Source: a bacterium (lineage in GTDB: Bacteria > Actinomycetota > Acidimicrobiia > Spongiisociales > ZC4RG35). Taken from it: a DNA stretch of 64,000 nucleotides. The notes below the pieces were generated by a model. That model saw only the letters and a list, made by a program, of their open reading frames with translations, was not told the DNA's origin and ran no database searches. Every line of letters begins with the position of its first letter. The stretch's first letter is position 1. Of this stretch, positions 1 through 64,000 are shown piece by piece. The stretch spans positions 40,506-104,505 of the forward strand of contig JAPPFC010000055.1 in assembly GCA_028824015.1 (NCBI GenBank), read 5' to 3'. The position numbers were made by a program, and so were the translations under genes.

Positions 1-9078: not shown

Positions 9079-10248
9079 GTGGCGGTAATGGGAGGGTCGA
9101 TCGGCGGTCTTACCGCAGGTTTGCTGCTGCGCGACCTGGGGTGCCAGGTGGACATCTACGAGCGATCCTCCGAAGCGCTGCAGGATCGGGGGGCCGGGAT
9201 CATCCTGCTCCCTCATACCTACCGGTATTTCGATGAGCACAGCCCGCTTCGCACCCAGGAGGTCTCCATCGCGCCGTACTGGTGGACATTCGTCGACCGG
9301 TACGGCCGGGTGTTGTCCAAGACGCCTCTCGGATCCCTGATCAGCTCCTGGAACACCATTTACAGGGGACTCCTGTCGGATTTCGGGGAGGACCGCTACC
9401 ACCTGCGAAAGGAGGTGGTCGGGTTCACCCAGACCAGCCACGAGGTGCGGGTCGAATTCTCGGACGGGGAGGAGGCCCGAGCCGATCTGCTGGTGGCGGC
9501 GGACGGTATCAATTCCCTGGCGAGATCCACCCTGAGTCCGGGCGTGCATCCCGCCTATGCCGGATACGTGGCCTGGAGGGGGACCATTCCCGAGTCGGAA
9601 CTCAGCGAGGCCGCCTTCGATGAACTGGTCAACGCCATGGTGTACTGCCTGATGCCGTCAGGGCATTCTCTCGCCTACGCCATTCCCAGCCAGACCGGAA
9701 GCCTGGTGGTGGGCGAGCGGTTGATGAACCTGGTCTGGTACTACAACTGCCCGGCCGGCCCACGACTCGACGACCTGCTGACCGATCGGGAGGGCGTGAG
9801 ACGGGCCGCATCGGTGCCGCCCGGCTTCGTCCGGGCAGACCTCCTGTCCCGCATCCGGCGCGAGGCGGCCGAGACCATGGCGCCGGTGGTGAGAGAGGTT
9901 GTGGACGGCGCCGAGGACCTGTTCATCCAGGTGATCTTCGACGTGGCCTCAGACCGGATGGCCGAAGGGAGGGTGTGCGTGATAGGCGACGCGGCGTTCT
10001 CGGTGCGTCCCCATGCCGCGGCTGGAACAGCCAAGGCCTGCGACGATGCGTTTGCCCTGCGAGACGCCCTCGCGGAGGCCAGCGGGGATGTGAGAGAGGC
10101 GCTCCGGCTTTGGGAGCCCGGGCGCCTGCGGGTGGGACACGACCTGATCGCCCGGTCCCGCTGGATCGGGGAGGCATACCAGACCCGGTTCGACGCCGTC
10201 CCCGGAGATCCCCGCCTCAGCTACGGGTTGTACGGTCCGGGCAACTAG
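9079..10248 (+). CDS. FAD-dependent monooxygenase (aromatic-ring hydroxylase family)
   Basis: A GxGxxG dinucleotide fold (VAVMGGSIGGLTAGLLL) sits near the N-terminus, with a DG motif (AADGINS) and a C-terminal GDAA motif (VIGDAAF). The true start is probably GTG 9079, TTG 9055 or ATG 9088. The track's extension to 8965 overlaps the previous gene. Confidence 0.7.
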   Translation: MAVMGGSIGGLTAGLLLRDLGCQVDIYERSSEALQDRGAGIILLPHTYRYFDEHSPLRTQEVSIAPYWWTFVDRYGRVLSKTPLGSLISSWNTIYRGLLSDFGEDRYHLRKEVVGFTQTSHEVRVEFSDGEEARADLLVAADGINSLARSTLSPGVHPAYAGYVAWRGTIPESELSEAAFDELVNAMVYCLMPSGHSLAYAIPSQTGSLVVGERLMNLVWYYNCPAGPRLDDLLTDREGVRRAASVPPGFVRADLLSRIRREAAETMAPVVREVVDGAEDLFIQVIFDVASDRMAEGRVCVIGDAAFSVRPHAAAGTAKACDDAFALRDALAEASGDVREALRLWEPGRLRVGHDLIARSRWIGEAYQTRFDAVPGDPRLSYGLYGPGN

Positions 10249-10274
10249 GGCTCCCGGCCGGACGGCGCGTCCAA

Positions 10275-11453
10275 CTACCCGGCGGATGCCCCCTTCGCCT
10301 CTCCCCCCGCCGGGGCCGGGATCAGCCAGCGGAAGAGGGTGGGAGCCACTGTGGTGGTGACTATCGCCAGAAGGATGATGCTTCCCTCCTGGGATGTGGA
10401 GATGAAACCCAGGTGCCTTCCGATCTCCGCCACCACGATGATCAGGGAGAGGCGGGAAGACAACAAAGCGGCCGCGGCGGCGATCGACCGAAGGCCGTGC
10501 CCGCGTAACACCAGCACCAGCGCCGAGGCTGTCTTGACGGCGAAGGCGGCGATCACCAGTTTGCCGGTGAACACCAGCGCATCCACATCGGTGACCGCCG
10601 CCAGATCGAAGCGGATCCCGACGTCGATGAAGAAAATGGGAATCAAAAACCCGTAGGAAAACCCCGAGAGCTTGCGATCCAGCGCGCCCCGCTCGCGAAA
10701 CACCAAGGCTATGATCCCCCCGGCCAGGAAGGCTGCCAGCACCGACTCTATGCCCAGTAGGCTGGCCACACCCACAAATACGAACAACAACGCCAGCGTG
10801 GCGCGGATACCCATCTCCTCGGTGTCATCGGCGGCGAAGAGCGCTCCGAAGCGATCCGGGTGCCACCAGGCTGCTCTCCTGATCCCCAGCAGCACTGCCG
10901 CCACGATCACGAAGAACCCGGGTATCCCCAGAAGACGCCACCCCGCGTCTCCCCCCGCCAGAACCGCGATGACCGTGACGCCCAGCAAGGTAAGGAAATC
11001 TGCCAGCAGGGCGCCCAACAGGATGTCCTGGCCGATCGGACGGGAAGCCACACCGGCGGAGCGGAGGCTCGGCACCACCAGTCCCACCGACGTTGTGGCC
11101 AGAACCATCACCATGAAGGGATCGGTCTCCAAGACCTGGCTGGCCACCCAGGAAGCCGAGAGAGTGGCGGCGAATCCGAGCAGGCCCACCACGATGGGCC
11201 CCGATCCCTGGCGCTGGAAAAACCCCACGTTGATCTCGAAACCGGTAAGCAGCATGAGCATCAAAAAGCCCAGCCGGGCCAGTGACTCGAGAAGAGAAGA
11301 GGACGAAGCGATGTGCAACACCGGGCCTACCAGCACTCCGAACAGGATCTCCAATACCACCGGAGGAACGCGGATACGCCGCGCCGCCAAAGGAAGACCC
11401 AGAGCCGCCATGCCCACCAGGATCAGGGTGACGGCGTCGGATGCCTCCGCCAT
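10275..11453 (-). CDS. Monovalent cation:proton antiporter, CPA2 (Kef/NhaP-like) family
   Basis: 392-aa polytopic membrane protein with 11-12 hydrophobic helices and CPA2-like sequence. It sits immediately downstream of the TrkA-N regulator gene. Confidence 0.7.
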   Translation of the reverse strand: MAEASDAVTLILVGMAALGLPLAARRIRVPPVVLEILFGVLVGPVLHIASSSSLLESLARLGFLMLMLLTGFEINVGFFQRQGSGPIVVGLLGFAATLSASWVASQVLETDPFMVMVLATTSVGLVVPSLRSAGVASRPIGQDILLGALLADFLTLLGVTVIAVLAGGDAGWRLLGIPGFFVIVAAVLLGIRRAAWWHPDRFGALFAADDTEEMGIRATLALLFVFVGVASLLGIESVLAAFLAGGIIALVFRERGALDRKLSGFSYGFLIPIFFIDVGIRFDLAAVTDVDALVFTGKLVIAAFAVKTASALVLVLRGHGLRSIAAAAALLSSRLSLIIVVAEIGRHLGFISTSQEGSIILLAIVTTTVAPTLFRWLIPAPAGGEAKGASAG

Positions 11454-11455
11454 CT

Positions 11456-12892
11456 TCAGCGACGGGAGGGGACCAGGATCACCGAGGAGTCCACGGTGGC
11501 GGCCATCAGGCCCACGATGCCCGGACGAAGATAGGAATATGGGTGACCGCCGATGCCCATCACGACCAGCGAAGACGTCGATAGCTCATCGACCACCCGG
11601 ACCGGGTTTCCCCTGAGGATGCGCCGACGGATGGTGACGCCGTGTACGGAGGCCTCCTCCCTGACCCGGCTGATCTGGCTCCGGACGTCATGGAGAGTCT
11701 TCTCTCCCGGCAGGAACTGGGGAGGGAGCACGCCGACTGTCTGGAGCACCGTGCCGGAGTGGGCAGCCATATCGATAGCCTCCCTGGTCCCCTGCCATTC
11801 CTCGTCCTCTTCGCCGGTCATCACCACCAACGGGCCCGAGTAGGGGAAACGCCCCGAGGCGATCAGCAGAGGGATTCTCCTCTTGCGGCTCATCTCGATC
11901 AGTCCAATCACCTTCCGTCGACCGGGAGGACGGGGAAACACCACCACTCCCACCGACTCGGTGGAGGCGGCTTCGAACGGCGCCTCAATACCCGGAGCGG
12001 CGGCGGGCATGAATGAGATGTCTATGTTCTCGTGACGCATCCGCCATCGGTCCATCCGGCGCCGCAGTTCTTCGGCGTCTTCCGGCTCCATCCGCTCCAG
12101 GGGAGGATGGAGAGCCAGTATGGAGTCGGCGGCGGTGAACTTCACGAAGTGGGCCGCCTCGGCTAGCACCTCGTCGTCCGTCGGCCCGGCGGTGAGGGAC
12201 ACCGCCACCGAGAGGCCGTAGTCGAGAGGAAAGTTGGCGTGACCGGTGGTGAACGTCTCCACCATGTCCGCATAGTCCTCGGTGGCGCCGACCACCGTGA
12301 CCAGGTCCCCCTCCTCCAGGACCGTGTTGCCGTGCGGGATGATCAGGCGTTGGTCTCGGAGCACGGTCGCCACCAACCATGAACGCAGCCCCAGCGACCG
12401 GACGGATACCCCACGGAGAGGCGAGTCACCGGAGATGCGGAATTCCATGGCCTCGGCCAGGCCGTTGGCGAAGGCCGCCGACTGGGTGCGTCGCCCGTCC
12501 AGGTTGATCTCGACATGCCGGGCGGTCAGGTTGTCGGCCGACACCACCGTCACCCCCAGTTCCCGGTAGGAGGGGAGTTGCTCGTAGCGGCTGGCCACCG
12601 AGATGATCCGGGGCACCCCCAGTTCCCGGGCGTAGCGACACGCCTCCATGTTGATGTCGTCGTCCCGGCTGGCGGCGATCAGCGCCTCGGCCCCCTCCAA
12701 CCCGGCCCTGCGCAACACCAGCCGACTCGATCCGTCTCCCTGGACGGTGTCCACCTGGCGAATTTGCCGGGCCATCTCCAGGGAGTCCTCTGCGGGGTCG
12801 ATAAGGGTGATCTCCCATCTGTCGCCCAGCCGGCCGATGACGTTTCGTGAAACGTTCCCCGCCGACACGATCACCAACCTCACGGTGGCCAC
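11456..12892 (-). CDS. TrkA-N (RCK, NAD-binding) + TrkA-C + tandem universal-stress-protein (Usp) domain regulatory protein
   Basis: N-terminal Rossmann motif (RLVIVSAGNVSRNVIGRL). Two Usp-like halves lie in the C-terminal 250 aa (LIASGRFPY..., SSLVVMGIGG). It is adjacent to the CPA2 antiporter. Confidence 0.65.
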   Translation of the reverse strand: MATVRLVIVSAGNVSRNVIGRLGDRWEITLIDPAEDSLEMARQIRQVDTVQGDGSSRLVLRRAGLEGAEALIAASRDDDINMEACRYARELGVPRIISVASRYEQLPSYRELGVTVVSADNLTARHVEINLDGRRTQSAAFANGLAEAMEFRISGDSPLRGVSVRSLGLRSWLVATVLRDQRLIIPHGNTVLEEGDLVTVVGATEDYADMVETFTTGHANFPLDYGLSVAVSLTAGPTDDEVLAEAAHFVKFTAADSILALHPPLERMEPEDAEELRRRMDRWRMRHENIDISFMPAAAPGIEAPFEAASTESVGVVVFPRPPGRRKVIGLIEMSRKRRIPLLIASGRFPYSGPLVVMTGEEDEEWQGTREAIDMAAHSGTVLQTVGVLPPQFLPGEKTLHDVRSQISRVREEASVHGVTIRRRILRGNPVRVVDELSTSSLVVMGIGGHPYSYLRPGIVGLMAATVDSSVILVPSRR

Positions 12893-12987
12893 TCCCCGTT
12901 CTGGACCAGCCCGGATACGGGTTCCATCCGGTCAAGGGTACCCGCGTGCGGGCGGTACCCCTGCGCCGACCGGTCCGTCCGGGTCGG

Positions 12988-13914
12988 CTACCTCCCGAGC
13001 GCGGCAGCCATCGCGGCGCCCATCTCGGACGGGGTGGCGGCTATCTCGATTCCGGCCCGGCGGAAGGCCTCTATTTTGCTCTGGGCCGTCCCCTGACCGC
13101 CTGAGATGATCGCCCCGGCATGCCCCATGCGCTTTCCGGGGGGCGCCGTCAACCCGGCGATGAACCCCGCCACCGGCTTGGTCATGTGAGAGCGAACGTA
13201 ATCGGCGGCCTCCTCTTCGGCCGGCCCGCCTATCTCCCCGATCATCAGCACACCTTCGGTGGCAGGGTCGGCTTGGAACAGTTCCAGGGCATCGACGAAG
13301 CTGGTCCCGTTCACCGGATCTCCTCCGATGCCCAGAGCGGTCGTCTGACCAAGGCCCAGGTTGGTGAGTTGATAGACCGCCTCGTAGGTCAGGGTGCCCG
13401 AGCGGCTGATCACTCCCACCCTCCCCCGGGCGTGTATGTAGCCGGGCATTATCCCGATCTTGCACTCCCCGGGAGTGATCACGCCCGGGCAGTTGGGCCC
13501 GATCAGGCGGCTGGAGCGCGAATCGAGATAGCGTTTGGCCTCCACCATGTCGTTGACCGGGATGCCTTCGGTGATGCAAACGATCAACTCCACCCCGGCC
13601 TCGGCCGCCTCCATGATGGAATCGGCCGCCGCGGGGGGAGGGACGAAAATCAGGCTGGCGTTGGCGCCGGTGGCGTCCACCGCCTCCGCCACGCCCGAGA
13701 AGATCGGCAGGTCTACGGAGAATGAGTCTTCCCTTCCTGGAACTCCCGAGTGATCGGTCTCTCCCGAGAACCGCTCGGTCTCGCCTGCCCGGCGGGGATG
13801 GACCCCAGCAACCACCTCCGTGCCGTAGGCGATGATCTGGTGGCCGTGGAAGCGACCGGCCCGGCCCAGGCCCTGGATCAATAGCCGGGTGTCCCTTCCG
13901 CAGAGGATGCTCAT
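12988..13914 (-). CDS. sucD: Succinyl-CoA synthetase alpha subunit
   Basis: [23 protein letters not shown] start, with a CoA-binding domain and the phosphohistidine loop. The ATG overlaps the sucC stop (ATGA). The track's 434-aa ORF is an upstream in-frame extension. Confidence 0.9.
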
Positions 13915-15131
13915 CTGCACAGCTCCACGATGCGGCGGGCGCCTTCCGCCATGTTCGTGGCCGAGATCACTCCCAGCCCCGATTCGGCGATGATCCTGCG
14001 CCCCAACTCCACGTTGGTGCCCTCCAAGCGCACCACCAGCGGTACCGAAAGACCCACCTGCTCGGTGGCGGCCAGCACGCCCTTGGCTATCACGTCGCAA
14101 TGGACGATCCCCCCGAATATGTTGACGAAGATCCCTCTCACATTGGGATCGGCGGTGATGATTCGAAAGCCGGTCGCCACCCGCTCCTCGTCGGTATCCC
14201 CTCCCACGTCCAGGAAATTGGCGGGACTCCCCCCGTAGTGCTCCACGGTGTCCATGGTCGCCATGGCCAGACCGGCTCCGTTCACCATGCACCCTATCCG
14301 GCCATCCAGCTTCACATAGTTGAGCCCGGCTTTGCGGGCCACGGTCTCGGCCGGCTCCTCTTCGCTCTCATCCCTCAACCCGGCGATCTCGGGGTGGCGG
14401 TAGAGGGCGTTGTCCTCGAAGGACAGCTTGGCGTCCAAAGCCAGCGCCTCCCCGGAAGCGTTGATCACCAGGGGGTTGATCTCCAGCAGTTCGGTGTCGA
14501 GTTCTCCGGCGGCCGCTACCAGCCTTCGGGCCAGATCCACATAGGAGGAGGCGGCTTTGCCGGTCAGGCCCAGACGCCCTGCCAGGCGCCGCAGTTGGAA
14601 GGGCCGGATCCCGACCGCGGGATCGATGACCTCGGTGTGGAGCTTCTCGGGTGACTCGGCCGCCACCTGTTCGATCTCGACCCCTCCCTCGGTGGAGGCC
14701 AGGAGAACCGGCCGGGCGATTCTCCGGTCCAACTGGATAGCCAGATAGAGCTCCTGTGCGATGTCCACGGCCGCCTCCAGCAGAACACGGTTCACCACCT
14801 TCCCCGAGGGTCCGGTCTGAACGGTCACCAGGGTGGATCCCAGCATCTTCTCGGCCAGTTCGGTCATCCGCTCTCCCATGAGACTCGTCTGTCCGGAAGC
14901 GACGACGTTCACGCCGGCCAGCCCGGCGTCGGGGTGCTCGCGAAAGCTGCCCTTGCCCCGGCCTCCGGCATGGATCTGAGCCTTGATGATCACCATGTGA
15001 CCGCCGGTCTTCTCCATTATCGATGCGGCCGCCGCCCCGGCTTCCGCGGGGGTGAAGGCCACGGCGCCGAGGGGAACGGTCACACCGTACGAGGAGAGCA
15101 ACTCCTTGGCCTGGTGCTCATGAATGTTCAC
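13911..15131 (-). CDS. sucC: Succinyl-CoA synthetase beta subunit
   Basis: [17 protein letters not shown]..., with an ATP-grasp domain and a ligase-CoA domain across its 406 aa. Confidence 0.9.
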
Positions 15132-15188
15132 AGCCCACTTATGGTAACCCTCGCCCGGGCCCCTCCTACCTCGACCGACCGCGGCCGG

Positions 15189-15572
15189 CTACAGGTCGGA
15201 GCCGACCCACTCCACTATCTCTTCCAGGGAGGAGCCGGGAGTGAAGACCCGGGAAACCCCTATCGTCCGGAGGCGTTCCACATCCTCCGCGGGGATGACC
15301 CCTCCGCCGAAAACCGCTATGTGTCCCGCTCCGGCCGAAGACAGGAGTTCCAGGATGGGAGGGAAAATGGACATGTACGCTCCCGACATCACCGATAGGC
15401 CGATGGCGTCCACGTCCTCCTGGATGGCTGCGGCGACCACCTGCTCGGGTGTCTGGTGGAGCCCGGTGTAAATCACCTCGTGCCCCCCGTCTCGCAGGGC
15501 TCGGGCCACGACTTTGGCGCCCCGATCATGGCCGTCCAATCCCGCCTTGGCGATCAAAACCCGTTTTCTCAT
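15189..15572 (-). CDS. Stand-alone cobalamin (B12)-binding domain protein (methylmalonyl-CoA-mutase small-subunit-like)
   Basis: [34 protein letters not shown] carries the DxHxxG B12-binding motif. About 127 aa from MRKRV. No mutase large subunit is adjacent. Confidence 0.7.
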
Positions 15573-15609
15573 CTTCCCAAGGGTAGAAACCGCCATTACC
15601 ATCCATCTC

Positions 15610-16722
15610 ATGGCAGTTTCTCCCCTTCAGGCTCTGGCATTGGCCGGACAGAGCATCTGGGCCGACCAGATCTCCAGGTCCATGCTGGACAGCGGGGAAC
15701 TGGCCCGCCGGGTCAGCCGGCAGCACATAACCGGGGTCACCTCCAATCCCTCCATCTTCGCGGCGGCGATCACGAAGAGCACCGACTACGACGCCGAGAT
15801 GGCGCGCCTGATTCGGGAAGGCTTGGATCCCGACGAGACCTACGCGGAACTCATCACCCGCGACATCGTGGATGGCTGCGACGTCCTCAAAACCGTGCAC
15901 AGAGAGAGCGGCGGTACGGATGGCTTTGTTTCGGTGGAGGTGTCACCCGAACTGGCGGCGGACACTCCCGCCACCATCGCCGAAGCCCGGGAGTGGGTGA
16001 AGCGGGTGAGCCGTCCCAACCTGCTGGTGAAGGTGCCCGCGACACCCGAGGGGATCCCGGCCATTCGCCGGTTGACCGGAGAGGGGATCTCGGTGAACGT
16101 AACCCTGATCTTCTCGCTCCAGCGATACCGGGAGGTGATGGACGCATACCTCAGTGGCTTGGAGGACTATTCCGCGGTGGGAGGAAACCTGCGGGAGGTG
16201 GCGTCGGTGGCGTCGTTCTTCGTGTCGAGGGTCGACACCGAGGTGGACGGCCGATTGGAGGAGGCCGGCGGCGCCGAAGCGCTGGCTCTTCGGGGAAGGG
16301 CCGCGATTGCCAACGCCCAAGCCGCCTACGGGGACTTTCTCTCGGCTTTCTCCGGCAGCCGGTGGGACCGCCTGGCAGCACAGGGAGCACGCATACAACG
16401 GCCGCTGTGGGCTTCCACATCCACCAAGAACCCGGCTTATCCGGACACCTTGTACGTTGATACCCTGGTCTCACCCCACACGGTCAACACCTTGCCGTTG
16501 TCCACCATCGAGGCCTATGCGGATCATGGCTCTCCTCGCCCCTCCATCTTCGGGCCCGAAGAGATCGCCCTTGCCCGGAACCTCCTGGAAAAACTGGAGA
16601 GCGTCGGAATCGACTACCAGGACGTGGTGGAGACCCTGGAGGCCGAGGGCGTCCAGAAGTTCGCCGAATCGTTCAGAGAACTGCAGAGCCACATCGAGGC
16701 AAAATACGCCGAGCTCTCCTGA
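15610..16722 (+). CDS. tal: Transaldolase (actinobacterial long form)
   Basis: [23 protein letters not shown]..., with [11 protein letters not shown] and the Schiff-base lysine region (LLVKVPAT). About 370 aa. The track ORF starts 32 codons upstream. Confidence 0.85.
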
Positions 16723-16772
16723 CGCGGCAACCGTCGGCACGGAGTGCACACCCGGGTGATCTTCACCCCGTC

Positions 16773-18830
16773 TTACTCGGAGACCTCCACGGCCAGGGTG
16801 TAGGAACCCTCCCCGTAACCCGACACCTCAACATAGAAGTCCCCTGTCAACGGCGCCCGCCACTCGACACGAGACGCCAGGGAACCCTCATAGTCGTCAT
16901 CCCAGGCCCACTCGAATCCATCGGAGTCATAGACCGCGAGTACCGAGTCGGAGAGGGTGCCCAATGTCACGGCTATCTCATACAAGGTGCCCTCCAAGGC
17001 TCCGAACACGAAAACGTCCACATCATCGGGATAGTCCAGCACCCCCGCCGCCGACCTCCCCACTTCCACCGCGGTGGCGCCCTCCGACAGGTTCGAGTGG
17101 TCGTCCGTGATGTCGGACTCCCGGACCGTCAGGGTGTAGGAACCCTCCCCATAGCCCGACACCTCGACATAGAGGTCCCCGCTGACCGGTGCCCTAAACA
17201 CCAGGCGAGACGCAAACGAACCCTCTCCGCGGTCATCATTAGAACCCAACCACACCCCATCGGCGTCATAAACGGCCACCGCCGAGTCGGAGAGAGAACC
17301 CAACTCCACATCCACCTCATACAACACATCCTCAGCAGCCCCGAACACGAAGACGTCCACATCATCGGCGTACTCCAACACCCCTTCCACAGACTCCCCC
17401 AACGCCGCCTCGGTTGCGCCATCCACCCCATCGGCATAGTCATCGACGATGTCGGAGACCACTACCGCCAACATGTACGAACCCTCCCCATAACCCGACA
17501 CCTCCACAAAGAAGTCCCCGGACTGCGGCGCCCTCCACGCCAATCCAGACCCCAAATCCTCATCGCCCCGGTCATCGTTCCACGCCACCTCCCAACCGTG
17601 GGAATCCACCACCGCCACCACCGAATCCGAGAGCGTCCCCAGGTCCACATCCACCTCGTACACCTCCCCCTCCACCGCCTCGAACACGAAATAGTCCACA
17701 TCCCCCTCGTAATCCAACACGCCCTCCACAGATTCGCCCAACACCATCTCGGAGGCCCCATCCACCCCATCCCCATGGTCATCCTCCACATCGAGCGCAA
17801 CAACCCTCAGCGTGTAGGAGCCCGTCGAACCGAAGCCTCCACCGAAACCCGACACCTCAACGTAGAAATCCCCGGTCATCGACGCCCTCCATACCAGCCG
17901 CGACCCGTAGGAATCGTCCCCCCGGTCATCGTTGTAGTCGAGCTGAAACCCGTCGGCGTCGGCAATCGCCACCACCGAATCGCCAAGAGTCCCCAGGTCG
18001 ACCTCCACCTCGTACACCTCGCCCTCCACCGCCTCGAACACGAAGTAGTCCACGTCTCCCTCGTTCTCCAAGACCCCCTCAGCAGCCTCTCCCACCACCA
18101 ACCGAACCGCGCTCGCCGCGCCATCTGCAAAGTCGTCCGGCCCTCCGACGCCGGCATCGAACAGTTCGGGTAGGCACCTCAGCAAACCAGCCATCATCTC
18201 AAAGAGTTGAGCCGCGTCTTCCGCCTGGGCGGCTTCGTCGGAAGCACCGGAATCCGAAGTCAATACGGCGATGAGGGCGGTCACGTCCATCTCGTCAACG
18301 ACCTCCCGCAAACAGTCTTCCTGCTCTTCGCCCACCTGGATTCCGTCGTCCTCCATTCCGAACGCCATGCCGGCCAGAAACACGGCTCTGACTACCTGGG
18401 GAGGGAGGCATGGGAGTAACGCCAATTGTGGCTGGCTCAATTGATCCTCATCCAGGATCCCCTGCCGCAAGACCCTGTCCAGCTCCGTTCCAGCCGCGTC
18501 GCTGACGCAAGCCTGCTCGGCGGGAGTCAGAGCGTCGAACACATCTCTCCAAACCGTGTCGCGGTCGATGTCCAAACCCTCAATGCCAATCGGAGCCTCA
18601 GGCACAGTGGTCGGTGGGCTGGTGGTGGTCGGTGGCTGTGGCGTGGTGGTGGTCGGCGAGGCCGTGGTGATCGGCGGCTGGGTTGCGGTGGTGGTCGATT
18701 GCAGGGTCGTGGAGGAAGGTTCCGCAGCGGGCTTCTCCTCGTCACCGCAAGCCAGGAGCAACATCGCTGCCGCCAACCACAGCAACGCCACCCTTGGAGG
18801 GCGGTGGCTGAATGACGGACAACTCCACAT
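16773..18830 (-). CDS. Secreted lipoprotein with five tandem pre-peptidase C-terminal (PPC)-like repeat domains
   Basis: Signal peptide plus lipobox (LLLACG), then a Thr/Pro-rich linker and a Cys-containing acidic region. Five ~95-aa repeats follow, each with GDVDYFVFEAVEGEVYEVDVDLGTLSDSVVAV...NDDRG...GDFYVEVSGYGEGSYTL. Confidence 0.7.
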   Translation of the reverse strand: MWSCPSFSHRPPRVALLWLAAAMLLLACGDEEKPAAEPSSTTLQSTTTATQPPITTASPTTTTPQPPTTTSPPTTVPEAPIGIEGLDIDRDTVWRDVFDALTPAEQACVSDAAGTELDRVLRQGILDEDQLSQPQLALLPCLPPQVVRAVFLAGMAFGMEDDGIQVGEEQEDCLREVVDEMDVTALIAVLTSDSGASDEAAQAEDAAQLFEMMAGLLRCLPELFDAGVGGPDDFADGAASAVRLVVGEAAEGVLENEGDVDYFVFEAVEGEVYEVEVDLGTLGDSVVAIADADGFQLDYNDDRGDDSYGSRLVWRASMTGDFYVEVSGFGGGFGSTGSYTLRVVALDVEDDHGDGVDGASEMVLGESVEGVLDYEGDVDYFVFEAVEGEVYEVDVDLGTLSDSVVAVVDSHGWEVAWNDDRGDEDLGSGLAWRAPQSGDFFVEVSGYGEGSYMLAVVVSDIVDDYADGVDGATEAALGESVEGVLEYADDVDVFVFGAAEDVLYEVDVELGSLSDSAVAVYDADGVWLGSNDDRGEGSFASRLVFRAPVSGDLYVEVSGYGEGSYTLTVRESDITDDHSNLSEGATAVEVGRSAAGVLDYPDDVDVFVFGALEGTLYEIAVTLGTLSDSVLAVYDSDGFEWAWDDDYEGSLASRVEWRAPLTGDFYVEVSGYGEGSYTLAVEVSE

Positions 18831-19081
18831 GTCAAACGGATCCGGGGGGTGGTTGGCTGCTTTCCCACTCTAGTTTGCGACGGCTCCCAACCCTGTCACG
18901 GGTGTCCAACGCCGCCCGCGGGCATCACACCCTGGCTACACCTGCTGGAACAGTGAAATCGTTAACAGGTGATTCTCCTCACAATTCCGACATACCCTGT
19001 TTCCACCATGCCGGTGGTGTTCTCAATCGCCAGGACCGGACGGGAGTCCCTCCCTGTTCTGATCGGTTCGAACACGGTCCT

Positions 19082-21325
19082 CTATCCGAAACGGGAGGCC
19101 GCATCGGGCCCGAATCCCTCCATCTTCTCCACCGCGGAGAGCATCAGTTCCCGCTGAGCCTTCAGACTGGGAAAGAAGATGGTGGCCGAGGCGCGGGCGC
19201 CGTGGCCGGAGATGGTCAGCACCCTTCCGACTCCCAGGGTCGAGTGGCGGACCCGATCTCCCACCTCGACCCCCGACTGACTCACGATCTTCCTGAACGA
19301 CCGCCCTCGGCCGGCCAGAGAGCGAGACTGCCCCCCGGGAGATCCCCGTCGCCCCCCTTTTCCGGAGCGGGAAGAATCGCGGCCTCCGACACGAACCACA
19401 AGTCGCTCGGGGATCTCTCGCAAGAAGCGGCTGGGGACCTGCGGATACGGATACCCCCCCACCATGCGGGTGTCGTCCCAACTGAGGTGAAGCCTCTCCA
19501 TGGAGCGGGTGATCGCCACGTAGAAGAGGCGCCGCTCCTCCTCCAGTTGGTCCGGTTCGGAGATGCTGCGCTCGTGAGGGAACAGCCCATCCTGCATGCC
19601 CACCACGAACACCACCGGGAACTCCAGGCCCTTGGCGCTGTGGACCGTCATCAAGGCCACCGCACCAGCGCCCTCATCGAGATTGTCGGGATCCGACACC
19701 AGCGAGGCTCCCTCCAGGAATCGACCGAGTTGCTCCAACGGCGCCAGGTCCTCCTCGAGGTTGGATTCAAACTCGTACGCCACCCGGGAGAGTTCAGCCA
19801 GATTGTCAGAGCGACTCTCCGCCTCTATGCCCCCCTCGGCGGTGGCCATCTCCGCCATTCCCGTATCGAAAATGGCGCTTTCCGCAGCTCGCCCCACCCC
19901 ATCGGATTCAAGATGTCCCTTGATCGCGGCCAACACATCCGCCAGTTGCTGCACCCCCTTACGAGCCCGGGTCGATATCCCGGGGATCTCATCGGCCCTT
20001 TCCAAACCCTCCCGCAGGCTCACCTCCTCGGTTGAGACGAAACGCTCCAGGTGACCCAGCGAGGTCCGCCCGATTCCCCTCCGAGGAGTGTTGATGATTC
20101 TCCGCAGCGCCACCCCGTCGTCGGGGTTGGCCACCACCTGCAGATAGGCCACCACATCCTTGACCTCCCGGCGTTGGTAGAACGCCACCGCTCCCACCAC
20201 CTGGTATGGCACCTTGGACCGCCGTAGCGTCTCTTCGAAGGCGCGTGACTGTGCGTTGGTCCGGTAAAACACCGCCATGTCTCCCGGGTTGTAGCCCTCC
20301 GCCAACAGTTCACGTGCCCGGTTGGACACGAATCGAGCCTCACGGACCGCCCCCGCCCCCTGATGGACGACGATCTGTTCCCCATCGTGCTGATCACACC
20401 ACAGGTCCTTGGGGTCGGAGCGCAGATTGGCGCTTATGACCTCGTTGGCGGCATCGAGGATGGTGGAGGTCGACCGGTAGTTGCGGTTGAGTATCACCCG
20501 GCGGGCTTCGGGAAAATCTTCGTCGAAACGCTCGAAGTTCCGATAGTCGGCCCCTCGAAAGGCATAGATCGACTGATCGCTGTCCCCCACCACGAACAAG
20601 CTCCTGTGAAGCTTCGCCAGTTCCCGGACCAGCAGATACTGGGCCTGATTGGTGTCCTGGTATTCGTCAACCAGCACGTGACCGAAGATGCCCTGGTACT
20701 TGTTCAGCACCTCGGGAACCGCGCCGAACAATTCCACGGTCACCATGAGCAGATCGTCGAAGTCCATGGCCGACATCTGGAGAAGGCGCTGCTGGTAGAG
20801 CCTGTAGACCTCCGCCACCTCGACGGGGACCTCTGTCCGGTCCAGGAAGGTCTCGTAGTCCACCAGACTGTTCTTGGCTTCGCTGATCTTGTTCAAGAGT
20901 CCCCGGGGGGAGAGTCGACTGGCGTCCAAACCCAAGTCGTTGAGACAGTTTCTCACGAGACGCACCGAGTCGGAACGGTCGTATATCGAGAAGTTCGACC
21001 GGTATCCGAAGGCATGCGCCTCGCGACGCAGGATGCGGGCGCACGCCGAGTGAAAAGTGGAAACCCACATTTCGTTCACCGTCGCCCCCAGGAGTCCCCC
21101 AACCCTCTCTCGCATCTCGCGGGCGGCCTTGTTGGTGAAGGTGATGGCCAGGATGGAGTGGGGTCTGACTCCCATCTCCCTGATCAGATAGGCTATGCGA
21201 TGAGTCAGGACCCGGGTCTTGCCCGATCCGGCTCCCGCCACCACCATCACCGGACCCCCCGCAATGGTCACCGCGCCCTTCTGCTCGGGATTCAAGTCCT
21301 CCAGGAGCGGGTGGGCACCGATCAT
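19082..21325 (-). CDS. pcrA: ATP-dependent DNA helicase PcrA/UvrD (superfamily 1)
   Basis: Walker A AGAGSGKTRVLTHRIAYLI, with helicase motifs throughout. The start MIGAHPLLEDLNPEQ at 21325 abuts the guaA stop. The track ORF extends to 21400. Confidence 0.9.
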   Translation of the reverse strand: MIGAHPLLEDLNPEQKGAVTIAGGPVMVVAGAGSGKTRVLTHRIAYLIREMGVRPHSILAITFTNKAAREMRERVGGLLGATVNEMWVSTFHSACARILRREAHAFGYRSNFSIYDRSDSVRLVRNCLNDLGLDASRLSPRGLLNKISEAKNSLVDYETFLDRTEVPVEVAEVYRLYQQRLLQMSAMDFDDLLMVTVELFGAVPEVLNKYQGIFGHVLVDEYQDTNQAQYLLVRELAKLHRSLFVVGDSDQSIYAFRGADYRNFERFDEDFPEARRVILNRNYRSTSTILDAANEVISANLRSDPKDLWCDQHDGEQIVVHQGAGAVREARFVSNRARELLAEGYNPGDMAVFYRTNAQSRAFEETLRRSKVPYQVVGAVAFYQRREVKDVVAYLQVVANPDDGVALRRIINTPRRGIGRTSLGHLERFVSTEEVSLREGLERADEIPGISTRARKGVQQLADVLAAIKGHLESDGVGRAAESAIFDTGMAEMATAEGGIEAESRSDNLAELSRVAYEFESNLEEDLAPLEQLGRFLEGASLVSDPDNLDEGAGAVALMTVHSAKGLEFPVVFVVGMQDGLFPHERSISEPDQLEEERRLFYVAITRSMERLHLSWDDTRMVGGYPYPQVPSRFLREIPERLVVRVGGRDSSRSGKGGRRGSPGGQSRSLAGRGRSFRKIVSQSGVEVGDRVRHSTLGVGRVLTISGHGARASATIFFPSLKAQRELMLSAVEKMEGFGPDAASRFG

Positions 21326-21326
21326 C

Positions 21327-22865
21327 TCACTCCCATTCGATCGTGGCGGGAGGCTTGGAGGAGACATCGTAGAGCACCCGATTGATGCCCTCCACCTCAC
21401 CGATCACCCGCCGGGAGATGTTGGACAGAACCTGATAGGGAAGCCGGGCCCAGTCCGCCGTCATAGCCTCGTCGCTTTCCACCGCCCGCACCACCAGGGG
21501 ATAGGCGTACGTGCGCCCATCCCCTTGGACTCCCACCGACCGGACGGCAGGCAGGACTCCAAACACCTGCCACAGGTCGCGATACAAACCAGCCTTACGG
21601 ATCTCGTCCAGAACGATCGCGTCGGCCCGGCGCAGCAGGTCGAGCCGCTCGGCAGTGACCTCTCCGATTATGCGAATCGCCAGACCGGGGCCCGGAAAGG
21701 GGTGGCGCCAAACTATCTCCTCCGGCAGGCCCAACTGCTCTCCTACCGCACGAACTTCATCCTTGAACAGATCCCGAAGCGGTTCCACCAACTCCAGCCT
21801 CATGTGCTCGGGAAGGCCACCCACGTTGTGGTGGCTTTTGATCACCGCCGCGTCCCCGCCTCCCGACTCGATTACATCGGGATAGAGCGTTCCCTGCACC
21901 AGATAACCACACCCTGAGAGCCGGTCGGAGACCTCCTCGAACACCTTGATGAAGGTCTCCCCGATGATCTTCCTCTTGGTTTCGGGATCGGTCACTCCTG
22001 AAAGAGCAGCCAGAAACCGCTTCTGAGCCTTGACATGGATCAGGTTGGTGGAGAAGTTGTCACCGAACACCTCCTCCACCTGTTCTGGCTCGTCCTGGCG
22101 GAGCAGTCCATGATCCACGAACACACAGGTGAGGCGATCTCCGATGGCCCGGTGCACAAGGGCCGCCGCCACCGCAGAGTCCACTCCCCCCGACAGCCCG
22201 CAAACTGCCCGGGACGCGCCTATCTGTTGGCGAACGTTCCGGACTTCTCTGTCGATGATCGACTGCGCCGTCCAGGAAGCCTGAACCCCGCAGGCGTCAT
22301 AGAGGAACCTCTTCAACACATCCATTCCCTTCGGAGTATGGGTCACCTCGGGATGGAACTGCACGCCGTAGAAACCCCGGTCACGGTCCTCCATCGCCGC
22401 CACGGAAGCGCCGGGAGTCCGGGCGGTGACGGTGAATCCATCCGGCGCCTTCTCCACCGCATCGCGATGGCTCATCCATACCTCGGAGACCTCCGGAAAG
22501 TCCTCCAACAGGACCGATGGGCCTTCCACCTCCATTGCCGTATTCCCGAACTCGCCCCCGCCGGTGGCGGCCACCCGCCCTCCCAGCAACTCGGCGATGA
22601 GCTGGTGGCCGTAGCAGATCCCCAGCACCGGAACCCCCAAGTCCAGCAATCCGGGGTCGATGGAGACCGCATCGGGCGAATAGACGGATGCCGGTCCACC
22701 CGAGAGAACGATGCCGGACGGGGAACGCTCTCTTGCCTCGGCGGCGGTGATACGGGCGGGCACGATCTCTGAATGGACTCTCGCCTCCCGGATGCGACGG
22801 GCGATCAGACGGGCGTACTGAGCCCCAAGATCCACAACCAGTACATTGTCGGCGGAGACGGTCAA
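21327..22865 (-). CDS. guaA: GMP synthase (glutamine-hydrolysing)
   Basis: 512 aa. GATase-1 N-terminus ([28 protein letters not shown]), an ATP-PPase SGGVDS motif, and a C-terminal dimerisation domain ending IEWE. Confidence 0.92.
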
Positions 22866-24019
22866 CCCGTCTCCAACTGATCCGTCAGCGGAAACCCCTT
22901 GCCCTCGGTCAAGAAGGTGGGTGCGATCACCACCTCCGCCTTCTGGAATTCGGAGATGTTGGAGTAACCGGTGGTGGACATGGACCTGCGGAGGGCGCCG
23001 AACAGGTTGGTGCGGCCATCGCTCTCCACCGCGGGACCGATCATTATCTCCCTGAGCGTCCCACGGGTGGGAACCTGGATTCTGGAGCCGCGGGGCAGGG
23101 ATGGATGGAAGGACGACATCCCCCAGTGGAATCCCGACCCGGGCGCTTCGCGAGCCGCCGCCAGGGGTGAGCCCAGCATCACCGCGTCCGCTCCGCAGGC
23201 GATCGCCTTGGCTATCTCCCCTCCGGTCCGCATCCCTCCATCGGCGATGACATGCACGTACCTACCGGTCTCCAGGAGGTATTGAACCCGGGCTCCGGCC
23301 GCGTCCGCTATGGCCGTGGCCTGGGATACGCCCACTCCCAGGGACCCGCGGGTTGCGCTTGCCGCCCCCGGGCCCACTCCCACCAGTATCCCCACCGCGC
23401 CGGTGCGCATGAGATGACTGGCCATCGAGTACGAAGAGCAGCCTCCCACCACCACCGGCACCGGTGACTCGGCGATGAATTTCTTGAGATTCAAGGGCTC
23501 TGTACGGGTCGAGACGTGTTCGGCCGACACAACCGTTCCCTGTATCACCAGCAGGTCCAGCCCCGCTTCCACGGCGGTGGGAGCGTACTGCAGCGTGTTC
23601 TGGGGCGTGAGGCTGGCTGCCGAGATCAGACCTGCATCCCGTATTTGCTGGATGCGCTCGCCGACCAAGTCCCTCTTGATCGGCTCCCGGTAGACCTCCT
23701 GTAGGACCGCGGTGGCGCGATCGGACGGGGTGGAGATTATCTCGTCGTAGATGGGGCCCGGATCCCGGTAGCGAGTCCAAAGTCCCTGCAGGTTCAGGAC
23801 CCCCAAACCGCCCAGCCTGCCAACTTCGATGACCGTGGCGGGGCTCATGGTGGAATCCATGGGCGCTCCCATCACGGGCGCGGAGAAGCGATAGGCGTCC
23901 AGTTGCCAACCGAGATCCACGTCATCGGGATCCCGCGTGCGGCGCGTGGGAACGATGGCTATTTCATCGAGCCCATACACCCGCCGGGCACTCTTGCCTA
24001 TGCCGATGTCGATTTGCAT
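22862..24019 (-). CDS. IMP dehydrogenase-family protein without CBS domains (GuaB3-like)
   Basis: 385 aa. An IMPDH TIM-barrel is present ([30 protein letters not shown]...[26 protein letters not shown]) and there is no CBS pair. It overlaps the guaA start by 4 nt. Confidence 0.8.
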
Positions 24020-24325
24020 CCGAGACTCCGCAACCCCTGAACCACCACAAGGCTACCAACCGCCAGCCTCGTTTCTCGACTCAAGGATGGAGACCCCCAG
24101 TGACAGATCTCACCCTTTCCCCGGGACAGTCCCGGTCGTCTTGATTGTGGCGATGCGCCAACGAACCATATCCTGTTCTGTATCGATCGTCGCTGGGTAT
24201 CGGGACCGGAGTATCATGGTCCGTGGCGACTTTCGCGAGGGTCAGGAGCAGGCCGGCGTGCCGAAATATGGACACCTGCACCTGCAATTCCCTATGGCGC
24301 CGTCGGTAGCCACATTGGAGCAGCC

Positions 24326-25891
24326 ATGCGCCGATTGATCGTTGCAGTCGCCCTGATCCTGGCGTCATGCGGTGGCGAGACGGCATCTGAAACCCCCGTG
24401 GAGCCTGCCGAAACCGCCACCACATCCCCGGCCACAACCGAGTCCCCGGCCGAGCCCGCCGTGGAAACCACGTCAACCGCGCCCTCCCCCGACGAAACCA
24501 CCTCCACCACCTCGGCCGTCACCACTACCGCCGCGGCGGAAGCCCCCACCGACGCGGCACCGGCAGACTCAGGCGACTCCGTCTCTCTGGTTTCGAGCGA
24601 CGGATACACCTTCCCACCTCCCCCCGAGTTCCCCGAGGGCGGTATCTCGGTTGAACTGCGCCATGACCTCAATGCCTTCTTCGAGATTCTCGAACGTGAC
24701 CGCAGATTCGGCCACATGGAGTTGATGTCTTTCACCAACCACGACGACATCCGTATCGCCTGGGTCCTCACCGATCTACTGCGCTTCGCCAACAGTCTCG
24801 AACTCATTGAGGTGATACAGGACCGACTCCAGAGAATGTTGGGAGACGAAGGGATAGCCGGGGACCCCAACTACCTGTGGAAACGGGCCACCGACCTTCT
24901 CATCGCCTGGGACCTCCCCGCATTCCCCGATTACCCGAAATTCAAAAAGCGCCTGTTCGTACTGGTGGAGCCGCTCTGGGAGCCGTTCTTCAACGACCCG
25001 GACGCAACCATCGACTGGCGCTGGGTGAGTTGGGGCGGAGTCTTCATCGATGACCGGCCCCTCGGCGCCACCTTCCCCTGCTCGCGGGGATGCATCCCTT
25101 CCCTGGACGACCCCGCGGTAACCCCGGCTTCTGAAGGAGACTGGTACCCCGACGACCGGGTGGTCTTCGGCGTGACCATCAACGGAGAGTCCCGCGCCTA
25201 TCCCAAACACCAGATGGAAATCCACGAGATGGTCAATGACACCCTGGGGGGACGGCGGATCGGGATGCCCTATTGCACTCTTTGCGGCTCGGCGCAGGCG
25301 TACCTCACCGACGGGGTCCCCGAGGGGACCGAGGTCCCGGTTCTCCGCACTTCGGGGCTCCTGAACAGGTCGAACAAGGTCATGTACGACCTCAACACGT
25401 CGTCGGTGTTCGACACCTTCACCGGTGAAGCCGTGTCGGGCCCGCTGCGGGAATCCGGCATCCGGTTGAAACAGGCCACGGTGGTTTCATCCACTTGGGG
25501 TGCATGGAAGGAAGCCCACCCTGACACCACCATCCTGGCCGAAGACGGCGGACTGGGTCGGTTCTATCCACTCGACCCCCTGGGGGGCAGAGACGACCAT
25601 GGCCCGATCTTCCCGGTGGGAGACGTGGACACCCGCCTCGGTGTTCAAGACCTGGTGGTGGGCGTGGAACTGGAGGACGGAAGAACCATTGCCTTCTCCC
25701 GAGAAGCCGCCCTGGCCGTCATCGACTCGGGGGGAGAGGTGACCGCGGAGGGTGTGCGGCTGATCAAGGACGGCGACGGGCTTCGGGCCATCTCGGTCTC
25801 GGACGGATCCGAGATCCCCTCCCACCAGGCCTTCTGGTTCGCTTGGAGCCAGTTCCGGCCCGACACCCGGCTATGGTCGTCCTCCGGTTGA
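24326..25891 (+). CDS. Lipoprotein with a low-complexity S/T/P/A linker and a C-terminal DUF3179-like domain
   Basis: Lipobox LILASCGG, followed by ~90 aa of PATTESPAEPA-type linker. The C-terminal region (GESRAYPKHQMEIHEMVNDTLGGRRIGMPYCTLCGSAQAY...SGLLNRSNKVMYDLNTSSVFDTFTG) resembles DUF3179. Confidence 0.6.
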   Translation: MRRLIVAVALILASCGGETASETPVEPAETATTSPATTESPAEPAVETTSTAPSPDETTSTTSAVTTTAAAEAPTDAAPADSGDSVSLVSSDGYTFPPPPEFPEGGISVELRHDLNAFFEILERDRRFGHMELMSFTNHDDIRIAWVLTDLLRFANSLELIEVIQDRLQRMLGDEGIAGDPNYLWKRATDLLIAWDLPAFPDYPKFKKRLFVLVEPLWEPFFNDPDATIDWRWVSWGGVFIDDRPLGATFPCSRGCIPSLDDPAVTPASEGDWYPDDRVVFGVTINGESRAYPKHQMEIHEMVNDTLGGRRIGMPYCTLCGSAQAYLTDGVPEGTEVPVLRTSGLLNRSNKVMYDLNTSSVFDTFTGEAVSGPLRESGIRLKQATVVSSTWGAWKEAHPDTTILAEDGGLGRFYPLDPLGGRDDHGPIFPVGDVDTRLGVQDLVVGVELEDGRTIAFSREAALAVIDSGGEVTAEGVRLIKDGDGLRAISVSDGSEIPSHQAFWFAWSQFRPDTRLWSSSG

Positions 25892-25923
25892 ACCCCCCTC
25901 CCATGGGAGCAATCGCCCGGGCC

Positions 25924-26925
25924 CTAGGTTGACAACCCCACCGCTTCCCAGACGGTAGCCATGGAGACCGCGGCCCGGCGGCGGGCCTCGGCGGCGCCTT
26001 CGGACATCAGGCGTGACACCTCGGCGTCCTCCATACCCTCATATCGCTCCCGCACCGGCGCCATGTACTCACAGAGCGCCTCGGCCACCGCGCCCTTGAA
26101 CCGACCGTAGCCCTGGTCCCGGTACTCGGAGGCCAGGTCCTCGGCCGAGCGGCCGGAGGCCACCGAGAACAACTCCAGCAGGTTCGAGATACCCGGCTTC
26201 GTCTCCCAGTCGTAGTCCACCGTGCGTCCCGAGTCGGTCACCGCGGCGCGCACCTTGCGGCGGATCTGGTCGGCCGAGTCGGTCAACAGCAGCCGGGAAC
26301 GCACGTCGGGATCGCTCTTGGACATCTTGGAGGTGGGATCCTGGAGCGACATCACCCGCGCTCCCACCTCGGGAGTGATCCGGTCAGGAACAGGGAACAC
26401 CTCTCCGAATCGGTGGTTGAATCGCTCCACCAGATCCCGCGTCAACTCCAAGTGCTGGCGCTGGTCGTCGCCCACCGGCACAGCGTGCACCTTGTGGATC
26501 AGGATGTCGGCCGCCATCAAGACCGGATAGGACAGGAGTCCCAGATTCTGGCCGGTGCGATCCGCCTTCTCCTTGTACTGGGTCATCCGGTTGAGCTGCC
26601 CGATCCCCGTGATGGTCGACAGCACCCAGGCCAGTTCGGCGTGCTGGGGAACCTGGGACTGGAAGTAGAACACCGAGCGCCCGGGATCTATCCCCGATGC
26701 CATCACCAGCTTGGCGGTCTCGAGACGGGCGGTCCCGAAAGCGACCGGATCGTAGGGGACGGTCATGGCATGGAGGTCCACCACGCAGTAGTACGTCTCG
26801 TAGTCCTGCTGCATCTGCGCCCAGTTGCGCAACGCTCCCACCAGATTGCCCAGGTGGAGCTCACCGGTGGGTTGGATACCCGAGAAAACCCTCTTCTTGC
26901 CTTCGACCATTGGAACAGCGCTCAT
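25924..26925 (-). CDS. trpS: Tryptophan--tRNA ligase
   Basis: FSGIQPTGELHLGNLVGA (HIGH-type) and KMSKS, both class I TrpS signatures. The start MSAVPMVEGKK has GGAGG upstream. The track ORF extends to 27105. Confidence 0.9.
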   Translation of the reverse strand: MSAVPMVEGKKRVFSGIQPTGELHLGNLVGALRNWAQMQQDYETYYCVVDLHAMTVPYDPVAFGTARLETAKLVMASGIDPGRSVFYFQSQVPQHAELAWVLSTITGIGQLNRMTQYKEKADRTGQNLGLLSYPVLMAADILIHKVHAVPVGDDQRQHLELTRDLVERFNHRFGEVFPVPDRITPEVGARVMSLQDPTSKMSKSDPDVRSRLLLTDSADQIRRKVRAAVTDSGRTVDYDWETKPGISNLLELFSVASGRSAEDLASEYRDQGYGRFKGAVAEALCEYMAPVRERYEGMEDAEVSRLMSEGAAEARRRAAVSMATVWEAVGLST

Positions 26926-26934
26926 CCTAGCCAG

Positions 26935-26963
26935 TTGACATCCTCCCTTGACTCTGCCATAAT
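26935..26963 (+). promoter_or_regulatory. Sigma-70-type promoter: TTGACA (26935-26940) - 17 nt - CATAAT (26958-26963)
   Basis: A near-consensus -35 and -10 with optimal spacing in the trpS/cimA divergent region. It is unusually AT-clear for this genome. A TSS about 7 nt downstream would make the leader ORF leaderless. Confidence 0.55.
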
Positions 26964-26970
26964 GGCCGCC

Positions 26971-27012
26971 ATGCAAGAGTTCGACTCCCTTTCCATCATT
27001 ATCGACCCATAG
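26971..27012 (+). CDS. Putative attenuator leader peptide MQEFDSLSIIIDP (three consecutive Ile codons)
   Basis: ATG CAA GAG TTC GAC TCC CTT TCC ATC ATT ATC GAC CCA TAG lies immediately downstream of the promoter and 28 nt upstream of a terminator hairpin that precedes cimA. Confidence 0.5.
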   Translation: MQEFDSLSIIIDP

Positions 27013-27040
27013 GCGCCGGCCAGCCCACAGCCCGCGCCAA

Positions 27041-27067
27041 GCCCTCTGCTGAGCAGAGGGCTTTTTG
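27041..27067 (+). terminator. Intrinsic terminator/attenuator hairpin GCCCTCTGC-TGA-GCAGAGGGC followed by TTTTTG, about 20 nt upstream of the cimA ATG
   Basis: A perfect 9-bp GC-rich stem with a 3-nt loop and a 5-U tract on the + strand. No + strand gene ends upstream of it, so it lies within the cimA 5' leader. Confidence 0.6.
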
Positions 27068-27087
27068 ATTGCCCACCGGAGAAAACC

Positions 27088-28728
27088 ATGGCCCCCACAG
27101 TCCATCCGGAACTCGAGATCTACGACACGACCTTACGCGACGGCGCCCAGCAGGAGGGGATCTCTCTCACCGTCTCCGACAAGCTGCGGATCGCCTCCCT
27201 CCTGGACTCCCTGGGAGTCCACTTCATCGAGGGCGGGTGGCCCGGCGCCTTGCCCAAGGATGACGAGTTCTTCGCCCGGGCGAAGACCGAGTTGTCCCTG
27301 TCCAACAGCCAACTCACCGCTTTCGGATCCACACGTCGCCCCTCCCGACGAGTGGAGAGCGATCCCCAGATACGAGCCCTCCTGGCGGCAGAGACCGAGA
27401 TCATCTGCATCGTGGGCAAGTCCTGGGACTACCACGTCCGAGAGGCCCTTCGCACCGACCTGGACGAGGGAATCCGCATGGCCGCCGAGTCGGTGGAGTA
27501 TCTGAAGTCACACGGCAGACGGGTGTTCTTCGACGCCGAGCACTTCTTCGACGGCTATCGCACCAATCCCCGGTACGCGGTGGCGGTGTTGCGGGCCGCA
27601 TGGGAGGCGGGCGCTGAGCGGTTGGTGCTGTGCGACACCAATGGCGGGGCTCTGCCCATCCAGATAAACAGGATCATCGATGAGATAGGACTGGCCCTGC
27701 CCGGAGCCGAACTGGGAGTCCATTTTCACGACGACGCCGGATGCGCGGTGGCTTCGTCGCTGGTAGCCGCCTCGCAGGGGGTGAGGCAGGTCCAGGGATG
27801 TATAAACGGCTATGGAGAGCGGACCGGAAACGCAAACCTCTCCACGGTCATCCCCGACCTGGTGCTGAAGATGGGGGTTCCGGTGGTGGACCAGGAGCGC
27901 CTCTCCCAGATTTCTCCCATCTCCCATCACATCGCCGAGGTGGTGAACATCACCCTGGAACCTCATCGCCCGTATGTTGGCGGTTCGGCGTTCACGCACA
28001 AGGCCGGTCTGCACACCTCTGCTCTGGCCCGCCGCCCCGACGCCTACGAGCACACCCGTCCCGACCTGGTTGGCAACCACACCCGGATGGTCATCTCCGA
28101 GCAGGCCGGGCGGGCGGCGGTGATCCGGAGAGCCGCCTCCCTGGGGCTCACGATCTCCCAGGACCTGGCCGGGGAGGTCCTCGGGCACATCAAGGAGATG
28201 GAACACCGCGGATACCAGTTCGAAGCGGCCGACGGGACCTTCGAGTTGTTGGTGAGACGCACGCTCGGCTGGAGCCAGAACCTATTCTCGGCCCACAGCT
28301 TCTCGGTCTCCATCCAACATGACGGCGCCGATGGCGAGATCGTCTCCCAGGCCGAGGTCGTGGTGGAAGTCGGAGGGATCCGTCACCGCACCGCGGGCAC
28401 CGGAGTGGGACCTGTCCACGCCTTGGACCAGGCACTGCGCGCCTCTCTGATCTCGGCCTTCCCGCAACTCGATCGTCTCCGGTTGATCGACTTCCGGGTG
28501 AGGGTGCTGGACTCCTCCGACGGCACCAGCGCCACCGTCCGGGTGTTGATCGAGACCTCCGACGGCGTCACCTCCTGGGGGACGGTGGGGGTTCATCCCA
28601 ACATCATCGAAGCCTCATGGGAGGCGCTCTCGGACGGGCTGACCGTGGGTTTGTTGCGGCTCGGCGCCGCCCAGCAACCACCCCCTGCAGGTCTTCTAGG
28701 TTTGGGAACTGCATCCGACCCTAAATGA
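27088..28728 (+). CDS. cimA: (R)-citramalate synthase (LeuA-family; isoleucine biosynthesis)
   Basis: IYDTTLRDGAQQEGISLTVSDKLRIASLLDSLGVHFIEGGWPGALPKDDEFF matches the CimA subfamily rather than short LeuA. 546 aa with a LeuA-dimer C-terminal domain. GGAGA RBS. Confidence 0.8.
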   Translation: MAPTVHPELEIYDTTLRDGAQQEGISLTVSDKLRIASLLDSLGVHFIEGGWPGALPKDDEFFARAKTELSLSNSQLTAFGSTRRPSRRVESDPQIRALLAAETEIICIVGKSWDYHVREALRTDLDEGIRMAAESVEYLKSHGRRVFFDAEHFFDGYRTNPRYAVAVLRAAWEAGAERLVLCDTNGGALPIQINRIIDEIGLALPGAELGVHFHDDAGCAVASSLVAASQGVRQVQGCINGYGERTGNANLSTVIPDLVLKMGVPVVDQERLSQISPISHHIAEVVNITLEPHRPYVGGSAFTHKAGLHTSALARRPDAYEHTRPDLVGNHTRMVISEQAGRAAVIRRAASLGLTISQDLAGEVLGHIKEMEHRGYQFEAADGTFELLVRRTLGWSQNLFSAHSFSVSIQHDGADGEIVSQAEVVVEVGGIRHRTAGTGVGPVHALDQALRASLISAFPQLDRLRLIDFRVRVLDSSDGTSATVRVLIETSDGVTSWGTVGVHPNIIEASWEALSDGLTVGLLRLGAAQQPPPAGLLGLGTASDPK

Positions 28729-28765
28729 CGGTAGTTTCAACCAGTGTGACGTCCGGGGTGAGTCG

Positions 28766-29404
28766 TTGATGAACCAAAAGTCTCAACCTCGGGTCGTCGT
28801 CTACGTTGACGGATTCAACTTCTATTACGGTGCTCTCAAGAAGACCCACCTGAAGTGGGTAGATCATCGAGCCCTTGCGGAAGCTCTCTTGCGAGGCTAC
28901 AGCATCGAGAGAGTGAAGTATTTCACAGCACGAGTGAAGAATCGGCCTGATGATCCAGGCCTGTCACAACGCCAGAATGACTACATCCGAGCCCTGGTTG
29001 CCCATGCCGACGTGGAGGTACATTTCGGACAGTTCAAGCTGCGTCCCAAACGACTGCCTTTGGCTGGAAACCTGCAGAAATTCACCAGAGTGATCTCCAC
29101 TGAGGAGAAGGGATCAGATGTGTCATTAGGTGCCCATCTAGTGTGGGACGCATGTCATGATCTGATGGACACTGCCCTTGTCATTTCCAACGACAGCGAC
29201 CTTCAAACTCCAGTCGATATGGCTGACAAGAAGGGCATAACGGTAATAACACTCAACCCTCACCGCCGATCAGGGCAACCCCGGCGTCTCTTCGGTTCGG
29301 AGGAACGAACCTTGCGGCTGAGGCACCTGCGACGTTCTCAGTTGCCAGACCCGGTTATCGATGAACGGGGCGGACGCATCCCGAAACCTAGGGAGTGGAA
29401 GTGA
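28766..29404 (+). CDS. NYN (LabA-like/PIN-like) domain protein with an Arg-rich C-terminal tail
   Basis: RVVVYVDGFNFYYG...VISNDSDL are NYN signature motifs, and the basic tail is RRSGQPRRLF...RLRHLRR. The gene and its flanks are ~50% GC against ~68% in surrounding DNA. Confidence 0.75.
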   Translation: MMNQKSQPRVVVYVDGFNFYYGALKKTHLKWVDHRALAEALLRGYSIERVKYFTARVKNRPDDPGLSQRQNDYIRALVAHADVEVHFGQFKLRPKRLPLAGNLQKFTRVISTEEKGSDVSLGAHLVWDACHDLMDTALVISNDSDLQTPVDMADKKGITVITLNPHRRSGQPRRLFGSEERTLRLRHLRRSQLPDPVIDERGGRIPKPREWK

Positions 29405-29408
29405 TGCA

Positions 29409-29436
29409 CAAAGGCCCGCCGAGGCGGGCCTTTGTT
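29409..29436 (+). terminator. Terminator hairpin AAAGGCCCGCC-GAG-GCGGGCCTTT followed by GTTGGG
   Basis: A perfect inverted repeat 5 nt after the NYN stop codon. Confidence 0.6.
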
Positions 29437-29585
29437 GGGCCTAGTCACCGTAAGGAGATCTAGGTGGGTTCTAAACCACATTATACGGTATAACAGGCTG
29501 GCGTAGCCGATTTTCCACTTTGGAATTGCCACTGTTGCATCTCTTTTCCGACTCTTGGACGGCCAGGCAAGGACATCTTGTCCCT

Positions 29586-30173
29586 CTAGGCGGTCAGATC
29601 AGCAGGCCGTGGCGCTACAGACAATCCCAACATGACCCGCACCAGATAAGCCGTGGCTCCCCATAGCCACTCTCCCGAGACCTCCATGAACCAGAGCGGC
29701 ACGCCGGACCAAGTCCGGACCACCCAGTTCTCGGGGGCCGCCAGCGCCTCGAGGGAAGGAGTCAAAACCTTTTCCACCTCCTCCGGCGAAGCACGAAAGG
29801 CGGACTCACCCCCGATGCGGGCCACGATCCCCACCATGGGCAGGGCGAAACGCACCGTGCGGATCACCGGCAGGAAACCCAGCACCTCCACCTCTGACGG
29901 ATGGATGCCCACCTCCTCATGGGTCTCACGGAGGGCCGTCTCCACCGGACCGGCATCCTCGGTATGGGGTTTTCCTCCCGGAAACGCGATCTGTCCGGCG
30001 TGGCTGTTGAGATTTCGGGACCGTTTGGTGAGCACCAGTCGCAGAATTCCGTCCCGGTCTGCGAAAATGGGGGCCAAGACCGCCGCCAAGCCCTCCTGGG
30101 GTACGCTCGGCGCCTCGGAGGAGAAATGAAGGCGGTCCCACATAATCCCCATCATGGCAGGAAAGCCATCCAC
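29586..30173 (-). CDS. NUDIX hydrolase (CoA-pyrophosphatase-like)
   Basis: Nudix box GGKPHTEDAGPVETALRETHEEVG. 195 aa. Confidence 0.8.
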   Translation of the reverse strand: MDGFPAMMGIMWDRLHFSSEAPSVPQEGLAAVLAPIFADRDGILRLVLTKRSRNLNSHAGQIAFPGGKPHTEDAGPVETALRETHEEVGIHPSEVEVLGFLPVIRTVRFALPMVGIVARIGGESAFRASPEEVEKVLTPSLEALAAPENWVVRTWSGVPLWFMEVSGEWLWGATAYLVRVMLGLSVAPRPADLTA

Positions 30174-30187
30174 AACCGAAACCCCGT

Positions 30188-30772
30188 ATGAATAACGTCT
30201 TCCATTCCATCCCTCCCGCAGTTTCTACTGAACGGCTCTGGCTGCGCCGGTTCCGGTCCGGAGACGCCCGACCTCTGATGGAAGCGGTGACCGAGTCGAT
30301 GCCGGAGTTGAGCCTGTGGCTCCCTTGGGCACGGGGGCTGTACGGACTCTCGCAGGCGCGGCTGTTCATCAAGAGTTCCAGCCGCTCCTGGCGGCGGGGA
30401 CGAGCCTTCGACTTCTCGGTCACGTTGAAGGACACTCCTGGCCGGGTGGTGGGAGGAGTGGGAATCTGGTACACATCCCGCCTGCAGCGGACCGGAGAAA
30501 TCGGCTATTGGGTGAGGACCGACCTCACCGGCAGGGGTGTGGCTACCGAAGCGGCCAGGGCGTTGGTAAGCGTGGGCTTCGAGACCATGGGGCTACATCG
30601 CATTCTCATGAGGATCGGAGTGGGAAACCATCCCAGCCGACGGGTCGCCGAAAAGCTAGGGTTTTCCTATGAGGGGATTGCCCGGGAAGAGATCATGGTG
30701 AGAGGAAGATGGATGGATCACGAGGTGTACTCCCTCCTGGAGCAGGAGTGGCGGCGGGGCAATCCGGTATGA
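30188..30772 (+). CDS. GNAT family N-acetyltransferase (RimJ/RimL-like)
   Basis: Acetyl-CoA-binding motif RLTGRGVATEAARALVSVGF. 194 aa. The stop overlaps the wecB start (ATGA). Confidence 0.75.
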   Translation: MNNVFHSIPPAVSTERLWLRRFRSGDARPLMEAVTESMPELSLWLPWARGLYGLSQARLFIKSSSRSWRRGRAFDFSVTLKDTPGRVVGGVGIWYTSRLQRTGEIGYWVRTDLTGRGVATEAARALVSVGFETMGLHRILMRIGVGNHPSRRVAEKLGFSYEGIAREEIMVRGRWMDHEVYSLLEQEWRRGNPV

Positions 30773-31872
30773 GCATCGACCTTCCTCCAGCCTCGGTGGC
30801 CGTGGTGCTCGGCACCCGCCCCGAGATAATCAAGCTGGCTCACATCATCCGGCTGCTGGGCCCCGCCGCCCGGGTGATCCACACCGGCCAGCACTATGAC
30901 GCCAACCTGTCAGAGGTGTTCTTCGGAGCCTTCGGGTTGTCGCCCCCCGCCCACTACCTGGGTGTGGGGGGAGAGCCTCGGGGAATCCAGATTGGAGAGG
31001 CGACCACCCGGCTGACCCGTCTGTTGGAGGATGACCCTGCCCGGGCGGTGGTGGTGCAGGGCGACACCAATGCTGTTCTGGCCGGCGCCCTTGCCGCCAA
31101 CGCCACCGAGACTCCCCTGGTGCATGTCGAGGCGGGGCTCCGCAGCCATGATCGGGCAATGCCCGAGGAGCACAACCGGGTGGTGTGCGATCATCTCTCC
31201 GACCTGTGCCTGGCGCCCACGGAGACGGCGGCCAACAAGCTGGCGAGGGAGGGGATCACAGGCGAGCGAGTGGCAATCACCGGAAACACAGTGGTGGAGG
31301 CCGTGGGGACACTCCTGCCCGGAGCCGACCGGCGAGCCGAAGTGATGGGCCGCCACGGCCTGGCGCCCAACGGCTTCATCCTCTCCACCTTCCACCGACC
31401 CGAGAACGTCGATCACCCCCGAACCTGGAAGGCCATCCTCTCCGATCTGGCCCGGCTTCCCCTGCCCGTGGTTCTGGCCCTCCATCCGCGCAGCCGCCGC
31501 CGGGCCGTCTCTTTCGGCTTGGAGCCGCTCCTCGACCGGCTACAGGTGATCGATCCTCTCCCCTACGCGGAGTTTCTTTCCCTTCTCGCCGAATGCGCCC
31601 TGGCCGTCTCCGACTCAGGCGGATTGCAAGAGGAGGTCTCGGTGCTGAAACGGCCCATGGTGGTGGTGCGCAACTCCACCGAACGCCCCGAGGTGATCGG
31701 CACTTTCGCCGTCCTCCGCAGACCGGGCGACTACATAGACGAAGCCGTCATCCAGATAATCGAGACGCTGGAGTACACCCACAGCCGCCTGGCCGAAACC
31801 CCCACCCCCTACGGAGACGGCACCGCGTCGGTCCGCTCGGTCACCCTAATAGAGAAGCTGGTAGGAGGGTAG
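30769..31872 (+). CDS. wecB: UDP-N-acetylglucosamine 2-epimerase (non-hydrolysing)
   Basis: VVLGTRPEIIKLAHII...HTGQHYD...VQGDTNAVLAGALAA...HVEAGLRS.D..MPEEHNR are motifs conserved in WecB/MnaA. Confidence 0.85.
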   Translation: MSIDLPPASVAVVLGTRPEIIKLAHIIRLLGPAARVIHTGQHYDANLSEVFFGAFGLSPPAHYLGVGGEPRGIQIGEATTRLTRLLEDDPARAVVVQGDTNAVLAGALAANATETPLVHVEAGLRSHDRAMPEEHNRVVCDHLSDLCLAPTETAANKLAREGITGERVAITGNTVVEAVGTLLPGADRRAEVMGRHGLAPNGFILSTFHRPENVDHPRTWKAILSDLARLPLPVVLALHPRSRRRAVSFGLEPLLDRLQVIDPLPYAEFLSLLAECALAVSDSGGLQEEVSVLKRPMVVVRNSTERPEVIGTFAVLRRPGDYIDEAVIQIIETLEYTHSRLAETPTPYGDGTASVRSVTLIEKLVGG

Positions 31873-32108
31873 GACGCCCTTCTTGCAAGAGGCCGGGGGT
31901 CGGATACGCCACGGCAATCGTTTATCTGCGGGAGATGCTCGACTCCAGGCGGACCAAAACAATGGAGTCTGCGACTCCAGTCTTGCTCGCTAACACAGTC
32001 GCCGCATGTCACAATCTGCATGTAAAGTTCACGCTATATGTATACCGTTGGCGATACGTTCACGATACAGGCATGGCTCTACTGCTTCGCTAGGCGTGGG
32101 AAGCGATC

Positions 32109-33518
32109 ATGACCTATTTCGACTCTCTTCCAAAAGCAACCCGCAACGATCCGCATCCCTCAGCTAAGAGACTGCGCGGTCCGATCGCAGTGCTGGTAGC
32201 AGTGACCCTGGCGCTCATGTCGGCCATGGCGACCCGCGCCCTTCTGGCGCCCGCCCCCGCAGCCGCGTTGCAGACGACATCGATCACGTCTATCGCATTC
32301 ACCAACGCGCCCGCCGGGGGCTTGTTCAACATCGTCGACCACTACTACAGCATCGGGAGCGACGTCGAGGTGACGGCTACCTTCGGCGGGGACGTGACGG
32401 TGACGGGCACCCCGCGCGTCCTGCTGACGTTCGGAACGGAGGGAACCCGGGATGCGACCTATGTCTCGGACGCCAGCACCGCCACCGAACTGGTGTTCCG
32501 CTACACCCTGGTGGACGGGGACAGCACAGGACAATCCAGCCTGTCGCTGGCCGCCAACGCGTTGGACGCCGACGGTGCCGACGGCTCAGCCAGCATCCAG
32601 GCGGGTGGCGCGGATGTGGACGCTACCCACGACGAAGTGCCGACCACAATACTGGTCTCCGCTCACCGGCCGATCATCTTCGGGGCGTATGTCGCCCAGG
32701 CGCCCGGCGTCGACGCGGATCTGGACGGCACCGCGGAGACCTACGTTGAAGGCGACACGCTCAACGTCTTGGTGAGATTCAACCTGCTGATGAAGGTGGA
32801 CACCAAGGGCGATGACGCCAACGTGCAGATCGTGGTGGACGTCGGCGGCACCGAGTACACGCTGGACTTCGCGGGCAGGTACCTGAACAAGATTGGGTTC
32901 GGATCGCACACCGTAAAGGCCTCCGACGCGGACAGCAACGGGATAACCATCAAGCGGGATGGATCGAACAATCTGGTGCGCCTGTCGAACGACGCCACGC
33001 TGACGAGCTGGCTCGGCGATAACGAACCGGTCATCACCGCCGCCGCAGACTTGTCGGTCACGACGGCCTTGGCGCTGGACGGACAGGCCACCCCCAAGGT
33101 CAAGGTGCGCGGCACGAACGCGACGCCCACCGGAGCGGACTTCAGCAAGTCCACCGCCGCCGACACGGACCTGACCTTCACGCTGGCGGACTTCGCGATA
33201 ACCGACAGTGACGGTGACCCGCTCAAGGAGATCCGGCTCACCAGCCTGCCGACGAGTTCGCAGGGCGTGCTCCGAGTGGACGGGACTGCGGTCGCGTCGG
33301 GCGACCTGCCCAGAGTCGTTGCCCGCTCCGAGTTGGTCGCGGCCGGACTGGTGCTCGACCCCGCCTCGGGCTTCACCGGAGACACCAGCTTCATGTTCAA
33401 GGTGGTGGACTCGTTCGGCGCAGCCGCCGCGACCGCCAACACCGCCACCGTCAGTGTGGCGGCCTCAGGAGGCAGCGGCAGCGGCGGCGGTGACGCCCCG
33501 CCAGTTGGCGGGCTGTGA
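32109..33518 (+). CDS. Secreted protein of unknown function (signal peptide; Thr/Asp/Gly-rich; probable beta-rich adhesin-like fold)
   Basis: 469 aa. N-terminal basic segment plus hydrophobic helix (IAVLVAVTLALMSAMATRALLAPAPAAA). No catalytic motifs were recognised. It is preceded by a 230-bp AT-richer regulatory region. Confidence 0.45.
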   Translation: MTYFDSLPKATRNDPHPSAKRLRGPIAVLVAVTLALMSAMATRALLAPAPAAALQTTSITSIAFTNAPAGGLFNIVDHYYSIGSDVEVTATFGGDVTVTGTPRVLLTFGTEGTRDATYVSDASTATELVFRYTLVDGDSTGQSSLSLAANALDADGADGSASIQAGGADVDATHDEVPTTILVSAHRPIIFGAYVAQAPGVDADLDGTAETYVEGDTLNVLVRFNLLMKVDTKGDDANVQIVVDVGGTEYTLDFAGRYLNKIGFGSHTVKASDADSNGITIKRDGSNNLVRLSNDATLTSWLGDNEPVITAAADLSVTTALALDGQATPKVKVRGTNATPTGADFSKSTAADTDLTFTLADFAITDSDGDPLKEIRLTSLPTSSQGVLRVDGTAVASGDLPRVVARSELVAAGLVLDPASGFTGDTSFMFKVVDSFGAAAATANTATVSVAASGGSGSGGGDAPPVGGL

Positions 33519-33586
33519 TTTGAACCCCGGTGGTTGGTGGCCGGCTGTGAGGCTCGTGGGTCGTCGGTGGTGGTAGGTTCTGTCCG

Positions 33587-34249
33587 CTACACCATCAGGT
33601 GATTGAGAAACACCACCCCGGCTATCGTCACGACACCCAAATAGGAGAGTCCGGTGGCCGCCATCACTCCCGAGTAGCCGGTTTCCCCCAAGGCGAACCA
33701 GGCGCCGGCCACCAGAGCGGCGCCTACCATTGCAAGCCCCGCCAAGGTCCAGCCCAAGGCGCCACCCTCGTAGGGCACCGCTCCGTTCAGCCACCCGGCC
33801 ACCACACTTAGGACCAGACCCGCACCGGACAGGAGATCCAGACGGCGCACAGCCCAGCGGGGCAGGGTCGGATCAACCAGGAACCAGTGACCCAGGAGCA
33901 TGGTGGCGGTGATTCCCCCTAGGGCCGCCCCGCTGGCGATGGTCGACAACCATCCGGCGGAAAGCACCGAGGAGACCAATGTAAAGACTGCACCGACCGC
34001 CACCAACCCTGAATACCCACGCCGGCCCGAACGCCCCACCCCGAACAGCACCAGGACCAGCCCGGCGGCGGCCCACCAGGAACGCAGGGCGGGATAGATC
34101 ATCAACAGCACGGCGGTCCCGGCTCCCAGCATCTGGTACCCCCGCTTGGCGACCTGCCAGCGGACCGCCAGCGGCAGGGTGAGCGCCAGACCCCCCGCCC
34201 AGGCGGCCATGAAGGCGGCCGGTCCGAAAGTGGCGCCGGTCGGTATCAC
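33587..34249 (-). CDS. Integral membrane protein of unknown function (6-7 TM helices)
   Basis: 220 aa, highly hydrophobic, Gly/Ala/Leu-rich. Confidence 0.45.
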   Translation of the reverse strand: MIPTGATFGPAAFMAAWAGGLALTLPLAVRWQVAKRGYQMLGAGTAVLLMIYPALRSWWAAAGLVLVLFGVGRSGRRGYSGLVAVGAVFTLVSSVLSAGWLSTIASGAALGGITATMLLGHWFLVDPTLPRWAVRRLDLLSGAGLVLSVVAGWLNGAVPYEGGALGWTLAGLAMVGAALVAGAWFALGETGYSGVMAATGLSYLGVVTIAGVVFLNHLMV

Positions 34250-34254
34250 CGCTG

Positions 34255-36183
34255 CTAGGCGGAGATTTGGGAAAGCACCCGCTCGGCCACGGCCTCGGCT
34301 ACGAAGCCGAACTCTCGGGCCAGTACCTCATAGGGCGCCGAGGCGCCGAAACTGTCAATCCCGATCGCTAGCCCTTCGGCCCCCACCATTCTCTCCCACC
34401 CGAAAGTGGCGCCGGCCTCCACGGAGACCCTCGGAATGCCCGCCCCCAGCACCTCTCGCCGATAGGAGGAGTCCTGCTCTGCGAACGCTTCCCAGCAGGT
34501 AAGGCTGACCACCCGCGCCGAGATCCCGCGGCTCTCCAGGAGGTCGGCGGCTTCCAGCGCCAGAGACACCTCCGACCCGCCGGCGATCAGGACCACGTCT
34601 TCCCCGGGACGCAGCATGTACCCGCCCCGGGCGGCCCCGCCTCGCGCCCGGGAGCGATCCAGAACCGGGAGGTTCTGGCGGCTGAGGACCAGGACCGTGG
34701 GCCCATCGGTGCGATTGAGGGCCATCTCCCAAGCCTCCACGGTCTCGGTGGCGTCGGCCGGACGGATCACCCACAGGCCGGGCATGGCTCGAAGCCCGGC
34801 GAGGTGCTCGACGGGTTGGTGAGTGGGACCGTCCTCTCCCAACATGATGGAGTCGTGAGTCATCACCCATATACAGGGGAGTTCCATCAAAGCGGACAGC
34901 CGGATGGAGGGCCGCATGTAGTCGGTGAACACGAAAAAGGTGGAACCGTAGGGACGGACCCCTCCATGCAGCGCCATCCCGTTCACTATCCCTCCCATCC
35001 CGTGCTCCCTTACCCCGAAGTGAATGTTCCGACCGGTGCGGGCCGAACGGGAAAAGCCCGGATCGCCGGGCAGCACCGTTTTGGTGGACTCCGCCAGGTC
35101 GGCCGCGCCTCCGATGAATCCCGGGACCTTCTCCCCGATCTGGCCGAAGAGCTTCCCCGATGCCGAACGGGTGGCGATGCTATCTCCGGGCTCGAATCCC
35201 GGAGACTCCAGTTGCACCGGCCGGTGGGCATGGAGAACTCGCCACTCTGCGCTACGTTCCCGGCTCTCCCAGTCTCGGCGCGCCGCCCTTCCCCGCTCCA
35301 TAGCCTCCGACATGAAGTCGTAGACCTCCGGCGGCGCCCAGAAGTCCTCCTCCGGCGGGATACCGATGTTCATCTTGGCCAGTCTCACTTCCGCTGCTCC
35401 GAGCGGCGCCCCGTGGGCGCCGGGGGTGTCCACCTTGTTGGGGGAACCGTGAGCGATATGGGTACGGCAGATGACCAGGGACGGCTGGTCCCCGGCGTCA
35501 AGAGCCTCCCGGGTGGCTTCCGCCACCGCCGACCGGTCGTGGCCGTCCACCGAGACGGTGTGCCATCCCAACGAGCGGAACCGCGCCCCGACGTCCTCGG
35601 AGAACGTGATCTCCGTTCCGCCGTCGATGGAGATGCGGTTGTCGTCGTAGAAGTAGATCAACCTCCCCAGGCCCAGATGTCCGGCCAGGGAAGCCGCCTC
35701 GGCTGCCACGCCCTCCATCAGGTCTCCGTCGGACACGAACCCGTAGGTGTGGTGATCGACCTGGTCGGCGCCCAGCCGCGCCCGGAGATGCTCCTCGGCG
35801 ATGGCCATTCCCACCCCGTTGGCGAAGCCCTGGCCGAGGGGACCGGTGGTTGTCTCGATTCCCAGCGCCGGTTCTCTCTCGGGGTGACCGGCCGTGGGAT
35901 AACCCCACTGGCGGAAATTCTTCAAGTCCTCCATGGTGACCGGGAACCCGCACAGATGCAACATGGCGTAGAGCAGCATCGAGCCGTGCCCGTTGGAGAG
36001 CACGAAGCGATCCCGATCGGCCCAGGTGGGACATCCCGGGTCCACCCTCATAAAGCGGGTCCAGAGGGTCACGGCGATGTCTGCCATGCCCATGGGCATC
36101 CCCGGATGGCCGGAGTTGGCTCGCTGGACGGCGTCCATGGCCAGTCCCTTGACAACCGCTACGGCGAGTTCTTCATTCCTCAT
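34255..36183 (-). CDS. tkt: Transketolase
   Basis: AMDAVQRANSGHPGMPMGMADIA, the TPP-binding GDGDLMEG-like motif and the C-terminal domain. The start is probably MRNEELAVAV at 36183. The track ORF extends to 36282. Confidence 0.9.
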   Translation of the reverse strand: MRNEELAVAVVKGLAMDAVQRANSGHPGMPMGMADIAVTLWTRFMRVDPGCPTWADRDRFVLSNGHGSMLLYAMLHLCGFPVTMEDLKNFRQWGYPTAGHPEREPALGIETTTGPLGQGFANGVGMAIAEEHLRARLGADQVDHHTYGFVSDGDLMEGVAAEAASLAGHLGLGRLIYFYDDNRISIDGGTEITFSEDVGARFRSLGWHTVSVDGHDRSAVAEATREALDAGDQPSLVICRTHIAHGSPNKVDTPGAHGAPLGAAEVRLAKMNIGIPPEEDFWAPPEVYDFMSEAMERGRAARRDWESRERSAEWRVLHAHRPVQLESPGFEPGDSIATRSASGKLFGQIGEKVPGFIGGAADLAESTKTVLPGDPGFSRSARTGRNIHFGVREHGMGGIVNGMALHGGVRPYGSTFFVFTDYMRPSIRLSALMELPCIWVMTHDSIMLGEDGPTHQPVEHLAGLRAMPGLWVIRPADATETVEAWEMALNRTDGPTVLVLSRQNLPVLDRSRARGGAARGGYMLRPGEDVVLIAGGSEVSLALEAADLLESRGISARVVSLTCWEAFAEQDSSYRREVLGAGIPRVSVEAGATFGWERMVGAEGLAIGIDSFGASAPYEVLAREFGFVAEAVAERVLSQISA

Positions 36184-39100
36184 CACCGAACATACGGTAC
36201 CAAGACGTCTCGGTGACCCTGCCATCGGCGGCGATACCCTGAGTGCGCTGCCAATACTTGGTGTCCGCCACGGTGTTCTCATCGAACACGCCCGTCACCT
36301 CGATCCCCAGCGCTCCCTGCCACTTCTCCACCAACGCACCCCTGTCGCCCTCTTCGATGACCACCGAGGAGGGCCGGGTGGTGGAACTCCCCGCGGAGGA
36401 CGAGCCGCCCGGCACGCTCGCTCCCGGGAACATCTTGACCCATGAGTTGACGCCTACTATCCCGTCGACCTCGAGGCCGTTGGCGCGCTGCCACTCCCGG
36501 GTGGCCCGGGCGGTCTGGGAGCCGAAGTGCCCGTCGGCGGGGATCCCCAATGCCCGCTGCCAGATAATCACATGCGTCCCCCGGGACCCGGTCCGCAGAG
36601 GCCGGCCCGGGTAGGGCGGAGCTTCTCCATCGAAGTCGTTATCCCCCGGATCCGGCGAAGATGTCTCCGTCGCTTCGGCCCCGGGGAACATCTTGAGCCA
36701 GGAACTGACTCCCACCACACCGTCTGCGGTGAGACCGTTGCGGTACTGCCAAGCCTTGGTCGCCGACAGGGTGGCCGAACCGAAATACCCATCGGCCTGT
36801 ATGCCCAGGGCGCGTTGCCAGATAATGACACTTGAACCGCTGTCCCCCATTTCAAGGGGTCGGCCCGGGTAGGGGGGGACGCCAGGTGTGGTACCCGTGC
36901 TTCCCGATCCCTGGCTGTCGTCACCCTCCTTGTCGGGGGGAGGTTCCGGCGCCTCCACCCCCGCGCCGGGGAACATGGTTTGCCAGCTTTGCATGCCCAC
37001 CACACCGTCAACCGTCAGGCCGTTGGCCTGCTGCCACTCCCGGGTGGCCTGGGCCGTGCCGGTTCCGAAGTACCCGTCGGCCGCAACCCCCAGTGCGGAC
37101 TGCCAGGTCCGCACCCACTTCCCTCGGCTGCCCAGTCGCAGGACGAAGCCGGGGTAGCTGGGAGCCTGGGGATCGGTTGCCTCCGGTTGAGGCGCCTCTT
37201 CAGGGTCAGGCTCGGTCTCGGTCTCCGGATCAGGCTCCGGTTGGGGAGGGGCGGGTTGGGAGAACATCCTGTCCCAGGATTGGCTCCCGACTATTCCGTC
37301 GGGAGCCAGACCATTGGCCTGCTGCCACTCCCGGGTGGCGGCGGTGGTGGCCGGTCCGAAATCTCCATCGGCGGTGACGCCCAACGCCTCCTGCCACAGT
37401 CGCACATCGCTCCCCCGGCTCCCCTCGCGCAGCGGCTGGCCGGGATAGGGGTGCTCGATGATCAGCGCGCTGGGAGGGGTGGGTTCAGAGGGAGGACTCG
37501 AACCTATCTGGTTGCCGGCAGTGACCGTGAAGCTGTACGCCACCCCTGCTTGAAGACCGCTGATGACCGCGGTGGTCTGGGACGCCGCCACCGTGACCGG
37601 ATCGGAATGGGCCGGATCGACGCTGACCGTGTAGCGCTCGGGCGCAAAGCGGGAGGAAACCGGGCTCCAACTCACCGTCGCCACGCGCCCCCCGCTGACC
37701 GTCACGCCGGTGGGAGCGGGCGGCGGCGCCCACCAGTCCGCCAGGTAGTCGATCGTGAAGTACCGGGACCGAAGGCGGAGTGCGGACCTCAGCGTCGGAG
37801 CCGAAACCCTTTCGGTGACTCTGTCGCCTCCCCGGATCCCGGCGATGTTGAGAAACTGGGCGCTCCCCCACGGATAGGAAACCGTGTCAACCGAGATTAC
37901 GTCGTCGAATCGATCGGACAACTCATAGATGTCGAGCAGTTGGGACAGAGAGAGGGTCTTTGCCCAGAAGGCGTTGGGATTGACGGCGGGATCGATCGAC
38001 CAAGGATCCTGGACCGAGACCAGGTAAGGCCGCCCCGCCGTCCCCCAGATCGTCGAGGAGTCCTCGGTCGCCCCTCCACTGGAGGACGAGTAGAAAGCCT
38101 GAACCACTCCTACGGATTCCTCGGGATGGGTCAGCACTCTTCCCGCGGTGGCCCGGGCTCCCACCAGTTCCCAGCGGCCCCCGTTCTGTATCTCCCTGTT
38201 CCAACCTCCATATACCTGGTCACGGGCGTCGCTGACCACATGACACCAGCAGGCCGACTTGCGGGAACTGCTCAGGGAAGGCTCCGCTCCCCGCCGAAGC
38301 ATTGCATATATCGCGTACGATCGGGCTGCGATGGCCTGGGCCTCCAACGCGGCGTCCGGCCAGGTGGGAGGGATCTCCGCTATGCCTGCCACGTAGTCCT
38401 CGATGTCCATCTCCATCGAGAAGTGGATCCTCCCTCCGCTGGGACGGACCCGCACATTGCCGTGGATGAACTGTGTCATCTCTCCCCCGTAGTTGAGGCC
38501 TCTCAGGCCCACCCGGTTGGAGTGGGAGAGATCCTGGATGCTCAGCCGGCATCCCGCGGCCACCCCCAGCGGTGCGGCGGTACAGGATCCGTCCCCCGCC
38601 GCGGTCACCACCAGGTCCTCTCCCGCATCGAGGTAGTAGGCCCCGGCGCAGTCGGGCAAGCCGCTTCCCGCCACCAGCGCCTGCCAGGTTTGGCTCCCCA
38701 CCGTCCCGTCAGCGCCCAGGCCCTGGGACGTCTGGAAGGAGACCACCGCATCCTTTACCGCTTGGTTGAAGGAACCGGGCGTCTCCTGCAGGTACCCCCG
38801 TTCCACCAACCTGCTGATCAAGAGATCGGTGAAGGTGTTGTCACGTCCGGGAGTCGTCCCTTCGGCCAGCACCGGATAGGAGGAATACTCCCCGTCGAAG
38901 CAGACCCTCACCCGGCCGGTTACCACCGCGAAGGTCAACTCCGACCGGTTTTGCCTTATCCCCACCCAGATGGGCAGTGGTTCGGTGATCACCCAAGAAC
39001 CGGGTACTGCGTCGGCAAGATTCTCGACGGATGAGCCCTGGTAGAAGTGCTGAAGAATCTGGGTGGCGGTGTAACCCTCCTCCGCCATGCCCTTGGCGCC

Positions 39101-39496
39101 GTACTGGGTGAGACCCACTCCATGCCCATGTCCGGACCCCTCGATAATCAACTGCACCCTGTCCGGGCTGGTGGTCGCGGTGCCCGACCCGGGAAACATC
39201 GCCCGCCAGGAAGCGGCGCCCACTATCCCATCCGCCTCCAAGCCACGCTCGTTCTGCCAGGCGATAGTGGCTGCTTCGGTTTGTCGGCCGAACACCCCGT
39301 CAGCCGGAATCCCGAGAGCCTCCTGCCAGATCCTGACCGACTCGCCGCGGCTGCCCAGCCGCAGGGGCTCCCCCGGGTAATCGGCCGCCGCGACCGGAAC
39401 GACCGTTCCCAGTAGCAAGATCATCGCGGCCAGAAACGCCGCCACCCGCTTGGACGAGTGTCGTCCCATTGAATTCCTGATGCCTTCCAAGGTCAA
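36173..39496 (-). CDS. Large secreted cell-wall protein: N-terminal signal peptide, SpoIID/LytB domain, fibronectin-III-like region and about seven peptidoglycan-binding (PG_binding_1) repeats
   Basis: 1107 aa. Repeated units have the form GSRG..V..WQ.ALG...DG.FG..T..AT..WQ...GL..DG.VG..SW. A SpoIID/LytB-like core is present (YLVSVQDPWS...HSNRVGLRGLNYGGEM). Signal peptide AAFLAAMILLLGTVVPVAAA. The reverse-strand repeated ORFs in the track are artefacts of these repeats. Confidence 0.7.
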   Translation of the reverse strand: MTLEGIRNSMGRHSSKRVAAFLAAMILLLGTVVPVAAADYPGEPLRLGSRGESVRIWQEALGIPADGVFGRQTEAATIAWQNERGLEADGIVGAASWRAMFPGSGTATTSPDRVQLIIEGSGHGHGVGLTQYGAKGMAEEGYTATQILQHFYQGSSVENLADAVPGSWVITEPLPIWVGIRQNRSELTFAVVTGRVRVCFDGEYSSYPVLAEGTTPGRDNTFTDLLISRLVERGYLQETPGSFNQAVKDAVVSFQTSQGLGADGTVGSQTWQALVAGSGLPDCAGAYYLDAGEDLVVTAAGDGSCTAAPLGVAAGCRLSIQDLSHSNRVGLRGLNYGGEMTQFIHGNVRVRPSGGRIHFSMEMDIEDYVAGIAEIPPTWPDAALEAQAIAARSYAIYAMLRRGAEPSLSSSRKSACWCHVVSDARDQVYGGWNREIQNGGRWELVGARATAGRVLTHPEESVGVVQAFYSSSSGGATEDSSTIWGTAGRPYLVSVQDPWSIDPAVNPNAFWAKTLSLSQLLDIYELSDRFDDVISVDTVSYPWGSAQFLNIAGIRGGDRVTERVSAPTLRSALRLRSRYFTIDYLADWWAPPPAPTGVTVSGGRVATVSWSPVSSRFAPERYTVSVDPAHSDPVTVAASQTTAVISGLQAGVAYSFTVTAGNQIGSSPPSEPTPPSALIIEHPYPGQPLREGSRGSDVRLWQEALGVTADGDFGPATTAATREWQQANGLAPDGIVGSQSWDRMFSQPAPPQPEPDPETETEPDPEEAPQPEATDPQAPSYPGFVLRLGSRGKWVRTWQSALGVAADGYFGTGTAQATREWQQANGLTVDGVVGMQSWQTMFPGAGVEAPEPPPDKEGDDSQGSGSTGTTPGVPPYPGRPLEMGDSGSSVIIWQRALGIQADGYFGSATLSATKAWQYRNGLTADGVVGVSSWLKMFPGAEATETSSPDPGDNDFDGEAPPYPGRPLRTGSRGTHVIIWQRALGIPADGHFGSQTARATREWQRANGLEVDGIVGVNSWVKMFPGASVPGGSSSAGSSTTRPSSVVIEEGDRGALVEKWQGALGIEVTGVFDENTVADTKYWQRTQGIAADGRVTETSWYRMFGDEE

Positions 39497-39568
39497 GCCC
39501 TCAGTCTTGAACAGATACCCAAAGACCCCACCCGCGCCGCCTCGCCAAGTTTAGGGGCCGGACCGAGG

Positions 39569-41305
39569 CTAAATGTACGACCTGGCCACCGGTCGGCGGC
39601 CGATCACCACCGGAGTCCTCCCCGGTGACTGAGGGGTGGCTGCCTGCTTGGAACTCTTGGCGTGATAACTGGAGCGCACCAGCGGCCCCGATTCCACATG
39701 CGGGATGCCCAAAGCCTCGCCGTAGGAGCGGTATTCCTGGAACTCGTCGGGGTGAACGTAGCGATGCACGGGTCGGTGGCGGGGGCTGGGACGCAGATAT
39801 TGGCCGATCGTGACAATGTCCACTCCCACCGCCCGCAGGTCGGCCAGCGCCCCCAGCACCTCGTCGCGGGTCTCGCCCATCCCCACTATCAGCCCCGATT
39901 TGACGAGTCCCTCGGCATAGAGCCGCTTGGCTCGGGCCAGGAGCGCCAACGAGCGCCCGTAGTTGGCGGAGGTGCGGATCTCCCGCTGCAGCCTGACGAC
40001 GGTCTCGGTGTTGTGATTGAGCACGTCGGGACGCTCGGCCATCACCGTCTCCAGTGCTTCCGGATCACCCTTGAAGTCGGGAATCAGCACCTCGATGTCG
40101 GTGTGGGGGGACCGGGCGCGGGTCTCCCTGATGGTGGCGGCAAAGACCGCCGAGCCGCCATCTGGCAGGTCGTCACGGTTCACGGAGGTGATCACCGCGT
40201 GGTTCAGGCCCATCCGATGGATCGCCTCGGCCGCCCGGTGGGGCTCCTCGAGGTCTAGCCCCAGGGGCCGGGCGGTCGTCACGTTGCAGAACCCGCAGGC
40301 GCGGGTGCAACGGTCGCCCAGAATCATCAGGGTGGCGGTCCCCATCCCCCAGCACTCGTAGATGTTGGGACATCCCGCCTCTTCGCAAACCGTATTGAGG
40401 TCCAGGGATCGCATCAGTTTCTTCAGTTCCAGGTACTCGGCGTCCATCCGGGCCGTCACCCGCATCCAGGGGGGACGCTCCGGCTCGCCCGGCAGCCTCC
40501 GGGTTCTCCCCGAGAGGCTCACCGCCACGCGGTCGGGTGAAAAGGTTCCCTCCCTGAGCAACCTGTCCACCTCGAAGTCTCTGTCCCGTCCCTGACCCCG
40601 GACAAAAGCTGCCATCTGCGTCTCCATCGTGGTCTTTCCGAATGTCTCGGCGAAACGCGGCACAAAGGCTTCCACCGCCTCCTCGAGCGATACACGCCGA
40701 CCCACCAGTTCGCTCACGGAAGTAACCGGGCGATCGGTGATCCCACAGGGGTTTATGTGCCCGAAATACTCCATGCTGGGGTGCAGGTTGAGAGCGAAGC
40801 CGTGCATCGACACCCGCCGGGAGACCCGTACGCCGATGGCCGCCACCTTTCCGCCCCGGGTCCACACCCCGGTGAGCCCGGGTTCGGGCCAGGCTTCTAC
40901 TCCCAGATCGGAGAGGGTTGCCACCAACGCCTGTTCCAGGGAGCGCACGTAGTCGGTTATCCGGGAGGGTTTAACGGCGATGAGCGGATACCCGACCAGT
41001 TGGCCGGGGCCGTGATAGGTAACGTCCCCTCCCCGGTCGACCCGGAAGAACTCCGCTCCCACCTCCGAGAGCCGGTCGGGGCCGATCAGAAGATGAGAGC
41101 CGTCCCCTCTTCGTCCCACCGTGTAAACGTGGGGATGTTCCAGCAACAACAGGTAGTCGTCCGCTATGGCCCCTCCGGCCCGGCGCTCCCAGATGGCTCG
41201 CTGGAGGTCCCAGGCCTCTGCATAAGGAAGCCGCCCCAGCCATCGCACGCGAAGGGTGGGGCTCACCCCGGGGGGGGTCACCTCAATTCCTGCTCCCAGT
41301 CCCAT
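39569..41305 (-). CDS. Fused octanoyltransferase LipB - lipoyl synthase LipA (single 578-aa reading frame)
   Basis: The N-terminal 230 aa are LipB (PHVYTVGRRG, GGDVTYHGPGQLVGYPL, KVAAIGVR). The C-terminal 320 aa are LipA (PPWMRV..., the CEEAGCPNIYEC auxiliary cluster, and the CTRACGFC radical-SAM cluster). The frame is continuous. GTG at 41281 overlaps the E2 stop as GTGA and is an alternative start. Confidence 0.8.
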   Translation of the reverse strand: MGLGAGIEVTPPGVSPTLRVRWLGRLPYAEAWDLQRAIWERRAGGAIADDYLLLLEHPHVYTVGRRGDGSHLLIGPDRLSEVGAEFFRVDRGGDVTYHGPGQLVGYPLIAVKPSRITDYVRSLEQALVATLSDLGVEAWPEPGLTGVWTRGGKVAAIGVRVSRRVSMHGFALNLHPSMEYFGHINPCGITDRPVTSVSELVGRRVSLEEAVEAFVPRFAETFGKTTMETQMAAFVRGQGRDRDFEVDRLLREGTFSPDRVAVSLSGRTRRLPGEPERPPWMRVTARMDAEYLELKKLMRSLDLNTVCEEAGCPNIYECWGMGTATLMILGDRCTRACGFCNVTTARPLGLDLEEPHRAAEAIHRMGLNHAVITSVNRDDLPDGGSAVFAATIRETRARSPHTDIEVLIPDFKGDPEALETVMAERPDVLNHNTETVVRLQREIRTSANYGRSLALLARAKRLYAEGLVKSGLIVGMGETRDEVLGALADLRAVGVDIVTIGQYLRPSPRHRPVHRYVHPDEFQEYRSYGEALGIPHVESGPLVRSSYHAKSSKQAATPQSPGRTPVVIGRRPVARSYI

Positions 41306-42588
41306 GTCTCCAGGTTGTTCTTGACACGTTGCAGGAATAGCACCGCGGTCGATCCGTCGAAGGCGCGATGATCCCAGGAAAAGCCCAGGTAACCGATGTG
41401 GCGGATGGCCAGGGCATCCCGGCCGTCAGCCGTGGTCACCACCACCGGCCGTTTGGCAACCGTGTCGGTGGAGAGAATGGCGACGTTGGGGACGTTGATG
41501 ATCGGCGCCGACAGGAAGGAATCGAAAGGCCCGGGGTTGGTGATGGTGAAGGTCGAACCGGTCATCTGGTCGGGGCCCAACTGGCGGTTGCGGGCCGCGG
41601 TGGACAGATGCCGGATGCGGCGCGCCAACCCGACCAGACGAAGATTGTCGGCATCGCGGATGGTCACCACCACCAGACCCTGCTGGTCAAGGTCCACGGC
41701 GATTCCCAGGTCGATCCGGCTGTGGTAGACAGCCTTGCGATCCTCGAGATAGAAGGAGCTATTCACCACCGGGTGAGCCCGGAGAGCGTCCATGACGGCC
41801 CGGCACACGAACGGCAGATAGGTGAGAGAGAAGCCCTCTTCCCTTCTGAAGCGGGCCTTGTGAGCGGAGCGCACCTCGGCTATCGGCTCAAAATCCACCT
41901 CGACCGAGGTCCAGACGTGGGCGGCGGTCTGGCGGGAGCGGATCATGTTCTCCCCTATCCGGACTCGGAGGCGGCTCAAGTCCACCCGCTCCTCTTCGCC
42001 CGGGGGTGCGACCGGCGCCGGAGCGGCCGGGGGAGTTTCTTCGGAAGGCTCCGCAGCGACGGGCTGGGCTCCGCCCTCCAAATAGGCTTCCACATCCCGG
42101 CGGGTCACCCTCCCCCCTTCTCCGGTGCCTGCAATCAGGTCCAAGTCGATCCCGTGCTGGCGGACCAGTCGGCGAACCACAGGGGACAGACGCCGGGACC
42201 GCCCGGGCCGTCCTGCTGCCACCGCCGTCGGCGGGAGATGGGGTTGCTCTCCCCGGGGAGCCGAGGGCTCGGCTTCGGCGTCGGGAGGCGAGACATCGGG
42301 AGGAGACTCCGCCATCTCGGGTGCGGGGGTTTCCTCCTGCACGGAGCCGCCGTGGTCTCCAACCACGCAGAGGTCCCTGCCCACTTCCACCGTCTCGCCC
42401 TCGGGCACCAGTATCTCCAGCATCACTCCCGACACCGGTGAGGGGATCTCGGTGTCCACCTTGTCGGTGGAGATCTCCAGCACCACCTCGCCCTGGGATA
42501 TGGCGTCACCCACCTGCTTTGCCCACCGCAGGATGGTCCCCTCGGTGACCGTCTCGCCCAGTTGCGGCATGGAGATGGTGGTTGTCAT
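41278..42588 (-). CDS. Dihydrolipoamide acyltransferase E2 component (2-oxoacid dehydrogenase complex)
   Basis: Lipoyl domain (ISTDKVDTEIPSP), an Ala/Pro-rich linker, an E3-binding domain, and a catalytic domain with DHRAFDG. Confidence 0.88.
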   Translation of the reverse strand: MTTTISMPQLGETVTEGTILRWAKQVGDAISQGEVVLEISTDKVDTEIPSPVSGVMLEILVPEGETVEVGRDLCVVGDHGGSVQEETPAPEMAESPPDVSPPDAEAEPSAPRGEQPHLPPTAVAAGRPGRSRRLSPVVRRLVRQHGIDLDLIAGTGEGGRVTRRDVEAYLEGGAQPVAAEPSEETPPAAPAPVAPPGEEERVDLSRLRVRIGENMIRSRQTAAHVWTSVEVDFEPIAEVRSAHKARFRREEGFSLTYLPFVCRAVMDALRAHPVVNSSFYLEDRKAVYHSRIDLGIAVDLDQQGLVVVTIRDADNLRLVGLARRIRHLSTAARNRQLGPDQMTGSTFTITNPGPFDSFLSAPIINVPNVAILSTDTVAKRPVVVTTADGRDALAIRHIGYLGFSWDHRAFDGSTAVLFLQRVKNNLETWDWEQELR

Positions 42589-42618
42589 CGGGAACTCCTA
42601 ATCCAGTGCATGCTTGTC

Positions 42619-43998
42619 TCAGTGCAGACTACGGCCCGTTGCCGACAGGAGCGTCTCCCCAACCGCCTCCGACAGGGTGGGATGAGCATGGATGAAGGCT
42701 GCGGCTTCCTCGGGGAGGGCCTCCCAGCCCACAGCGAACATCAGTTCGTGGATCATCTCACCTGCCTGAGGTCCGACAACGGCCGCGCCCACCAGAGGGC
42801 CGTCCTTCTCCGCAACCACCTTCACCATCCCCTGGCTCTGCCCGATGATGAGCGCCCTGCCCACGCCGCCGAACGGGTGCTTGGTGATCTGCACTTCCAT
42901 TCCCATGGCCTGAGCGTCGGCCGCGCTGATCCCCACCTCCGCCACCTCCGGATGGGTGTAGGTAACCCTGGGAATGGCTCGATAGTCCACCGGAGCAGGT
43001 TCGCCGGTGGCGATGTAGGTGGCCGCCGCGATCCCCTCGGCGAAAGCTGCATGGGCCAGTTGGGGCGTGCCGGCCACTATGTCCCCCACCGCGTACACCC
43101 CCGGCTCGGCGGTCTCCATCGTCACCGAATCCACCTTGATGTAGCCTCCCTCCACCTCGGCCCGGACCGTTTCCAAACCTATTCCGTCAGTGTTGGGGCC
43201 CCTGCCCACCGCCACCAAGGCGACATCCACCTCCAGGGCCCTGTCCCGGAATGAGACCTTCACGCCGTTGTCGGTGACCTCGGCAGGACCCACCCCCGTC
43301 TTCAGGAAGAACTTCACGCCCCTACGGCCGAGTTGTCGCTGCAACTGACGGGACGCGTCGGCGTCTCCACCGGGGATCAGCTGCCTCTCCAGTTCGAAGA
43401 CCGAGACCTCCGCCCCCAGGTCCACCAGGAGCGAGGCGAACTCACACCCTATGACCCCTCCGCCGATGATCGCCACCCGGTCGGGACGGGACGACCAGTT
43501 CACGGCGTGATCAGAGGTGACAATCCGGTCTCCGTCGATCTCCCAGCCGGGAATGGTCCTGGCGTGGGATCCCGTGGCCACCACCACCGCTCTCCCCTCC
43601 AGCGTCTCTCCTCCCTCCATCACGATCCTGCCCGGTCCCCCCAGGCGGCCCCGTCCTGGTACGACCTCCACCCCTCGCTTCCGGAGCAGACCGGAGAGAC
43701 CGGTCACCAGTTGGTTGACCACCCGGTCCTTCCGGGCCAGGGCCGCTGACCAGTCCAGTTCCGGTTCGGACGTCAAGACTCCAAACGCCTCCGCATTCCT
43801 CACTGTCGAGAACACCTCGGCCACCTGCAGCCACTGCTTGGCCGGTATACAGCCGCGCAACAGGCAGGTCCCACCGGGCCGTTCCTCCTCCACCAGGGCA
43901 ACCGAGAGCCCGAAGTTCCGGGCGTACAGGGCCGTGGCGTATCCTCCCGGTCCCCCTCCCAAAATCACGATGTCGAACGGGGACTCACTCATAGACAA
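42619..43998 (-). CDS. lpd: Dihydrolipoyl dehydrogenase (E3)
   Basis: FDIVILGGGPGGYATA, the redox disulfide GGTCLLRGCIPAK, and the C-terminal HAHPTLSE motif. Confidence 0.92.
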   Translation of the reverse strand: MSMSESPFDIVILGGGPGGYATALYARNFGLSVALVEEERPGGTCLLRGCIPAKQWLQVAEVFSTVRNAEAFGVLTSEPELDWSAALARKDRVVNQLVTGLSGLLRKRGVEVVPGRGRLGGPGRIVMEGGETLEGRAVVVATGSHARTIPGWEIDGDRIVTSDHAVNWSSRPDRVAIIGGGVIGCEFASLLVDLGAEVSVFELERQLIPGGDADASRQLQRQLGRRGVKFFLKTGVGPAEVTDNGVKVSFRDRALEVDVALVAVGRGPNTDGIGLETVRAEVEGGYIKVDSVTMETAEPGVYAVGDIVAGTPQLAHAAFAEGIAAATYIATGEPAPVDYRAIPRVTYTHPEVAEVGISAADAQAMGMEVQITKHPFGGVGRALIIGQSQGMVKVVAEKDGPLVGAAVVGPQAGEMIHELMFAVGWEALPEEAAAFIHAHPTLSEAVGETLLSATGRSLH

Positions 43999-44054
43999 AG
44001 CGGGTGTCAGTCATAGATGGGAATGTTAACTCTCCTGCGGATATCATCGGACGG

Positions 44055-44147
44055 ATGCCCACTCGCTACCTGATCATCGCCTCCGCCGCCGTCGGGTTGC
44101 TGATTCTGGTGGCCGGGGTGATCTGGTTCTTGCGACTGTACGTCTAA
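44055..44147 (+). CDS. Possible 30-aa single-TM micro-protein (MPTRYLIIASAAVGLLILVAGVIWFLRLYV)
   Basis: A short ORF in the lpd/LLM intergenic gap with a strongly hydrophobic core and a weak GGACGG RBS. Its stop overlaps the LLM gene stop on the other strand. Speculative. Confidence 0.25.
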   Translation: MPTRYLIIASAAVGLLILVAGVIWFLRLYV

Positions 44148-45058
44148 GCCGGGGCCATCGCTTCCACCGCCGGCTCGAGACCTTCCTTTCCCACCGGGAC
44201 CGGTCGAACCACCAACTCGTCCAGTCCTGAGGAACGGTAGGAATCCAACTGAGCCCGGCATTCCTCCGGGGTCCCCGCGATCCCCAGGTGGGCTGCCGCC
44301 CCCCGAAGATCATCGGGATCCAGTCCCTGCTTATCGACATGCTTGCGGTAGAAACCGAGCCGCAGGTAGTGGCCCAGTTCCTTGGCCAGCGCACGGCGAG
44401 CCTCATCCGGGTCCGAGGAGACCGCCACCCGCACATAGGCTGCGATGTGGAAGAAGGCCGCCCCCCTGTCAAGACCGCGAAGCCGCTCCGTGGTGGCGCG
44501 GAGGTGCGCCGCGCTGCACCAGTTGAGCAGCACTCCGTCGGCCTCTCGCACAGCCAACTCCAGCATGCGAGGTCCCATGGCTCCCACCACCGTCCACACG
44601 GGACCGGAGGGAAGCAGTCCCAGTCGAGCCCCTTCCACAGAGAAGAACCGGCCGTGGTGGGTCACCTTTCTCCCATGTCGAAGTTCGCCCACGATCTTCA
44701 GGTAGTCGGAGACCGCATCGAGGGGAGAGGAAAGATCGAAGTTGAAGAACCGCCGGGCCGCCACCGGGTGCCCTGATCCGATTCCCAGCACCATGCGCCC
44801 GGGGCCGGCTATGGCCGAAATAGTGGCTGCGCCCATCGCGGCAGCCACTGGCGAGCGAACGTAGACCGGCAGCACTCCGGTGGCGAGCCGGATCCTGGAA
44901 GTGGCGGTCGCCCACGCCGCCAGGGTGGAGAAAGCCTCCCTCGCGGTGGACTCGTTGGTCCACGCCGCGCTGTAGCCGAGCTGTTCCGCCCGGGCTGCAA
45001 CCTCTGTGAGCCGTCGGGCGGAGAGGCCCGGATCCACCAGCGACACCCCCAACTCCAT
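44144..45058 (-). CDS. LLM-class (luciferase-like) flavin/F420-dependent oxidoreductase
   Basis: About 304 aa from MELGVSLVD, with a TIM-barrel LLM signature (GYSAAWTNE, GIGSGH). The track ORF has a 96-codon upstream extension that overlaps the zinc-ribbon gene. Confidence 0.75.
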   Translation of the reverse strand: MELGVSLVDPGLSARRLTEVAARAEQLGYSAAWTNESTAREAFSTLAAWATATSRIRLATGVLPVYVRSPVAAAMGAATISAIAGPGRMVLGIGSGHPVAARRFFNFDLSSPLDAVSDYLKIVGELRHGRKVTHHGRFFSVEGARLGLLPSGPVWTVVGAMGPRMLELAVREADGVLLNWCSAAHLRATTERLRGLDRGAAFFHIAAYVRVAVSSDPDEARRALAKELGHYLRLGFYRKHVDKQGLDPDDLRGAAAHLGIAGTPEECRAQLDSYRSSGLDELVVRPVPVGKEGLEPAVEAMAPA

Positions 45059-45408
45059 CAAACACCCAGGCCGGGGAGGGAGACCTCCGCGCGGCAGTTT
45101 GGACAGATGGCCGTCTGGATCGGTCCCACAATGAAACTGAAGGAGCACTCCGGGCAGGAGACCCGCGGAGACGGCGGATCCGGCGGAGGGGCCGGCGGGC
45201 CGGGAGGACCCGATGATGGCGCTCCCGGGTATCCGCCCGGTCCGGGTACCGGGGCGTGCTGGGAGGGATCGGGGCCGGATGGGGGGACGCCCCCCGGACC
45301 CGGAGCGGGCCCCTTGACCTGGTTGACGGCTCCGCACCTCGGACACGAGAACCGGCCCGGGCGGGAAATGTTAACGCTGGAGCGACAGGCGCCGCATCTG
45401 ACTCTCAT
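45058..45408 (-). CDS. Small double zinc-ribbon protein with a Pro/Gly-rich linker
   Basis: 116 aa: CGAC-x13-CPRC, then a ~60-aa PG-rich low-complexity segment, then CPEC-x14-CPNC. The stop overlaps the ATG of the LLM oxidoreductase (TGATG). Confidence 0.55.
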   Translation of the reverse strand: MRVRCGACRSSVNISRPGRFSCPRCGAVNQVKGPAPGPGGVPPSGPDPSQHAPVPGPGGYPGAPSSGPPGPPAPPPDPPSPRVSCPECSFSFIVGPIQTAICPNCRAEVSLPGLGV

Positions 45409-45443
45409 GGATTTTGCTACTCCTCTCCGGACAGCTCGGCCAC

Positions 45444-45872
45444 CTATTCCACCCGCTCCCCCACCGCGCCGATGGACTGCAGGTATTGGGCCTCTAACGC
45501 CAGCACCGCCCGGATGTCATCAGAGGTTATCCCCGCGGGGTGGCGCTCAGAAATCTTTTGGCGGATAAAACTCACTGCGGAATCCGAGCCCCCCGCTACC
45601 GTCTCGACCGGTCGGCGGCGGTCCTTTTGAGCCAGCCCCTGCAAATAGAAGATCTCCCACTCGATTACACGTTGGATCCCTGCTTCCCCCAATCGCTCAT
45701 ACGCCTCCCGCGCCAGGTTCTCCCGGATGTGGCCCACAGCATCGGAGACCACGTAGGTGACTCCCTCGCCTGCTCCTCTCCGTCTCGCCTCCTGCCACAG
45801 CAGGATTGCCACCAAAGCGAGGAAGAGGGCGGCCAGCAACCCGCCGAGTGCAACCGAAGTGAAGCCTGACAT
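45444..45872 (-). CDS. Hypothetical membrane-anchored protein (one N-terminal TM helix)
   Basis: 142 aa from MSGFTSVALGGLLAALFLALVAILLW, 18 nt downstream of the ACAD stop. The track's 298-aa version overlaps the ACAD gene and is rejected. Confidence 0.45.
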   Translation of the reverse strand: MSGFTSVALGGLLAALFLALVAILLWQEARRRGAGEGVTYVVSDAVGHIRENLAREAYERLGEAGIQRVIEWEIFYLQGLAQKDRRRPVETVAGGSDSAVSFIRQKISERHPAGITSDDIRAVLALEAQYLQSIGAVGERVE

Positions 45873-45889
45873 TGCCTGGACCGCAATGA

Positions 45890-47014
45890 CTAGAGCCCGA
45901 GCCGTCCCGCGATCTTTTCCCGGTGGAAAGAAGGGTCGCCGAACAGCAACTCGGAGCTCTTGGCCCTCTTGAAGTAGAGGTGGGCGTTGTGTTCCCAGGT
46001 GAAGCCGATCCCGCCATGGATCTGGATATTCTCCGCTGCGGAGAAGAAGTATGCCTCTGAGCAGTACGACTTGGCGAGACTGGCCATCAGCGGACGCTCT
46101 TCGTTGTCCTCGCTGACCGCCCAGCCTGCGTAATAGGCGGCCGAGCGAGCCGACTCCACCTGGGCCAGAACGTCGGCGCACTTGTGCTTGATGGCCTGGA
46201 AGGAGCCGATCGGCCGCCCGAACTGCTTTCTGACCTTGGCATAGGAGACCGCCATCTCCAGGCAGGCCTGGGCACCCCCCACCTGCTCGGCGGAGAGCGC
46301 CACGACCGCTCTCTCCATCATCCTCTCGAGTACCGGCCATCCTCGACCTTCCGTCCCCAGCAGAGCGTCAGCGCCCAAACTCACGTCGTCGAGGGTTATC
46401 TCGGCTTGCTTGCGCGTCTGGTCCATGGTCTCCAATCTGATGGCGTCCACTCCACCGGTCCCGGTGGGGACCAGGAACAGCGACACTCCGAGGTCGGTGC
46501 GAGCCGCCACCACCAGCAGGTCCGCAACATGCCCGTCCAGGACAAAACTCTTGGTCCCGTTCAAGATCCATCCTCCTCCCGGGCGGGGACGGGCCTCGGT
46601 GGTGATTCCCTCGGCTTCCCACCGTCCGTTCGGCTCGGCGAAAGCCACGGAGGCAATCAGATCGCCGCCTGCGATGGATGACAGCAATTCCTGTTTCTGC
46701 CGGTCATCTCCCGCTTCCTCGATCATTCCCGCCGCCATCACAACAGTGGAGAGGAACGGCCCGCAAAAGAGGGACCTCCCCTGCTCCTCCAACACCACGA
46801 ACAACTCCAGGAAGGTGAACCCCGCTCCACCCCACTCCACCGGAATGGCCATCCCCAACCATCCCAACTCGGCCAACGCCGCCCAATGGCGCGGGTCGTA
46901 TCCCCGCTCGGTGTCCATGAGTTGACGCACGGTCTCCATCGGACAGTTCTCATCCAGCCACTGTCGCGTGTAGCGGCGCAGTTCCTCCTGCTCGGTGGTG
47001 AAAGAAAAATTCAT
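45890..47014 (-). CDS. Acyl-CoA dehydrogenase
   Basis: 374 aa with ACAD N, middle and C-terminal domains (SFTTEQEELR..., GTKSFV, IYGGT-like QIHGGIGF). Confidence 0.85.
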   Translation of the reverse strand: MNFSFTTEQEELRRYTRQWLDENCPMETVRQLMDTERGYDPRHWAALAELGWLGMAIPVEWGGAGFTFLELFVVLEEQGRSLFCGPFLSTVVMAAGMIEEAGDDRQKQELLSSIAGGDLIASVAFAEPNGRWEAEGITTEARPRPGGGWILNGTKSFVLDGHVADLLVVAARTDLGVSLFLVPTGTGGVDAIRLETMDQTRKQAEITLDDVSLGADALLGTEGRGWPVLERMMERAVVALSAEQVGGAQACLEMAVSYAKVRKQFGRPIGSFQAIKHKCADVLAQVESARSAAYYAGWAVSEDNEERPLMASLAKSYCSEAYFFSAAENIQIHGGIGFTWEHNAHLYFKRAKSSELLFGDPSFHREKIAGRLGL

Positions 47015-48051
47015 TGCTCTTCTATTATCCCCGACTTGCCTTCCCGAAGGTAGCTCACCGCTTCGGAGATCGATTCGACCGCCACGATCTCAACCTCCAC
47101 GGGGGCGGTGCTGGCCTCATCGTAGTTGTCCCTAGGCACCAGCACCACATCCGCGCCGGCCGCCTCAGCCGCCACCAGTTTCTGGCGGATCCCCCCGATT
47201 GCCCCGACCGTTCCGTCCATGCTTATGGTCCCCGTTCCCGCCACAATCCTCCCGTCAGTCAATTCTCCCTGCTCGAGTAGATCGATTATCGCCAGCGTAT
47301 AGATCATCCCCGCCGACGGCCCGCCGTAGTTCGCCGAGTCGATCTCGATCGGATAGGCGGTGGATGCCGTGATCCCCACCATGGCTCGTTCAGGTGTCTC
47401 TGGGTTCTCATGCAGCGCAAAGCTGAGGACTGTCGGCTCGGCGTCCCGGATGACGGTTACCTGCACCTGATCTCCGGGCCGGCGGTCCTCCAGTATGCGG
47501 CGGATGTCCTCCACGGTCCGAACCGGCTGCGCCTCCATCTCCACGACCAGGTCGCCATCGATGAGCGCATCGGAGGCCGGCGCCTCGTGGAAGACCCCCA
47601 CCACCTCCACCCCTTCAGCAAGGGTCTCCTCCAGGCCGAGTTCGGAGAGGGCCACCGCGATGGCTATGTCCTTGGACCTGTCCATGGCGCGAAGATTCCG
47701 TTGGCGGGCCTCGTCGTCGGTCTCCCCCCCGGGACGGAGCAACTCCCTCTCGATCAAGTCGATCCTCTGGTCGAAGAGAGCGATCGCCGCCTCGTAGAGA
47801 TTGACCGGCTGGAGGCTGACGGTAAGGAGGATCAATTCTCCCTCCGGCTGGAAGACCGCCAGGTCCTCCTCCACGATCACCGCGTCAACCGCGTCATCGG
47901 TAGGTCCGGCCGAGGCGGCGAAATAGGGGAGGTTGATCAGCCAGGCCAGGGGGGTCAGGAGGGCCAGGACGACCGCGGTCCACCAGAATGATCGACGCCG
48001 CGCACGGGCGGTAGGGGGCACGTAACGGTGGGGGGCAGCCAATGTTTCCAT
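47011..48051 (-). CDS. PDZ-domain Lon-like (S16) serine peptidase, YlbL-type, membrane-anchored
   Basis: N-terminal TM helix, then a PDZ domain, then a Lon proteolytic domain carrying the GGPSAGM catalytic Ser with a downstream Lys. The start is probably METLAAP at 48051. The track ORF extends to 48147. Confidence 0.75.
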   Translation of the reverse strand: METLAAPHRYVPPTARARRRSFWWTAVVLALLTPLAWLINLPYFAASAGPTDDAVDAVIVEEDLAVFQPEGELILLTVSLQPVNLYEAAIALFDQRIDLIERELLRPGGETDDEARQRNLRAMDRSKDIAIAVALSELGLEETLAEGVEVVGVFHEAPASDALIDGDLVVEMEAQPVRTVEDIRRILEDRRPGDQVQVTVIRDAEPTVLSFALHENPETPERAMVGITASTAYPIEIDSANYGGPSAGMIYTLAIIDLLEQGELTDGRIVAGTGTISMDGTVGAIGGIRQKLVAAEAAGADVVLVPRDNYDEASTAPVEVEIVAVESISEAVSYLREGKSGIIEEQ

Positions 48052-48191
48052 CAAGCGTAGATGCTTTTTTCTCCATATGGAGAGTGCGTTCCTCCACCTG
48101 AGGAGGGGCCCCCGGTCCGGTAACCTGGATGGAGCAACCGCGGTCATACCAGCAACCCCAGAGATCCAACCGGCAACCCAAAGGAGCGGCC

Positions 48192-48797
48192 ATGGCGTTT
48201 TTCACCCCCCATCACGAAGTTCTGGCGGCTCGGGTTCTCCGGCCGGCGCGGGCCGTTCCCACAGCAGCAGTCTGGGTGGCGCAGGTAGTGGGATTCGCCC
48301 TGCTGACCGCTCTCTTCGCCCAGATCCGCATCACGCTTCCATTCACGCCGGTGCCCATTACCGGCCAGACCTTCGCGGTACTGCTGTCCGGGGCTGCCCT
48401 GGGCATGTGGGCCGGGGGCGCCAGCCAATTCCTTTACATAGTGCTGGGCATCTTCTTCCCGTTCTACGCGGGCGGAACATCGGGGACCGAGGTGCTGTTC
48501 GGCGCCACCGGCGGGTACCTGTTCGGATTCGTGATCGCAGCCGCCCTGGTGGGAAAGTTGGCCGAACGTCACCACGACCGCCGGGTGATCTCGGCGGTCA
48601 CCGCCTTTTTGACCGGAAGTCTGATCATCTATGTGTTCGGCGTGATCGGGCTGATGGCAGCCTCAGCGACCCAATTCGACTTGGTCACCGCTTTGGAGAA
48701 AGGCGTGGTGCCCTTCATCGTGGGAGACGTGATCAAGGCATACGCCGCCGGCCTGCTGCTTCCTGCCGCCTGGAATCTCACCAACCGCGACACTTAG
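48192..48797 (+). CDS. bioY: Biotin transporter BioY (ECF-type S component)
   Basis: VPITGQTFAVLLSGAALG and a 5-6 TM profile. AAGGAG RBS 6 nt upstream of the ATG at 48192. Confidence 0.8.
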   Translation: MAFFTPHHEVLAARVLRPARAVPTAAVWVAQVVGFALLTALFAQIRITLPFTPVPITGQTFAVLLSGAALGMWAGGASQFLYIVLGIFFPFYAGGTSGTEVLFGATGGYLFGFVIAAALVGKLAERHHDRRVISAVTAFLTGSLIIYVFGVIGLMAASATQFDLVTALEKGVVPFIVGDVIKAYAAGLLLPAAWNLTNRDT

Positions 48798-48989
48798 GAC
48801 CCGGGAGTCCGCGGTAGAGGACGGTTGAGCGGCCCACGCCAAACTGACGATCGCTGGACCCGGGACCCGGTCCCAGAGCGCCTCCACCTCCTTGCGTGAC
48901 GCCAGACTTCCTGGTGCTCCCCCTTACCATTTACTACCGGAGGACGCCACTCAAAGCCGAAGGTCCTGACCAATGCGAATAGGTGCGCC

Positions 48990-50699
48990 ATGTTGAAGAT
49001 GAGCGGAGGCCAAGCCCTCGTGAGATCCCTTGTCCGGGAGGGTGTCGAAGTGGTGTTTGGGGTACCCGGCATACAGTTGTACGGGATAGTTTCAGCTCTG
49101 CGTGATGAACCCGCGGTCCGGATGATCACCACCCGGCACGAGCAGGCTACCACCTACATGGCAGATGGCTACGCCCGGACAACAGGAAAACCGGGAGTGG
49201 CGTTGGTGGTTCCAGGAGTAGGCCTCTACAACGCTGCCGCGGGGATAGCCACCGCTTATGCCCGCTGTTCCCCGGTGTTGGTGATCGCCGGTCAAGTCCC
49301 CAGGGACCAGATAGGTAAGAACCGCGGGGCTGTTCACGAGATCGCCGATCAACCCTCGGTGGTGCGCCCCGTCACGAAGTGGCGAACGAGGGTCCTGACC
49401 GTGAGCGAGATACCGTCTGCGGTCAACGAAGCCTTCCGGCAGATGCGCACCGGGTGCCCCCGTCCCGTCCTTATCGAGATCCCGCCCGATGTTGGCGTGG
49501 AACGAGGGGAAGTCAGTCTCCGGCGACCCACTCCCGTGTCGCCGCTGGTGCCCAGCCAGGAACGACTTCGGGAAGCGGCGTCCGTGATAGCAAGATCCCG
49601 GCTTCCCCTGATCTATGCGGGCGGCGGCGTGGCGAGATCCAACGCAGAAGCAGCCCTCGTCAGGTTGGCCGAAGCGACCAGAATCCCCGTCATCACATCC
49701 GGCGGTGGGAAGGGAACCATACCGGACAGTCACCCCCTGGCTTACGGCTCATGTGTCAGCCCGAGGGGGGAGAGACACGAGATGAACCAACTGTACGAGG
49801 TGATGGAATCGGCCGATGTCGTGATCGGGATCGGCACGCGTTTCTCCCTGGGGAACCCCGCCGGCGAGTCATCCACTCTTATCAACATCAATGTCGATGA
49901 CAACGAACTGATGAGTGTGCAGTCCAACACGATCCCCTTGCATGGCGACGCCCGGGCAACCATCGGAGCACTCCTCCCTCTCCTTCACCAGGTCGGGGCG
50001 GGAGACCGGCCGTCACCTGCTGAAGCGGTCATCGCCGCGCGCCGGTTGATTGCCTATTACGACATCCAGGACCGGGAACCACAGTACCCCATTCTGCAGG
50101 TGCTACGGGACAGCATCCCCGATGACGGCATCGTGGTTTGGGACGTGTCACAGTTCGGCTTCTACGCCCGGACCCACTTCCAGGTGAATCATCCCAAGAC
50201 CTACATTGATTCGGGATACTCGTTCAATCTGGGATACTCGTTCCCCACCGCCCTGGGTGCTAAGGTGGCCCAGCCTGATCGTCCCGTGTTGTGCGTCGTC
50301 GGCGATGGCGGGTTTCTGTTCAACTCCTCTGAGCTGTCCACCGCCGTCAGGTACGGGATAAACGTGACGACCATCATCTTCAGGAACGACTCATATGGCA
50401 ATGTGGCCCGCGACCTCGACGATCTGTTCGGCGGAACCTACGAAACCGATCTGCACAATCCTGACTTTGTCGACTTCGCCCGATCGTTCGGGGCAGTCGG
50501 CATGAGAGCCGACCAGCCCGGAGACCTGAGCAGGCTGATACCGCGCGCACTGGAACATTCGATGCCGGTCGTCATTGACGTACCGGTGCGGAGCATGCCG
50601 CTCCCGAGGCCCAGGGTGCTCCAGCACGTACCCTCCCTGTCATGGGCGATTCCCGAAGAAGATTCCAACTCCTCCGCCATGAGCAACCAAGCCAACTAA
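48990..50699 (+). CDS. Thiamine-diphosphate-dependent enzyme (acetolactate synthase large-subunit-like)
   Basis: 569 aa with Pyr, central and PP domains (VVFGVPGIQL, GVGLYNAAAGIATAY, VVGDGGFLF). It is the second TPP enzyme in the window. Confidence 0.75.
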   Translation: MLKMSGGQALVRSLVREGVEVVFGVPGIQLYGIVSALRDEPAVRMITTRHEQATTYMADGYARTTGKPGVALVVPGVGLYNAAAGIATAYARCSPVLVIAGQVPRDQIGKNRGAVHEIADQPSVVRPVTKWRTRVLTVSEIPSAVNEAFRQMRTGCPRPVLIEIPPDVGVERGEVSLRRPTPVSPLVPSQERLREAASVIARSRLPLIYAGGGVARSNAEAALVRLAEATRIPVITSGGGKGTIPDSHPLAYGSCVSPRGERHEMNQLYEVMESADVVIGIGTRFSLGNPAGESSTLININVDDNELMSVQSNTIPLHGDARATIGALLPLLHQVGAGDRPSPAEAVIAARRLIAYYDIQDREPQYPILQVLRDSIPDDGIVVWDVSQFGFYARTHFQVNHPKTYIDSGYSFNLGYSFPTALGAKVAQPDRPVLCVVGDGGFLFNSSELSTAVRYGINVTTIIFRNDSYGNVARDLDDLFGGTYETDLHNPDFVDFARSFGAVGMRADQPGDLSRLIPRALEHSMPVVIDVPVRSMPLPRPRVLQHVPSLSWAIPEEDSNSSAMSNQAN

Positions 50700-50742
50700 A
50701 GAGCGGTTCAGGCTCCGCCCCCAGCCGGAGTCTTCCAACCCG

Positions 50743-50758
50743 GAACCCGGCCGGGTTC
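50743..50758 (+). terminator. Palindrome GAACCCGGCCGGGTTC (terminator-like hairpin) 44 nt after the TPP-enzyme stop
   Basis: A perfect 16-bp palindrome followed by the T-containing GTTCGTTCCT. Confidence 0.4.
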
Positions 50759-50906
50759 GTTCCTCGCAAGGGTTGTTGGTTGGTGGCGGCATTCGACGCC
50801 GCTCCTCGACCAGGGAACTCCTACCCGCGTGTTCTCCTCCGCCAATCGTCGAGAAGCACCCGCACGGCCGTCACAACCATGCTGTTGACCATGAACTTCC
50901 AAGTCG

Positions 50907-51263
50907 TCAGATACGGCTCTCGATCAGGGCAATCAACGCTTCGGCGTCACCGTTCCACCGGTCGAGTTCACCGGCGTCAACCACCACCCGCCACACATCG
51001 TCTGCTCCAGCCAGGACGGCCGGCAAGGCGCCGGCGGCACTTCTTTGGGCGGGTGACGCCCGATCGCGGTGGATCAATTGCAGCTTGAAGGGTGCGTCCG
51101 CGCAGGCTCTCTTCCAATCTCGGCGACCCAGGGGATTCCAACCGTGAGTGATGTCGCACAGGGAGCAGTGTTGCCCTCCCGAGATCAGTCCCAGGGCATA
51201 ACGCAACTCCCCCTTCCAACCCCCGTCGGCGTTGTAAATGCCGACTATCTGCTCCTCCTTCAT
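50907..51263 (-). CDS. Hypothetical CxxC-motif protein
   Basis: 118 aa with CSLCD. No confident family assignment. Confidence 0.4.
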   Translation of the reverse strand: MKEEQIVGIYNADGGWKGELRYALGLISGGQHCSLCDITHGWNPLGRRDWKRACADAPFKLQLIHRDRASPAQRSAAGALPAVLAGADDVWRVVVDAGELDRWNGDAEALIALIESRI

Positions 51264-51314
51264 GCCGGAACCTTCCTTCGGGCGAGGCAGACGTGAGGAA
51301 CAACGCGTCCGGCG

Positions 51315-52133
51315 TCAACCGGACTCCGGTACGGGGGAGTCACCCGTCGTGCCAAGATAGGCGCCGATCACGTCCACGTCGGTCTGGACTTCCTCGGGCA
51401 ATCCTTCCGCGATCTTTTGACCGAAGTCAAGCACCATCACGCGGTCGGCGATATCCATCACCAGGCTCATGTCGTGCTCCACCAGGATCATGGTGATACC
51501 CAACTCATCCTGGATGTCGAGGATGAACCGGGCCATGTCCTCGGTTTCCTCCACGTTCATACCCGCCACCGGCTCGTCCAGCAACAGGAGTTCGGGCTCC
51601 ATGGCCAGGGCCCGACCCAACTCCACCCGCTTCTGGATCCCGTAGGGGAGCAGCCCCACCGGGTGTTTTCGCCAGCGCTCGATCTCCAGGAAGTGGATTA
51701 TTTCCTCCACCTTGAAGCGGTTCTCCAGTTCCTCCCGCTTGGCCCTGCCCCACCACAGCATCCCGGCCAACCAGCCGTGGTTCATCCGGATATGACGACC
51801 GGAGAAGATGTTGTCCATCACGGTCATGTGAGCGAAGAGCGCTATGTTCTGAAAGGTGCGGGCGATGCCCCGCTCGGCCGTCTGGTTGGGCTTCATACCC
51901 ATCAGGGAATCTCCCTTCCAGAGAATGGTTCCCTCCTGGGGTCGATAGACCTGGTTGATGCAGTTGAAGATCGAAGTCTTTCCCGCGCCGTTAGGGCCGA
52001 TGATCGAGAATAATTCCCCCTCGTTCACATGGAAGGACACACCCTTCAAAGCCACCAATCCCCTGAACGAAAGGCTTATGTCGCGGACCTCCAGAAGGGC
52101 GGGTGGGCCGGCGTCGGGGCTCATGACAGCCAT
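51315..52133 (-). CDS. livG: Branched-chain-amino-acid-type ABC transporter ATP-binding protein (LivG-like)
   Basis: Walker A GPNGAGKTS, the LSGGQ-equivalent, and the LivG-specific insert. An alternative start, ATG 52124, overlaps the livF stop as ATGA. Confidence 0.85.
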   Translation of the reverse strand: MAVMSPDAGPPALLEVRDISLSFRGLVALKGVSFHVNEGELFSIIGPNGAGKTSIFNCINQVYRPQEGTILWKGDSLMGMKPNQTAERGIARTFQNIALFAHMTVMDNIFSGRHIRMNHGWLAGMLWWGRAKREELENRFKVEEIIHFLEIERWRKHPVGLLPYGIQKRVELGRALAMEPELLLLDEPVAGMNVEETEDMARFILDIQDELGITMILVEHDMSLVMDIADRVMVLDFGQKIAEGLPEEVQTDVDVIGAYLGTTGDSPVPESG

Positions 52134-52909
52134 CGCTTGCGACGCTTGTAGTGCTTGACTTCTCGGAACGATTTGCGTTCCCCGGCGCGGAGACCCAGAT
52201 AAAACTCCTGGACGTCCTCGTCGGCCAGGAGCTTTTCGGCAACCCCCTCCATGACCACCTTGCCGTTCTCCATCACATATCCATGATTGGCGATGGAAAG
52301 GGCCATGTGGGCGTTCTGTTCGATCAGCAAGACAGCCGTTCCCTGCCGGTTGATCTCCACGATGACCTCGGCGATGAGTTCCACCAAGCGGGGCGCCAAG
52401 CCAAGAGACGGCTCGTCGAGAATCACCAGTTTGGGAGACTGCATTAGCGCCCGGGCGATGGCCAGCACCTGCTGCTCTCCCCCCGACATGTATCCCGCCA
52501 CCTGGGTACGCCGGTCGGCGAGGGTGGGGAACAGGGCCATCACCCGGTCATAGGATTTCCGAGAAGCGTTTCGATCGCGGTTTATATAGGCGCCGGCCGC
52601 CAGATTCTCATCCACCGTCATCTCGGCGAAAATCCGGCGGCCTTCCATAACCTGACTGATCCCCATCCTCACCCGCTCGGAAGGGAGCATCCGGGTTATG
52701 TCCCTCCCCGCAAACCGGATCGAGCCTTTGGTGACGTCCCCCTCATGTACATCCAGCAAACCCGTTATCGCTCGGGCCGTCGTCGTCTTTCCTGCCCCGT
52801 TGGCGCCCAGCAACGCCACGATCGACCTCTCCGGAGCTTCCAGGGAGACTCCTCGCAGCACGAGAACGACATCTTTGTAGACGACTTCCAGGTTGGACAC
52901 TTCCAGCAT
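52121..52909 (-). CDS. livF: Branched-chain-amino-acid-type ABC transporter ATP-binding protein (LivF-like)
   Basis: MLEVSNLEVVYKD, GANGAGKTT, MSGGEQQ. AAGGA RBS before the ATG at 52909. Confidence 0.85.
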   Translation of the reverse strand: MLEVSNLEVVYKDVVLVLRGVSLEAPERSIVALLGANGAGKTTTARAITGLLDVHEGDVTKGSIRFAGRDITRMLPSERVRMGISQVMEGRRIFAEMTVDENLAAGAYINRDRNASRKSYDRVMALFPTLADRRTQVAGYMSGGEQQVLAIARALMQSPKLVILDEPSLGLAPRLVELIAEVIVEINRQGTAVLLIEQNAHMALSIANHGYVMENGKVVMEGVAEKLLADEDVQEFYLGLRAGERKSFREVKHYKRRKRWLS

Positions 52910-52987
52910 GGGCAATCCTTTTCGACTTGAAACACCCGGGGGCCGGCCCACCCGGGAGATGGGAGGGCCGGCCCCGCGGTCAACCAC

Positions 52988-54424
52988 TCAGGAGAGCTTG
53001 TAGCAAGCCTCTTCGAAGTAGTAGTCAGCAGCTATCGGGTGGGTGTAATAGGACTCGATCACCCTGGTTCCGATCGCGGTGGTGCCTGCAGCCAGTCCCT
53101 CCGGATCGGGACGATTTATCCAGGTCTGGCGTTGGAGACGCTCGTTGGGGCTGCCCACGTAGCTCTCGTTGGGAGCGATGCCGCCGAAGTCGACCTCCTC
53201 CATGCTCTTGGCAGCGGCCAACACCCCGCGCTGGGTCATATCGCCGTTCTCATAGGCCACCTTCAGAGCTTCGAACAGGATCATTCCCTCGACGAAACCT
53301 TCGATGACGTAGTCGATCGGAGGCACCTCCGGCGCGTATTGGGCCATAAGATCACGCAGATTCTGCATACCGGGAGAATCATCCGTGTAGGGCGGGAAGT
53401 AGGAAGCCCCATAGAAGTCCCGGGTCATGGCGTCCTTTATAGGGGAGTCGGGGGCCACGAAAGCGGGGCTCCAATTGGCGACGGTGCCCGACCACAACGC
53501 CACAAGCCCCTGGGCGAGGGCTGCGCCATAAACCTCGGCGAGGGTGGTGGGGTTGGCCGCCACCCACACAATGTCGGCGCCGCTCTGGGCGATGGCGTTA
53601 CCGATAGGGGCGTTGTCCTGGGAAGGAATAATCTGTCCCGAACCGTCATAGACGATCTCCAAGCCCAGCGTCTCGGCTGCTATCTTGGCGCCCGCAGCAG
53701 AGTCCAGCCCGTAGTCGCCCGGGAAGGTGGCGATCGCAAGAGTGGGATCGGCGACTCCGTTTTCCCCGGAGACATCGGACAGATACCCGATCATGTTCAT
53801 CGCCTCTATGCAGTAGGACGTGCCGTGGGAGAGAAGGTTGGCGTTCAGATCGGGATCCGACCAGCCCGAATACCAGGTGAGCGGAATGGCCAGAATGCCA
53901 TCTTCCGCCAGTTCCGGAAGGATTGCAATAGTGTGTGGCGACCCGGTGGAATGCCCGAACGCCACGACTTCGTCCCTGAGTTCCTCGAAGAACTGGACAT
54001 GGTTGTCAACCGAATACGCCGTGTCCCGGTAAAGCAGTTCCACCATTAGCCCGTGCACTCCGCCTCTGGCGTTGACGTCCGCCCAGAAGGTGTTGACGCC
54101 CGCCACCAGCAAGTTCACAGCAGGTCCGAAGGGTCCGGTCAGGTCAGAGAGCATTCCCACCTTGATTACCCCCGCTTCAAGATCCACACCTTTGTCGGTG
54201 GCAATCATCATGGGCTCTTCCTCGGCCATGGTTTCTCCCGTCGCCTCCTCCGTGGCCTCCTCGGGAGCGGCAGTGGTGCCGGGAGCCGCAGTGGTGGCAG
54301 GAGCAGCAGTGGTAACGGGAGCCGCAGTGGTGGCGGGAGCCTCGGCCTCGTCATCTCCCCCGCATGCTGCCGCGATCAGGCTCAACGCCATGATCATGGC
54401 CAGCCATTTGAATCGGGTCTTCAT
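52988..54424 (-). CDS. ABC transporter substrate-binding lipoprotein (LivK/Leu-Ile-Val-binding family, type I periplasmic binding fold)
   Basis: Lipobox LIAAACGG and an Ala/Thr/Pro/Glu linker precede the periplasmic-binding domain. Confidence 0.8.
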   Translation of the reverse strand: MKTRFKWLAMIMALSLIAAACGGDDEAEAPATTAAPVTTAAPATTAAPGTTAAPEEATEEATGETMAEEEPMMIATDKGVDLEAGVIKVGMLSDLTGPFGPAVNLLVAGVNTFWADVNARGGVHGLMVELLYRDTAYSVDNHVQFFEELRDEVVAFGHSTGSPHTIAILPELAEDGILAIPLTWYSGWSDPDLNANLLSHGTSYCIEAMNMIGYLSDVSGENGVADPTLAIATFPGDYGLDSAAGAKIAAETLGLEIVYDGSGQIIPSQDNAPIGNAIAQSGADIVWVAANPTTLAEVYGAALAQGLVALWSGTVANWSPAFVAPDSPIKDAMTRDFYGASYFPPYTDDSPGMQNLRDLMAQYAPEVPPIDYVIEGFVEGMILFEALKVAYENGDMTQRGVLAAAKSMEEVDFGGIAPNESYVGSPNERLQRQTWINRPDPEGLAAGTTAIGTRVIESYYTHPIAADYYFEEACYKLS

Positions 54425-54511
54425 ATCCTTTCCCCTTCTTGATAGTTCGCTTCAGTCATCGTCCCTTGGGGACTTGCCCTTTAGACCATCATAAGTCGGG
54501 GAGAAACCTAC

Positions 54512-55702
54512 TCAATAGGTAAACGGCCATCCTTTCCAGTAATTACGAATCCGTAGCCAGATCCCGTACAGACCCAATGGCTCGAAGATCATGAACAGGA
54601 TCACCAGGAGACCGAACAAAACCTGGTTGAGTTGGAATACCGACAGTCCGGGACCTGCTCCGGGGAGGATGTTCACGACCCCGAAGTCATCGGGGGAGAC
54701 GGAGATCACCGCGTCGGCGACCGAGGCCAGCAAGCCCTCTCCATCTGCGATCACGTTACTCAGCCATTCCGTGAAGTCCTGGACCAAACGGGGCAGCAGG
54801 ATCACGAACGCCGACCCCATCAAGGCGCCCGAGACGGTGCCCGCCCCTCCGATGAGGATGATGGCGATGAACTCCACCGACAGGAAGAGGTCCCAGGTCT
54901 CAGGAATCTGCCTCCCGACGAAAGATGCGAACAGAGCGCCGGCCACCCCGGCGTATGCCGAGGAAATCCCGAAGGCCATCAGTTTGTACTTGAACTCGTT
55001 CACACCCATTATCTCTGCGGCGATATCGCGGTCGCGAATAGCCTGGAAAGCGCGACCCGCCCTGGTGCGCTGCAGGTTCTTGGCCAGCACCGTCGCCACC
55101 ACCAGGAGACCCAGCATCAAGAGATAGACCTTGGCCTCCTCGCTGATCTCGAATCCCAACCAGACTCCGTCTGAGGCGAAGTCAACCAAGGGCTCCTCCT
55201 CCTTCCACATCCGAAGCTGGAACTCCGGAAACCTTCGTCCCGCGAAGGACCCGCCGGTAATGAACTTGAGGTTGCGCCAAGCCCACTCGCCGATGAACAC
55301 CAGTCCCAGGGTGGCGAATGCCAGGTACAGGCCCCGCACCCGCACCGCGGCCGGCCCAACCAGCAGCCCGATCGCGGCCGGGATGATTCCCGCCATGGGA
55401 AGCCAGATCCACATGGGCAGACCCCAACCCCACAAGTCGCCGGATGGGGCGCCGAAGACCACCCCCACATAGGCGCCGAGTCCCATGAAAAAGGCGTGCC
55501 CCAGAGAGACCTGGCCCGCCACCCCGGTGAGCAGGTTGATCCCCAGAGCCCCGATACCGAAGATGGCCACGTGCGACAAGAGCTTCATCCAGTCGTTGTT
55601 CCCGAGAAAATCGGGGTAGAAGGGAATGCTGGATGCGATGGGAGCGAGGGCCGCCAGGATCAGGAAAGTCGCCAGCGCCACCTTCTTGGTGGCGGTGGGC
55701 AT
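54512..55702 (-). CDS. livM: ABC transporter permease (LivM-like)
   Basis: 396 aa from MPTATKK; polytopic, with a LivM-like N-terminal extension. The track's 757-aa ORF is an artefactual upstream extension across livH. Confidence 0.8.
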   Translation of the reverse strand: MPTATKKVALATFLILAALAPIASSIPFYPDFLGNNDWMKLLSHVAIFGIGALGINLLTGVAGQVSLGHAFFMGLGAYVGVVFGAPSGDLWGWGLPMWIWLPMAGIIPAAIGLLVGPAAVRVRGLYLAFATLGLVFIGEWAWRNLKFITGGSFAGRRFPEFQLRMWKEEEPLVDFASDGVWLGFEISEEAKVYLLMLGLLVVATVLAKNLQRTRAGRAFQAIRDRDIAAEIMGVNEFKYKLMAFGISSAYAGVAGALFASFVGRQIPETWDLFLSVEFIAIILIGGAGTVSGALMGSAFVILLPRLVQDFTEWLSNVIADGEGLLASVADAVISVSPDDFGVVNILPGAGPGLSVFQLNQVLFGLLVILFMIFEPLGLYGIWLRIRNYWKGWPFTY

Positions 55703-55749
55703 CAGCGCCTGATCGGCAGAGTAGGAGGTGTGGAGGTGGGGACGGCTTC

Positions 55750-56700
55750 TCAAACCCGCCTGACCTCCGCGGTCCCGAAGATGCCGTAGGGACGGATGAA
55801 CAACACGATCATCATCACAAGATAAGGCACGATCCCGCTGAAGCCCGTCCCGAACAGCGGATGGTTCAAATAGCTGCCGGCCGCAGCCTCGGCCAATCCC
55901 ACCGACAACCCTCCGACCACCGCTCCCTTGACGGAATCCAACCCTCCCAGAATGATGGCGGGAAAGGCGCGGAAGACAAGGAATGCGGTATCGGGAAATA
56001 CCCCTATCCGCCGTGGATAGACGGATCCGAAGATCCCCCCCACCGTGGCCAAGACGGCGCCGATCGCCCAGGCAATGGCGAAGATGGCGCCAACATTGAC
56101 TCCCTGGGCGCGGGCCGCCTCCTGATCGAAGGCGGTGGCCCGCATGGCGATTCCGGTGCGGCTCCGGAAGAAGACCCCTACCAGCACCACCAGGGCCGCA
56201 GCCACCAGGAACTGAGCGATTTCGGTGTGGGCGATGATCACAAACCCCAGGTCGACAGAGGCGTCCCCCCAGGGATCGGCCATGGATCGGGGATCGGGCC
56301 CGATGTAGTCGGTGACGATGGTCATCAGGATGACGTTCATGCCCAGAGTGACGATCGCCACCGAGAACAGGTCCTCTCCCACCATGGGCCGCAGGAAAAC
56401 CCTTTCCAGCAGGATGCCCATCAGCGCCGAGAGCACCAAGGCCGTCACCACCGAGATAGACCACCCCAAGAGGGGAGGCAAATCGAGAAAACGACCGGGA
56501 AAATTGAGTTCCACGGCCACCCCGGCGGTGATAAAGGCCCCGAGGGTGGCCAGAGCGCCATGGGCGAAGTTCACCACCTGGGTGGCTTTGAATATGATGA
56601 CGAATCCCATCGCCAGCAGGGCGTAGATGGTTCCCAGCGAGAGTCCGCTGACGATGGTGCCCGCCAGTTGACTGTATTCGGCTTGGGCCAGGATCTCCAT
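55750..56700 (-). CDS. livH: ABC transporter permease (LivH-like)
   Basis: 316 aa with a BPD-transporter fold (GTIYALLAMGFVIIFKAT). Confidence 0.85.
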   Translation of the reverse strand: MEILAQAEYSQLAGTIVSGLSLGTIYALLAMGFVIIFKATQVVNFAHGALATLGAFITAGVAVELNFPGRFLDLPPLLGWSISVVTALVLSALMGILLERVFLRPMVGEDLFSVAIVTLGMNVILMTIVTDYIGPDPRSMADPWGDASVDLGFVIIAHTEIAQFLVAAALVVLVGVFFRSRTGIAMRATAFDQEAARAQGVNVGAIFAIAWAIGAVLATVGGIFGSVYPRRIGVFPDTAFLVFRAFPAIILGGLDSVKGAVVGGLSVGLAEAAAGSYLNHPLFGTGFSGIVPYLVMMIVLFIRPYGIFGTAEVRRV

Positions 56701-56759
56701 GGTCAGAAGCCGAGCCCCGTCGGGGCATCCCTAACCCGGTCCTCCGAATCCAGCGCCAT

Positions 56760-58646
56760 TCAGGACCTCGAGGAGTACATGTCAATGATCAACTCCTCGA
56801 ACATCTCTTCCATCGATTCTCTTTTCAGCTTCTGGGTGGCGGTCAACTCTCCATCCTCGTGGTCGAGCTCTTTGGGAAGCATGCGGAATTTGCGGATGTT
56901 CTCCACCCGTGAGAACCTGGAGTTCGTCCGGGTGATGACCCCCTGTATCAACTCCAGCACCTCAGGCTTCTCTCCCAGGTCCCGATAGGTCGTGTAGGGA
57001 ATGTTACGACGCGTGGCCCAGTCCCCCACTGTGTCGAACTCGATACCGACCAACGCGGTTAGGTAGTTTCTCCGGTCGCCGATCACCATCGCCTCCTTCA
57101 CGAAGGGTGAGGTCTTGAGACTGTTCTCGATCTCCGAAGGGGAGACGTTCTTGCCGCCGGAGGTGATGATTATGTGTTTGATCCGGTCCACGATCTTGAC
57201 GTGGGTGCCGTCCACCCATTCCCCCACATCCCCGGTACGCAGCCAACCGTCGGGGGTGAAAGCCTCGGCGGTCTCTTCCGGCTTGTTCCAGTATCCGCGG
57301 AAGACCCCCGGGTGTCTGGTCTGGATCTCCCCGGTCTCCGGATCAATCCGGAAGCCTATTCCCGGGTATGGTTCCCCCACCGTCCCCAGCTTCATCCGCC
57401 CATAGAAATTGTTGGTGGCAAACCCCGCGTTCTCGGTCATTCCGTACAACTCGTAGAGATTCACCCCCAGCCCGTGGAAGAATTCAATGACCTCCGGAGC
57501 GATGGGCGCCGCCCCGGTTGCCGCCCACCTGCAGCGTCGTAGGCCGATCCTTTCCCGTAGCGCCCGGAATACCAATGGATAGCCAATCATGAAGAGAATG
57601 CCGCTCCGCAAGGTGTGCCGGCCCCCGTTGTTCGCCCGCTGCCGTCCGATGACCCTGGCCAGTGCGCTGCACAAGGACATGAGAAGCCGTTTGAACCGCG
57701 TGGCGTCCCTGCTCTTGAGGATCACCGATGCATGGAGCTTTTCCCAGATGCGCGGAACCGCGAAGAAGAGGGTGGGTTGCACCTCCCGCAGGTTCTCCTG
57801 CACGGTCTCGATGGACTCGGCGAAATTCAAGGTCGTCCCGGTGACCGCGGACGTCCAGGTGGAGAAGATTCGTTCGGCTACATGGCAAAGAGGCAGGTAT
57901 GTGAGTATCTCGTCGGAGGGATTGGGTCCGATGTTGTCCGGCATGCGGCTATCGGCGTTGATCAGCTCATCGAAGCAGTACTCGGCATTGGCGTTGTCCA
58001 GCATCGCTCCCTTGGGTGGACCGGTGGTGCCTGATGTGTAGACCAGGGTCATCACATCATCGGGGTCGGCCTCCCGCATCCGCTCTTCAACCGCACCGGG
58101 GTTCTCGGCCCGATGCGAACGACCCATCTCGAGGAATTCGTCCCAGAATACGAACCTGGGGTCATTCCGATAGGTGCGGAAGCCGCGCGGTTCCACATGA
58201 ATGACCCTCTCCAGATCGGGGAGGGCGTCGATCACCTCCATCAGCTTGTCGGCCTGTTCTTGGTCCTCTGCCAGATGGACACGCGATCCCGAGTCGGAGA
58301 GGAGGTACCGAACCTCGGCCGCAGGGTTGGTCGGGTAGAGCCCGACGGTTATCCCTCGTACAGCCACGGTGGCCACATCCAGGATGACCCACTCGGGACG
58401 ATCCTCGGAGTGGATTGAGACCCGATCTCCAGTGTCCACTCCCAGTGACAGGAGGCCATGGGCGGCCAGCAGCACTTGCTCCCAGTATCTGCTCCAAGTG
58501 GTCTCCCGCCATATGCCCAAGTCCTTGTGGCGCAGCGCCACCTGGTTGGGACTGCTCATAGCCCGCTCCCTGATCAGTCGGGCGATTGTCCTTGTCCTCA
58601 CCGCGGCTGCCGCCGGGGACTCGCTGCTCTCCATGATGACCGCCAC
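56760..58646 (-). CDS. AMP-dependent acyl-CoA synthetase (long-chain fatty-acid--CoA ligase family)
   Basis: AMP-binding signature LVYTSGTTGPPKGAML, plus ITSGGKNVSP..E. It lies immediately upstream of the liv-type ABC genes on the same strand. Confidence 0.85.
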   Translation of the reverse strand: MAVIMESSESPAAAAVRTRTIARLIRERAMSSPNQVALRHKDLGIWRETTWSRYWEQVLLAAHGLLSLGVDTGDRVSIHSEDRPEWVILDVATVAVRGITVGLYPTNPAAEVRYLLSDSGSRVHLAEDQEQADKLMEVIDALPDLERVIHVEPRGFRTYRNDPRFVFWDEFLEMGRSHRAENPGAVEERMREADPDDVMTLVYTSGTTGPPKGAMLDNANAEYCFDELINADSRMPDNIGPNPSDEILTYLPLCHVAERIFSTWTSAVTGTTLNFAESIETVQENLREVQPTLFFAVPRIWEKLHASVILKSRDATRFKRLLMSLCSALARVIGRQRANNGGRHTLRSGILFMIGYPLVFRALRERIGLRRCRWAATGAAPIAPEVIEFFHGLGVNLYELYGMTENAGFATNNFYGRMKLGTVGEPYPGIGFRIDPETGEIQTRHPGVFRGYWNKPEETAEAFTPDGWLRTGDVGEWVDGTHVKIVDRIKHIIITSGGKNVSPSEIENSLKTSPFVKEAMVIGDRRNYLTALVGIEFDTVGDWATRRNIPYTTYRDLGEKPEVLELIQGVITRTNSRFSRVENIRKFRMLPKELDHEDGELTATQKLKRESMEEMFEELIIDMYSSRS

Positions 58647-58734
58647 CGGATGCTCCCTTCAAACCTGTGCGGCAGGCGTCTTAACAGGATATAGAGACCT
58701 GATCAGGACTTCCCTCCGGTCCGGGTGTAGCACC

Positions 58735-59169
58735 TCAGGACCCCAGCGACCACTCCGCGCCGCCATCCCAATGCTCCTTCTTCCAGATGGGCGCCCTCTC
58801 CTTCAACTCGTCTATCAGGTAGCGAGCCGCGGCGAAGGCTTCCGCTCGATGGCCGCTGGATACCGCCACGGCCACTGCCACCTCGCCCACTTCCACCCTG
58901 CCCATGCGGTGCTCCACTGCAATCGCGACAACCGACCAGCGCTGGGCCGCCTCGGTGACGATTTCAGCGATCTTTCCGCACGCCTGGGCTCTGTACACCT
59001 CATACTCGAGATGTGTTACACCGTCCCGGCGCGGGGAGTGGTTCCGGACGGTCCCCAAGAACAGGGCTACCGCCCCCGCCTCGGGATGGCCCACTTCCTC
59101 CAGCAAACCGCCCACATCGATGGCATCTTCCACTACCGCAACGCGCGAACGCGGGAAAGGGGTGCTCAT
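58735..59169 (-). CDS. moaE: Molybdopterin synthase catalytic subunit MoaE
   Basis: VALFLGTVRN...HLEYEVY...AIAVEHRMGRVEVGEVAVAVAVSSGHR...IWKKEHW. No moaD is adjacent. Confidence 0.8.
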   Translation of the reverse strand: MSTPFPRSRVAVVEDAIDVGGLLEEVGHPEAGAVALFLGTVRNHSPRRDGVTHLEYEVYRAQACGKIAEIVTEAAQRWSVVAIAVEHRMGRVEVGEVAVAVAVSSGHRAEAFAAARYLIDELKERAPIWKKEHWDGGAEWSLGS

Positions 59170-59210
59170 ACACAGAGAAGTTAGCCCCAAGCCGCCGTAA
59201 AATCAGCGCG

Positions 59211-60290
59211 GTGAGCGAAGATCTCTTCACCCGGTTGATGCGAATGTTCAACCAGCCCGGCCCGGTGAACCTGGACCTGGCCCGCGAGATTTCCCGCCAT
59301 CTGGCCGGAGAGGCCCAGTTGCTCAATCCATGGACCTCCGAAGAACTCATCGAATTGGTGAGATTGGCCGAGTACCAGGTTTCCGAGGTCGCTCCCTTCA
59401 GCTTCCCACCCGCCTCGACCGTGATCCCGCTCGGTCCCCGGGAGTGGGGGGACGCCATGGTGGAGGAATTCGCCCCTGTGGTGGAGCCGTTCGCGGCCCA
59501 GGTGGGAGAGGGCGCAGCAGGCCAGCCTTGGGGGATGCTGATCCCGTTGGGCCCGGTCATAGCCGGCGCGCAACTCGGGGCCATGGCGGGGCTGATGGCC
59601 GGCCGGGTGATCGGAGCCTGCGAGACCGGCCTTCCCACCGGGCTCTCCAACCGGACCCTCCTGGTGGCTACGGTGATAGAAGACCTGGCCGACCAACTGC
59701 CCGTGGACGGGCGCCAGGTGCGCATGTGGGCGGCTCTCTATGAGACGGCCCACCGGGCGGTGTTCTCCCTTCCGCATGTGGCGGACCTCTTCCGCACATT
59801 CAATGAGGACTATGCCTCAAGGCTGAAACTGGCGCCGGACTCGCTGATGGAGCAACTCGGGTCGATAGGAAACGACCCATCGGCGATCTTCCAGTTGGAT
59901 CTGGAAGACGAGGGAACAGACCTCTTCGACTCCTCGGCGGCCGGGCCGGCCCGCGAGAACCTGAGCGCTTTTCTGGGCATGACCGGCGGAATGGCGCGGT
60001 GGCTGGTCGCCGAAGCGGGAGCCCGGCTGCTTCCCGACCTCGACACGATCGCTTCGGAACGTGAAGGCACCCTGGACCTCTCGGATCCGGCCGCGCAGAC
60101 CGGAGCGATGGTCACCGCCTCTCCGGAAGCCATTGCCGCCGGGGAAGTCTTCCTTGCCGAAGTCGAGGAACGTTTCGGGCCTGCCGCCGCCCAGCGCATC
60201 TGGCAGCCCGACGGATTCCCAACCCCCGAGGAGATCTACGACCCCGTGGGTTGGGCGGCCAGGGTGTTGCTGAACGATCCGCTCTGGTAG
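59211..60290 (+). CDS. Zincin-like metallopeptidase-family protein (DUF2342-like, actinobacterial; often F420/CoA-biosynthesis-associated)
   Basis: FNQPGPVNLDLAREISRHLAG N-terminus, and a degenerate HExxH-like YETAHRAVF. The start is uncertain: GTG 59211 or ATG 59238. The track's start at 59013 overlaps moaE. Confidence 0.5.
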   Translation: MSEDLFTRLMRMFNQPGPVNLDLAREISRHLAGEAQLLNPWTSEELIELVRLAEYQVSEVAPFSFPPASTVIPLGPREWGDAMVEEFAPVVEPFAAQVGEGAAGQPWGMLIPLGPVIAGAQLGAMAGLMAGRVIGACETGLPTGLSNRTLLVATVIEDLADQLPVDGRQVRMWAALYETAHRAVFSLPHVADLFRTFNEDYASRLKLAPDSLMEQLGSIGNDPSAIFQLDLEDEGTDLFDSSAAGPARENLSAFLGMTGGMARWLVAEAGARLLPDLDTIASEREGTLDLSDPAAQTGAMVTASPEAIAAGEVFLAEVEERFGPAAAQRIWQPDGFPTPEEIYDPVGWAARVLLNDPLW

Positions 60291-60337
60291 TCCTGTAAGC
60301 TTCGGCAACTACTGTCCCCGACCCGGGAGAACCCAAA

Positions 60338-60796
60338 ATGCCTGCAGAAGTCGGCGCACCCGCCCCCTCCTTCTCTTTGCACGACCAAGACGGCAACACT
60401 GTAACGCTGGACGATCTGACCAACCGCAAGACCCTCCTGGTGTTCATTCCCTTCCCCTTTACCGGTATCTGCGAAGGAGAACTGTGTGAGATCCGGGACA
60501 ACTCCGACGATCTCTCGGGTCTCGACGCGAACGTGGTGGTCATCACTTGCGACACCCGATTCTCCAACAAGAAGTGGGCGGATGAACAAGGTTTTGACTT
60601 TCCCATCCTCTCCGACTTCTGGCCACACGGCCAGACAGCCCGGGAGTATGGGTGCTTCAATGACGAAATGGGCGTGGCGTCACGGGCCACTTACGTACTC
60701 GACCAGAGCGGAGTGGTCAGGGAGGTAATCGCGACCGACGCGTTGAAGACTCCTCGCGAATTCCAGAGGTACGGCGAGGCGCTGCAACGTCTCTGA
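60338..60796 (+). CDS. Peroxiredoxin (AhpE/Bcp-like thiol peroxidase)
   Basis: The peroxidatic Cys lies in LLVFIPFPFTGICEGELC. 152 aa. Confidence 0.85.
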   Translation: MPAEVGAPAPSFSLHDQDGNTVTLDDLTNRKTLLVFIPFPFTGICEGELCEIRDNSDDLSGLDANVVVITCDTRFSNKKWADEQGFDFPILSDFWPHGQTAREYGCFNDEMGVASRATYVLDQSGVVREVIATDALKTPREFQRYGEALQRL

Positions 60797-60838
60797 TCAG
60801 CTGTCCCCCTCCCCGGGACCCCCGCCTCTGACGAACTC

Positions 60839-61044
60839 CTAGGAGTCCTCGGCGCCGTCCGCGGCAGCGGTGGCGTCAGTTGCGGCGGCGGCTTCTTCGG
60901 CCTTGCCTTCTTCAACCCCCTTGCGGAATTCGCGGGCAGACGATCCCAATGATCGTGCCAGCTTGGGAAGCTTGGAGGCGCCGAACAGGAGCAGCAGTAT
61001 CAGAACAATTATCCCAAGTTCCAAGGGTTTCAGCCCGAACAACG
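60839..61044 (-). CDS. tatA: Twin-arginine translocase subunit TatA
   Basis: LFGLKPLELGIIVLILLLLFGASKLPKLARSLGSSAREFRKG. I place the start at TTG 61044, which has a perfect AAGGAG RBS 6 nt upstream. The track ORF starts at GTG 61069. Confidence 0.8.
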
Positions 61045-61087
61045 TCTTCTCCTTTGTGGTCTCTTGCACCGCCCGGGTGCGGAGCAG

Positions 61088-61972
61088 TTAACCCAAGGCT
61101 AGCGCATCGATGGCTTTCTGGAGTCGCTCCCTGGTGACAAACCGGATCCGGGGGTCTCGGCGCTCCCACTCGTAGACCGAGAAGGGCCCGTACTTCTCGG
61201 TTACCAACATCCCGCGGGCCATACGGGAACCGGCCATATCCATAACGAAGCGGCGCATATCCGTCTCCGTGAGTTCCGGGTGCCCATCCGCCAGGTGCGG
61301 GACCTCTCTCACCATCACGGTTGCGGCGCCTTTCCGAGCATGGAAGGTCTCCGAATCCGGGCCCGGAGAGACCGTGTAACCTCGCAGGGCCAGGATGGCC
61401 CGCACCAACGCGCCGGCGCTCATGTTCCCGGGATCGACGCCCTGGAGGCGGAGGGCGGCCTCCACCTTGGCCGGGATGGTCAGAAACACAGCCAGAGGCG
61501 CCAACGCCTCTCCCTCCGTGGTCGGGGTGGGCGTAACCGAGCCTCCGGTCGCCCCGAAGTCGCTGTCCAGTGGATCTCGGGTCGCCTCCGAAAGCCCCAC
61601 GATCTCGGGAACGGGAAAGTTCTCGGGAAGCCTGCCCGGCTCCTCGAAGTCCACACTCCCCACCTGTTTCGAGTCGTCCCGGTGGAGAACGAAGACCTCC
61701 ACCCTGCCCAGGCCCTCCAAGGGGAGGGTCTGGCGGGCATGCCGCACGGCCTCCAGGGCGTAGTAGCACAGCAGGTCGGTGAGGATCGGGTCGTCCTCGA
61801 CCATCGGCACGCTGAATGTGACCTGGATCGCATCCCCGGAAACCGATAGGTCATGGAGGTTGGGGACCGGCGCCAGGGGATCCGGCTCAGGTTGTGCGGA
61901 GGAACCAGGACGGACGCGACGAACCAGGCGAACCGACAAGATGATGAGGCCTGCCAACGCCAGCAGGAGCAC
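61088..61972 (-). CDS. Hypothetical membrane-anchored protein (N-terminal TM; C-terminal ~100-aa globular domain, possibly restriction-endonuclease-like fold)
   Basis: 294 aa with a TM helix LLLALAGLIILSV. The C-terminal domain was not confidently assigned. Confidence 0.4.
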   Translation of the reverse strand: MLLLALAGLIILSVRLVRRVRPGSSAQPEPDPLAPVPNLHDLSVSGDAIQVTFSVPMVEDDPILTDLLCYYALEAVRHARQTLPLEGLGRVEVFVLHRDDSKQVGSVDFEEPGRLPENFPVPEIVGLSEATRDPLDSDFGATGGSVTPTPTTEGEALAPLAVFLTIPAKVEAALRLQGVDPGNMSAGALVRAILALRGYTVSPGPDSETFHARKGAATVMVREVPHLADGHPELTETDMRRFVMDMAGSRMARGMLVTEKYGPFSVYEWERRDPRIRFVTRERLQKAIDALALG

Positions 61973-62034
61973 GGCATAACCGAACAGTCCCAGAATTACT
62001 CCCTAGTTCTCGGCATCTCCATTGTAGGGAGATC

Positions 62035-62310
62035 TCAGGAGGCTACCGCCGTCCTCCTCGAACGCTCGTGCCGAACCCTGCGACGCTCTCGCTCCGACAA
62101 ACCACCCCAGATTCCAAAACGCTCTCCGTTGTCCAGCGCGAAGTCAAGACATTCGAGTTTCACCTGGCACTCCCCACAGATCGCCTTGGCCTTGCGGGTG
62201 GAGGAACCCCGCTCCGGAAAGAACAAGTCGGTGTCCGCTCCCAGGCAGTTGGCATAGTTCTGCCAACCCAACTGATCGTTTGCCATCGCATCTATCAAGC
62301 TCCGTCGCAT
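62035..62310 (-). CDS. whiB: WhiB-family redox-sensing transcription regulator
   Basis: WQ..ANC...DTDLFFPE, followed by AKAICGECQVKLECL and GIWGG. It has the four Cys that ligate the Fe-S cluster. The start is probably MRRSLID; the track has 62328. Confidence 0.85.
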   Translation of the reverse strand: MRRSLIDAMANDQLGWQNYANCLGADTDLFFPERGSSTRKAKAICGECQVKLECLDFALDNGERFGIWGGLSERERRRVRHERSRRTAVAS

Positions 62311-62353
62311 CTTCAGTCCTATCTCCAACCCAGACTGCCCGCCGCCTGGTTTC

Positions 62354-62367
62354 TTACATTGATGTAA
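62354..62367. promoter_or_regulatory. 14-bp palindrome TTACAT-TG-ATGTAA in the AT-rich whiB/sdhC divergent intergenic region
   Basis: A perfect inverted repeat in a ~50% GC stretch. TTACAA occurs again 3 nt downstream and 90 nt downstream. Confidence 0.4.
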
Positions 62368-62467
62368 TTACAATCCCGTGACTATAGGCAGGGACCGGGA
62401 CATTTGTCAAATGAAGAAGAGGCTGAGACTCACTGTCTCGGAGGCGTTTACAATCTTTGGGCAGTCC

Positions 62468-63202
62468 ATGCCTACGAGTCCCGCGACACCCGCCCCCGTT
62501 TCAGTATCTCGACGCCGTCCCTGGCCGGTGGAGTTCTACCGGTCGGCTGTCGGGAAGAAGTGGGTGATGGGCATCACCGGCATCGCGCTCCTGGGGTTCG
62601 TGCTGGCTCACATGATCGGCAACCTCAAGGTCTACCTGGGTGACGGTCAGCTCGATTCCTACGCCCACTTCCTCAGGGAACTGCTCTATCCCCTCCTCCC
62701 CAAGACCGTCACCCTCTGGCTGATGCGGACCGGGCTGGTGATCGCCTTTTTGCTTCACATCCATGCAGCAGCCAGCCTCACCTTGCTGAATCGACGGGCC
62801 AACACCGCCTATCGGGGCCCCCGCGACCTGGCGGTAGCCAGCTACGCCTCCCGCACCATGCGATGGAGCGGCGTGATCGTGGCCGTCTTCCTGCTATGGC
62901 ATCTCGCCGACCTGACCTGGGGAGTGACTCCCATGGCGGCGGAAGGATGGACGCCCGGGGCGGTGGAGGCCAACCTGGTCGCCTCTCTCTCGCGGGGAGG
63001 GGTGGCAGTCCTGTACGTAGTGGCCAACCTGCTGCTGGGCATCCACATCTACCACGGCGCCTGGTCTCTCTTCCAGAGTCTGGGATTCGCCCACCCCTCC
63101 TACAAACGGTGGCGGCGTTGGTTCGCCCAGGCCTTTTCCGCGGCGATCGTGATCGGCAACGTCAGCATTCCGATCGCCGTCTGGACCGGGATGGTGGGAT
63201 GA
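62468..63202 (+). CDS. sdhC: Succinate dehydrogenase cytochrome b subunit (actinobacterial b558-type SdhC)
   Basis: [36 protein letters not shown], with 5 TM helices and conserved His. The start is uncertain: 62378, 62411 or 62468. The stop overlaps the sdhA ATG (ATGA). Confidence 0.75.
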
Positions 63203-64000
63203 GCGCGGTCCGGCTGGATGCAAAGACCCCACCGGGGCCCCTCGCCGACGCCTGGGATAATCACCGGTTCTCCCTGAAGCTGGTCAACCCCGCCAACAAG
63301 CGGCATTTCAAGATCATCGTGATCGGATCCGGCCTGGCGGGGGCCTCGGCCGCCGCGACACTGGCCGAACTCGGATATCAGGTTGACGTCTTTACCTTCC
63401 ATGACACCCCCCGCCGGGCCCACTCCATCGCCGCCCAGGGCGGCATCAACGCCGCCAAGAACTATCGAAACGACGGAGACTCGGTGGATCGGCTGTTCTA
63501 CGACACCATCAAGGGCGGAGACTTCCGCTCCCGGGAAGCCAATGTCTACCGGTTGGCGCAACTCTCCCTCAACATCATCGACCAGGCCACGGCTCAGGGT
63601 GTTCCGTTCGCCCGCGAGTACGGGGGGCTCCTGGACAACCGCTCCTTCGGTGGCGCGCAGGTGGCCCGTACCTTCTACTCCCGGGGTCAGACCGGTCAGC
63701 AACTGCTGCTTGGGGCCTACCAGGCCATGGCGCGGCAGGTGGGACTGGGGAAGGTGAAATTGTGGGTACGGACCGAATTCATGGACGTGGTCCTCAAGGA
63801 GGGTCGAGCCGTCGGTGTAGTGGTGAGGGACCTCCTCACCGGGGAGATCACCTCTCACTCGGCCCATGCGGTGGTTCTGTGCACCGGCGGTTACTCCAAT
63901 GTCTATTACCTGTCCACCAATGCAATGACCTGCAACGTCACAGCAATATGGCGGGCCCACCGTCGGGGAGCAGCCTTCGCCAATCCGTGCTTCACCCAGA
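63199..64000 (+). CDS. sdhA: Succinate dehydrogenase/fumarate reductase flavoprotein subunit, truncated at the right edge of the window
   Basis: Manual translation gives [62 protein letters not shown]...[12 protein letters not shown]...[21 protein letters not shown]. It is not in the ORF track because it has no stop in the window. Confidence 0.85.

Follow-up and report, generated by a model that had tools for sequence, protein, structure and literature searches.

Nearly all work on pre-peptidase C-terminal (PPC) domains has concerned secreted proteases to which they are appended. What, then, might be the role of a protein in which such domains follow a lipoprotein signal and no protease is present? 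This question is raised by a gene on the minus strand (positions 16773..18830) of the window, the 64,000-nucleotide stretch of DNA analysed here, which belongs to an uncultured marine bacterium of the Acidimicrobiia (Actinomycetota). The bacterium is probably sponge-associated, judging from its assembly label (ROBB21-1) and the style of its locus tags. Our working interpretation, which we hold with about even confidence, is that the gene encodes a non-catalytic, Ca2+-rigidified lipoprotein of a probable sponge symbiont that would serve as a binding or display scaffold at the cell surface.

Reading frame, export signal and composition

The open reading frame is complete, with 685 codons and a stop codon, and its neighbours encode PcrA and a transaldolase. 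With no peptidase encoded nearby, the idea that the gene is a remnant of a protease pro-domain was rejected. The NCBI annotation gives a product of only 600 aa, with the start codon set 85 codons too late, and therefore surface localisation is hidden in the public record. A scan for promoters and terminators found none, and the window contains no Rfam or tRNA features.

An artefact might be suspected (repeats collapsed or chimerically joined during assembly, or a pseudogene in decay), since the window comes from a metagenome assembly, the NCBI product is short, and the orthologue at locus L009 carries a frameshift. We consider this extremely unlikely for the following reasons: (i) one and the same protein of 685 aa is found in three independent assemblies from different runs, so the gene is not the collapsed repeat array that the earlier note had named as a way for its reading to fail; (ii) the repeat units differ from one another by 29-38 % at the DNA level and can therefore be resolved by short reads; (iii) every unit has a 90-94 % identical counterpart at the same position in orthologues; and (iv) the shorter NCBI product is merely another choice of start codon. 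A full-length orthologue, P0002, also has 685 aa and is 85 % identical. The dN/dS against orthologues is 0.26-0.43, below 0.5, and the gene is therefore under purifying selection. These values exceed those of the flanking pcrA and sucC (0.05-0.18) while still indicating constraint, a pattern typical of a fast-evolving surface protein.

The N-terminus of the protein, MWSCPSFSHRPPRVALLWLAAAMLLLAC, bears out the earlier proposal of a lipobox followed by a Thr/Pro-rich stalk. As read from the sequence, the signal peptide (aa 1-27; 18750..18830, minus strand) consists of a positively charged n-region, HRPPR, and the hydrophobic stretch ALLWLAAAMLLLA, and this segment is conserved in the homologues P0002, P0005 and P0007 and in the upstream frame of L009. 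The lipobox L-L-A-C (aa 25-28; 18747..18758, minus strand) was found by pattern match and agrees with [LVI][ASTVI][GAS]C, and Cys28 is predicted to carry the lipid and to open the mature protein. Most homologues whose N-terminus is intact have an equivalent x-x-[AGS]-C; NCBIfam returned only sub-threshold lipoprotein signal-peptide matches. Next comes the stalk of about 50 aa (aa 29-77; 18600..18746, minus strand), recognised from the sequence, from Tandem Repeats Finder and as repeat family D3. Imperfect tandem repeats of 18/21/42 nt (18607-18697) encode part of it, and the homologues that were read have a stretch rich in Thr/Pro or in Pro at this position.

The nearest named relatives by GuaA all belong to the Acidimicrobiia or Actinomycetota, and from this lineage a single-membrane envelope is expected. 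The precursor would be exported by the Sec pathway, receive a lipid at Cys28 and remain anchored on the outer side of the cytoplasmic membrane, and the stalk of about 50 residues, which may be O-glycosylated, would span the wall. Searches of Pfam and NCBIfam found no SLH domain, sortase signal or other wall-anchoring module, and an S-layer protein with an SLH anchor was rejected as a candidate. The C-terminus ends straight after the last PPC strand.

The extreme acidity that had been noted earlier was confirmed. In the mature protein, Asp and Glu make up 21.9 % of the residues and Lys and Arg only 3.3 % (with a single Lys), corresponding to a pI of about 4 and a net charge of about -122 over 658 residues; Asp and Glu account for 7-15 % in the products of neighbouring genes.

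PPC units and the helical N-domain

The assignment of the repeats to the PPC family (PF04151), which the earlier note had made from motifs, was upheld by three methods. Pfam scores the protein at 44.9 bits, above the gathering score of 25.9, over four stretches, the full-length profile being matched at aa 490-559, and homologues score up to 111 bits. A profile built from 38 units and searched against PDB sequences found only collagenase collagen-binding domains (CBDs) at significant E-values (5.8e-10 to 1.9e-4), namely 5iku (5.8e-10), 3jqw (1.4e-8), 5sv5, 4hpk and 1nqd, with the next match at E 0.24. In the AlphaFold model of the protein (pLDDT 84.7, pTM 0.52), the units form four beta-sandwiches with pLDDT of about 90, and the top Foldseek match in the PDB is again 5iku, the Ca2+-bound tandem CBD s3a-s3b of ColG (E 5e-13). 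With a pTM of 0.52, the model does not predict with confidence how the domains lie relative to each other. Neither Pfam nor NCBIfam detected a peptidase or any other catalytic domain, in line with the original description of a protein free of protease.

The number and spacing of the repeats had to be revised. Five repeats of about 95 aa (about 285 bp) had been described, and we found four, with a period of 118/113/113 aa (354/339/339 nt). Unit 1 (aa 227-344; 17799..18152) opens with the linker PDDFAD, forms a beta-sandwich in the model and has a 5-aa insertion (GGGFGST) ahead of its last strand. Unit 2 (aa 345-457; 17460..17798) opens with DVEDDHGD, unit 3 (aa 458-570; 17121..17459), which holds the best Pfam PPC stretch, with DIVDDYAD, and unit 4 (aa 571-682; 16785..17120) with DITDDHSN, the protein ending three residues later (VSE); all four lie on the minus strand. 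The consensus of these linkers is D-[IV]-x-D-D-[HYF]-x-[DN]. The motifs quoted in the earlier note are indeed present, DVDYFVF or DVDVFVF at aa 259, 377, 490 and 603 and GD[FL][YF]VEVSG[YF]G at aa 320, 438, 551 and 663. Across the family, D6 of the linker, D33 and D35 (DxDxF), G106 and Y108 are invariant within the unit, and an acidic NDD loop is conserved.

The units are not highly similar to each other, as had been supposed, but share only 53-64 % identity in protein and 62-71 % in codon-aligned DNA. Tandem Repeats Finder, run on 16000-19500, reported only the short repeats of the stalk, the PPC units being too diverged for it. A tblastn search of the window with repeat 2 recovered the other three repeats at E 1e-26 to 3e-37, which places the internal repetition well beyond chance, and no paralogue below E 0.04; the best remaining match (E 0.04), in the ORF at 36173-39496, belongs to a SpoIID / peptidoglycan-binding protein.

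Nor do the repeats constitute essentially the whole mature protein. They account for about two thirds of it, and between stalk and repeats lies a helical N-domain of about 150 aa (aa 78-226), the least understood part of the protein, which the earlier note had missed. That note had described a short, Cys-containing acidic region here; the cysteines are present (Cys108, Cys141, Cys173 and Cys219), but the region is a folded, duplicated helical domain rather than a short segment. Its AlphaFold model is all-helical (pLDDT 84, pTM 0.76). A lead-in and module A (aa 78-162; 18345..18599, minus strand) carry Cys108 and Cys141, and module B (aa 163-226; 18153..18344, minus strand) carries Cys173 and Cys219, with the motifs EEQExCLRE ... 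LLRCLPELF. The two modules are homologous (hhalign probability 93 %, E 2.7e-7). Pfam returned nothing for the N-domain alone or for homologues rich in such modules, no solved fold was matched, and look-ups of the clusters containing N-module proteins gave almost no names.

The two-Cys module recurs in about 260 protein clusters. Its Cys columns are nearly invariant, and it is found joined to many different C-terminal domains. In the N-regions of homologues the number of cysteines is mostly even (4, 6, 8 or 10) and sometimes odd; the prevalence of even counts fits extracytoplasmic disulfides, and the helical modules may be stabilised by such bonds.

Orthologues, unit exchange and relatives

The suggestion that the repeat number might vary between strains was confirmed by syntenic orthologues with four, five or six units. 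The reason given for a recombination-prone locus, that its repeats are highly similar, is nevertheless wrong, as the units in this allele are old and individually conserved. Units at the same position in orthologues are 90-94 % identical (92-94 % between unit 1 and its counterparts in P0002 and P0004), while units within the protein are at most 64 % identical. In P0002 the terminal unit 4 is replaced by a unit of a different type. In the comparison with L008, dS is 0.77 for unit 4, 0.06-0.29 for the N-domain and units 1-3, and 0.17 for the signal peptide and stalk. Relative to the flanks, dS along the gene is mosaic.

Other relatives bear on the role of the array. The family comprises 137 proteins with 2-10 PPC units, most of which end in the PPC array and have no further domain. 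Others carry a C-terminal head: P0106 and P0107 have two helical modules and two PPC units (H-H-PPC-PPC) followed by a solute-binding domain, Peripla_BP_6; P0058 has three PPC units followed by OpuAC, and P0120 two followed by SBP_bac_5; and P0088 has two PPC units and two helical modules followed by a PQQ propeller. These relatives, which the earlier note could not see, make a serious rival of the idea that helical modules and PPC units are a mere 'pedestal', that is, a spacer for heads such as solute-binding domains, beta-propellers or LRRs. The protein studied here would then be headless and free of any ligand, and would simply add to the surface coat or to the architecture of the envelope. 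The variety of domains joined to the helical module and the abrupt end of the protein after its last PPC strand agree with this, and with H-H-PPC-PPC standing before a solute-binding domain in some relatives the array may be a spacer only. Still, we think this explanation unlikely, though it is the strongest of the alternatives. Most members of the family are headless, the conservation of the NDD loop and of surface residues exceeds what the fold requires, and the unit that has been exchanged is the terminal and most exposed one, which is easier to explain if that unit contacts something. In addition, the PPC/CBD domains that have been characterised are binding modules (PMC6168687).

Entries such as MDE0132377.1 and MCQ3802693.1 ('PPC domain-containing protein' from Acidimicrobiia/Chloroflexota MAGs) are true homologues or orthologues with the same architecture, automatically annotated and known by name only; the literature searched held no function, structure or description for them, and nothing relevant on PPC domains in connection with sponges, symbionts or lipoproteins. 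In a collection of species-representative genomes, the only relative found was a single locus in a Dehalococcoidia MAG.

Possible calcium site, collagen pocket and proposed role

The closest relatives with solved structures are the CBDs s3a and s3b of ColG and s3 of ColH from Hathewaya (Clostridium) histolytica (PDB 5iku, 1nqd and 3jqw), which form a subclass of the PPC superfamily. They share with our units the beta-sandwich fold, detectable sequence homology, tandem occurrence and a non-catalytic nature. In the CBDs an acidic N-terminal linker and a pair of aspartates in the first strand (DxD in ColH s3, DxxD in ColG s3b) belong to the Ca2+ site that stiffens the inter-domain linker, and the acidic linker and DxD of our units may correspond to it at least partly. 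In contrast to ColG and ColH, the lipoprotein has no collagenase and no PKD-like domain; its units number four, are far more acidic, have the NDD loop at the position of the pocket and belong to a predicted lipid-anchored protein rather than to a secreted enzyme.

The Ca2+ ligands of ColG are Glu899, Glu901, Asn903, Asp904, Asp927 and Asp930, and its collagen-binding tyrosines are Tyr970, Tyr994 and Tyr996, as reportedly numbered by Wilson et al. 2003; this numbering is self-consistent with the 5iku sequence at a chain offset of 768. When the units are aligned to ColG s3b with HMMER, D35 coincides with Asp930 and D/N10 with Asp904, and D7 coincides with Glu901 once the local alignment is continued ungapped. 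The invariant D6 and D33 lie one position away from ColG ligands, and the linker, compared by this ungapped extension, corresponds only partly, with Ala/Gly/Ser opposite Asn903 and a variable position opposite Glu899. AlphaFold2 places no metal ions. The earlier view of a cation- or surface-binding scaffold rather than an enzyme is thus plausible with respect to the invariant acidic residues, while the match to the ColG Ca2+ site is partial. Of the pocket, only Tyr996 has an aromatic counterpart, the Y/F of SG[YF]G; Ser stands opposite Tyr994, and the leading Asp of NDD opposite Tyr970. With two of the three tyrosines replaced, a ColG-like mode of ligand binding is not supported. For ColH, Tyr962 has been cited as a pocket tyrosine (PMC4356367). 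Ca2+ is required for binding by ColG CBDs and restructures the s3a-s3b linker (PMC6168687, PMC4356367).

In the scaffold interpretation that we favour, the two putatively disulfide-stabilised helical modules would form a base on the stalk, from which the four collagenase-CBD-like beta-sandwiches would project outward. The acidic linker of each unit and the DxD of its first strand may chelate Ca2+ as in ColG s3a-s3b, and at seawater levels of Ca2+ such chelation is proposed to make the array a stiff, very acidic rod. This rod could serve as a multivalent, low-affinity binding or display scaffold whose target is a polymer or surface outside the cell, for instance host matrix or particles, with the acidic NDD loop occupying the site of the collagen-binding tyrosine of ColG. 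Variation in unit number and exchange of terminal units between strains might tune its reach, avidity or specificity.

A further explanation is that the protein chiefly buffers or concentrates cations, Ca2+ among them, on the cell surface in a calsequestrin-like manner, which might help to stabilise the wall or to nucleate minerals. Although the large net negative charge and the conservation of the acidic motifs would fit, we judge this to be very improbable, as the acidic residues sit within a defined fold at positions typical of structural Ca2+ sites rather than in low-complexity acidic runs, and neither the gene neighbourhood nor the fused domains give a hint of mineralisation. Moreover, seawater contains about 10 mM Ca2+, which makes scavenging unnecessary.

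Another alternative is that the units bind sponge collagen or spongin as clostridial CBDs bind collagen, anchoring the symbiont in the mesohyl. Collagen-binding domains are the only solved sequence relatives and the ColG tandem CBD is the top fold match, the PPC segment of a Grimontia collagenase also binds collagen (PMC6168687), and the assembly is likely to stem from a sponge metagenome (label ROBB21-1; Robbins et al. 2021, PMC8163846). Sponge Actinobacteriota are also poor in eukaryote-like repeat proteins and must associate with their host by other means (PMC8163846). We regard this explanation as rather improbable in view of the two pocket tyrosines replaced by Asp and Ser and the extreme acidity of the units, which CBDs lack; in addition, the sponge provenance is putative, being taken from the assembly label, and the sole relative in the species-representative collection comes from the Dehalococcoidia MAG.

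A broader and quite speculative extension is that lipoproteins combining helical modules with PPC arrays serve sponge-associated Acidimicrobiia and Chloroflexota as a surface-display system particular to these lineages, in which an undescribed, disulfide-bonded helical module and CBD-like units stiffened by Ca2+ would make up an extensible mast. Headless masts could bind host matrix, others could present solute-binding proteins or beta-propellers beyond the wall, and the exchange of units between strains could adapt a symbiont to its host. If true, such a system would be the 'alternative mechanism' of host association inferred for Actinobacteriota (PMC8163846). Should the array bind host matrix or carry solute-binding proteins, this would be relevant to the way in which symbionts with a single membrane extend past their wall and attach to a host. 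The family is sizeable and fast-evolving in uncultured marine Acidimicrobiia and Chloroflexota. In this family, PPC units closest to CBDs form the body of an enzyme-free, predicted membrane-tethered surface protein, and the two-Cys helical module attached to them has neither a Pfam family nor a structural relative.

It is well supported that the gene belongs to a recognisable class rather than to a new kind of system. The units resemble other PPC domains in size and in the motifs DxDxY/F ... G.Y.L. Classical PPC domains occur in one or two copies C-terminal to a peptidase and are often removed on maturation (PMC3236237, PMC3327674), whereas here four copies form the body of a peptidase-free protein. 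The 'pre-peptidase' position is thus absent, but it is a contextual feature that Pfam does not require. A C-terminal PPC fragment of FibA ('Protein C') is found in the extracellular matrix and spore cuticula of Myxococcus xanthus (PMC3236237), and PPC modules occur in the cellulosomal scaffoldins ScaO and ScaP (PMC5590126). Unlike the lipoprotein, these proteins either retain a peptidase module or stem from one, and they lack a lipobox, a Thr/Pro stalk and two-Cys helical modules. In both cases, as proposed here, PPC repeats are structural or anchoring parts of an extracellular layer and not an active protease, and a non-catalytic structural role for such repeats therefore has precedent.

A lipoprotein gene with a misplaced start

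The gene is one long open reading frame on the minus strand (16773..18830) encoding 685 aa. The earlier note had read it as a lipoprotein with a lipobox and a T/P-rich stalk, and this holds: the N-terminus (MWSCPSFSHRPPRVALLWLAAAMLLLAC followed by GDEEKP) shows a charged n-region, a hydrophobic core and the lipobox LLAC with Cys28, after which come ~50 Thr/Pro-rich residues. Imperfect tandem repeats of 18, 21 and 42 nt (18607-18697, 71-83% matches) code for part of the stalk. Homologues differ in stalk length, and this segment may therefore also be length-variable. The extreme acidity claimed for the protein was likewise borne out, with 21.9% D+E in the mature form versus 7-15% in 12 other ORFs of the window, 3.3% K+R, a single lysine and a pI of ~4.

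The NCBI product (MDE0231749.1, MDE0602544.1) has 600 aa, starting at Leu86 and leaving out 18576-18830 (aa 1-85); signal peptide, lipobox and Thr/Pro stalk are therefore omitted, and going by this annotation one would wrongly take the protein for cytoplasmic. The 685-aa form is supported because all three elements are conserved in orthologues, namely P0002, P0005, P0007 and the upstream frame of locus L009. In L009, a frameshift close to the DIDR motif cuts the gene call P0004 short at 604 aa, with signal peptide and stalk just upstream in another frame (~2790-3030 of L009); the frameshift may be an error of long-read assembly (10x contig) or may truly disrupt the gene.

That the gene is an artefact we regard as scarcely credible. 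Three assemblies (ENA ROBB21-1 SAMN13943213, ENA ROBB21-1 SAMN13943214 and Logan SRR10996927) encode this 685-aa protein without a single difference, which disposes of the collapsed repeat assembly that the earlier note had named as a possible refutation. Each unit has a same-position orthologue, 90-94% identical, in P0002 and P0004, and purifying selection on the gene is moderate (dN/dS versus orthologues 0.26-0.43).

As to the organism, G+C content is 61-68%, and the nearest named GuaA relatives, at 69-72% identity, belong without exception to Acidimicrobiia or Actinomycetota. An ORF of 1107 aa (36173-39496, minus strand) with SpoIID, fn3, six PG_binding_1 domains and PG_binding_3 is a large wall protein, peptidoglycan-binding or remodelling. 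From these GuaA relatives and this wall protein, a single-membrane envelope is expected, and the cytoplasmic membrane would therefore carry the lipoprotein on its outer face.

Four PPC units and their relation to collagen-binding domains

The repeats belong to the PPC (pre-peptidase C-terminal) family, with the clostridial collagen-binding domains (CBDs) as the closest subclass. Pfam PPC (PF04151) matched above its gathering score in four stretches, and Pfam and NCBIfam searches of the protein returned no catalytic domain; both the PPC assignment and the lack of a protease domain had been predicted, and unlike classical PPC the protein stands without the protease context behind the family name. 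Its best solved sequence relative as a whole is the CBD of collagenase ColH. A profile built from 38 family units and run against the whole PDB matched 5iku (ColG s3a-s3b, E 5.8e-10), 3jqw (ColH s3, E 1.4e-8), 5sv5, 4hpk and 1nqd; besides collagenase CBDs there was no significant match, the next being at E 0.24. The AlphaFold2 model of aa 78-685 (mean pLDDT 84.7) consists of an N-terminal helical domain followed by four beta-sandwiches with pLDDT ~90, and Foldseek against the PDB placed 5iku, here as the Ca2+-bound ColG tandem CBD, on top (E 5e-13), followed by tandem CUB-domain proteins. Clostridial CBDs have been described as a PPC superfamily subclass, the ColG s3a-s3b linker turning from helix to strand on Ca2+ and collagen binding by ColG requiring Ca2+ (PMC4356367, PMC6168687).

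The motifs quoted in the earlier note are present in four copies, not five: DVD[YV]FVF at aa 259, 377, 490 and 603, and GD[FL][YF]VEVSG[YF]G at aa 320, 438, 551 and 663. The period is 118/113/113 aa (354/339/339 nt) rather than ~95 aa (~285 bp), and the nucleotide repeats are not highly similar, with 62-71% codon-aligned DNA identity (53-64% in protein) between units; Tandem Repeats Finder did not detect the PPC units, their divergence being too great. Unit similarity is far beyond chance: tblastn with unit 2 recovered units 1, 3 and 4 at E-values between 1e-26 and 3e-37, with no further match below E 0.04 in the 64-kb window.

Each unit opens with a linker D-[IV]-x-D-D-[HYF]-x-[DN], which in the first unit takes the form PDDFAD. 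Across 38 diverse units, D6 of the linker, D33 and D35 of DxDxF, and G106 and Y108 of GSYTL (positions within one unit) are invariant. Residues were mapped to ColG s3b through a HMMER alignment, using the ColG residue numbers of Wilson et al. 2003; these are self-consistent with the 5iku chain if it is shifted by 768, Ser922, Arg929, Tyr994 and Tyr996 falling on the right letters. In this numbering D35 aligns with Asp930 and D/N10 with Asp904, D7 would match Glu901 only on ungapped extension of the alignment, and Asn903 and Glu899 have no clear counterpart in the family units. Three residues on ligand positions, with two ligands unmatched, make retention of a putative Ca2+ site plausible, short of proof. 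Among the collagen-pocket tyrosines, only the Tyr996 position is aromatic (Y/F of SG[YF]G); that of Tyr994 is Ser and that of Tyr970 the first Asp of the NDD motif, part of a conserved acidic loop that takes the pocket position in the alignment. With Ser and Asp at two pocket positions, recognition of collagen in the ColG mode is not supported, and in failing this comparison the units differ from clostridial CBDs. A collagen or host-matrix adhesin would draw on the relation to CBDs and on a likely sponge habitat (the ROBB21-1 label and early-2020 BioSample numbers fit the metagenomes of Robbins et al. 2021; PRJNA602572; PMC8163846), but given the lost tyrosines we consider it improbable.

The helical base and the proposed scaffold

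What had been described as a short Cys-containing acidic region, aa 78-226 (18153-18599), is a predicted folded helical domain when modelled alone (pLDDT 84, pTM 0.76). It consists of two homologous modules of ~65-70 aa with two Cys each (hhalign probability 93%, E 2.7e-7). For this domain, Pfam and NCBIfam yielded no family and the PDB no related fold. In a full HMMER search of 1.84 billion representative proteins, the module turned up in 260 clusters (E <= 1e-3) or, at E <= 1e-10, in 101; many of them have it in several copies. The N-region of homologues mostly has 4, 6, 8 or 10 Cys (2-5 modules), with some odd counts; the mostly even numbers would fit disulfide pairs. Partners among 110 module-bearing proteins included PPC (28), PQQ-type beta-propellers (9), LRR (3), RCC1 (2) and, in single cases, Peripla_BP_6, Trypsin_2 and META. 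The module is a candidate new domain family. Nothing else here is as novel or as little understood as this module and its use, alongside PPC arrays, as a modular surface mast; in the literature searched, no paper describes the module or PPC-array lipoproteins.

Lipobox and stalk lead into a helical base of disulfide type and then into four CBD-like PPC units whose acidic linkers are conserved; the protein has no enzyme domain. We give an even chance to its being a multivalent scaffold for binding or display, in which a putative lipid anchor would hold the protein at the membrane and Ca2+ would stiffen the strongly acidic rod of PPC units. PPC repeats with non-catalytic roles are known from Myxococcus, where the FibA fragment occurs in matrix and spore cuticula (PMC3236237), and from the cellulosomal scaffoldins ScaO and ScaP (PMC5590126). 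That the protein is a bulk cation sink seems very unlikely. The main alternative, that the helical and PPC segment is only a pedestal, is less probable than the scaffold, though ahead of the adhesin. It draws on five homologues in which PPC arrays, with or without helical modules, lie N-terminal to a head: P0106 and P0107 (two helical modules and two PPC units, then a Peripla_BP_6 solute-binding domain), P0058 (three units, then OpuAC), P0120 (two units, then SBP_bac_5) and P0088 (PPC and helical modules, then a PQQ propeller). These arrays look like spacers between membrane anchor and functional head.

Strain-level variation in units under moderate purifying selection

All homologues found (n=134) come from metagenomes or MAGs, labelled, where named, Acidimicrobiia, Acidimicrobiaceae, Actinomycetia, Chloroflexi or just 'bacterium', and several are already annotated 'PPC domain-containing protein' by pipelines. 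They carry 2-10 PPC units. The window, P0002, P0004 and P0005 share the gene order IMPDH - guaA - pcrA - PPC gene - transaldolase - B12-binding domain - sucCD, and around more distant homologues the genes are unrelated, no partner gene being conserved. Copy number varies among close orthologues, as had been anticipated, with 4 units in the window, P0002 and P0004, 5 in P0005 and 6 in P0003 (counted for units only); three such variants co-occur in one metagenome, ERZ25069412. The units of the window allele are old. Pairs at least 90% identical, found in 9 of 115 homologues (e.g., P0024, P0058, P0003), mark recent duplications. P0002 ends in a unit that is not orthologous to window unit 4.

Synonymous divergence was compared between 16773-18830 with its flanks and three orthologous loci (L008 3001-5058, L005 6001-8394, L009 3001-4815). 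Versus L008, dS is 0.06-0.14 in the N-domain and units 1-2, 0.29 in unit 3 and 0.77 in unit 4, with 0.48 in flanking pcrA and 0.30 in sucC; versus L005, it is 0.70 in the gene and 0.19 in pcrA. This mosaic indicates exchange of segments of the locus between co-occurring strains. The locus had been called recombination-prone, which the mosaic favours; the cause then given, highly similar repeats, does not fit the divergence of the units in DNA. On contigs that appear to carry orthologues, paired by their length (274930 for P0008 and P0276, 157657 for P0020 and P0274), GuaA is 94% and the PPC proteins 68% identical, an indication that the PPC protein evolves fast.

Elsewhere in the window, an ORF of 578 aa (39569-41305, minus strand) with a LipB-type lipoyl/octanoyl transferase domain (LplA-B_cat) and a lipoyl synthase (LIAS_N and radical SAM) appears to be a lipB-lipA fusion.

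Follow-up and report, generated by a model that had tools for sequence, protein, structure and literature searches.

Leaderless leader peptides followed by terminators have been described in Actinobacteria (PMC1262725, PMC8079986), and actinobacterial leader-peptide attenuators that possess a terminator without a recognisable antiterminator were noted in 2005 (PMC1262725). In the published model for M. tuberculosis ilvB1, a ribosome at the stop codon masks the first hairpin, while a stalled ribosome lets this hairpin form; changing LVVI to AAAA abolishes induction (PMC13236596). The leaders of actinobacterial ilvB, leuA, trpE, leuS and trpS combine a leaderless ORF of 10-20 codons with one or two hairpins and a U-rich stretch (PMC1262725, PMC8079986), an arrangement that the sequence also predicts upstream of the citramalate synthase gene cimA analysed here. 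The two sources differ from the present case in that neither Seliverstov 2005 (PMC1262725) nor the S. lividans paper (PMC8079986) lists cimA or a pure-Ile leader. Judged from its sequence and that of its relatives, the cimA element is likely to be an Ile-responsive, ribosome-mediated transcription attenuator of the actinobacterial leaderless-leader-peptide type.

A search with Rfam 15, which includes the T-box and the Leu, His, Thr and Trp leaders, gave no relevant match on positions 26500-27500 of the window (the whole 64-kb stretch of DNA that was analysed) at E-values up to 10. The entire window likewise gave no relevant Rfam match, and 19 related loci returned tRNAs only. No paper describing this cimA leader element was found. 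As far as can be checked, the statement in a preliminary description of this DNA that attenuation of cimA had not been reported is thus correct.

Promoter, leader ORF and hairpins upstream of cimA

The regulated gene, cimA (27088-28728, + strand), encodes a protein of 546 aa that scored 657.6 bits against the citramalate synthase model TIGR00977, well above the cut-off of 450, which confirms the gene assignment made in the preliminary description. Its divergent neighbour is trpS (TIGR00233, 334.8 bits). A leader promoter was identified from the sequence on the + strand, with the -35 hexamer TTGACA at 26935-26940 and an extended -10, TGC-CATAAT, at 26955-26963 (hexamer 26958-26963). The spacer is 17 nt long and a TG stands one base upstream of the -10. 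This near-consensus promoter, which had been pointed out before, was found again at the same coordinates. With a score of 11/12 it is the sole match of at least 11/12 on both strands of the 64 kb, where shuffled sequences lead one to expect 0.02. The -10 is invariant in the three closest relatives, TTGAC is conserved with its spacing at most related loci, and nearly all of 44 leaders have a -10-like hexamer, in most cases CATACT or CATAAT, whose last base lies 6-10 nt upstream of the leader start codon.

Just downstream lies the short ORF that had been proposed as a leader peptide, which indeed consists of 13 codons, MQEFDSLSIIIDP, and runs on the + strand from an ATG at 26971 to a TAG at 27010-27012 (26971-27012). 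Because its ATG lies only 7 nt after the -10, the transcript is predicted to be leaderless. The putative regulatory codons ATC ATT ATC (Ile-Ile-Ile) occupy 26995-27003 on the same strand. On both strands of the window together, only two runs of three ATH codons are followed by a stop within the next three codons. The leader as a whole is more stably folded than 200 out of 200 shuffled sequences (z = -3.19) and its GC skew is strongly negative (-0.28).

Two hairpins follow on the + strand. Hairpin H1 (27012-27038) pairs GGCGC(C)GGC with GCC(C)GCGCC in 8 base pairs interrupted by one C-C mismatch, and it starts with the G of the leader TAG stop codon. This second hairpin, which covaries across the family (see below), was absent from the preliminary description. 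The intrinsic terminator T (27039-27068) comprises a stem at 27039-27063 with a TGA loop and a U run at 27062-27066, followed by GA. Its stem reads AAGCCCTCTGC-TGA-GCAGAGGGCTT and contains 11 pairs, 7 of them G-C, with TTTG after it. The earlier account of a terminator with a TGA loop and a T run was therefore right, and the 9-bp stem given there is the core of this 11-bp stem. T is canonical and strong in the window (11 bp, UUUUU, -19 kcal/mol), while the U tracts of many relatives are imperfect, for example TTCTCTCGTT and CTTTCATTT. H1 and T have no bases in common and both are present in the MFE structure of the window. They directly adjoin each other here; across 29 loci the gap between them is 0-4 nt, and relative to the end of the stop codon H1 begins at -3 to +1 nt. 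In the window, the Ile codons lie 36 nt upstream of T with H1 in between, and the stop codon lies 27 nt upstream of T. By a loose criterion, some other hairpin adjoins about half of the window's terminator-like hairpins. A tandem-hairpin candidate at 21815 was rejected as spurious since it falls inside a long minus-strand ORF.

The translation signals of cimA were located where the preliminary description had placed them, shortly after the terminator: the Shine-Dalgarno sequence GGAG is at 27078-27081 (+ strand) and the ATG at 27088, 24 nt past the terminator stem. In most relatives the U-rich tail is immediately followed by the Shine-Dalgarno sequence, and 17-28 nt separate T from the cimA ATG. 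A reading in which the 3' arm of T itself serves as Shine-Dalgarno sequence for a TTG or ATG start right after the U tract was rejected, because the conserved N terminus of the protein puts the ATG 12-15 nt further on, behind its own GGAG.

Conservation and codon content across related loci

When 1.23 Mb of sequence, both strands included, were scanned with a strict pattern, 30 matches were obtained, all of them on the cimA strand and upstream of cimA. The covariance model R1 recovered 58 full-length matches from 57 of 81 sources. All lie on the + strand, and every one of these was on the cimA strand and upstream of cimA, its operon or BCAA genes. Within the 64 kb of the window, the single R1 match was the window copy itself (31.3 bits, E = 3.7e-5). 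Besides the window, the element is thus present at 56 related actinobacterial loci, which are phylogenetically non-independent and stem in their majority from MAGs; the carriers are Acidimicrobiia and some Actinomycetes. One of them is the cultured Knoellia koreensis DB2414S (L076, NZ_JABEPQ010000001.1), the leader of which reads MTSWHVATAMVIID. These matches support the earlier proposal of an Ile-codon leader peptide and an intrinsic terminator in front of cimA. With 58 copies, strong covariation and a usable covariance model, they constitute a well-populated cis-regulatory RNA family that is absent from Rfam.

Both hairpins are maintained by compensatory change. In the family alignment, which was fitted to the model's own structure, 96.7% of the cells were paired compared with 42-54% in slid controls, and compensatory changes were seen in 17 of the 19 pairs overall; none of 500 shuffles reached the observed values. 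For T alone, 9 of 10 pairs showed compensatory changes, and H1 covaries as well. An alignment of the raw leaders with MAFFT and RNAalifold had misaligned the H1 columns and yielded only 5 terminator pairs, and was replaced by a hand-specified structure with Infernal realignment. The primary sequence of H1 varies: its G-rich arm switches between clades (GGCGCC... versus CGCACAC...), and its 3' arm is rich in C or in G/U depending on the clade.

The leader peptide is conserved only in an I-I-I stretch near its C terminus, 0-2 codons before the stop, and the remainder varies. Counted from the C terminus, position -2 is Ile in 50 of 57 peptides, position -3 in 45 and position -4 in 40, so that the Ile run noted in the window does recur upstream of cimA orthologues. 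The stop codon is TAG in 51 of the 57 leaders. The ORF length and an ending in IIIDP-stop are common to the window and two relatives (L001 and L002), while codons 2-8 differ among the three. ATT accounts for 34% of the leader Ile codons versus 10% in the cimA genes.

The codon content differs with the genes that follow. In leaders directly preceding cimA (n = 32), the last six residues contain on average 3.0 Ile and 0.16 Val. In leaders of leuB-(ilvE)-cimA operons these means are 2.4 Ile and 1.1 Val, with Val present in 20 of 24. A paralogous copy at locus L047 (6452-6570) consists of MTNTPLTTVLLIT-TAG (...TTVLLIT), H1 and T followed by ilvB, and scored 51.4 bits with R1, a model built from cimA and operon leaders. 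The regulatory codons track the cargo: cimA by itself is preceded by nearly pure Ile codons, leuB-ilvE-cimA by Ile together with Val, and ilvB by V-L-L-I. That cimA, leuB-cimA or leuB-ilvE-cimA stand behind a leader with Ile (or Ile and Val) codons further backs the assignment of these LeuA-family enzymes to the Ile pathway as citramalate synthases. The element would give a first insight into how Actinomycetota regulate the citramalate route to isoleucine.

Ribosome position, termination and alternative readings

The influence of the translating ribosome on leader folding was modelled with a footprint of -12 to +14 around the first base of the P site, a size borrowed from other bacteria. For the window, this model gave P(H1) = 0.99 with the A site on the first Ile codon and 0.81 on the last, although a footprint 2-3 nt longer would let a ribosome stalled at the last Ile codon also open the weak H1 of the window. 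With the ribosome at the stop codon P(H1) fell to 0.00. P(T) remained at 0.94-0.97 in every ribosome state. The same was seen in the family under the assumed footprint size: P(H1) went from about 1 (A site on the first Ile codon) to 0 (stop) in 29 of 29 loci, and P(T) was about 0.95 in all ribosome states in 27 of the 29. In the footprint model, H1 is therefore the only structure predicted to depend on ribosome position.

From these observations we infer a leaderless start, translation of the leader ORF, a response to Ile and a suppression of T by H1. Transcription from the strong promoter would begin at or adjoining the ATG of the 13-codon ORF, and a 70S ribosome would engage the leader ORF while RNA polymerase makes the next ~90 nt. 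The three Ile codons, including the rarer ATT, would sense the supply of charged tRNA-Ile. Because T ends 24 nt before the cimA ATG, cimA would be expressed only by read-through. When Ile is plentiful, the ribosome would reach the TAG and its footprint would cover the 5' arm of H1, T would fold freely and transcription would stop. When Ile is scarce, the ribosome would stall with its front edge at the base of H1 and H1 would stay folded, a state that would have to favour read-through. Our preferred guess for how it does so is steric: the folded H1 may bring the stalled ribosome within a few nucleotides of the 5' arm of T, and the lower part of the T stem would then be kept out of the polymerase exit channel. 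Whether this amounts to a distinct attenuator design, in which an 'antiterminator' hairpin has no bases in common with the terminator and is folded only during an Ile stall, we regard as a tentative suggestion with the odds against it. In such a design, folding of H1 would collapse the 27-nt spacer and place the stalled ribosome plus a rigid helix 0-4 nt from the 5' arm of T, imposing a steric or kinetic, sequence-independent block on completion of the T stem inside RNA polymerase. A ribosome that reaches the stop codon would melt H1, and termination would proceed. If true, this design would explain why many actinobacterial attenuators seem to 'lack' an antiterminator.

The preliminary description had read the locus as a classic attenuator of the Trp/His type. 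Its leader peptide and terminator were borne out, and its mutually exclusive terminator and antiterminator were not: an antiterminator overlapping T was not found by duplex predictions against shuffled sequences, masked partition functions, truncated transcripts, arm energies or a helix scan of the family alignment. A four-segment mechanism as in trp, his or ilv, in which an upstream segment such as AGCCCACAGCCC pairs with a terminator arm during the stall, therefore appears quite improbable. The particular pairing that had been suggested, between AGCCCACAGCCC (27022-27033) and GGGCT, is weak, with an energy of -11.0 kcal/mol in the window that is unremarkable against shuffles (z = +0.24), and the segment lies within H1. 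Pairing of upstream RNA with either terminator arm gave mostly z-scores of at least 0. It is true that H1, in its C-rich loop and 3' arm, is similar to the 5' arm of T (CAGCCCACAGC versus AAGCCCTCTGC, 8 of 11 positions), that the best partner of the T 3' arm falls in the loop/3'-arm part of H1 in 15 of 29 loci, and that in two loci (L011 and L012) this pairing wins when the 5' arm of H1 is masked. However, pairing between the 3' arm of H1 and the 3' arm of T would still leave a hairpin before the U tract. Three further loci (L035, L036 and L038) show a modest pairing of the H1 3' arm with the T 5' arm (-8 to -10 kcal/mol), but across the loci this pairing had a median of about -4 kcal/mol and was weaker than in shuffled sequence (mean z +0.74). 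The folding check proposed in the preliminary description disclosed no alternative to the terminator, P(T) being about 0.95 whatever the modelled ribosome position. That description had itself listed such an outcome as refuting, and by this standard the classical mechanism fails while the attenuator as such stands. In truncated transcripts the T 5' arm was free in every ribosome state and least sequestered in the stalled state; a kinetic sequestration of this arm before the 3' arm is made was rejected. The best conserved alternative helices in the family alignment were paired in a fraction of 0.64-0.69 compared with at least 0.9 for H1 and T, and the only pairing to exceed 0.7 was a trivial G-U pairing with the U tract. 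Moreover, because the G-rich arm of H1 flips between clades, no fixed complementarity to T can be conserved. A pseudoknot between the H1 loop and the terminator, possible in the window and some other loci, was discarded as well, since it was absent by eye from L007, L021, L068, L069, L072 and L079, among others.

Somewhat less improbable than the four-segment mechanism, though still unlikely, is a coupling through termination factors, in which T alone would be inefficient in vivo and need Rho, NusA or NusG just upstream, and the folded H1 would hide or block the site. Weak terminators receive help from NusG, and in mycobacteria Rho influences premature termination. Together with this background, the imperfect U tracts of many relatives and the negative GC skew of the leader (-0.28) speak for such a role, but T of the window is canonical and strong. 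The possibility that the 3' arm of H1 offers Rho a C-rich loading site was considered and dropped: since the composition of this arm flips between clades, being C-rich only in some and G/U-rich in others, a conserved site of this kind is unlikely. In a variant of the factor-dependent reading, H1 would act as a pause hairpin that synchronises polymerase and ribosome. A pause may be kinetically needed for the ribosome to catch up within a 100-nt leader, but on its own it would give termination in both states. We consider it very improbable that control is translational, with the leader ORF pairing with the cimA RBS and a stalled ribosome freeing the Shine-Dalgarno sequence, as in the mycobacterial Cys sORFs and the LEU element. 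The MFE structure of the window does pair UUUCC, just before the Ile codons, with GGAGA, and AUCGA with UUGAU, and the cimA Shine-Dalgarno sequence stands directly after the U tract. Against this, duplexes between ORF and RBS were no better than shuffles in 29 loci (mean z +0.54; window -8.7 kcal/mol, z = +0.44) and their partners lie at non-conserved positions, while the strong conserved terminator with its U tract points to control of transcription. Least credible is a reading without any sensor, in which the ORF has arisen by chance or encodes a small protein of its own and adjoins a constitutive tandem terminator, or in which the inverted repeats serve a transcription factor as DNA operators. 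GC-rich DNA readily yields short ORFs and hairpins, and neighbouring hairpins accompany roughly half of the window's terminator-like hairpins under the loose criterion. Such chance occurrence would not account for 58 homologous copies in one orientation, all before cimA or BCAA genes, nor for codons that change with the regulated genes. Conservation is confined to the Ile/Val run, the reading frame, the shortness of the ORF and the place of its stop codon, and does not extend to a protein sequence. Likewise, complementarity rather than sequence is preserved (compensatory changes in 17 of 19 pairs), which is the signature of an RNA and not of a protein-binding DNA site, and the 24 nt after T are too short for a separate cimA promoter.

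Comparison with known attenuators

The attenuator reading preferred here shares several features with E. coli trp, ilvGMEDA, ilvBN and his, namely codons for the end product, a terminator before the first structural gene and the position of the ribosome as signal. It departs from them in that their leaders have a 5' UTR with a Shine-Dalgarno sequence, whereas the present one is predicted to be leaderless, and in that they employ overlapping 1:2, 2:3 and 3:4 pairings, whereas no 2:3 pairing was found here. The stop codon also has a different place: in the E. coli attenuators it positions the terminating ribosome over segment 2, and here it lies at the 5' base of the first hairpin. At E. coli pyrBI and pyrE, a ribosome near RNA polymerase prevents the terminator hairpin without an RNA antiterminator. 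The mechanism suggested for the cimA leader would be of the same steric kind, with the folded H1 shortening the distance. However, the leader ORF of pyrBI and pyrE reaches or enters the terminator, whereas the stop codon here lies 27 nt upstream; and the signal there is UTP-dependent polymerase pausing, whereas here it would be Ile-tRNA.

The C. glutamicum ilvBNC leader, from another actinobacterial BCAA attenuator, also combines several hairpins with a leader peptide that is nearly leaderless, but its antiterminator H2 shares sequence with H1 as well as with the terminator H3 (PMC11857589), an overlap that has no counterpart here. The regulatory codons of the ilvB leaders described by Seliverstov et al. 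share sequence with the terminator hairpin itself (PMC1262725), whereas here they lie 36 nt upstream with H1 in between. For the puzzle of the missing antiterminator, the present family represents a clean natural data set, and its spacing rules (stop to H1 -3 to +1 nt; H1 to T 0-4 nt; Ile run 0-2 codons before the stop) make this puzzle experimentally tractable.

The M. tuberculosis ilvB1NC leader resembles the present element in its short uORF, BCAA codons near the stop, first hairpin and intrinsic terminator (PMC13236596). The published geometry of its first hairpin, compared by description, is the same as the modelled geometry of H1, and the present family also includes a copy before ilvB with V-L-L-I codons (L047). 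The two nonetheless differ in their codons, LVVI in ilvB1NC and pure Ile before cimA here, and in the relation between their hairpins: the first hairpin of ilvB1NC is reported to overlap and exclude the terminator (PMC13236596), whereas H1 and T here have no bases in common and coexist in the MFE structure.

Architecture of the trpS-cimA gap

In the window, an intergenic gap of 162 nt lies between two divergent genes. One is trpS, which begins at 26925 on the minus strand (334.8 bits to TIGR00233); the other is the plus-strand citramalate synthase gene cimA (27088-28728), whose product scores 657.6 bits on TIGR00977, where the cut-off is 450. A preliminary description had placed a promoter, an Ile leader ORF, a terminator and the SD and ATG of cimA in this gap, and computational analysis, on which all results here rest, found each of them there on the plus strand. 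The leader promoter TTGACA-17-CATAAT (TTGACA from 26935, CATAAT to 26963) scores 11/12 against the consensus and carries a TG one base 5' of its -10; nowhere else in the 64 kb is a score of 11/12 or better reached, and 0.02 such matches would be expected. The ATG of the leader ORF (MQEFDSLSIIIDP-TAG, 26971-27012) lies 7 nt 3' of the -10, and the Ile codons ATC ATT ATC are read in this ORF at 26995-27003. The terminator (T, 27039-27063) has an 11-bp stem and a TGA loop followed by a U run; the cimA SD GGAG lies at 27078 and the cimA ATG at 27088. The 24 nt after the terminator are too short to hold a separate cimA promoter, and cimA expression thus depends on read-through.

Folding of the window leader bore out the terminator hairpin, and the predicted structure was more stable than 200 of 200 shuffled sequences (z = -3.19). 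It also contains a second hairpin that had been overlooked, H1 (27012-27038, plus strand), which opens with the G of the leader TAG and runs directly up to the terminator.

Only 9 nt separate the -35 of the leader promoter from the start codon of trpS (26911-26934, minus strand), so the trpS promoter has to share sequence with the cimA leader region on the opposite strand, where no consensus promoter was found. The segment GAACAGCnnTCATCCTAGCC is conserved in two related loci (L001 and L002), and the trpS upstream region is too short for a Trp leader. A 521-aa ORF downstream of trpS (24326-25891) matches DUF3179 (PF11376, E = 1.8e-59) and no NCBIfam family. The region 28766-29431 begins 38 nt after cimA with a 212-aa NYN-domain ORF (PF01936, E = 1.1e-07) that has a GC content of ~0.52 versus ~0.64 in its surroundings, and ends with a clean terminator (29412-29431; AGGCCCGCCGAGGCGGGCCT plus a T-rich stretch); this ORF may be a horizontally acquired passenger that is co-transcribed with cimA. 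Neither tRNA genes nor Rfam families at the gathering score were detected in the window (1-64000).

Conservation of the element and its regulatory codons

For comparison, 80 related loci were fetched with CimA (49-89% identity). Most come from Acidimicrobiia MAGs and some from Actinomycetes, one of these being the isolate Knoellia koreensis. Inspection by eye and with a script showed a TTGAC -35 and a CATACT-like -10 to be common to the upstream regions, with the -10 ending 6-10 nt 5' of the leader start codon. The leader ORF comprises 8-17 codons with the Ile run 0-2 codons 5' of the stop, H1 starts at -3 to +1 nt relative to the stop-codon end, and a gap of 0-4 nt separates H1 from the terminator with its U-rich tail. 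When all loci and the window were scanned with a strict pattern (1.23 Mb over the two strands), 30 matches resulted, each located 5' of cimA and in the orientation of that gene. A covariance model of the two-hairpin leader, with 13 seeds and a structure specified by hand, recovered 58 full-length copies, spread over 57 of 81 sources and without exception on the plus strand; these and the other counts over loci are to be read as coming from phylogenetically non-independent relatives, mostly MAGs. The window copy (26995-27070; 31.3 bits, E = 3.7e-5) was the sole match in its 64 kb. In the resulting alignment, which carries the caveat of having been fitted to the model's own structure, 96.7% of cells were paired versus 42-54% with partners slid, and compensatory changes occurred in 17 of 19 pairs, values that 0 of 500 shuffles attained. 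As an independent check, the sequences of related loci, each folded alone, formed the same two hairpins. The 5' arm of H1 comprised 21 distinct 8-mers across 29 loci.

The proposed Ile-codon leader peptide was likewise retained: counted from the C terminus, Ile occupies position -2 in 50, -3 in 45 and -4 in 40 of 57 leaders, with Val at -4 in a further 10, while positions outside the Ile run vary freely. Comparison of the three closest genomes shows the segment ATCATTATCGACCCATAG, the promoter and both arms of H1 and of the terminator to be invariant or changed with compensation; divergence affects the spacer of the promoter, codons 2-8, the loop of the terminator and the stretch from there to cimA. 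Judged by sequence, the ORF product appears to behave as a leader peptide and not as a protein. ATT makes up 34% of Ile codons in the leaders versus 10% in the cimA genes. TGA is expected as the dominant stop codon in GC-rich genomes; the leader stop is TAG in 51 of 57 copies (27010-27012 in the window and 56 related leaders). This bias could reflect base-pairing needs, the G of TAG being the first paired base of H1, or slow RF1-dependent release.

The regulatory codons also track the regulated genes. In 24 loci, the element is found 1.1-2.4 kb ahead of cimA, and in the five of these with scanned intervening ORFs (L035, L040, L068, L069 and L079) the leader precedes leuB-cimA or leuB-ilvE-cimA (NF002898, NF005146). 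The last six residues hold a mean of 3.0 Ile and 0.16 Val in leaders directly before cimA (n = 32) and of 2.4 Ile and 1.1 Val in operon leaders, with Val present in 20 of 24 of the latter. It is the leaders of ilvE-containing operons that have Val codons besides Ile; those of the three leuB-cimA operons without ilvE are again nearly pure Ile. In one Acidimicrobiia MAG, a paralogous second two-hairpin copy lies downstream of cimA (L047:6420-6590), with its own TTGAC/CATACT promoter and a leaderless ORF (MTNTPLTTVLLIT-TAG) followed by H1 and T. It precedes ilvB, the acetolactate synthase large subunit gene (IlvB N terminus MTTDTHITGAQALIAALEREGVDVVFGIPGG), and this copy with its Val/Leu/Ile codons indicates that ilvB is served by the same architecture. 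The shift of codons with the pathway served is the strongest non-experimental argument that the ORF would act as an amino-acid sensor.

Other Acidimicrobiia lineages have cimA at the end of a leuB-ilvE-cimA or leuB-cimA operon and the leader before leuB, ~2 kb upstream of cimA in L035, L040 and L079 and ~1.1 kb upstream in L068, L069 and L072. Sequence conservation is much higher in the terminator (27039-27063 and homologues) than in H1. The terminator 5' arm of many loci contains CCUCC, the anti-SD sequence, and the 3' arm the SD-like GGAGG; an SD within the terminator stem was considered and rejected. A YRTTG/C motif recurs after the U run. In one locus (L019:1760-1800), GGGCA(C/A)CACCATGA is duplicated between terminator and cimA, yielding two mini-ORFs, each with a TGA stop that overlaps the following ATG (ATGA); this could represent translational coupling into cimA or a chance duplication.

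Ribosome position, H1 and termination

Pairing probabilities were calculated at equilibrium for different ribosome states, with the ribosome modelled as an unpaired block of assumed footprint (-12 to +14 around the first P-site base). For the window, P(H1) and P(T) were 0.98 and 0.97 in free RNA, 0.99 and 0.96 with the A site at the first Ile codon, 0.81 and 0.96 at the last Ile codon, and 0.00 and 0.94 with the stop codon in the A site. The same pattern was obtained with this assumed footprint in 29 of 29 loci modelled, which suggests that H1 would be the sole structure that depends on whether the ribosome stalls or reaches the stop. The conserved spacings link H1 to the stop codon and not to the Ile run.

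A classical mutually exclusive antiterminator, which requires overlap with the terminator, was not found by duplex, short-transcript or helix-scan tests. The pairing put forward in the preliminary description (-11.0 kcal/mol, z = +0.24) did not hold up, and the best upstream duplexes for either terminator arm were mostly no better than in shuffled sequence. In transcripts ending before the terminator 3' arm, the 5' arm was mostly unpaired, and least paired when the ribosome was stalled (0.23 vs 0.34 at the stop). Duplexes between the H1 3' arm and the terminator 5' arm had a median of ~-4 kcal/mol (mean z +0.74, 44 leaders), and a scan of the family alignment for conserved 5-bp helices found none paired above 0.7 besides H1, the terminator and trivial G-U pairs with the U tract. 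Pairing of the ORF to the SD was no better than chance (mean z = +0.54). The G-rich arm of H1 switches between clades (GGCGCCGGC... in the window, CGCACAC... elsewhere), so that H1 has no conserved sequence complementarity to the terminator; a conserved C-rich site for factor loading is likewise made less likely by this difference. Given the failed pairing tests and the arm switching, H1 seems to act through its structure, whatever its sequence.

Because biological logic wants read-through when Ile-tRNA is scarce, folded H1 must accompany read-through and melted H1 termination. For the step from H1 to the terminator we prefer, purely by inference, a steric explanation. Alternatively, this step could involve factor dependence (Rho, NusA or NusG), H1 could serve as a pause hairpin, or weak pairings below the reach of the tests used could contribute. 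Under the preferred steric model, folding of H1 would collapse its 27 nt and place a stalled ribosome and a rigid helix 0-4 nt from the terminator 5' arm. Completion of the lower terminator stem would need this arm to be drawn into the polymerase exit channel, which the bulky neighbour would prevent. A ribosome at the stop codon would unzip H1 and leave 10-15 nt of flexible RNA, upon which the terminator could complete. The frequent TAG stop and ATT codon may tune the dwell times.

Relation to known attenuators

In Actinobacteria, leaderless leader peptides with hairpins and a U stretch downstream have been described for ilvB, leuA, trpE, leuS, trpS and others (PMC1262725, PMC8079986), and Seliverstov et al. 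noted that attenuator components are often 'missing' (PMC1262725). Neither of these two surveys mentions cimA or citramalate. Consistent with the earlier statement that cimA attenuation was undescribed, a full-text literature search for cimA or citramalate with attenuation or leader peptide found nothing relevant, and no Rfam 15 family matched the window or 19 related loci.

In classical attenuators, the first or an intermediate hairpin overlaps terminator bases, and the hairpins of the M. tuberculosis ilvB1 model and of C. glutamicum ilvBNC (PMC11857589) likewise share bases with the terminator, whereas H1 shares none with T. The ilvB1 attenuator, which is experimentally supported, nevertheless resembles the modelled H1 geometry in how a stop-codon ribosome meets the first hairpin: there, the ribosome on the stop codon is proposed to mask this hairpin, and an LVVI to AAAA mutation abolishes induction (PMC13236596). 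The cimA leader thus shares the sensor logic of leader-peptide attenuators but differs from them in its lack of a detectable classical overlapping antiterminator. On the basis of the comparison with the surveys, the literature and Rfam 15, we place it among the leader-peptide attenuators, to which it adds a new regulated pathway (citramalate) and a new clade.

What the first reader, a model, noticed from the sequence alone, without database searches (positions are those of the whole stretch)
28730..29586. Low-GC insertion carrying a solitary NYN/PIN-like nuclease gene with its own terminator
The 860 bp between cimA and the Nudix gene is about 50% GC, against about 68% in the flanking DNA. Codon usage also departs from the rest of the window, for example AAA, AAG and TTT are frequent. 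The insertion carries one gene encoding a NYN (LabA-like) domain with the VYVDGFNFYYG and SNDSDL motifs plus a strongly basic C-terminal tail. It is followed by a perfect GC hairpin terminator. NYN and PIN nucleases are recurrent effectors in toxin and anti-phage modules. This one looks horizontally acquired and is inserted into a housekeeping neighbourhood without integrase or repeats. It is a candidate stand-alone RNase effector or a minimal defence or addiction gene.
Basis: seen in the sequence. Interest (0 to 1): 0.55.

Follow-up and report, generated by a model that had tools for sequence, protein, structure and literature searches.

The report
NYN nuclease gene with partner small RNA
The low-GC insert is an old mobile cassette whose predicted NYN ribonuclease gene is not solitary: the "terminator" hairpin belongs to a conserved, undescribed ~70-nt small-RNA gene that accompanies this nuclease family across many bacterial phyla, which suggests an RNA-controlled toxin or defence module.

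Summary
Positions 28730-29586 are 53.8% GC against 64.0% for the window. This is the lowest 857-bp stretch in the 64 kb. The 211-aa ORF (28769-29404, +) is a NYN domain protein with intact acidic residues and a full-length match to PADLOC candidate HEC-09.

The insertion is real but old. Five relatives carry the gene at the same cimA-Nudix junction. One has a clean empty site, one keeps only a remnant, and one has a different gene there. Elsewhere the same ~0.83-kb unit sits in unrelated contexts at up to 95% identity.

The gene is not stand-alone. The GC hairpin is the terminator of a convergent minus-strand small-RNA gene (about 29472 to 29400) with its own -10 box (TATAAT). The RNA has two hairpins, usually with UUCG loops. 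It lies next to NYN in all but five NYN-bearing loci fetched: 50 directly upstream in tandem, about 32 convergent, one divergent. All 18 base pairs covary. 43 of 64 copies have a full sigma-70-type promoter. The RNA is not in Rfam.

[quoted passage not shown] The function is untested, and the only published HEC-09 test showed no phage defence.

The parts
28684..29585 (.). Inserted low-GC segment between the convergent genes cimA (27088-28728, +) and Nudix/CoA pyrophosphatase (29586-30173, -). The edges are approximate.
   Evidence: 53.8% GC against 64.0% for the window. In L088 cimA and Nudix abut or overlap with nothing between them. Alignments to L088 place the left edge near 28684-28700 and the right edge near 29568-29585.
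28732..28737 (+). Possible -10 box (TAGTTT) for the NYN gene. An SD-like GGGGTGAG follows at 28755-28762. Inferred only.
   Evidence: Read from the sequence. The same TAGTTT is present in L008 and L103. Many homologues have TAGNNT-N8-ATG/GTG, which looks like a leaderless layout.
28769..29404 (+). NYN-domain protein gene, 211 aa, HEC-09 family. Predicted metal-dependent endoribonuclease with a conserved C-terminal extension.
   Evidence: Pfam NYN. PADLOC HEC-09, E = 6.9e-43, profile positions 3-203 of 203. PHROG 7929, E = 7e-48. Invariant D14, E113, D117, D142 and D144. AF2 pLDDT 91; best PDB matches 2qip and the MARF1 NYN domain 6fdl. dN/dS = 0.107 against L103.
29408..29435 (.). Hairpin B: perfect 13-bp GC-rich stem (ACAAAGGCCCGCC/GGCGGGCCTTTGT). 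It is the terminator of the minus-strand small RNA and probably also ends the NYN mRNA, so it would act in both directions.
   Evidence: for the arms. Compensatory changes. The A-run before the stem on the + strand reads as a U-run after it on the minus strand.
29438..29464 (-). Hairpin A of the small RNA. In RNA sense it reads CCUAG-A-UC-U-CC-UUAC-GG-U-GA-CUAGG.
   Evidence: The stem covaries across members as CCUAG/CUAGG, CUUGG/CCAAG, CCCAG/CUGGG, CCCGG/CCGGG and CUCAACC/GGUUGAG.
29400..29472 (-). Predicted small-RNA gene of about 70 nt, convergent with NYN. Layout: short 5' tail, hairpin A, linker, hairpin B. Its 3' end overlaps the NYN stop codon (29402-29404). Both ends are inferred.
   Evidence: CM R1 matches 29399-29495 at 85.6 bits. 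Against L103 there is 1 difference in 29402-29500, while dS in the ORF is 0.40. Family-wide association.
29479..29484 (-). -10 box of the small-RNA promoter. It reads TATAAT on the minus strand. No clear -35 box is present in this copy.
   Evidence: A TANNNT lies 10-15 nt before hairpin A in 31 of 33 elements. Columns A82, T86 and A87 are invariant in alignment A4. Statistics.
29485..29545 (.). Distal conserved non-coding stretch upstream of the RNA promoter. Role unknown.
   Evidence: About 5 differences in 60 nt against L103, although dS in the ORF is 0.40. It is not conserved in L001, L003 or L008 beyond the -10 box.

Best explanation
The segment is an old, once-mobile two-gene cassette of about 0.83 kb. 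It carries:
- a gene for a NYN (PIN-like) ribonuclease of the HEC-09 family;
- on the opposite strand, convergent with it, a gene for a ~70-nt small RNA with its own promoter.

The RNA folds into two hairpins. The second hairpin is its terminator.

Shown: the protein and the RNA travel together across many phyla, in three different gene layouts.

Inferred: because the layouts differ, the RNA most likely acts in trans on the nuclease or on its expression. The most likely role is an RNA antitoxin or restrainer. A strong promoter would keep the short RNA in excess, while NYN is made at low level. In most relatives NYN can only be made by read-through of the RNA's terminator. Here it would depend on a weak promoter and rare, low-GC3 codons. 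When the RNA is depleted, for example by transcription shut-off during phage infection or by loss of the element, the nuclease would be freed to cut cellular or invader RNA. That would give addiction or abortive-infection behaviour.

In this lineage the cassette entered the cimA-Nudix junction before the clade diverged. It has since been inherited vertically, with repeated decay or loss.
For: Protein. NYN domain, HEC-09 profile, intact acidic residues, and a confident NYN-like model. Purifying selection, dN/dS = 0.107.

Insertion and age.
- The gene sits at the same site in L001/L002, L003, L008, L024 and L103.
- L088 is a clean empty site. L089 is a remnant with the RNA gene intact. L090 has another gene at the site.

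Mobility. Between unrelated contexts only the ORF plus 0-48 nt upstream and 65-150 nt downstream align. L015 and L029 share 821 bp at 94.9%. L021 and L041 share 833 bp at 92.4%.

RNA.
- Two-hairpin consensus with compensatory changes.
- On 64 copies all 18 pairs covary. 96.5% of cells are paired, against 37-59% when the partners are slid. The covariation score is 0.670 against 0.268 when shuffled.
- Most loops read C(UUCG)G, and a U-run follows hairpin B in the RNA sense only.
- A full TTGNNN-N16-19-TANNNT promoter lies directly upstream of 43 of 64 copies, against 1.4% of random windows (p about 1e-63).
- Layouts: 50 tandem-upstream, about 32 convergent, 1 divergent. All R2 hits at E <= 1e-4 in 1.03 Mb lie next to NYN or a NYN remnant.

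Context. The family occurs on 237 plasmids, including 3.46-kb plasmids. It also lies in the lysogeny region of a Mycobacterium prophage. Integrases are the commonest immediate neighbours, 9 of 143.
Against: No experiment shows that the RNA is made, that NYN is toxic, or that the two interact.

HEC-09 gave no protection against any phage in the one published test, and no toxicity was reported there.

The RNA is single-copy, not a repeat array as in ToxI.

In the tandem layout the same anatomy could be a plain cis-acting leader or attenuator.

Several loci keep an intact RNA gene beside a decayed or missing NYN gene (L024, L089, L095, L096, L098-L102, L101). This is not what a dedicated antitoxin predicts, unless the decay is recent or the RNA has a second use such as termination.

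The alignment used for the covariation count was fitted to the model, which leans toward the structure.

Most immediate neighbours are housekeeping genes, so defence-island support is weak.
Confidence: 0.55

Rival explanations
1. The RNA is only a cis-acting control element. In tandem loci it would be a 5' leader with a terminator (an attenuator), perhaps cut or bound by NYN for autoregulation, as Regnase-1 does with its own 3' UTR (recalled from memory). In convergent loci such as this window it would act as an antisense RNA sharing the terminator with the NYN mRNA, as in type I systems like fst/RNAII or txpA/RatA (recalled from memory).
For: In 50 loci the terminator U-run ends within about 10-25 nt of the NYN start. 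That leaves no room for a separate NYN promoter. In the window the RNA's 3' end overlaps the NYN stop codon. NYN is never seen without the element among the Acidimicrobiia loci.
Against: The same RNA keeps its sequence, structure and own promoter in three layouts: tandem, convergent and divergent. A pure leader cannot work from the other strand downstream of the gene. In tandem loci the RNA is not antisense to NYN. Complementarity in convergent loci is limited to the ~30-nt terminator, unless the NYN mRNA reads through it.
Confidence: 0.22
2. The RNA is the working product or a cofactor, and NYN is its processing or partner enzyme. The pair would serve the mobile elements that carry it, for example in plasmid or prophage competition or RNA-based sensing, rather than acting as toxin and antitoxin.
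For: Intact RNA genes persist beside decayed NYN genes and as solo copies after plsY. The RNA has a strong consensus promoter. The module occurs on very small plasmids and in a prophage lysogeny region.
Against: Apart from one short 5' tail and a 4-6-nt linker, the RNA is all stem-loop, which leaves little room for guiding or target pairing. Solo copies are rare: 2 of 7 true metagenome hits, and none elsewhere in 1.03 Mb.
Confidence: 0.1
3. One reading: a stand-alone, single-gene RNase effector with its own intrinsic terminator, recently acquired.
For: Only one protein gene lies in the insert. The hairpin directly follows the stop codon. The composition is atypical.
Against: The hairpin belongs to a conserved promoter-bearing RNA gene on the other strand. 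No T-run follows the hairpin on the + strand. The gene has occupied this site since before the clade diverged.
Confidence: 0.05
4. An ordinary vertically inherited housekeeping RNase, with the low GC being incidental.
For: Same position in several relatives, and purifying selection.
Against: There is an empty site, a remnant and a replacement in sister genomes. Near-identical modules sit in unrelated contexts. NYN identities are incongruent with those of the flanks: window and L008 are 71% identical in NYN but 93% in cimA. Pseudogenes are frequent. The family is carried on plasmids and prophages.
Confidence: 0.03

Closest known systems
HEC-09 (PADLOC candidate defence gene; Payne et al. 2024 preprint, 10.1101/2024.01.29.577857)
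   Same: Same protein family. The match covers the full profile (E = 6.9e-43). It is a NYN domain with three or more conserved aspartates and a MARF1-like fold.
   Different: HEC-09 was described as a single protein found embedded in Hma systems. Here the gene lies in a housekeeping junction and has a partner small-RNA gene that the paper does not mention. No defence was seen in the paper's assay.
Type III toxin-antitoxin systems (ToxIN, CptIN, TenpIN; also AvcID)
   Same: A protein effector next to a small non-coding RNA gene. In 50 relatives the order is promoter, RNA, intrinsic terminator, protein gene, as in toxIN (toxIN layout recalled from memory; this family's layout). The protein is a predicted endoribonuclease. 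The modules are carried on plasmids and prophages.
   Different: The toxin fold is NYN, not ToxN/AbiQ. The RNA is one two-hairpin unit, not tandem repeats. In this window the RNA gene is convergent and downstream. Neither interaction nor toxicity has been tested.
Type I toxin-antitoxin systems with 3' overlap (fst/RNAII par, txpA/RatA, bsrG/SR4; recalled from memory)
   Same: In this window the two genes are transcribed toward a shared two-way terminator, and the small RNA has its own promoter.
   Different: Type I toxins are small membrane peptides, whereas this is a 211-aa nuclease. In most relatives the RNA is not antisense to the NYN gene at all.
LabA-like NYN proteins (NYN.COG1432; PDB 2qip; Matelska et al. 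2017, PMC5499597)
   Same: Pfam PF01936. The best structural match is 2qip. The acidic residues are conserved. That review states that no nuclease activity had been tested for these proteins.
   Different: This subfamily has its own conserved C-terminal extension (QLPxPV...G..I.KP..W). It is mobile and linked to an RNA, rather than to clock or tRNA/rRNA operons.

Membership tests
NYN domain (Pfam PF01936) | Profile match above the curated cut-off | tested here: met
   33 bits against a cut-off of 24.2, E = 1.1e-7.
NYN domain (Pfam PF01936) | Conserved acidic metal-binding residues on a PIN-like core | tested here: met
   D14, E113, D117, D142 and D144 are invariant in 36 sequences. The model has pLDDT 91, and the top PDB matches are 2qip and 6fdl.
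NYN domain (Pfam PF01936) | Ribonuclease activity | not testable with these tools
   Needs biochemistry. As of the 2017 classification, activity was untested for the LabA-like group.
HEC-09 (PADLOC) | Match to model PDLC04163 | tested here: met
   E = 6.9e-43, residues 9-212, profile positions 3-203 of 203.
HEC-09 (PADLOC) | Embedded within an Hma or other defence system | tested here: not met
   The flanks are cimA, Nudix, GNAT and an epimerase. Relatives have a PIN-PhdYeFM pair and cas genes 3 kb away, but these are not adjacent.
HEC-09 (PADLOC) | Anti-phage phenotype | not testable with these tools
   The one published test was negative for all phages tried.
Type III toxin-antitoxin | Non-coding RNA gene adjacent to the toxin gene, conserved with it | tested here: met
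   The RNA is found beside NYN in all but five NYN-bearing loci. All strong hits are NYN-adjacent.
Type III toxin-antitoxin | RNA made of tandem repeats | tested here: not met
   There is a single unit. Two separated copies occur only in L028, L069 and L101. No tandem array lies near the gene in the window.
Type III toxin-antitoxin | Order promoter, RNA, terminator, toxin | tested here: not met
   This order is met in 50 relatives. In this window the RNA gene is convergent and downstream.
Type III toxin-antitoxin | RNA binds and inhibits the toxin; toxin is growth-inhibitory | not testable with these tools
   Needs expression, rescue and pull-down experiments.
Type I toxin-antitoxin | Small hydrophobic toxin peptide | tested here: not met
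   The product is a 211-aa soluble-type NYN protein.
Type I toxin-antitoxin | Antisense RNA overlapping the toxin mRNA | tested here: inconclusive
   In the window the overlap is predicted only across the shared terminator. It is absent in tandem loci.
Horizontally acquired island | Atypical composition plus an empty site in a relative | tested here: met
   composition; L088.
Horizontally acquired island | Own recombinase or clear terminal repeats | tested here: not met
   No integrase gene lies at the site in this window. Only weak imperfect repeats lie at the edges.
Rfam RNA families | Match to any of the 4227 models | tested here: not met
   No hit to the RNA in the window or in nine loci of both layouts, even at E <= 1-10.

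The most novel reading that the evidence does not exclude
The NYN (HEC-09) family, with more than 2,000 proteins in at least ten phyla and on hundreds of plasmids, is not a single-gene system. It would be a new class of RNA-protein module. A ~60-70-nt promoter-bearing small RNA with two UUCG-capped hairpins would act in trans as inhibitor or sensor of a NYN ribonuclease. That would make it a new toxin-antitoxin or abortive-infection family able to work in tandem, convergent or divergent layouts.
Probability: 0.45. Interest if true: 0.8.

Novelty: new variant of a known kind. Interest (0 to 1): 0.7.

Why it matters
NYN/LabA-like proteins are among the largest bacterial nuclease families with no known function. 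HEC-09 is listed in defence-finder databases as a one-gene candidate that failed its only test.

A conserved partner RNA changes how the family should be annotated, cloned and assayed. Constructs and screens need the RNA, and toxicity and rescue become direct tests. If the RNA restrains the nuclease, this adds a new toxin fold and a new, non-repetitive RNA type to RNA-antitoxin systems.

The work also yields covariance models for an RNA that is missing from Rfam. It gives a worked case of a tiny recombinase-less cassette that persists at low GC for a long time inside a GC-rich genome.

Tried and rejected
1. Sense-strand 3' UTR or plain terminator reading. This was my first model. I dropped it for four reasons. 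No T-run follows the hairpin on the + strand. The two G.U pairs that favoured the + strand are only the outermost pair of each helix. The loops read UUCG only on the other strand, and a promoter sits on the other strand.

2. Integron attC site. No R''/R' core sequences are present, and there are two separate hairpins rather than one long imperfect one (read from the sequences).

3. IS200/IS605-type ends (PATE). There is no hairpin at the upstream edge of the shared unit.

4. Target-site duplication. The window has similar short stretches at both edges (AGGTCTTCTAGG near 28690, AGGACATCTTGTCCCTCTAGG near 29569), and both resemble the single L088 sequence. They are imperfect and were not seen at other insertion sites, so I make no claim. 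The 20-nt repeat D3 was treated as chance.

5. An alternative hairpin (GAGAAC/GUUCUC) competing with hairpin A. It forms in only a subset of sequences.

6. The two hairpins I noticed downstream of NYN on the 3.46-kb E. coli plasmid. They are ColE1 RNAI (RF00106, 93.8 bits). The real partner RNA there lies upstream.

7. Sequence searches of solved structures and of NCBIfam gave nothing useful.

8. Two family scans failed on the size limit and were rerun on a smaller set.

9. The viral-contig pattern scan found nothing.

10. Literature searches found no paper linking NYN proteins to an RNA antitoxin or to a described RNA motif.
Full report
OBSERVATION

The segment 28730-29586 is 53.8% GC. The window is 64.0%, cimA 64.8% and Nudix 63.8%. 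It is the lowest of all 857-bp windows (z = -3.96). GC3 of the ORF is 58%, against 74-85% in the five neighbouring genes. Tetranucleotide deviation has z = 4.25.

The ORF is 28769-29404 (+), 211 aa. It matches three profiles:
- Pfam NYN, 33 bits against a cut-off of 24.2;
- PADLOC HEC-09 over the whole profile, E = 6.9e-43;
- PHROG 7929, function unknown, E = 7e-48.

A 13-bp perfect hairpin lies at 29408-29435. The consensus scan calls no + strand terminator there, because no T-run follows.

THE PROTEIN

More than 2,250 relatives were found. The closest are Acidimicrobiia MAGs, including sponge-associated Ca. Poriferisocius. In 36 diverse sequences D14, E113, D117, D142 and D144 are invariant. 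A family-specific C-terminal block (QLPxPV...G..I.KP..W) is also conserved.

The AlphaFold model is confident (pLDDT 91, pTM 0.86). Its best solved matches are the LabA-like protein 2qip (E = 2.9e-6) and the MARF1 NYN domain 6fdl (E = 1e-3). The basic C-terminal region (14 K+R in 48 residues) is predicted to be folded.

Against the closest relative (L103, 91% aa identity) dN/dS is 0.107 with dS = 0.40, so the gene is under purifying selection.

The paper that named HEC-09 predicts an RNase. It found no protection against any phage tested. The 2017 PIN-superfamily classification lists the LabA-like NYN group as function unknown, with nuclease activity untested.

IS IT AN INSERTION, AND HOW OLD?

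Six related loci were compared at the junction TrpRS-cimA-[ ]-Nudix-GNAT-epimerase:
- L001/L002, L003, L008 and L103 carry the NYN gene at exactly this junction. L024 carries a disrupted copy.
- L088, a genome of the same clade (cimA 89% identical), has cimA and Nudix abutting with nothing between them. No RNA match is found there.
- L089 keeps a 381-nt remnant. Only 28 residues of NYN are detectable, but the downstream element is intact at 70 bits.
- L090 has an AMP-binding enzyme gene at the site.

The cimA-site copies share derived features of the downstream element. A single ancient insertion followed by vertical descent and repeated decay or loss is therefore the simplest history.

NYN identities do not track the flanks. 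The window and L008 are 93% identical in cimA but 71% in NYN. L003 and L008 are 84% and 82%. This points to rate differences or allele exchange. The low GC persists in all of these copies (51-53%), and this is not explained.

A SMALL MOBILE UNIT

More distant NYN genes (57-68% identity) lie at unrelated sites:
- between an SDR gene and ribosomal protein S1;
- in a Hen1-Pnkp/HNH/VapBC island;
- beside PemK, ParA and an integrase fragment.

Pairwise BLAST among Acidimicrobiia loci shows that only the ORF plus 0-48 nt upstream and 65-150 nt downstream are shared between unrelated contexts. L015 and L029 share 821 bp at 94.9%. L021 and L041 share 833 bp at 92.4%. No recombinase lies within the unit, and I could not establish terminal repeats.

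FROM 'TERMINATOR' TO A SMALL-RNA GENE

The ~95 nt after the stop codon are better conserved than the coding sequence, and they travel with the gene. Against L103 there is one difference in 29402-29500, although dS in the ORF is 0.40.

RNAalifold gives two hairpins, and 6 of the 18 pairs carry compensatory changes. 95.6% of cells are paired, against 18-45% when the 3' partners are slid. A covariance model (R1) found the element after NYN genes of Chloroflexota and other Actinomycetota as well. It also gave weak hits on the opposite strand upstream of NYN in other phyla.

Four observations then reversed the strand assignment:
1. Three invariant columns read A-NNN-TA on the + strand, which is TANNNT on the minus strand. 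A -10 box lies 10-15 nt before hairpin A in 31 of 33 elements. A TTGNNN -35 box at 16-19 nt spacing is present in 25 of 33. In the window the -10 box is TATAAT at 29484-29479.
2. Read on that strand, both loops are C(UUCG)G in most members.
3. On that strand hairpin B is followed by a U-run.
4. In L079, L063, L031 and L040 the same RNA, with its own promoter, lies on the NYN strand directly upstream of the gene.

FAMILY-WIDE ASSOCIATION

A second model (R2) was built from ten non-Acidimicrobiia copies in RNA sense. It found 64 copies at E <= 1e-4 in 62 sources. Every one lies next to a NYN gene or its remnant, within 1.03 Mb searched.

Layouts (plus the R1 hits):

| Layout | Count |
|---|---|
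| Tandem, directly upstream | 50, plus the E. coli plasmid L091 |
| Convergent, downstream | 7 by R2, plus 24 Acidimicrobiia loci and the window by R1 |
| Divergent | 1 (L043) |

In the tandem layout the U-run ends about 10-25 nt before the NYN start. Tandem loci include a Leptospira plasmid (L094). Five NYN-bearing loci gave no hit: L033, L038, L048, L057 and L078.

On the 64-copy alignment all 18 pairs show compensatory changes. 96.5% of cells are paired, against 37-59% when slid. The covariation score is 0.670, against 0.268 when shuffled, and none of 500 shuffles reached it. That alignment was fitted to the model, which favours the structure. The first, unfitted analysis points the same way.

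A full promoter pattern lies directly upstream of 43 of 64 copies, against 1.4% of random windows (p about 1e-63). A -10 box is in place in 55 of 64, against 9.6%.

Rfam 15 has no match for the RNA in either layout. Searches of the paper library found nothing that links NYN proteins with a partner RNA.

MECHANISM

Shown:
- a predicted metal-dependent RNase gene and a promoter-bearing structured small-RNA gene form a conserved pair;
- the pair moves as one unit.

Inferred: because the pair is kept in tandem, convergent and divergent layouts, the RNA most likely acts in trans. The tandem layout (promoter, RNA, terminator, ribosome-binding site, NYN) is the layout of type III toxin-antitoxin loci. 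There the terminator keeps the RNA in excess over the toxin (established knowledge of ToxIN, recalled from memory).

I therefore favour an RNA that restrains the nuclease. NYN would be released when the short RNA is no longer replenished. In the window the RNA has a perfect -10 box. NYN has only a weak candidate promoter and rare codons for this genome, which fits low toxin and high RNA levels. That step is speculative.

Points against:
- nothing has been tested;
- HEC-09 showed no defence;
- the RNA is not repetitive;
- intact RNA genes persist beside decayed NYN genes and as solo copies after plsY.

CONTEXT

The family occurs on 237 plasmids. These include 3.46-kb E. coli and Serratia plasmids that carry only an HTH protein, a VbhA-family antitoxin and NYN. 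It is also gene 6 in the integrase-to-repressor region of Mycobacterium prophage prophiGD43A-1, followed by the RNA.

Among 143 immediate neighbours in 72 loci, the commonest families are tyrosine integrases (9) and a conserved ApbA/PanE gene (5). DNA methylases (3), AbiEii (1) and a TOTE primase (1) follow. Most other neighbours are housekeeping genes. This fits cargo of mobile elements and gives only weak defence-island support.

The window itself is housekeeping on both sides.

VERDICT

The composition dip and the NYN call are correct. The insertion is real but ancient. The gene is not solitary. The hairpin is the terminator of a conserved, undescribed small-RNA gene that partners this nuclease family across bacteria.

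The protein is a new member of a known candidate family (HEC-09). The RNA-protein pairing is a new variant of RNA-controlled toxin modules, and it can be tested directly.

Noticed in passing
window 31900-33600; L001 13072-20636; L003 4542-12085; L089 1-830; L090 1-2486: Relatives carry a PIN-PhdYeFM toxin-antitoxin pair and type I-U/I-G-like cas genes (Cas_GSU0053/0054, Cas3, Cas1/Cas2) just past the epimerase gene. This window has a 469-aa cadherin-like protein (32109-33518) there, followed by transketolase. The flank is a second variable spot about 3 kb from the NYN site.
   Followed up: partly
window 16773-18830 (-), repeats at 18607-18697: This is the most tetranucleotide-deviant stretch of the window (about 16.8-17.4 kb). 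It lies inside a 685-aa ORF that also holds 18/21/42-nt tandem repeats. The ORF was not characterised.
   Followed up: no
window 39569-41305 (-): One 578-aa ORF joins a lipoyl/octanoyl transferase catalytic domain (LplA-B_cat) to a lipoyl synthase (LIAS_N plus Radical_SAM). It looks like a LipB-LipA fusion.
   Followed up: no
window 36173-39496 (-): An 1107-aa protein combines SpoIID, fn3 and six PG_binding_1 repeats.
   Followed up: no
window 28690-29600: Six of the window's 28 CTAG tetranucleotides fall in this 0.9 kb. They lie at both insert edges (28696, 29586), twice in hairpin A (29441, 29460) and twice in the ORF. The cause is unknown.
   Followed up: partly
L101 2396-2491 and 5632-5729; L095 110-205: Solo copies of the small-RNA gene lie downstream of plsY with no NYN gene. 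L101 holds a segmental duplication with two copies. The second copy has lost its promoter.
   Followed up: partly
L028 6640-6709 and 6916-6985; L069 5750-5818 and 5919-5987: Two copies of the small RNA lie 170-280 nt apart beside one NYN gene. In L028 each copy is preceded by the last codons of NYN (GGCTGGTAA).
   Followed up: partly
L024, L029, L041, L048, L096, L098-L100, L102: NYN genes are often frameshifted or truncated while the adjacent RNA gene stays intact. The exception is L048, which has no RNA match. The nuclease gene seems to be lost more readily than the RNA gene.
   Followed up: partly
L091 (E. coli plasmid NZ_CP091696.1, 3461 bp): A ColE1-type mini-plasmid (RNAI at 2248-2349) has only three annotated proteins: an HTH protein, a VbhA-family antitoxin and NYN. 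The partner RNA lies at 3124-3059.
   Followed up: partly
window 28684-28728: The cimA reading frame runs about 14 codons into the inserted DNA before its stop codon (28726-28728). The insertion therefore gave cimA a new C-terminal tail relative to L003.
   Followed up: partly
window 29485-29545: The 60 nt beyond the RNA promoter are nearly identical to L103, although dS in the ORF is 0.40. They are not conserved in more distant relatives. This stretch may be a regulator-binding region or a further transcript.
   Followed up: no

Follow-up and report, generated by a model that had tools for sequence, protein, structure and literature searches.

The locus comprises a row of three genes on the minus strand of the 64-kb window, the term used here for the whole stretch of DNA analyzed, and all coordinates below refer to that strand. 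The first gene of the row, lpd (42619..43998), encodes dihydrolipoyl dehydrogenase (E3) and matches TIGR01350 at 454 bits (cut-off 408.8). It lies 30 nt upstream of the gene for an E2 dihydrolipoyl acyltransferase of 436 aa (41278..42588), the presumed substrate of the third gene product, LipBA. Within E2, Pfam recognizes Biotin_lipoyl (residues 4-74), E3_binding (133-167) and 2-oxoacid_dh (197-429), such that the protein carries one lipoyl domain with its target lysine, Lys43, in ...EISTDKVDTE...; the best NCBIfam match, SucB_Actino, reaches 391 bits and remains below its cut-off of 423. The proposed lpd-E2-lipBA row is upheld by comparison with relatives, as this order is retained at every related locus for which upstream DNA is available. 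Scanning 39000-44600 for promoters and terminators found none, although such a scan is uninformative for an actinobacterium of 64% G+C. The same order, E2 (sucB/dlaT)-lipB-lipA, occurs in other actinobacteria, such as Rv2215-Rv2218 of M. tuberculosis and sucB-lipB-lipA of Corynebacterium; lipB and lipA are separate genes there, presumably the ancestral state. A literature search on the M. tuberculosis Rv2215/2217/2218 neighbourhood returned no match.

Adjoining E2, lipBA is a single open reading frame (39569..41305, stop codon included) of 578 aa counted from the first ATG, corresponding to 63.7 kDa. The original prediction of one fused LipB-LipA polypeptide of this length is borne out by the reading frame itself, by Pfam and NCBIfam domains and by comparison with relatives. 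The motifs it quoted were all located, namely PHVYTVGRRG at residue 58, GPGQLVGYPL at 99, KVAAIGVR at 153, CEEAGCPNIYEC at 307 and CTRACGFC at 333, and are joined by NPCG at 185 and RSSY at 544. Pfam divides the protein into LplA-B_cat (residues 27-218, E 3e-46), LIAS_N (266-312) and Radical_SAM (327-488). The LipB octanoyltransferase domain spans residues 17-225 (40631..41257), over which PRK14345/NF010925 (NCBIfam) scores 196.4 bits against a cut-off of 155; a second LipB model, TIGR00214, scores 157.3 bits against 83.55. The LipA lipoyl synthase domain spans residues 277-556 (39638..40477, the extent also given by tblastn, 40477..39638), with 404 bits against a cut-off of 203 for PRK05481/NF004019 (NCBIfam) and 347.7 bits against 310.25 for TIGR00510. 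A tail of 22 residues closes the protein (557-578, 39572..39637) and is poorly conserved, with a column conservation of 0.20, 40% gaps and a pLDDT below 50 in the AlphaFold2 model. That model has a pTM of 0.83, and most of both domains exceed a pLDDT of 85.

The residues on which catalysis would depend are present in both halves. The LipB half aligns with the LipB proteins of T. thermophilus and M. tuberculosis, and its Lys153 (40847-40849) and Cys187 (40745-40747) correspond to the Cys/Lys dyad of the latter (1W66; K142 and C176). With M. tuberculosis LipA (5EXI), the alignment of the LipA half extends over 289 residues, and the two share the auxiliary-cluster CX4CX5C motif (C307-x4-C312-x5-C318, 40352-40387), the radical-SAM CX3CX2C motif (C333-T-R-A-C337-G-F-C340, 40286-40309) and the serine ligand of RSSY (544-547, 39665-39676). 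In terms of family, catalytic residues and reaction order, LipBA thus equals the two-gene LipB and LipA of E. coli and M. tuberculosis (LipB 1W66, LipA 5EXI/5EXJ/5EXK), and differs from it in being one polypeptide with a linker of 51 residues. Fused domains sometimes decay, and it was considered whether one half might be degenerate and non-catalytic, retained for binding or scaffolding; there is no direct evidence for such decay. Against it, both halves exceed curated equivalog or subfamily cut-offs, residues K153, C187, C307, C312, C318, C333, C337, C340, S545 and S546 are invariant among 67 fused homologues of 69-94% identity, and the 64-kb window holds no second copy of lipA or lipB. A degenerate half is therefore highly improbable.

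The N-terminal half must also be distinguished from lipoate-protein ligase, as a curated NCBIfam family, NF053790 (“LplA_LipA_fuse,” bifunctional lipoate-protein ligase/lipoyl synthase), places an enzyme of the LplA/LipB superfamily N-terminal to LipA. Another protein in the comparison (P0234, 626 aa) matches this model end to end at 723 bits and also matches the ligase model TIGR00545. LipBA, however, reaches only 360 bits against the NF053790 cut-off of 800, over profile positions 332-605, which represent the LipA half; it has no match to TIGR00545, and its N-terminal half yields LplA-B_cat as the only Pfam domain, with no C-terminal accessory domain of the LplA type. Whereas NF053790 begins with an ATP-dependent LplA that includes an accessory domain, LipBA begins with a LipB predicted to depend on ACP. 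Fusion and rearrangement of modules are recurrent in the evolution of lipoate assembly, as the Lpl(AB)/Lpl(BA) ligases illustrate, and LipB-LipA fusions are unmentioned in the text of that study (Tanabe et al., 2023, PMC10332631). In the Lpl(AB)/Lpl(BA) ligases, it is the catalytic and accessory domains of a single enzyme that are fused, whereas LipBA joins two consecutive enzymes of a pathway.

The continuous frame could in principle be an assembly or sequencing error that joins two genes that are really separate. Frameshifts do occur in this family, as at one locus on a 2x-coverage long-read contig (L081), where the gene lies in three overlapping pieces. An apparently split relative, a “LipB” of 243 aa (P0196), proved to be such a frameshifted copy on a 2x-coverage contig and is not truly split, and a LipA of 296 aa with 62% identity (P0176) comes from a 1-kb contig with just 39 nt of upstream DNA. 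The suggested re-examination of the junction, including nt 40560-40640, revealed neither stop codon nor frameshift. Composition across the junction is of the coding type (GC3 0.68-0.85 versus GC2 of about 0.5), and substitutions relative to 12 close relatives (0.18/0.13/0.37 at codon positions 1/2/3) are most frequent at the third position. The linker is free of indels in 67 sequences. Further, among the best 80 of 399 matches, 80/80 species loci give a single continuous tblastn match, including Mb-scale complete long-read chromosomes, and all of the 120 best database homologues (537-593 aa) carry LplA-B_cat, LIAS_N and Radical_SAM. Given the fused frame in these 80 genomes (best 80 of 399) and 120 best proteins, together with the evidence from the linker, an assembly error is effectively refuted. 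The proposed survey of fused against split genes in relatives thus comes down on the fused side, in 120/120 of the best proteins and 80/80 loci (best 80 of 399). As judged by these comparisons, the fusion appears to be vertically inherited, its frame being conserved across a large clade of Acidimicrobiia. Very probably, lipBA is a real, translated gene encoding a bifunctional LipB-LipA enzyme.

Alignment to separate LipB and LipA proteins had been proposed as a means to define the linker, which comprises residues 226-276 (40478..40630), between the two domains. In alignment, its final portion, residues 263-276, corresponds to the extension that actinobacterial LipA naturally has at its N terminus. 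The remainder, residues 226-262 (40520-40630), carries the clade-specific motif F-x-R-G-Q-G ... F-E-V-D-R-L-L ... G-T-F-S, which is absent from stand-alone LipA and LipB among 150 cluster representatives and was seen only in close fused relatives and fragments of these. It was considered whether the linker might represent the N-terminal half of LIAS_N, as in eukaryotic LIAS. This was rejected, as the match is confined to profile positions 47-96 (residues 264-312), and nothing in residues 226-263 matched in the Pfam LIAS_N comparison. Across the 67 homologues, linker residues A233, G237, Q238, G239, E245, V246, D247 and G253 are invariant, and the mean column majority of the linker is 0.74 versus 0.79 for the LipB domain. 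To judge from these alignments, the linker is surprising as a conserved, clade-specific element, and it is the only unexpected feature of LipBA.

The fused gene might nevertheless give rise to LipB and LipA as distinct proteins, if translation began internally around the junction or if the linker were cleaved by a protease. Met228, Met232 and Met281 lie close to the junction, and the linker, which AlphaFold2 models at low confidence (pLDDT 47-62), could be accessible to proteases. However, Met228 is replaced by V/A/E/D in relatives and Met232 by L/K/Y/F/R/I/Q, Met281 is part of the ordinary P-x-W-M motif of LipA, and invariant residues without a single indel are not what one expects of a linker that serves for cleavage alone. 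Separate products are accordingly considered improbable, if less remote than an error of assembly or a decayed domain.

With respect to the 5′ end, the original prediction had a GTG at 41281 overlap the stop of E2 as GTGA, and this is confirmed: the E2 TGA stop occupies 41278-41280, and lipBA probably starts with the GTG at 41279-41281, so that the two form GTGA at 41278..41281. This GTG is in frame with lipBA, and initiation there would produce a protein of 570 aa and 63.0 kDa. The alternative ATG at 41305 sits 28 nt inside E2. As an in-frame NTG overlapping the E2 stop (NTGA) is found in 52 of 77 related loci, with ATG as the overlapping codon in 7, the GTG is the likelier start. The 25 loci without the 4-nt overlap have other short junctions, and 23 of them possess an in-frame start between -5 and +54 nt from the E2 stop; tight coupling is therefore frequent and not obligatory. 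An overlap of stop and start by 4 nt is a very common operon junction.

These features allow a scheme for the origin and action of LipBA to be proposed, which draws on known family chemistry. Most likely, the fusion arose in an actinobacterial-type E2-lipB-lipA cluster, where neighboring lipB and lipA lost the stop codon and spacer that separated them. The LipB half would accept octanoate from octanoyl-ACP as a thioester on Cys187, with Lys153 as partner, and would pass it to Lys43 of the E2 lipoyl domain, and probably to other lipoyl proteins as well. The LipA half would then use its radical-SAM [4Fe-4S] cluster (C333/C337/C340) to produce 5′-deoxyadenosyl radicals, and two sulfurs would be inserted at C6 and C8 of octanoyl-lysine, the likely sulfur source being the auxiliary cluster held by C307/C312/C318 and the serine of RSSY. 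Fusion would fix the two activities at 1:1 and hold them together, such that LipA may be locally concentrated where an octanoylated lipoyl domain leaves LipB. Termination-reinitiation coupling is the most likely consequence of the overlap with E2; LipBA synthesis would then follow that of E2 proportionally, and probably stay below it. Substrate channeling and co-translational lipoylation along with E2, both raised at the outset, would be conceivable under this arrangement, and any kinetic gain from fusion is far less certain than the identity of LipBA.

An alternative scenario that deserves serious weight is that the fusion is a near-neutral accident of adjacent, co-expressed genes, in which the protein works as a bifunctional enzyme with independent domains and confers no hand-off or kinetic advantage. 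Fusions of LipB and LipA recur in several phyla and in both domain orders: among the best 150 cluster representatives at 50% identity, 72 have the order LipB-LipA and 7 the order LipA-LipB, and named members fall in Planctomycetota, Sumerlaeota and Oligoflexia. Their linkers range from 2 to 94 aa and are devoid of the F-x-R-G-Q-G/F-E-V-D-R-L-L/G-T-F-S motif, and when LipA representatives are ranked by similarity, fused ones are mixed with unfused ones; these observations would fit easy and repeated fusion of neighbors. In two contexts examined, a Planctomycetota MAG and a 7.85-Mb contig, the fused gene does not adjoin E2 or lpd, and fusion is therefore independent of linkage to E2. In addition, a flexible arm already carries the lipoyl domain of E2. 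However, the linker approaches the LipB domain in conservation and is free of indels throughout the clade, which suggests a role beyond that of a connector, and none of the 80 species sampled (best 80 of 399) has reverted to split genes. A near-neutral origin without functional gain is thus plausible, although we do not favor it. At the other extreme, part of the linker (residues ~233-256) may be a structural element that locks both active sites into a composite site, or that docks on the E2 core, so that one binding event would suffice for both octanoylation and sulfuration of the lipoyl domain. This more ambitious idea is rather unlikely. Were it true, it would amount to true channeling of a protein-bound intermediate, and LipBA would offer a natural one-polypeptide system in which to trap the hand-off from LipB to LipA structurally.

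The breadth of these fusions bears on how the finding is to be valued. The rarity implied by the original prediction was overstated, as a large clade of Acidimicrobiia carries the LipB-LipA fusion as a rule, and fusions of the two domains are found again in other phyla, in both domain orders. It is already common in public genomes, yet apparently unstudied: a literature search found no description of it, which does not prove its absence from the literature, no NCBIfam model for it was found, and no solved structure chain spanning both halves appeared among the structure matches to LipBA. It is thus a modest curiosity and no surprise. Biologically, LipBA represents an ordinary case of Rosetta-stone fusion between successive enzymes and opens no long-standing question. 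As individual enzymes, LipB and LipA have been characterized well, less so the passage of the octanoylated lipoyl domain from one to the other; a natural single chain with a conserved linker would lend itself to structural and kinetic studies of this step. LipBA may also serve as a compact one-gene module for the engineering of lipoylation. Finally, hundreds of such fusion proteins are annotated publicly as “lipoyl synthase” only, and genome-based surveys of the pathway will therefore score the organisms that carry them as being without LipB.

The lipBA gene (39569..41305, minus strand) stands in the mechanical ORF list as a single frame of 578 aa from the ATG at 41305, from which residues are counted, and the minus strand reads through it with no stop and no frame break. 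Pfam places LplA-B_cat at residues 27-218 (E 3e-46), LIAS_N at 266-312 and Radical_SAM at 327-488. The LipB models NF010925 (residues 17-225; 196 bits, cut-off 155) and TIGR00214 (157 bits, cut-off 84) and the lipoyl synthase models NF004019 (residues 277-556; 404 bits, cut-off 203) and TIGR00510 (348 bits, cut-off 310) of NCBIfam are likewise matched. Domain scores this high rule out a chance ORF in G+C-rich DNA, and together with the ORF list and the unbroken strand they bear out the original prediction that LipB and LipA are encoded as one continuous polypeptide. The motifs it had quoted are all present, at residues 58 (PHVYTVGRRG), 99 (GPGQLVGYPL), 153 (KVAAIGVR), 307 (CEEAGCPNIYEC) and 333 (CTRACGFC), as are NPCG at 185 and RSSY at 544. 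Alignment to the separate enzymes delimits both halves and leaves residues 226-262 between them. The LipB half (about residues 17-225) aligns with LipB of T. thermophilus (2QHS) and M. tuberculosis (1W66), K153 and C187 falling on the Lys/Cys dyad of the latter (numbered 144 and 178 in the tagged chain and K142 and C176 in the native protein), and residues 263-551 align with residues 32-317 of M. tuberculosis LipA (5EXI). Since this alignment begins at 263, residues 263-276 represent the extension that actinobacterial LipA naturally carries at its N terminus; the lipoyl synthase family model starts at 277. In the aligned set of 67 fused homologues, no variation occurs at K153, C187, any of the six cluster cysteines or S545/S546. 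At the level of sequence, both catalytic halves are identified and complete. A PDB search returned no chain spanning both.

The possibility that the fused frame is an artefact was rejected on several grounds. Codon-position composition across the junction is coding-like (GC3 0.68-0.85, GC2 about 0.5). The best 120 matches in a collection of 5.8 billion proteins, ranging from 100% down to 70% identity, all carry the three Pfam domains (120/120, 537-593 aa), several being located on contigs of 1-3 Mb. With each GTDB species represented by one genome, a scan yielded 399 relatives, and each of the best 80 inspected gave one unbroken tblastn match spanning both halves (80/80), and complete long-read chromosomes, e.g., OZ242375.1 and OZ242000.1, are among the loci with a continuous match. 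These 80 are all Acidimicrobiia-type MAGs, a few of them carrying different labels, apparently through noise in binning or naming. Finally, substitutions in the linker codons relative to the 12 closest loci fall preferentially at third positions (0.18/0.13/0.37), as they do in both domains, and the junction is therefore translated in the lipBA frame under purifying selection. The one apparently split relative inspected, a 243-aa 'LipB' (P0196) at locus L081 (4001-5673), was also rejected: here gene calling breaks lipBA into three overlapping pieces of 243, 210 and 131 aa, a signature of sequencing error on a long-read contig of 2x coverage, and what resembles a pair of separate genes for LipB and LipA is a frameshift artefact. 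The row lpd-E2-lipBA recurs at this locus, with an M24 peptidase and transketolase next in line. The reading made from the sequence was correct, and the LipB-LipA fusion is a real biological feature.

The predicted gene row of lpd (42619..43998), E2 (41278..42588) and lipBA, all on the minus strand, is retained in every related locus having upstream DNA. The E2 carries lipoyl, E3-binding and catalytic domains, its best NCBIfam match being SucB_Actino, under that model's cut-off; domain searches found no E1 gene near the row in the window. The proposed GTGA overlap is likewise present, as the GTG at 41279-41281 lies in the lipBA frame over the E2 stop (TGA, 41278-41280), whereas the ATG at 41305 falls 28 nt within E2. 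Of 77 loci, the window among them, 52 have an in-frame NTG overlapping the E2 stop (27 GTG, 18 TTG, 7 ATG), although, with the frame fixed and a TGA stop, three of the four bases before TG give a start codon, so that the information lies in the conservation of the frame register and in the loci with ATG rather than in the presence of NTG. This codon is the sole plausible start in several loci, e.g., L013 and L048, and the upstream ATG (position -25) is found mainly in the closest relatives. For these reasons GTG 41281 is favoured as the putative start (570 aa, 63.0 kDa), with ATG 41305 (578 aa, 63.7 kDa) a possible alternative. The other 25 loci have different short junctions, 23 of them with an in-frame start -5 to +54 nt from the E2 stop. 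Promoter and terminator scans at the locus were empty, and such scans carry no weight here. The lipBA frame remains open for some 40 codons upstream of the ATG, within E2 (41306-41425, minus strand), and for hundreds of codons in some relatives; some public calls run far into E2, e.g., the cluster representatives P0130 (519 aa) and P0138 (634 aa), and database N-terminal lengths are therefore unreliable for this family.

In an exhaustive phmmer search covering 1.84 billion cluster representatives, separate mapping of the two halves on the best 150 gave 72 LipB-then-LipA, 7 LipA-then-LipB, 67 LipA-only and 4 LipB-only proteins, some being fragments. Linkers span 2 to 94 residues, and fused and unfused LipA domains are interleaved in similarity rank. 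Among the more distant fused clusters, named sources are Acidimicrobiia, Planctomycetota (two clusters), Candidatus Sumerlaeota and others, with Oligoflexia MAGs for one reverse-order cluster; every one of these is annotated just as 'lipoyl synthase'. Such LipA-LipB fusions (P0141, P0153, P0154, P0157, P0167, P0183 and P0200, and L084 at 5001-6539), with junctions of -5 to 8 residues, show that the domains were joined independently in both orders. From the varied orders, linkers, phyla and contexts it follows that fusion, or rearrangement of a fused gene, has happened repeatedly. Neither E2 nor lpd adjoins the fused gene in the two non-actinobacterial contexts viewed (a Planctomycetota MAG and a 7.85-Mb contig), and E2 linkage therefore belongs to the Acidimicrobiia lineage rather than to the fusion as such. 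Lipoyl synthases P0228, P0237, P0170, P0227 and P0248 bear N-terminal extensions of 150-210 aa, and P0219 a C-terminal one of about 185 aa; these regions have no NCBIfam match at E<=1e-10 and may represent additional fusion partners or genes called too long.

The linker proper (40520-40630, minus strand; residues 226-262) matches no Pfam family, LIAS_N being confined to 264-312. Across the 67 homologues it contains no indels and is conserved nearly as well as the LipB domain (0.74 vs 0.79 in mean majority fraction), with A233, G237, Q238, G239, E245, V246, D247 and G253 invariant. Its motif, F-x-R-G-Q-G ... F-E-V-D-R-L-L ... G-T-F-S, is confined among the best 150 representatives to the close fused clade and its fragments, and occurs in none of their stand-alone LipA or LipB proteins. 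An AlphaFold2 model built from the 67-homologue alignment (mean pLDDT 78, pTM 0.83) is mostly confident in both domains and places a short helix at 245-251, coinciding with FEVDRLL, in a linker of pLDDT only 47-62. This motif is the only feature exceeding a plain fusion of adjacent genes.

Sulfur insertion by LipA is radical-SAM chemistry that consumes the enzyme's auxiliary cluster. By family, the LipB half would take octanoate off octanoyl-ACP onto its cysteine and then pass it to a lipoyl-domain lysine (Cys/Lys dyad mechanism summarised in PMC9307952), and the LipA half would equip the octanoyl chain with two sulfur atoms (pathway outlined in PMC12246082). Fusion may hold the two activities at a 1:1 ratio, keep them in one place and perhaps allow direct hand-off. 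That it works but is kinetically neutral is a tentative yet serious possibility, as the diverse linkers and domain orders elsewhere suggest that these neighbours fuse easily and that fusing them need not yield a kinetic gain; however, the conserved Acidimicrobiia linker argues mildly that it does more than tether the halves passively. True channelling across a defined LipB-LipA interface is unlikely.

The closest known systems are the ordinary two-gene LipB and LipA pathway, the actinobacterial E2-lipB-lipA gene neighbourhood and the curated bifunctional LplA-LipA family NF053790. LipBA falls outside this family (360 bits vs 800, LipA half only), unlike the 626-aa P0234, which matches it end to end. 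No LipB-LipA-specific NCBIfam model was matched by LipBA or by two distant fused proteins, and a full-text search, with the main reviews outside its reach, found no published description of the fusion; the only fusions mentioned in a 2023 survey of how prokaryotes assemble lipoate (PMC10332631) are those of LplA/LplB. Joining two well-known enzymes, the fusion is an architecture visible in databases and common both inside its clade and outside it, and within the literature and NCBIfam searched it seems undescribed and unnamed.

The closest relatives, L001-L003 (94% identity), are MAGs SB0665_bin_24, RHO1_bin_22 and RHO3_bin_31, names that we take to belong to marine-sponge microbiome studies, and the window may accordingly derive from a sponge-associated member of the Acidimicrobiia. 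The gene directly downstream of lipBA (36173-39496, minus strand) codes for 1107 aa. Its product combines a SpoIID domain and a single fibronectin type III domain with six matched stretches of PG_binding_1, between which lie Pro/Glu-rich spacers. Because the last 110 nt of this gene also cover the beginning of the transketolase ORF (34255-36282), the start called for transketolase probably lies too far upstream. A luciferase-like monooxygenase ORF (44144-45346, minus strand) is probably over-extended, given about 100 low-complexity Pro/Gly/Arg-rich residues ahead of its Pfam domain, and this region overlaps a 116-aa ORF (45058-45408, minus strand) with four zinc-ribbon-like CxxC pairs and a proline-rich middle.
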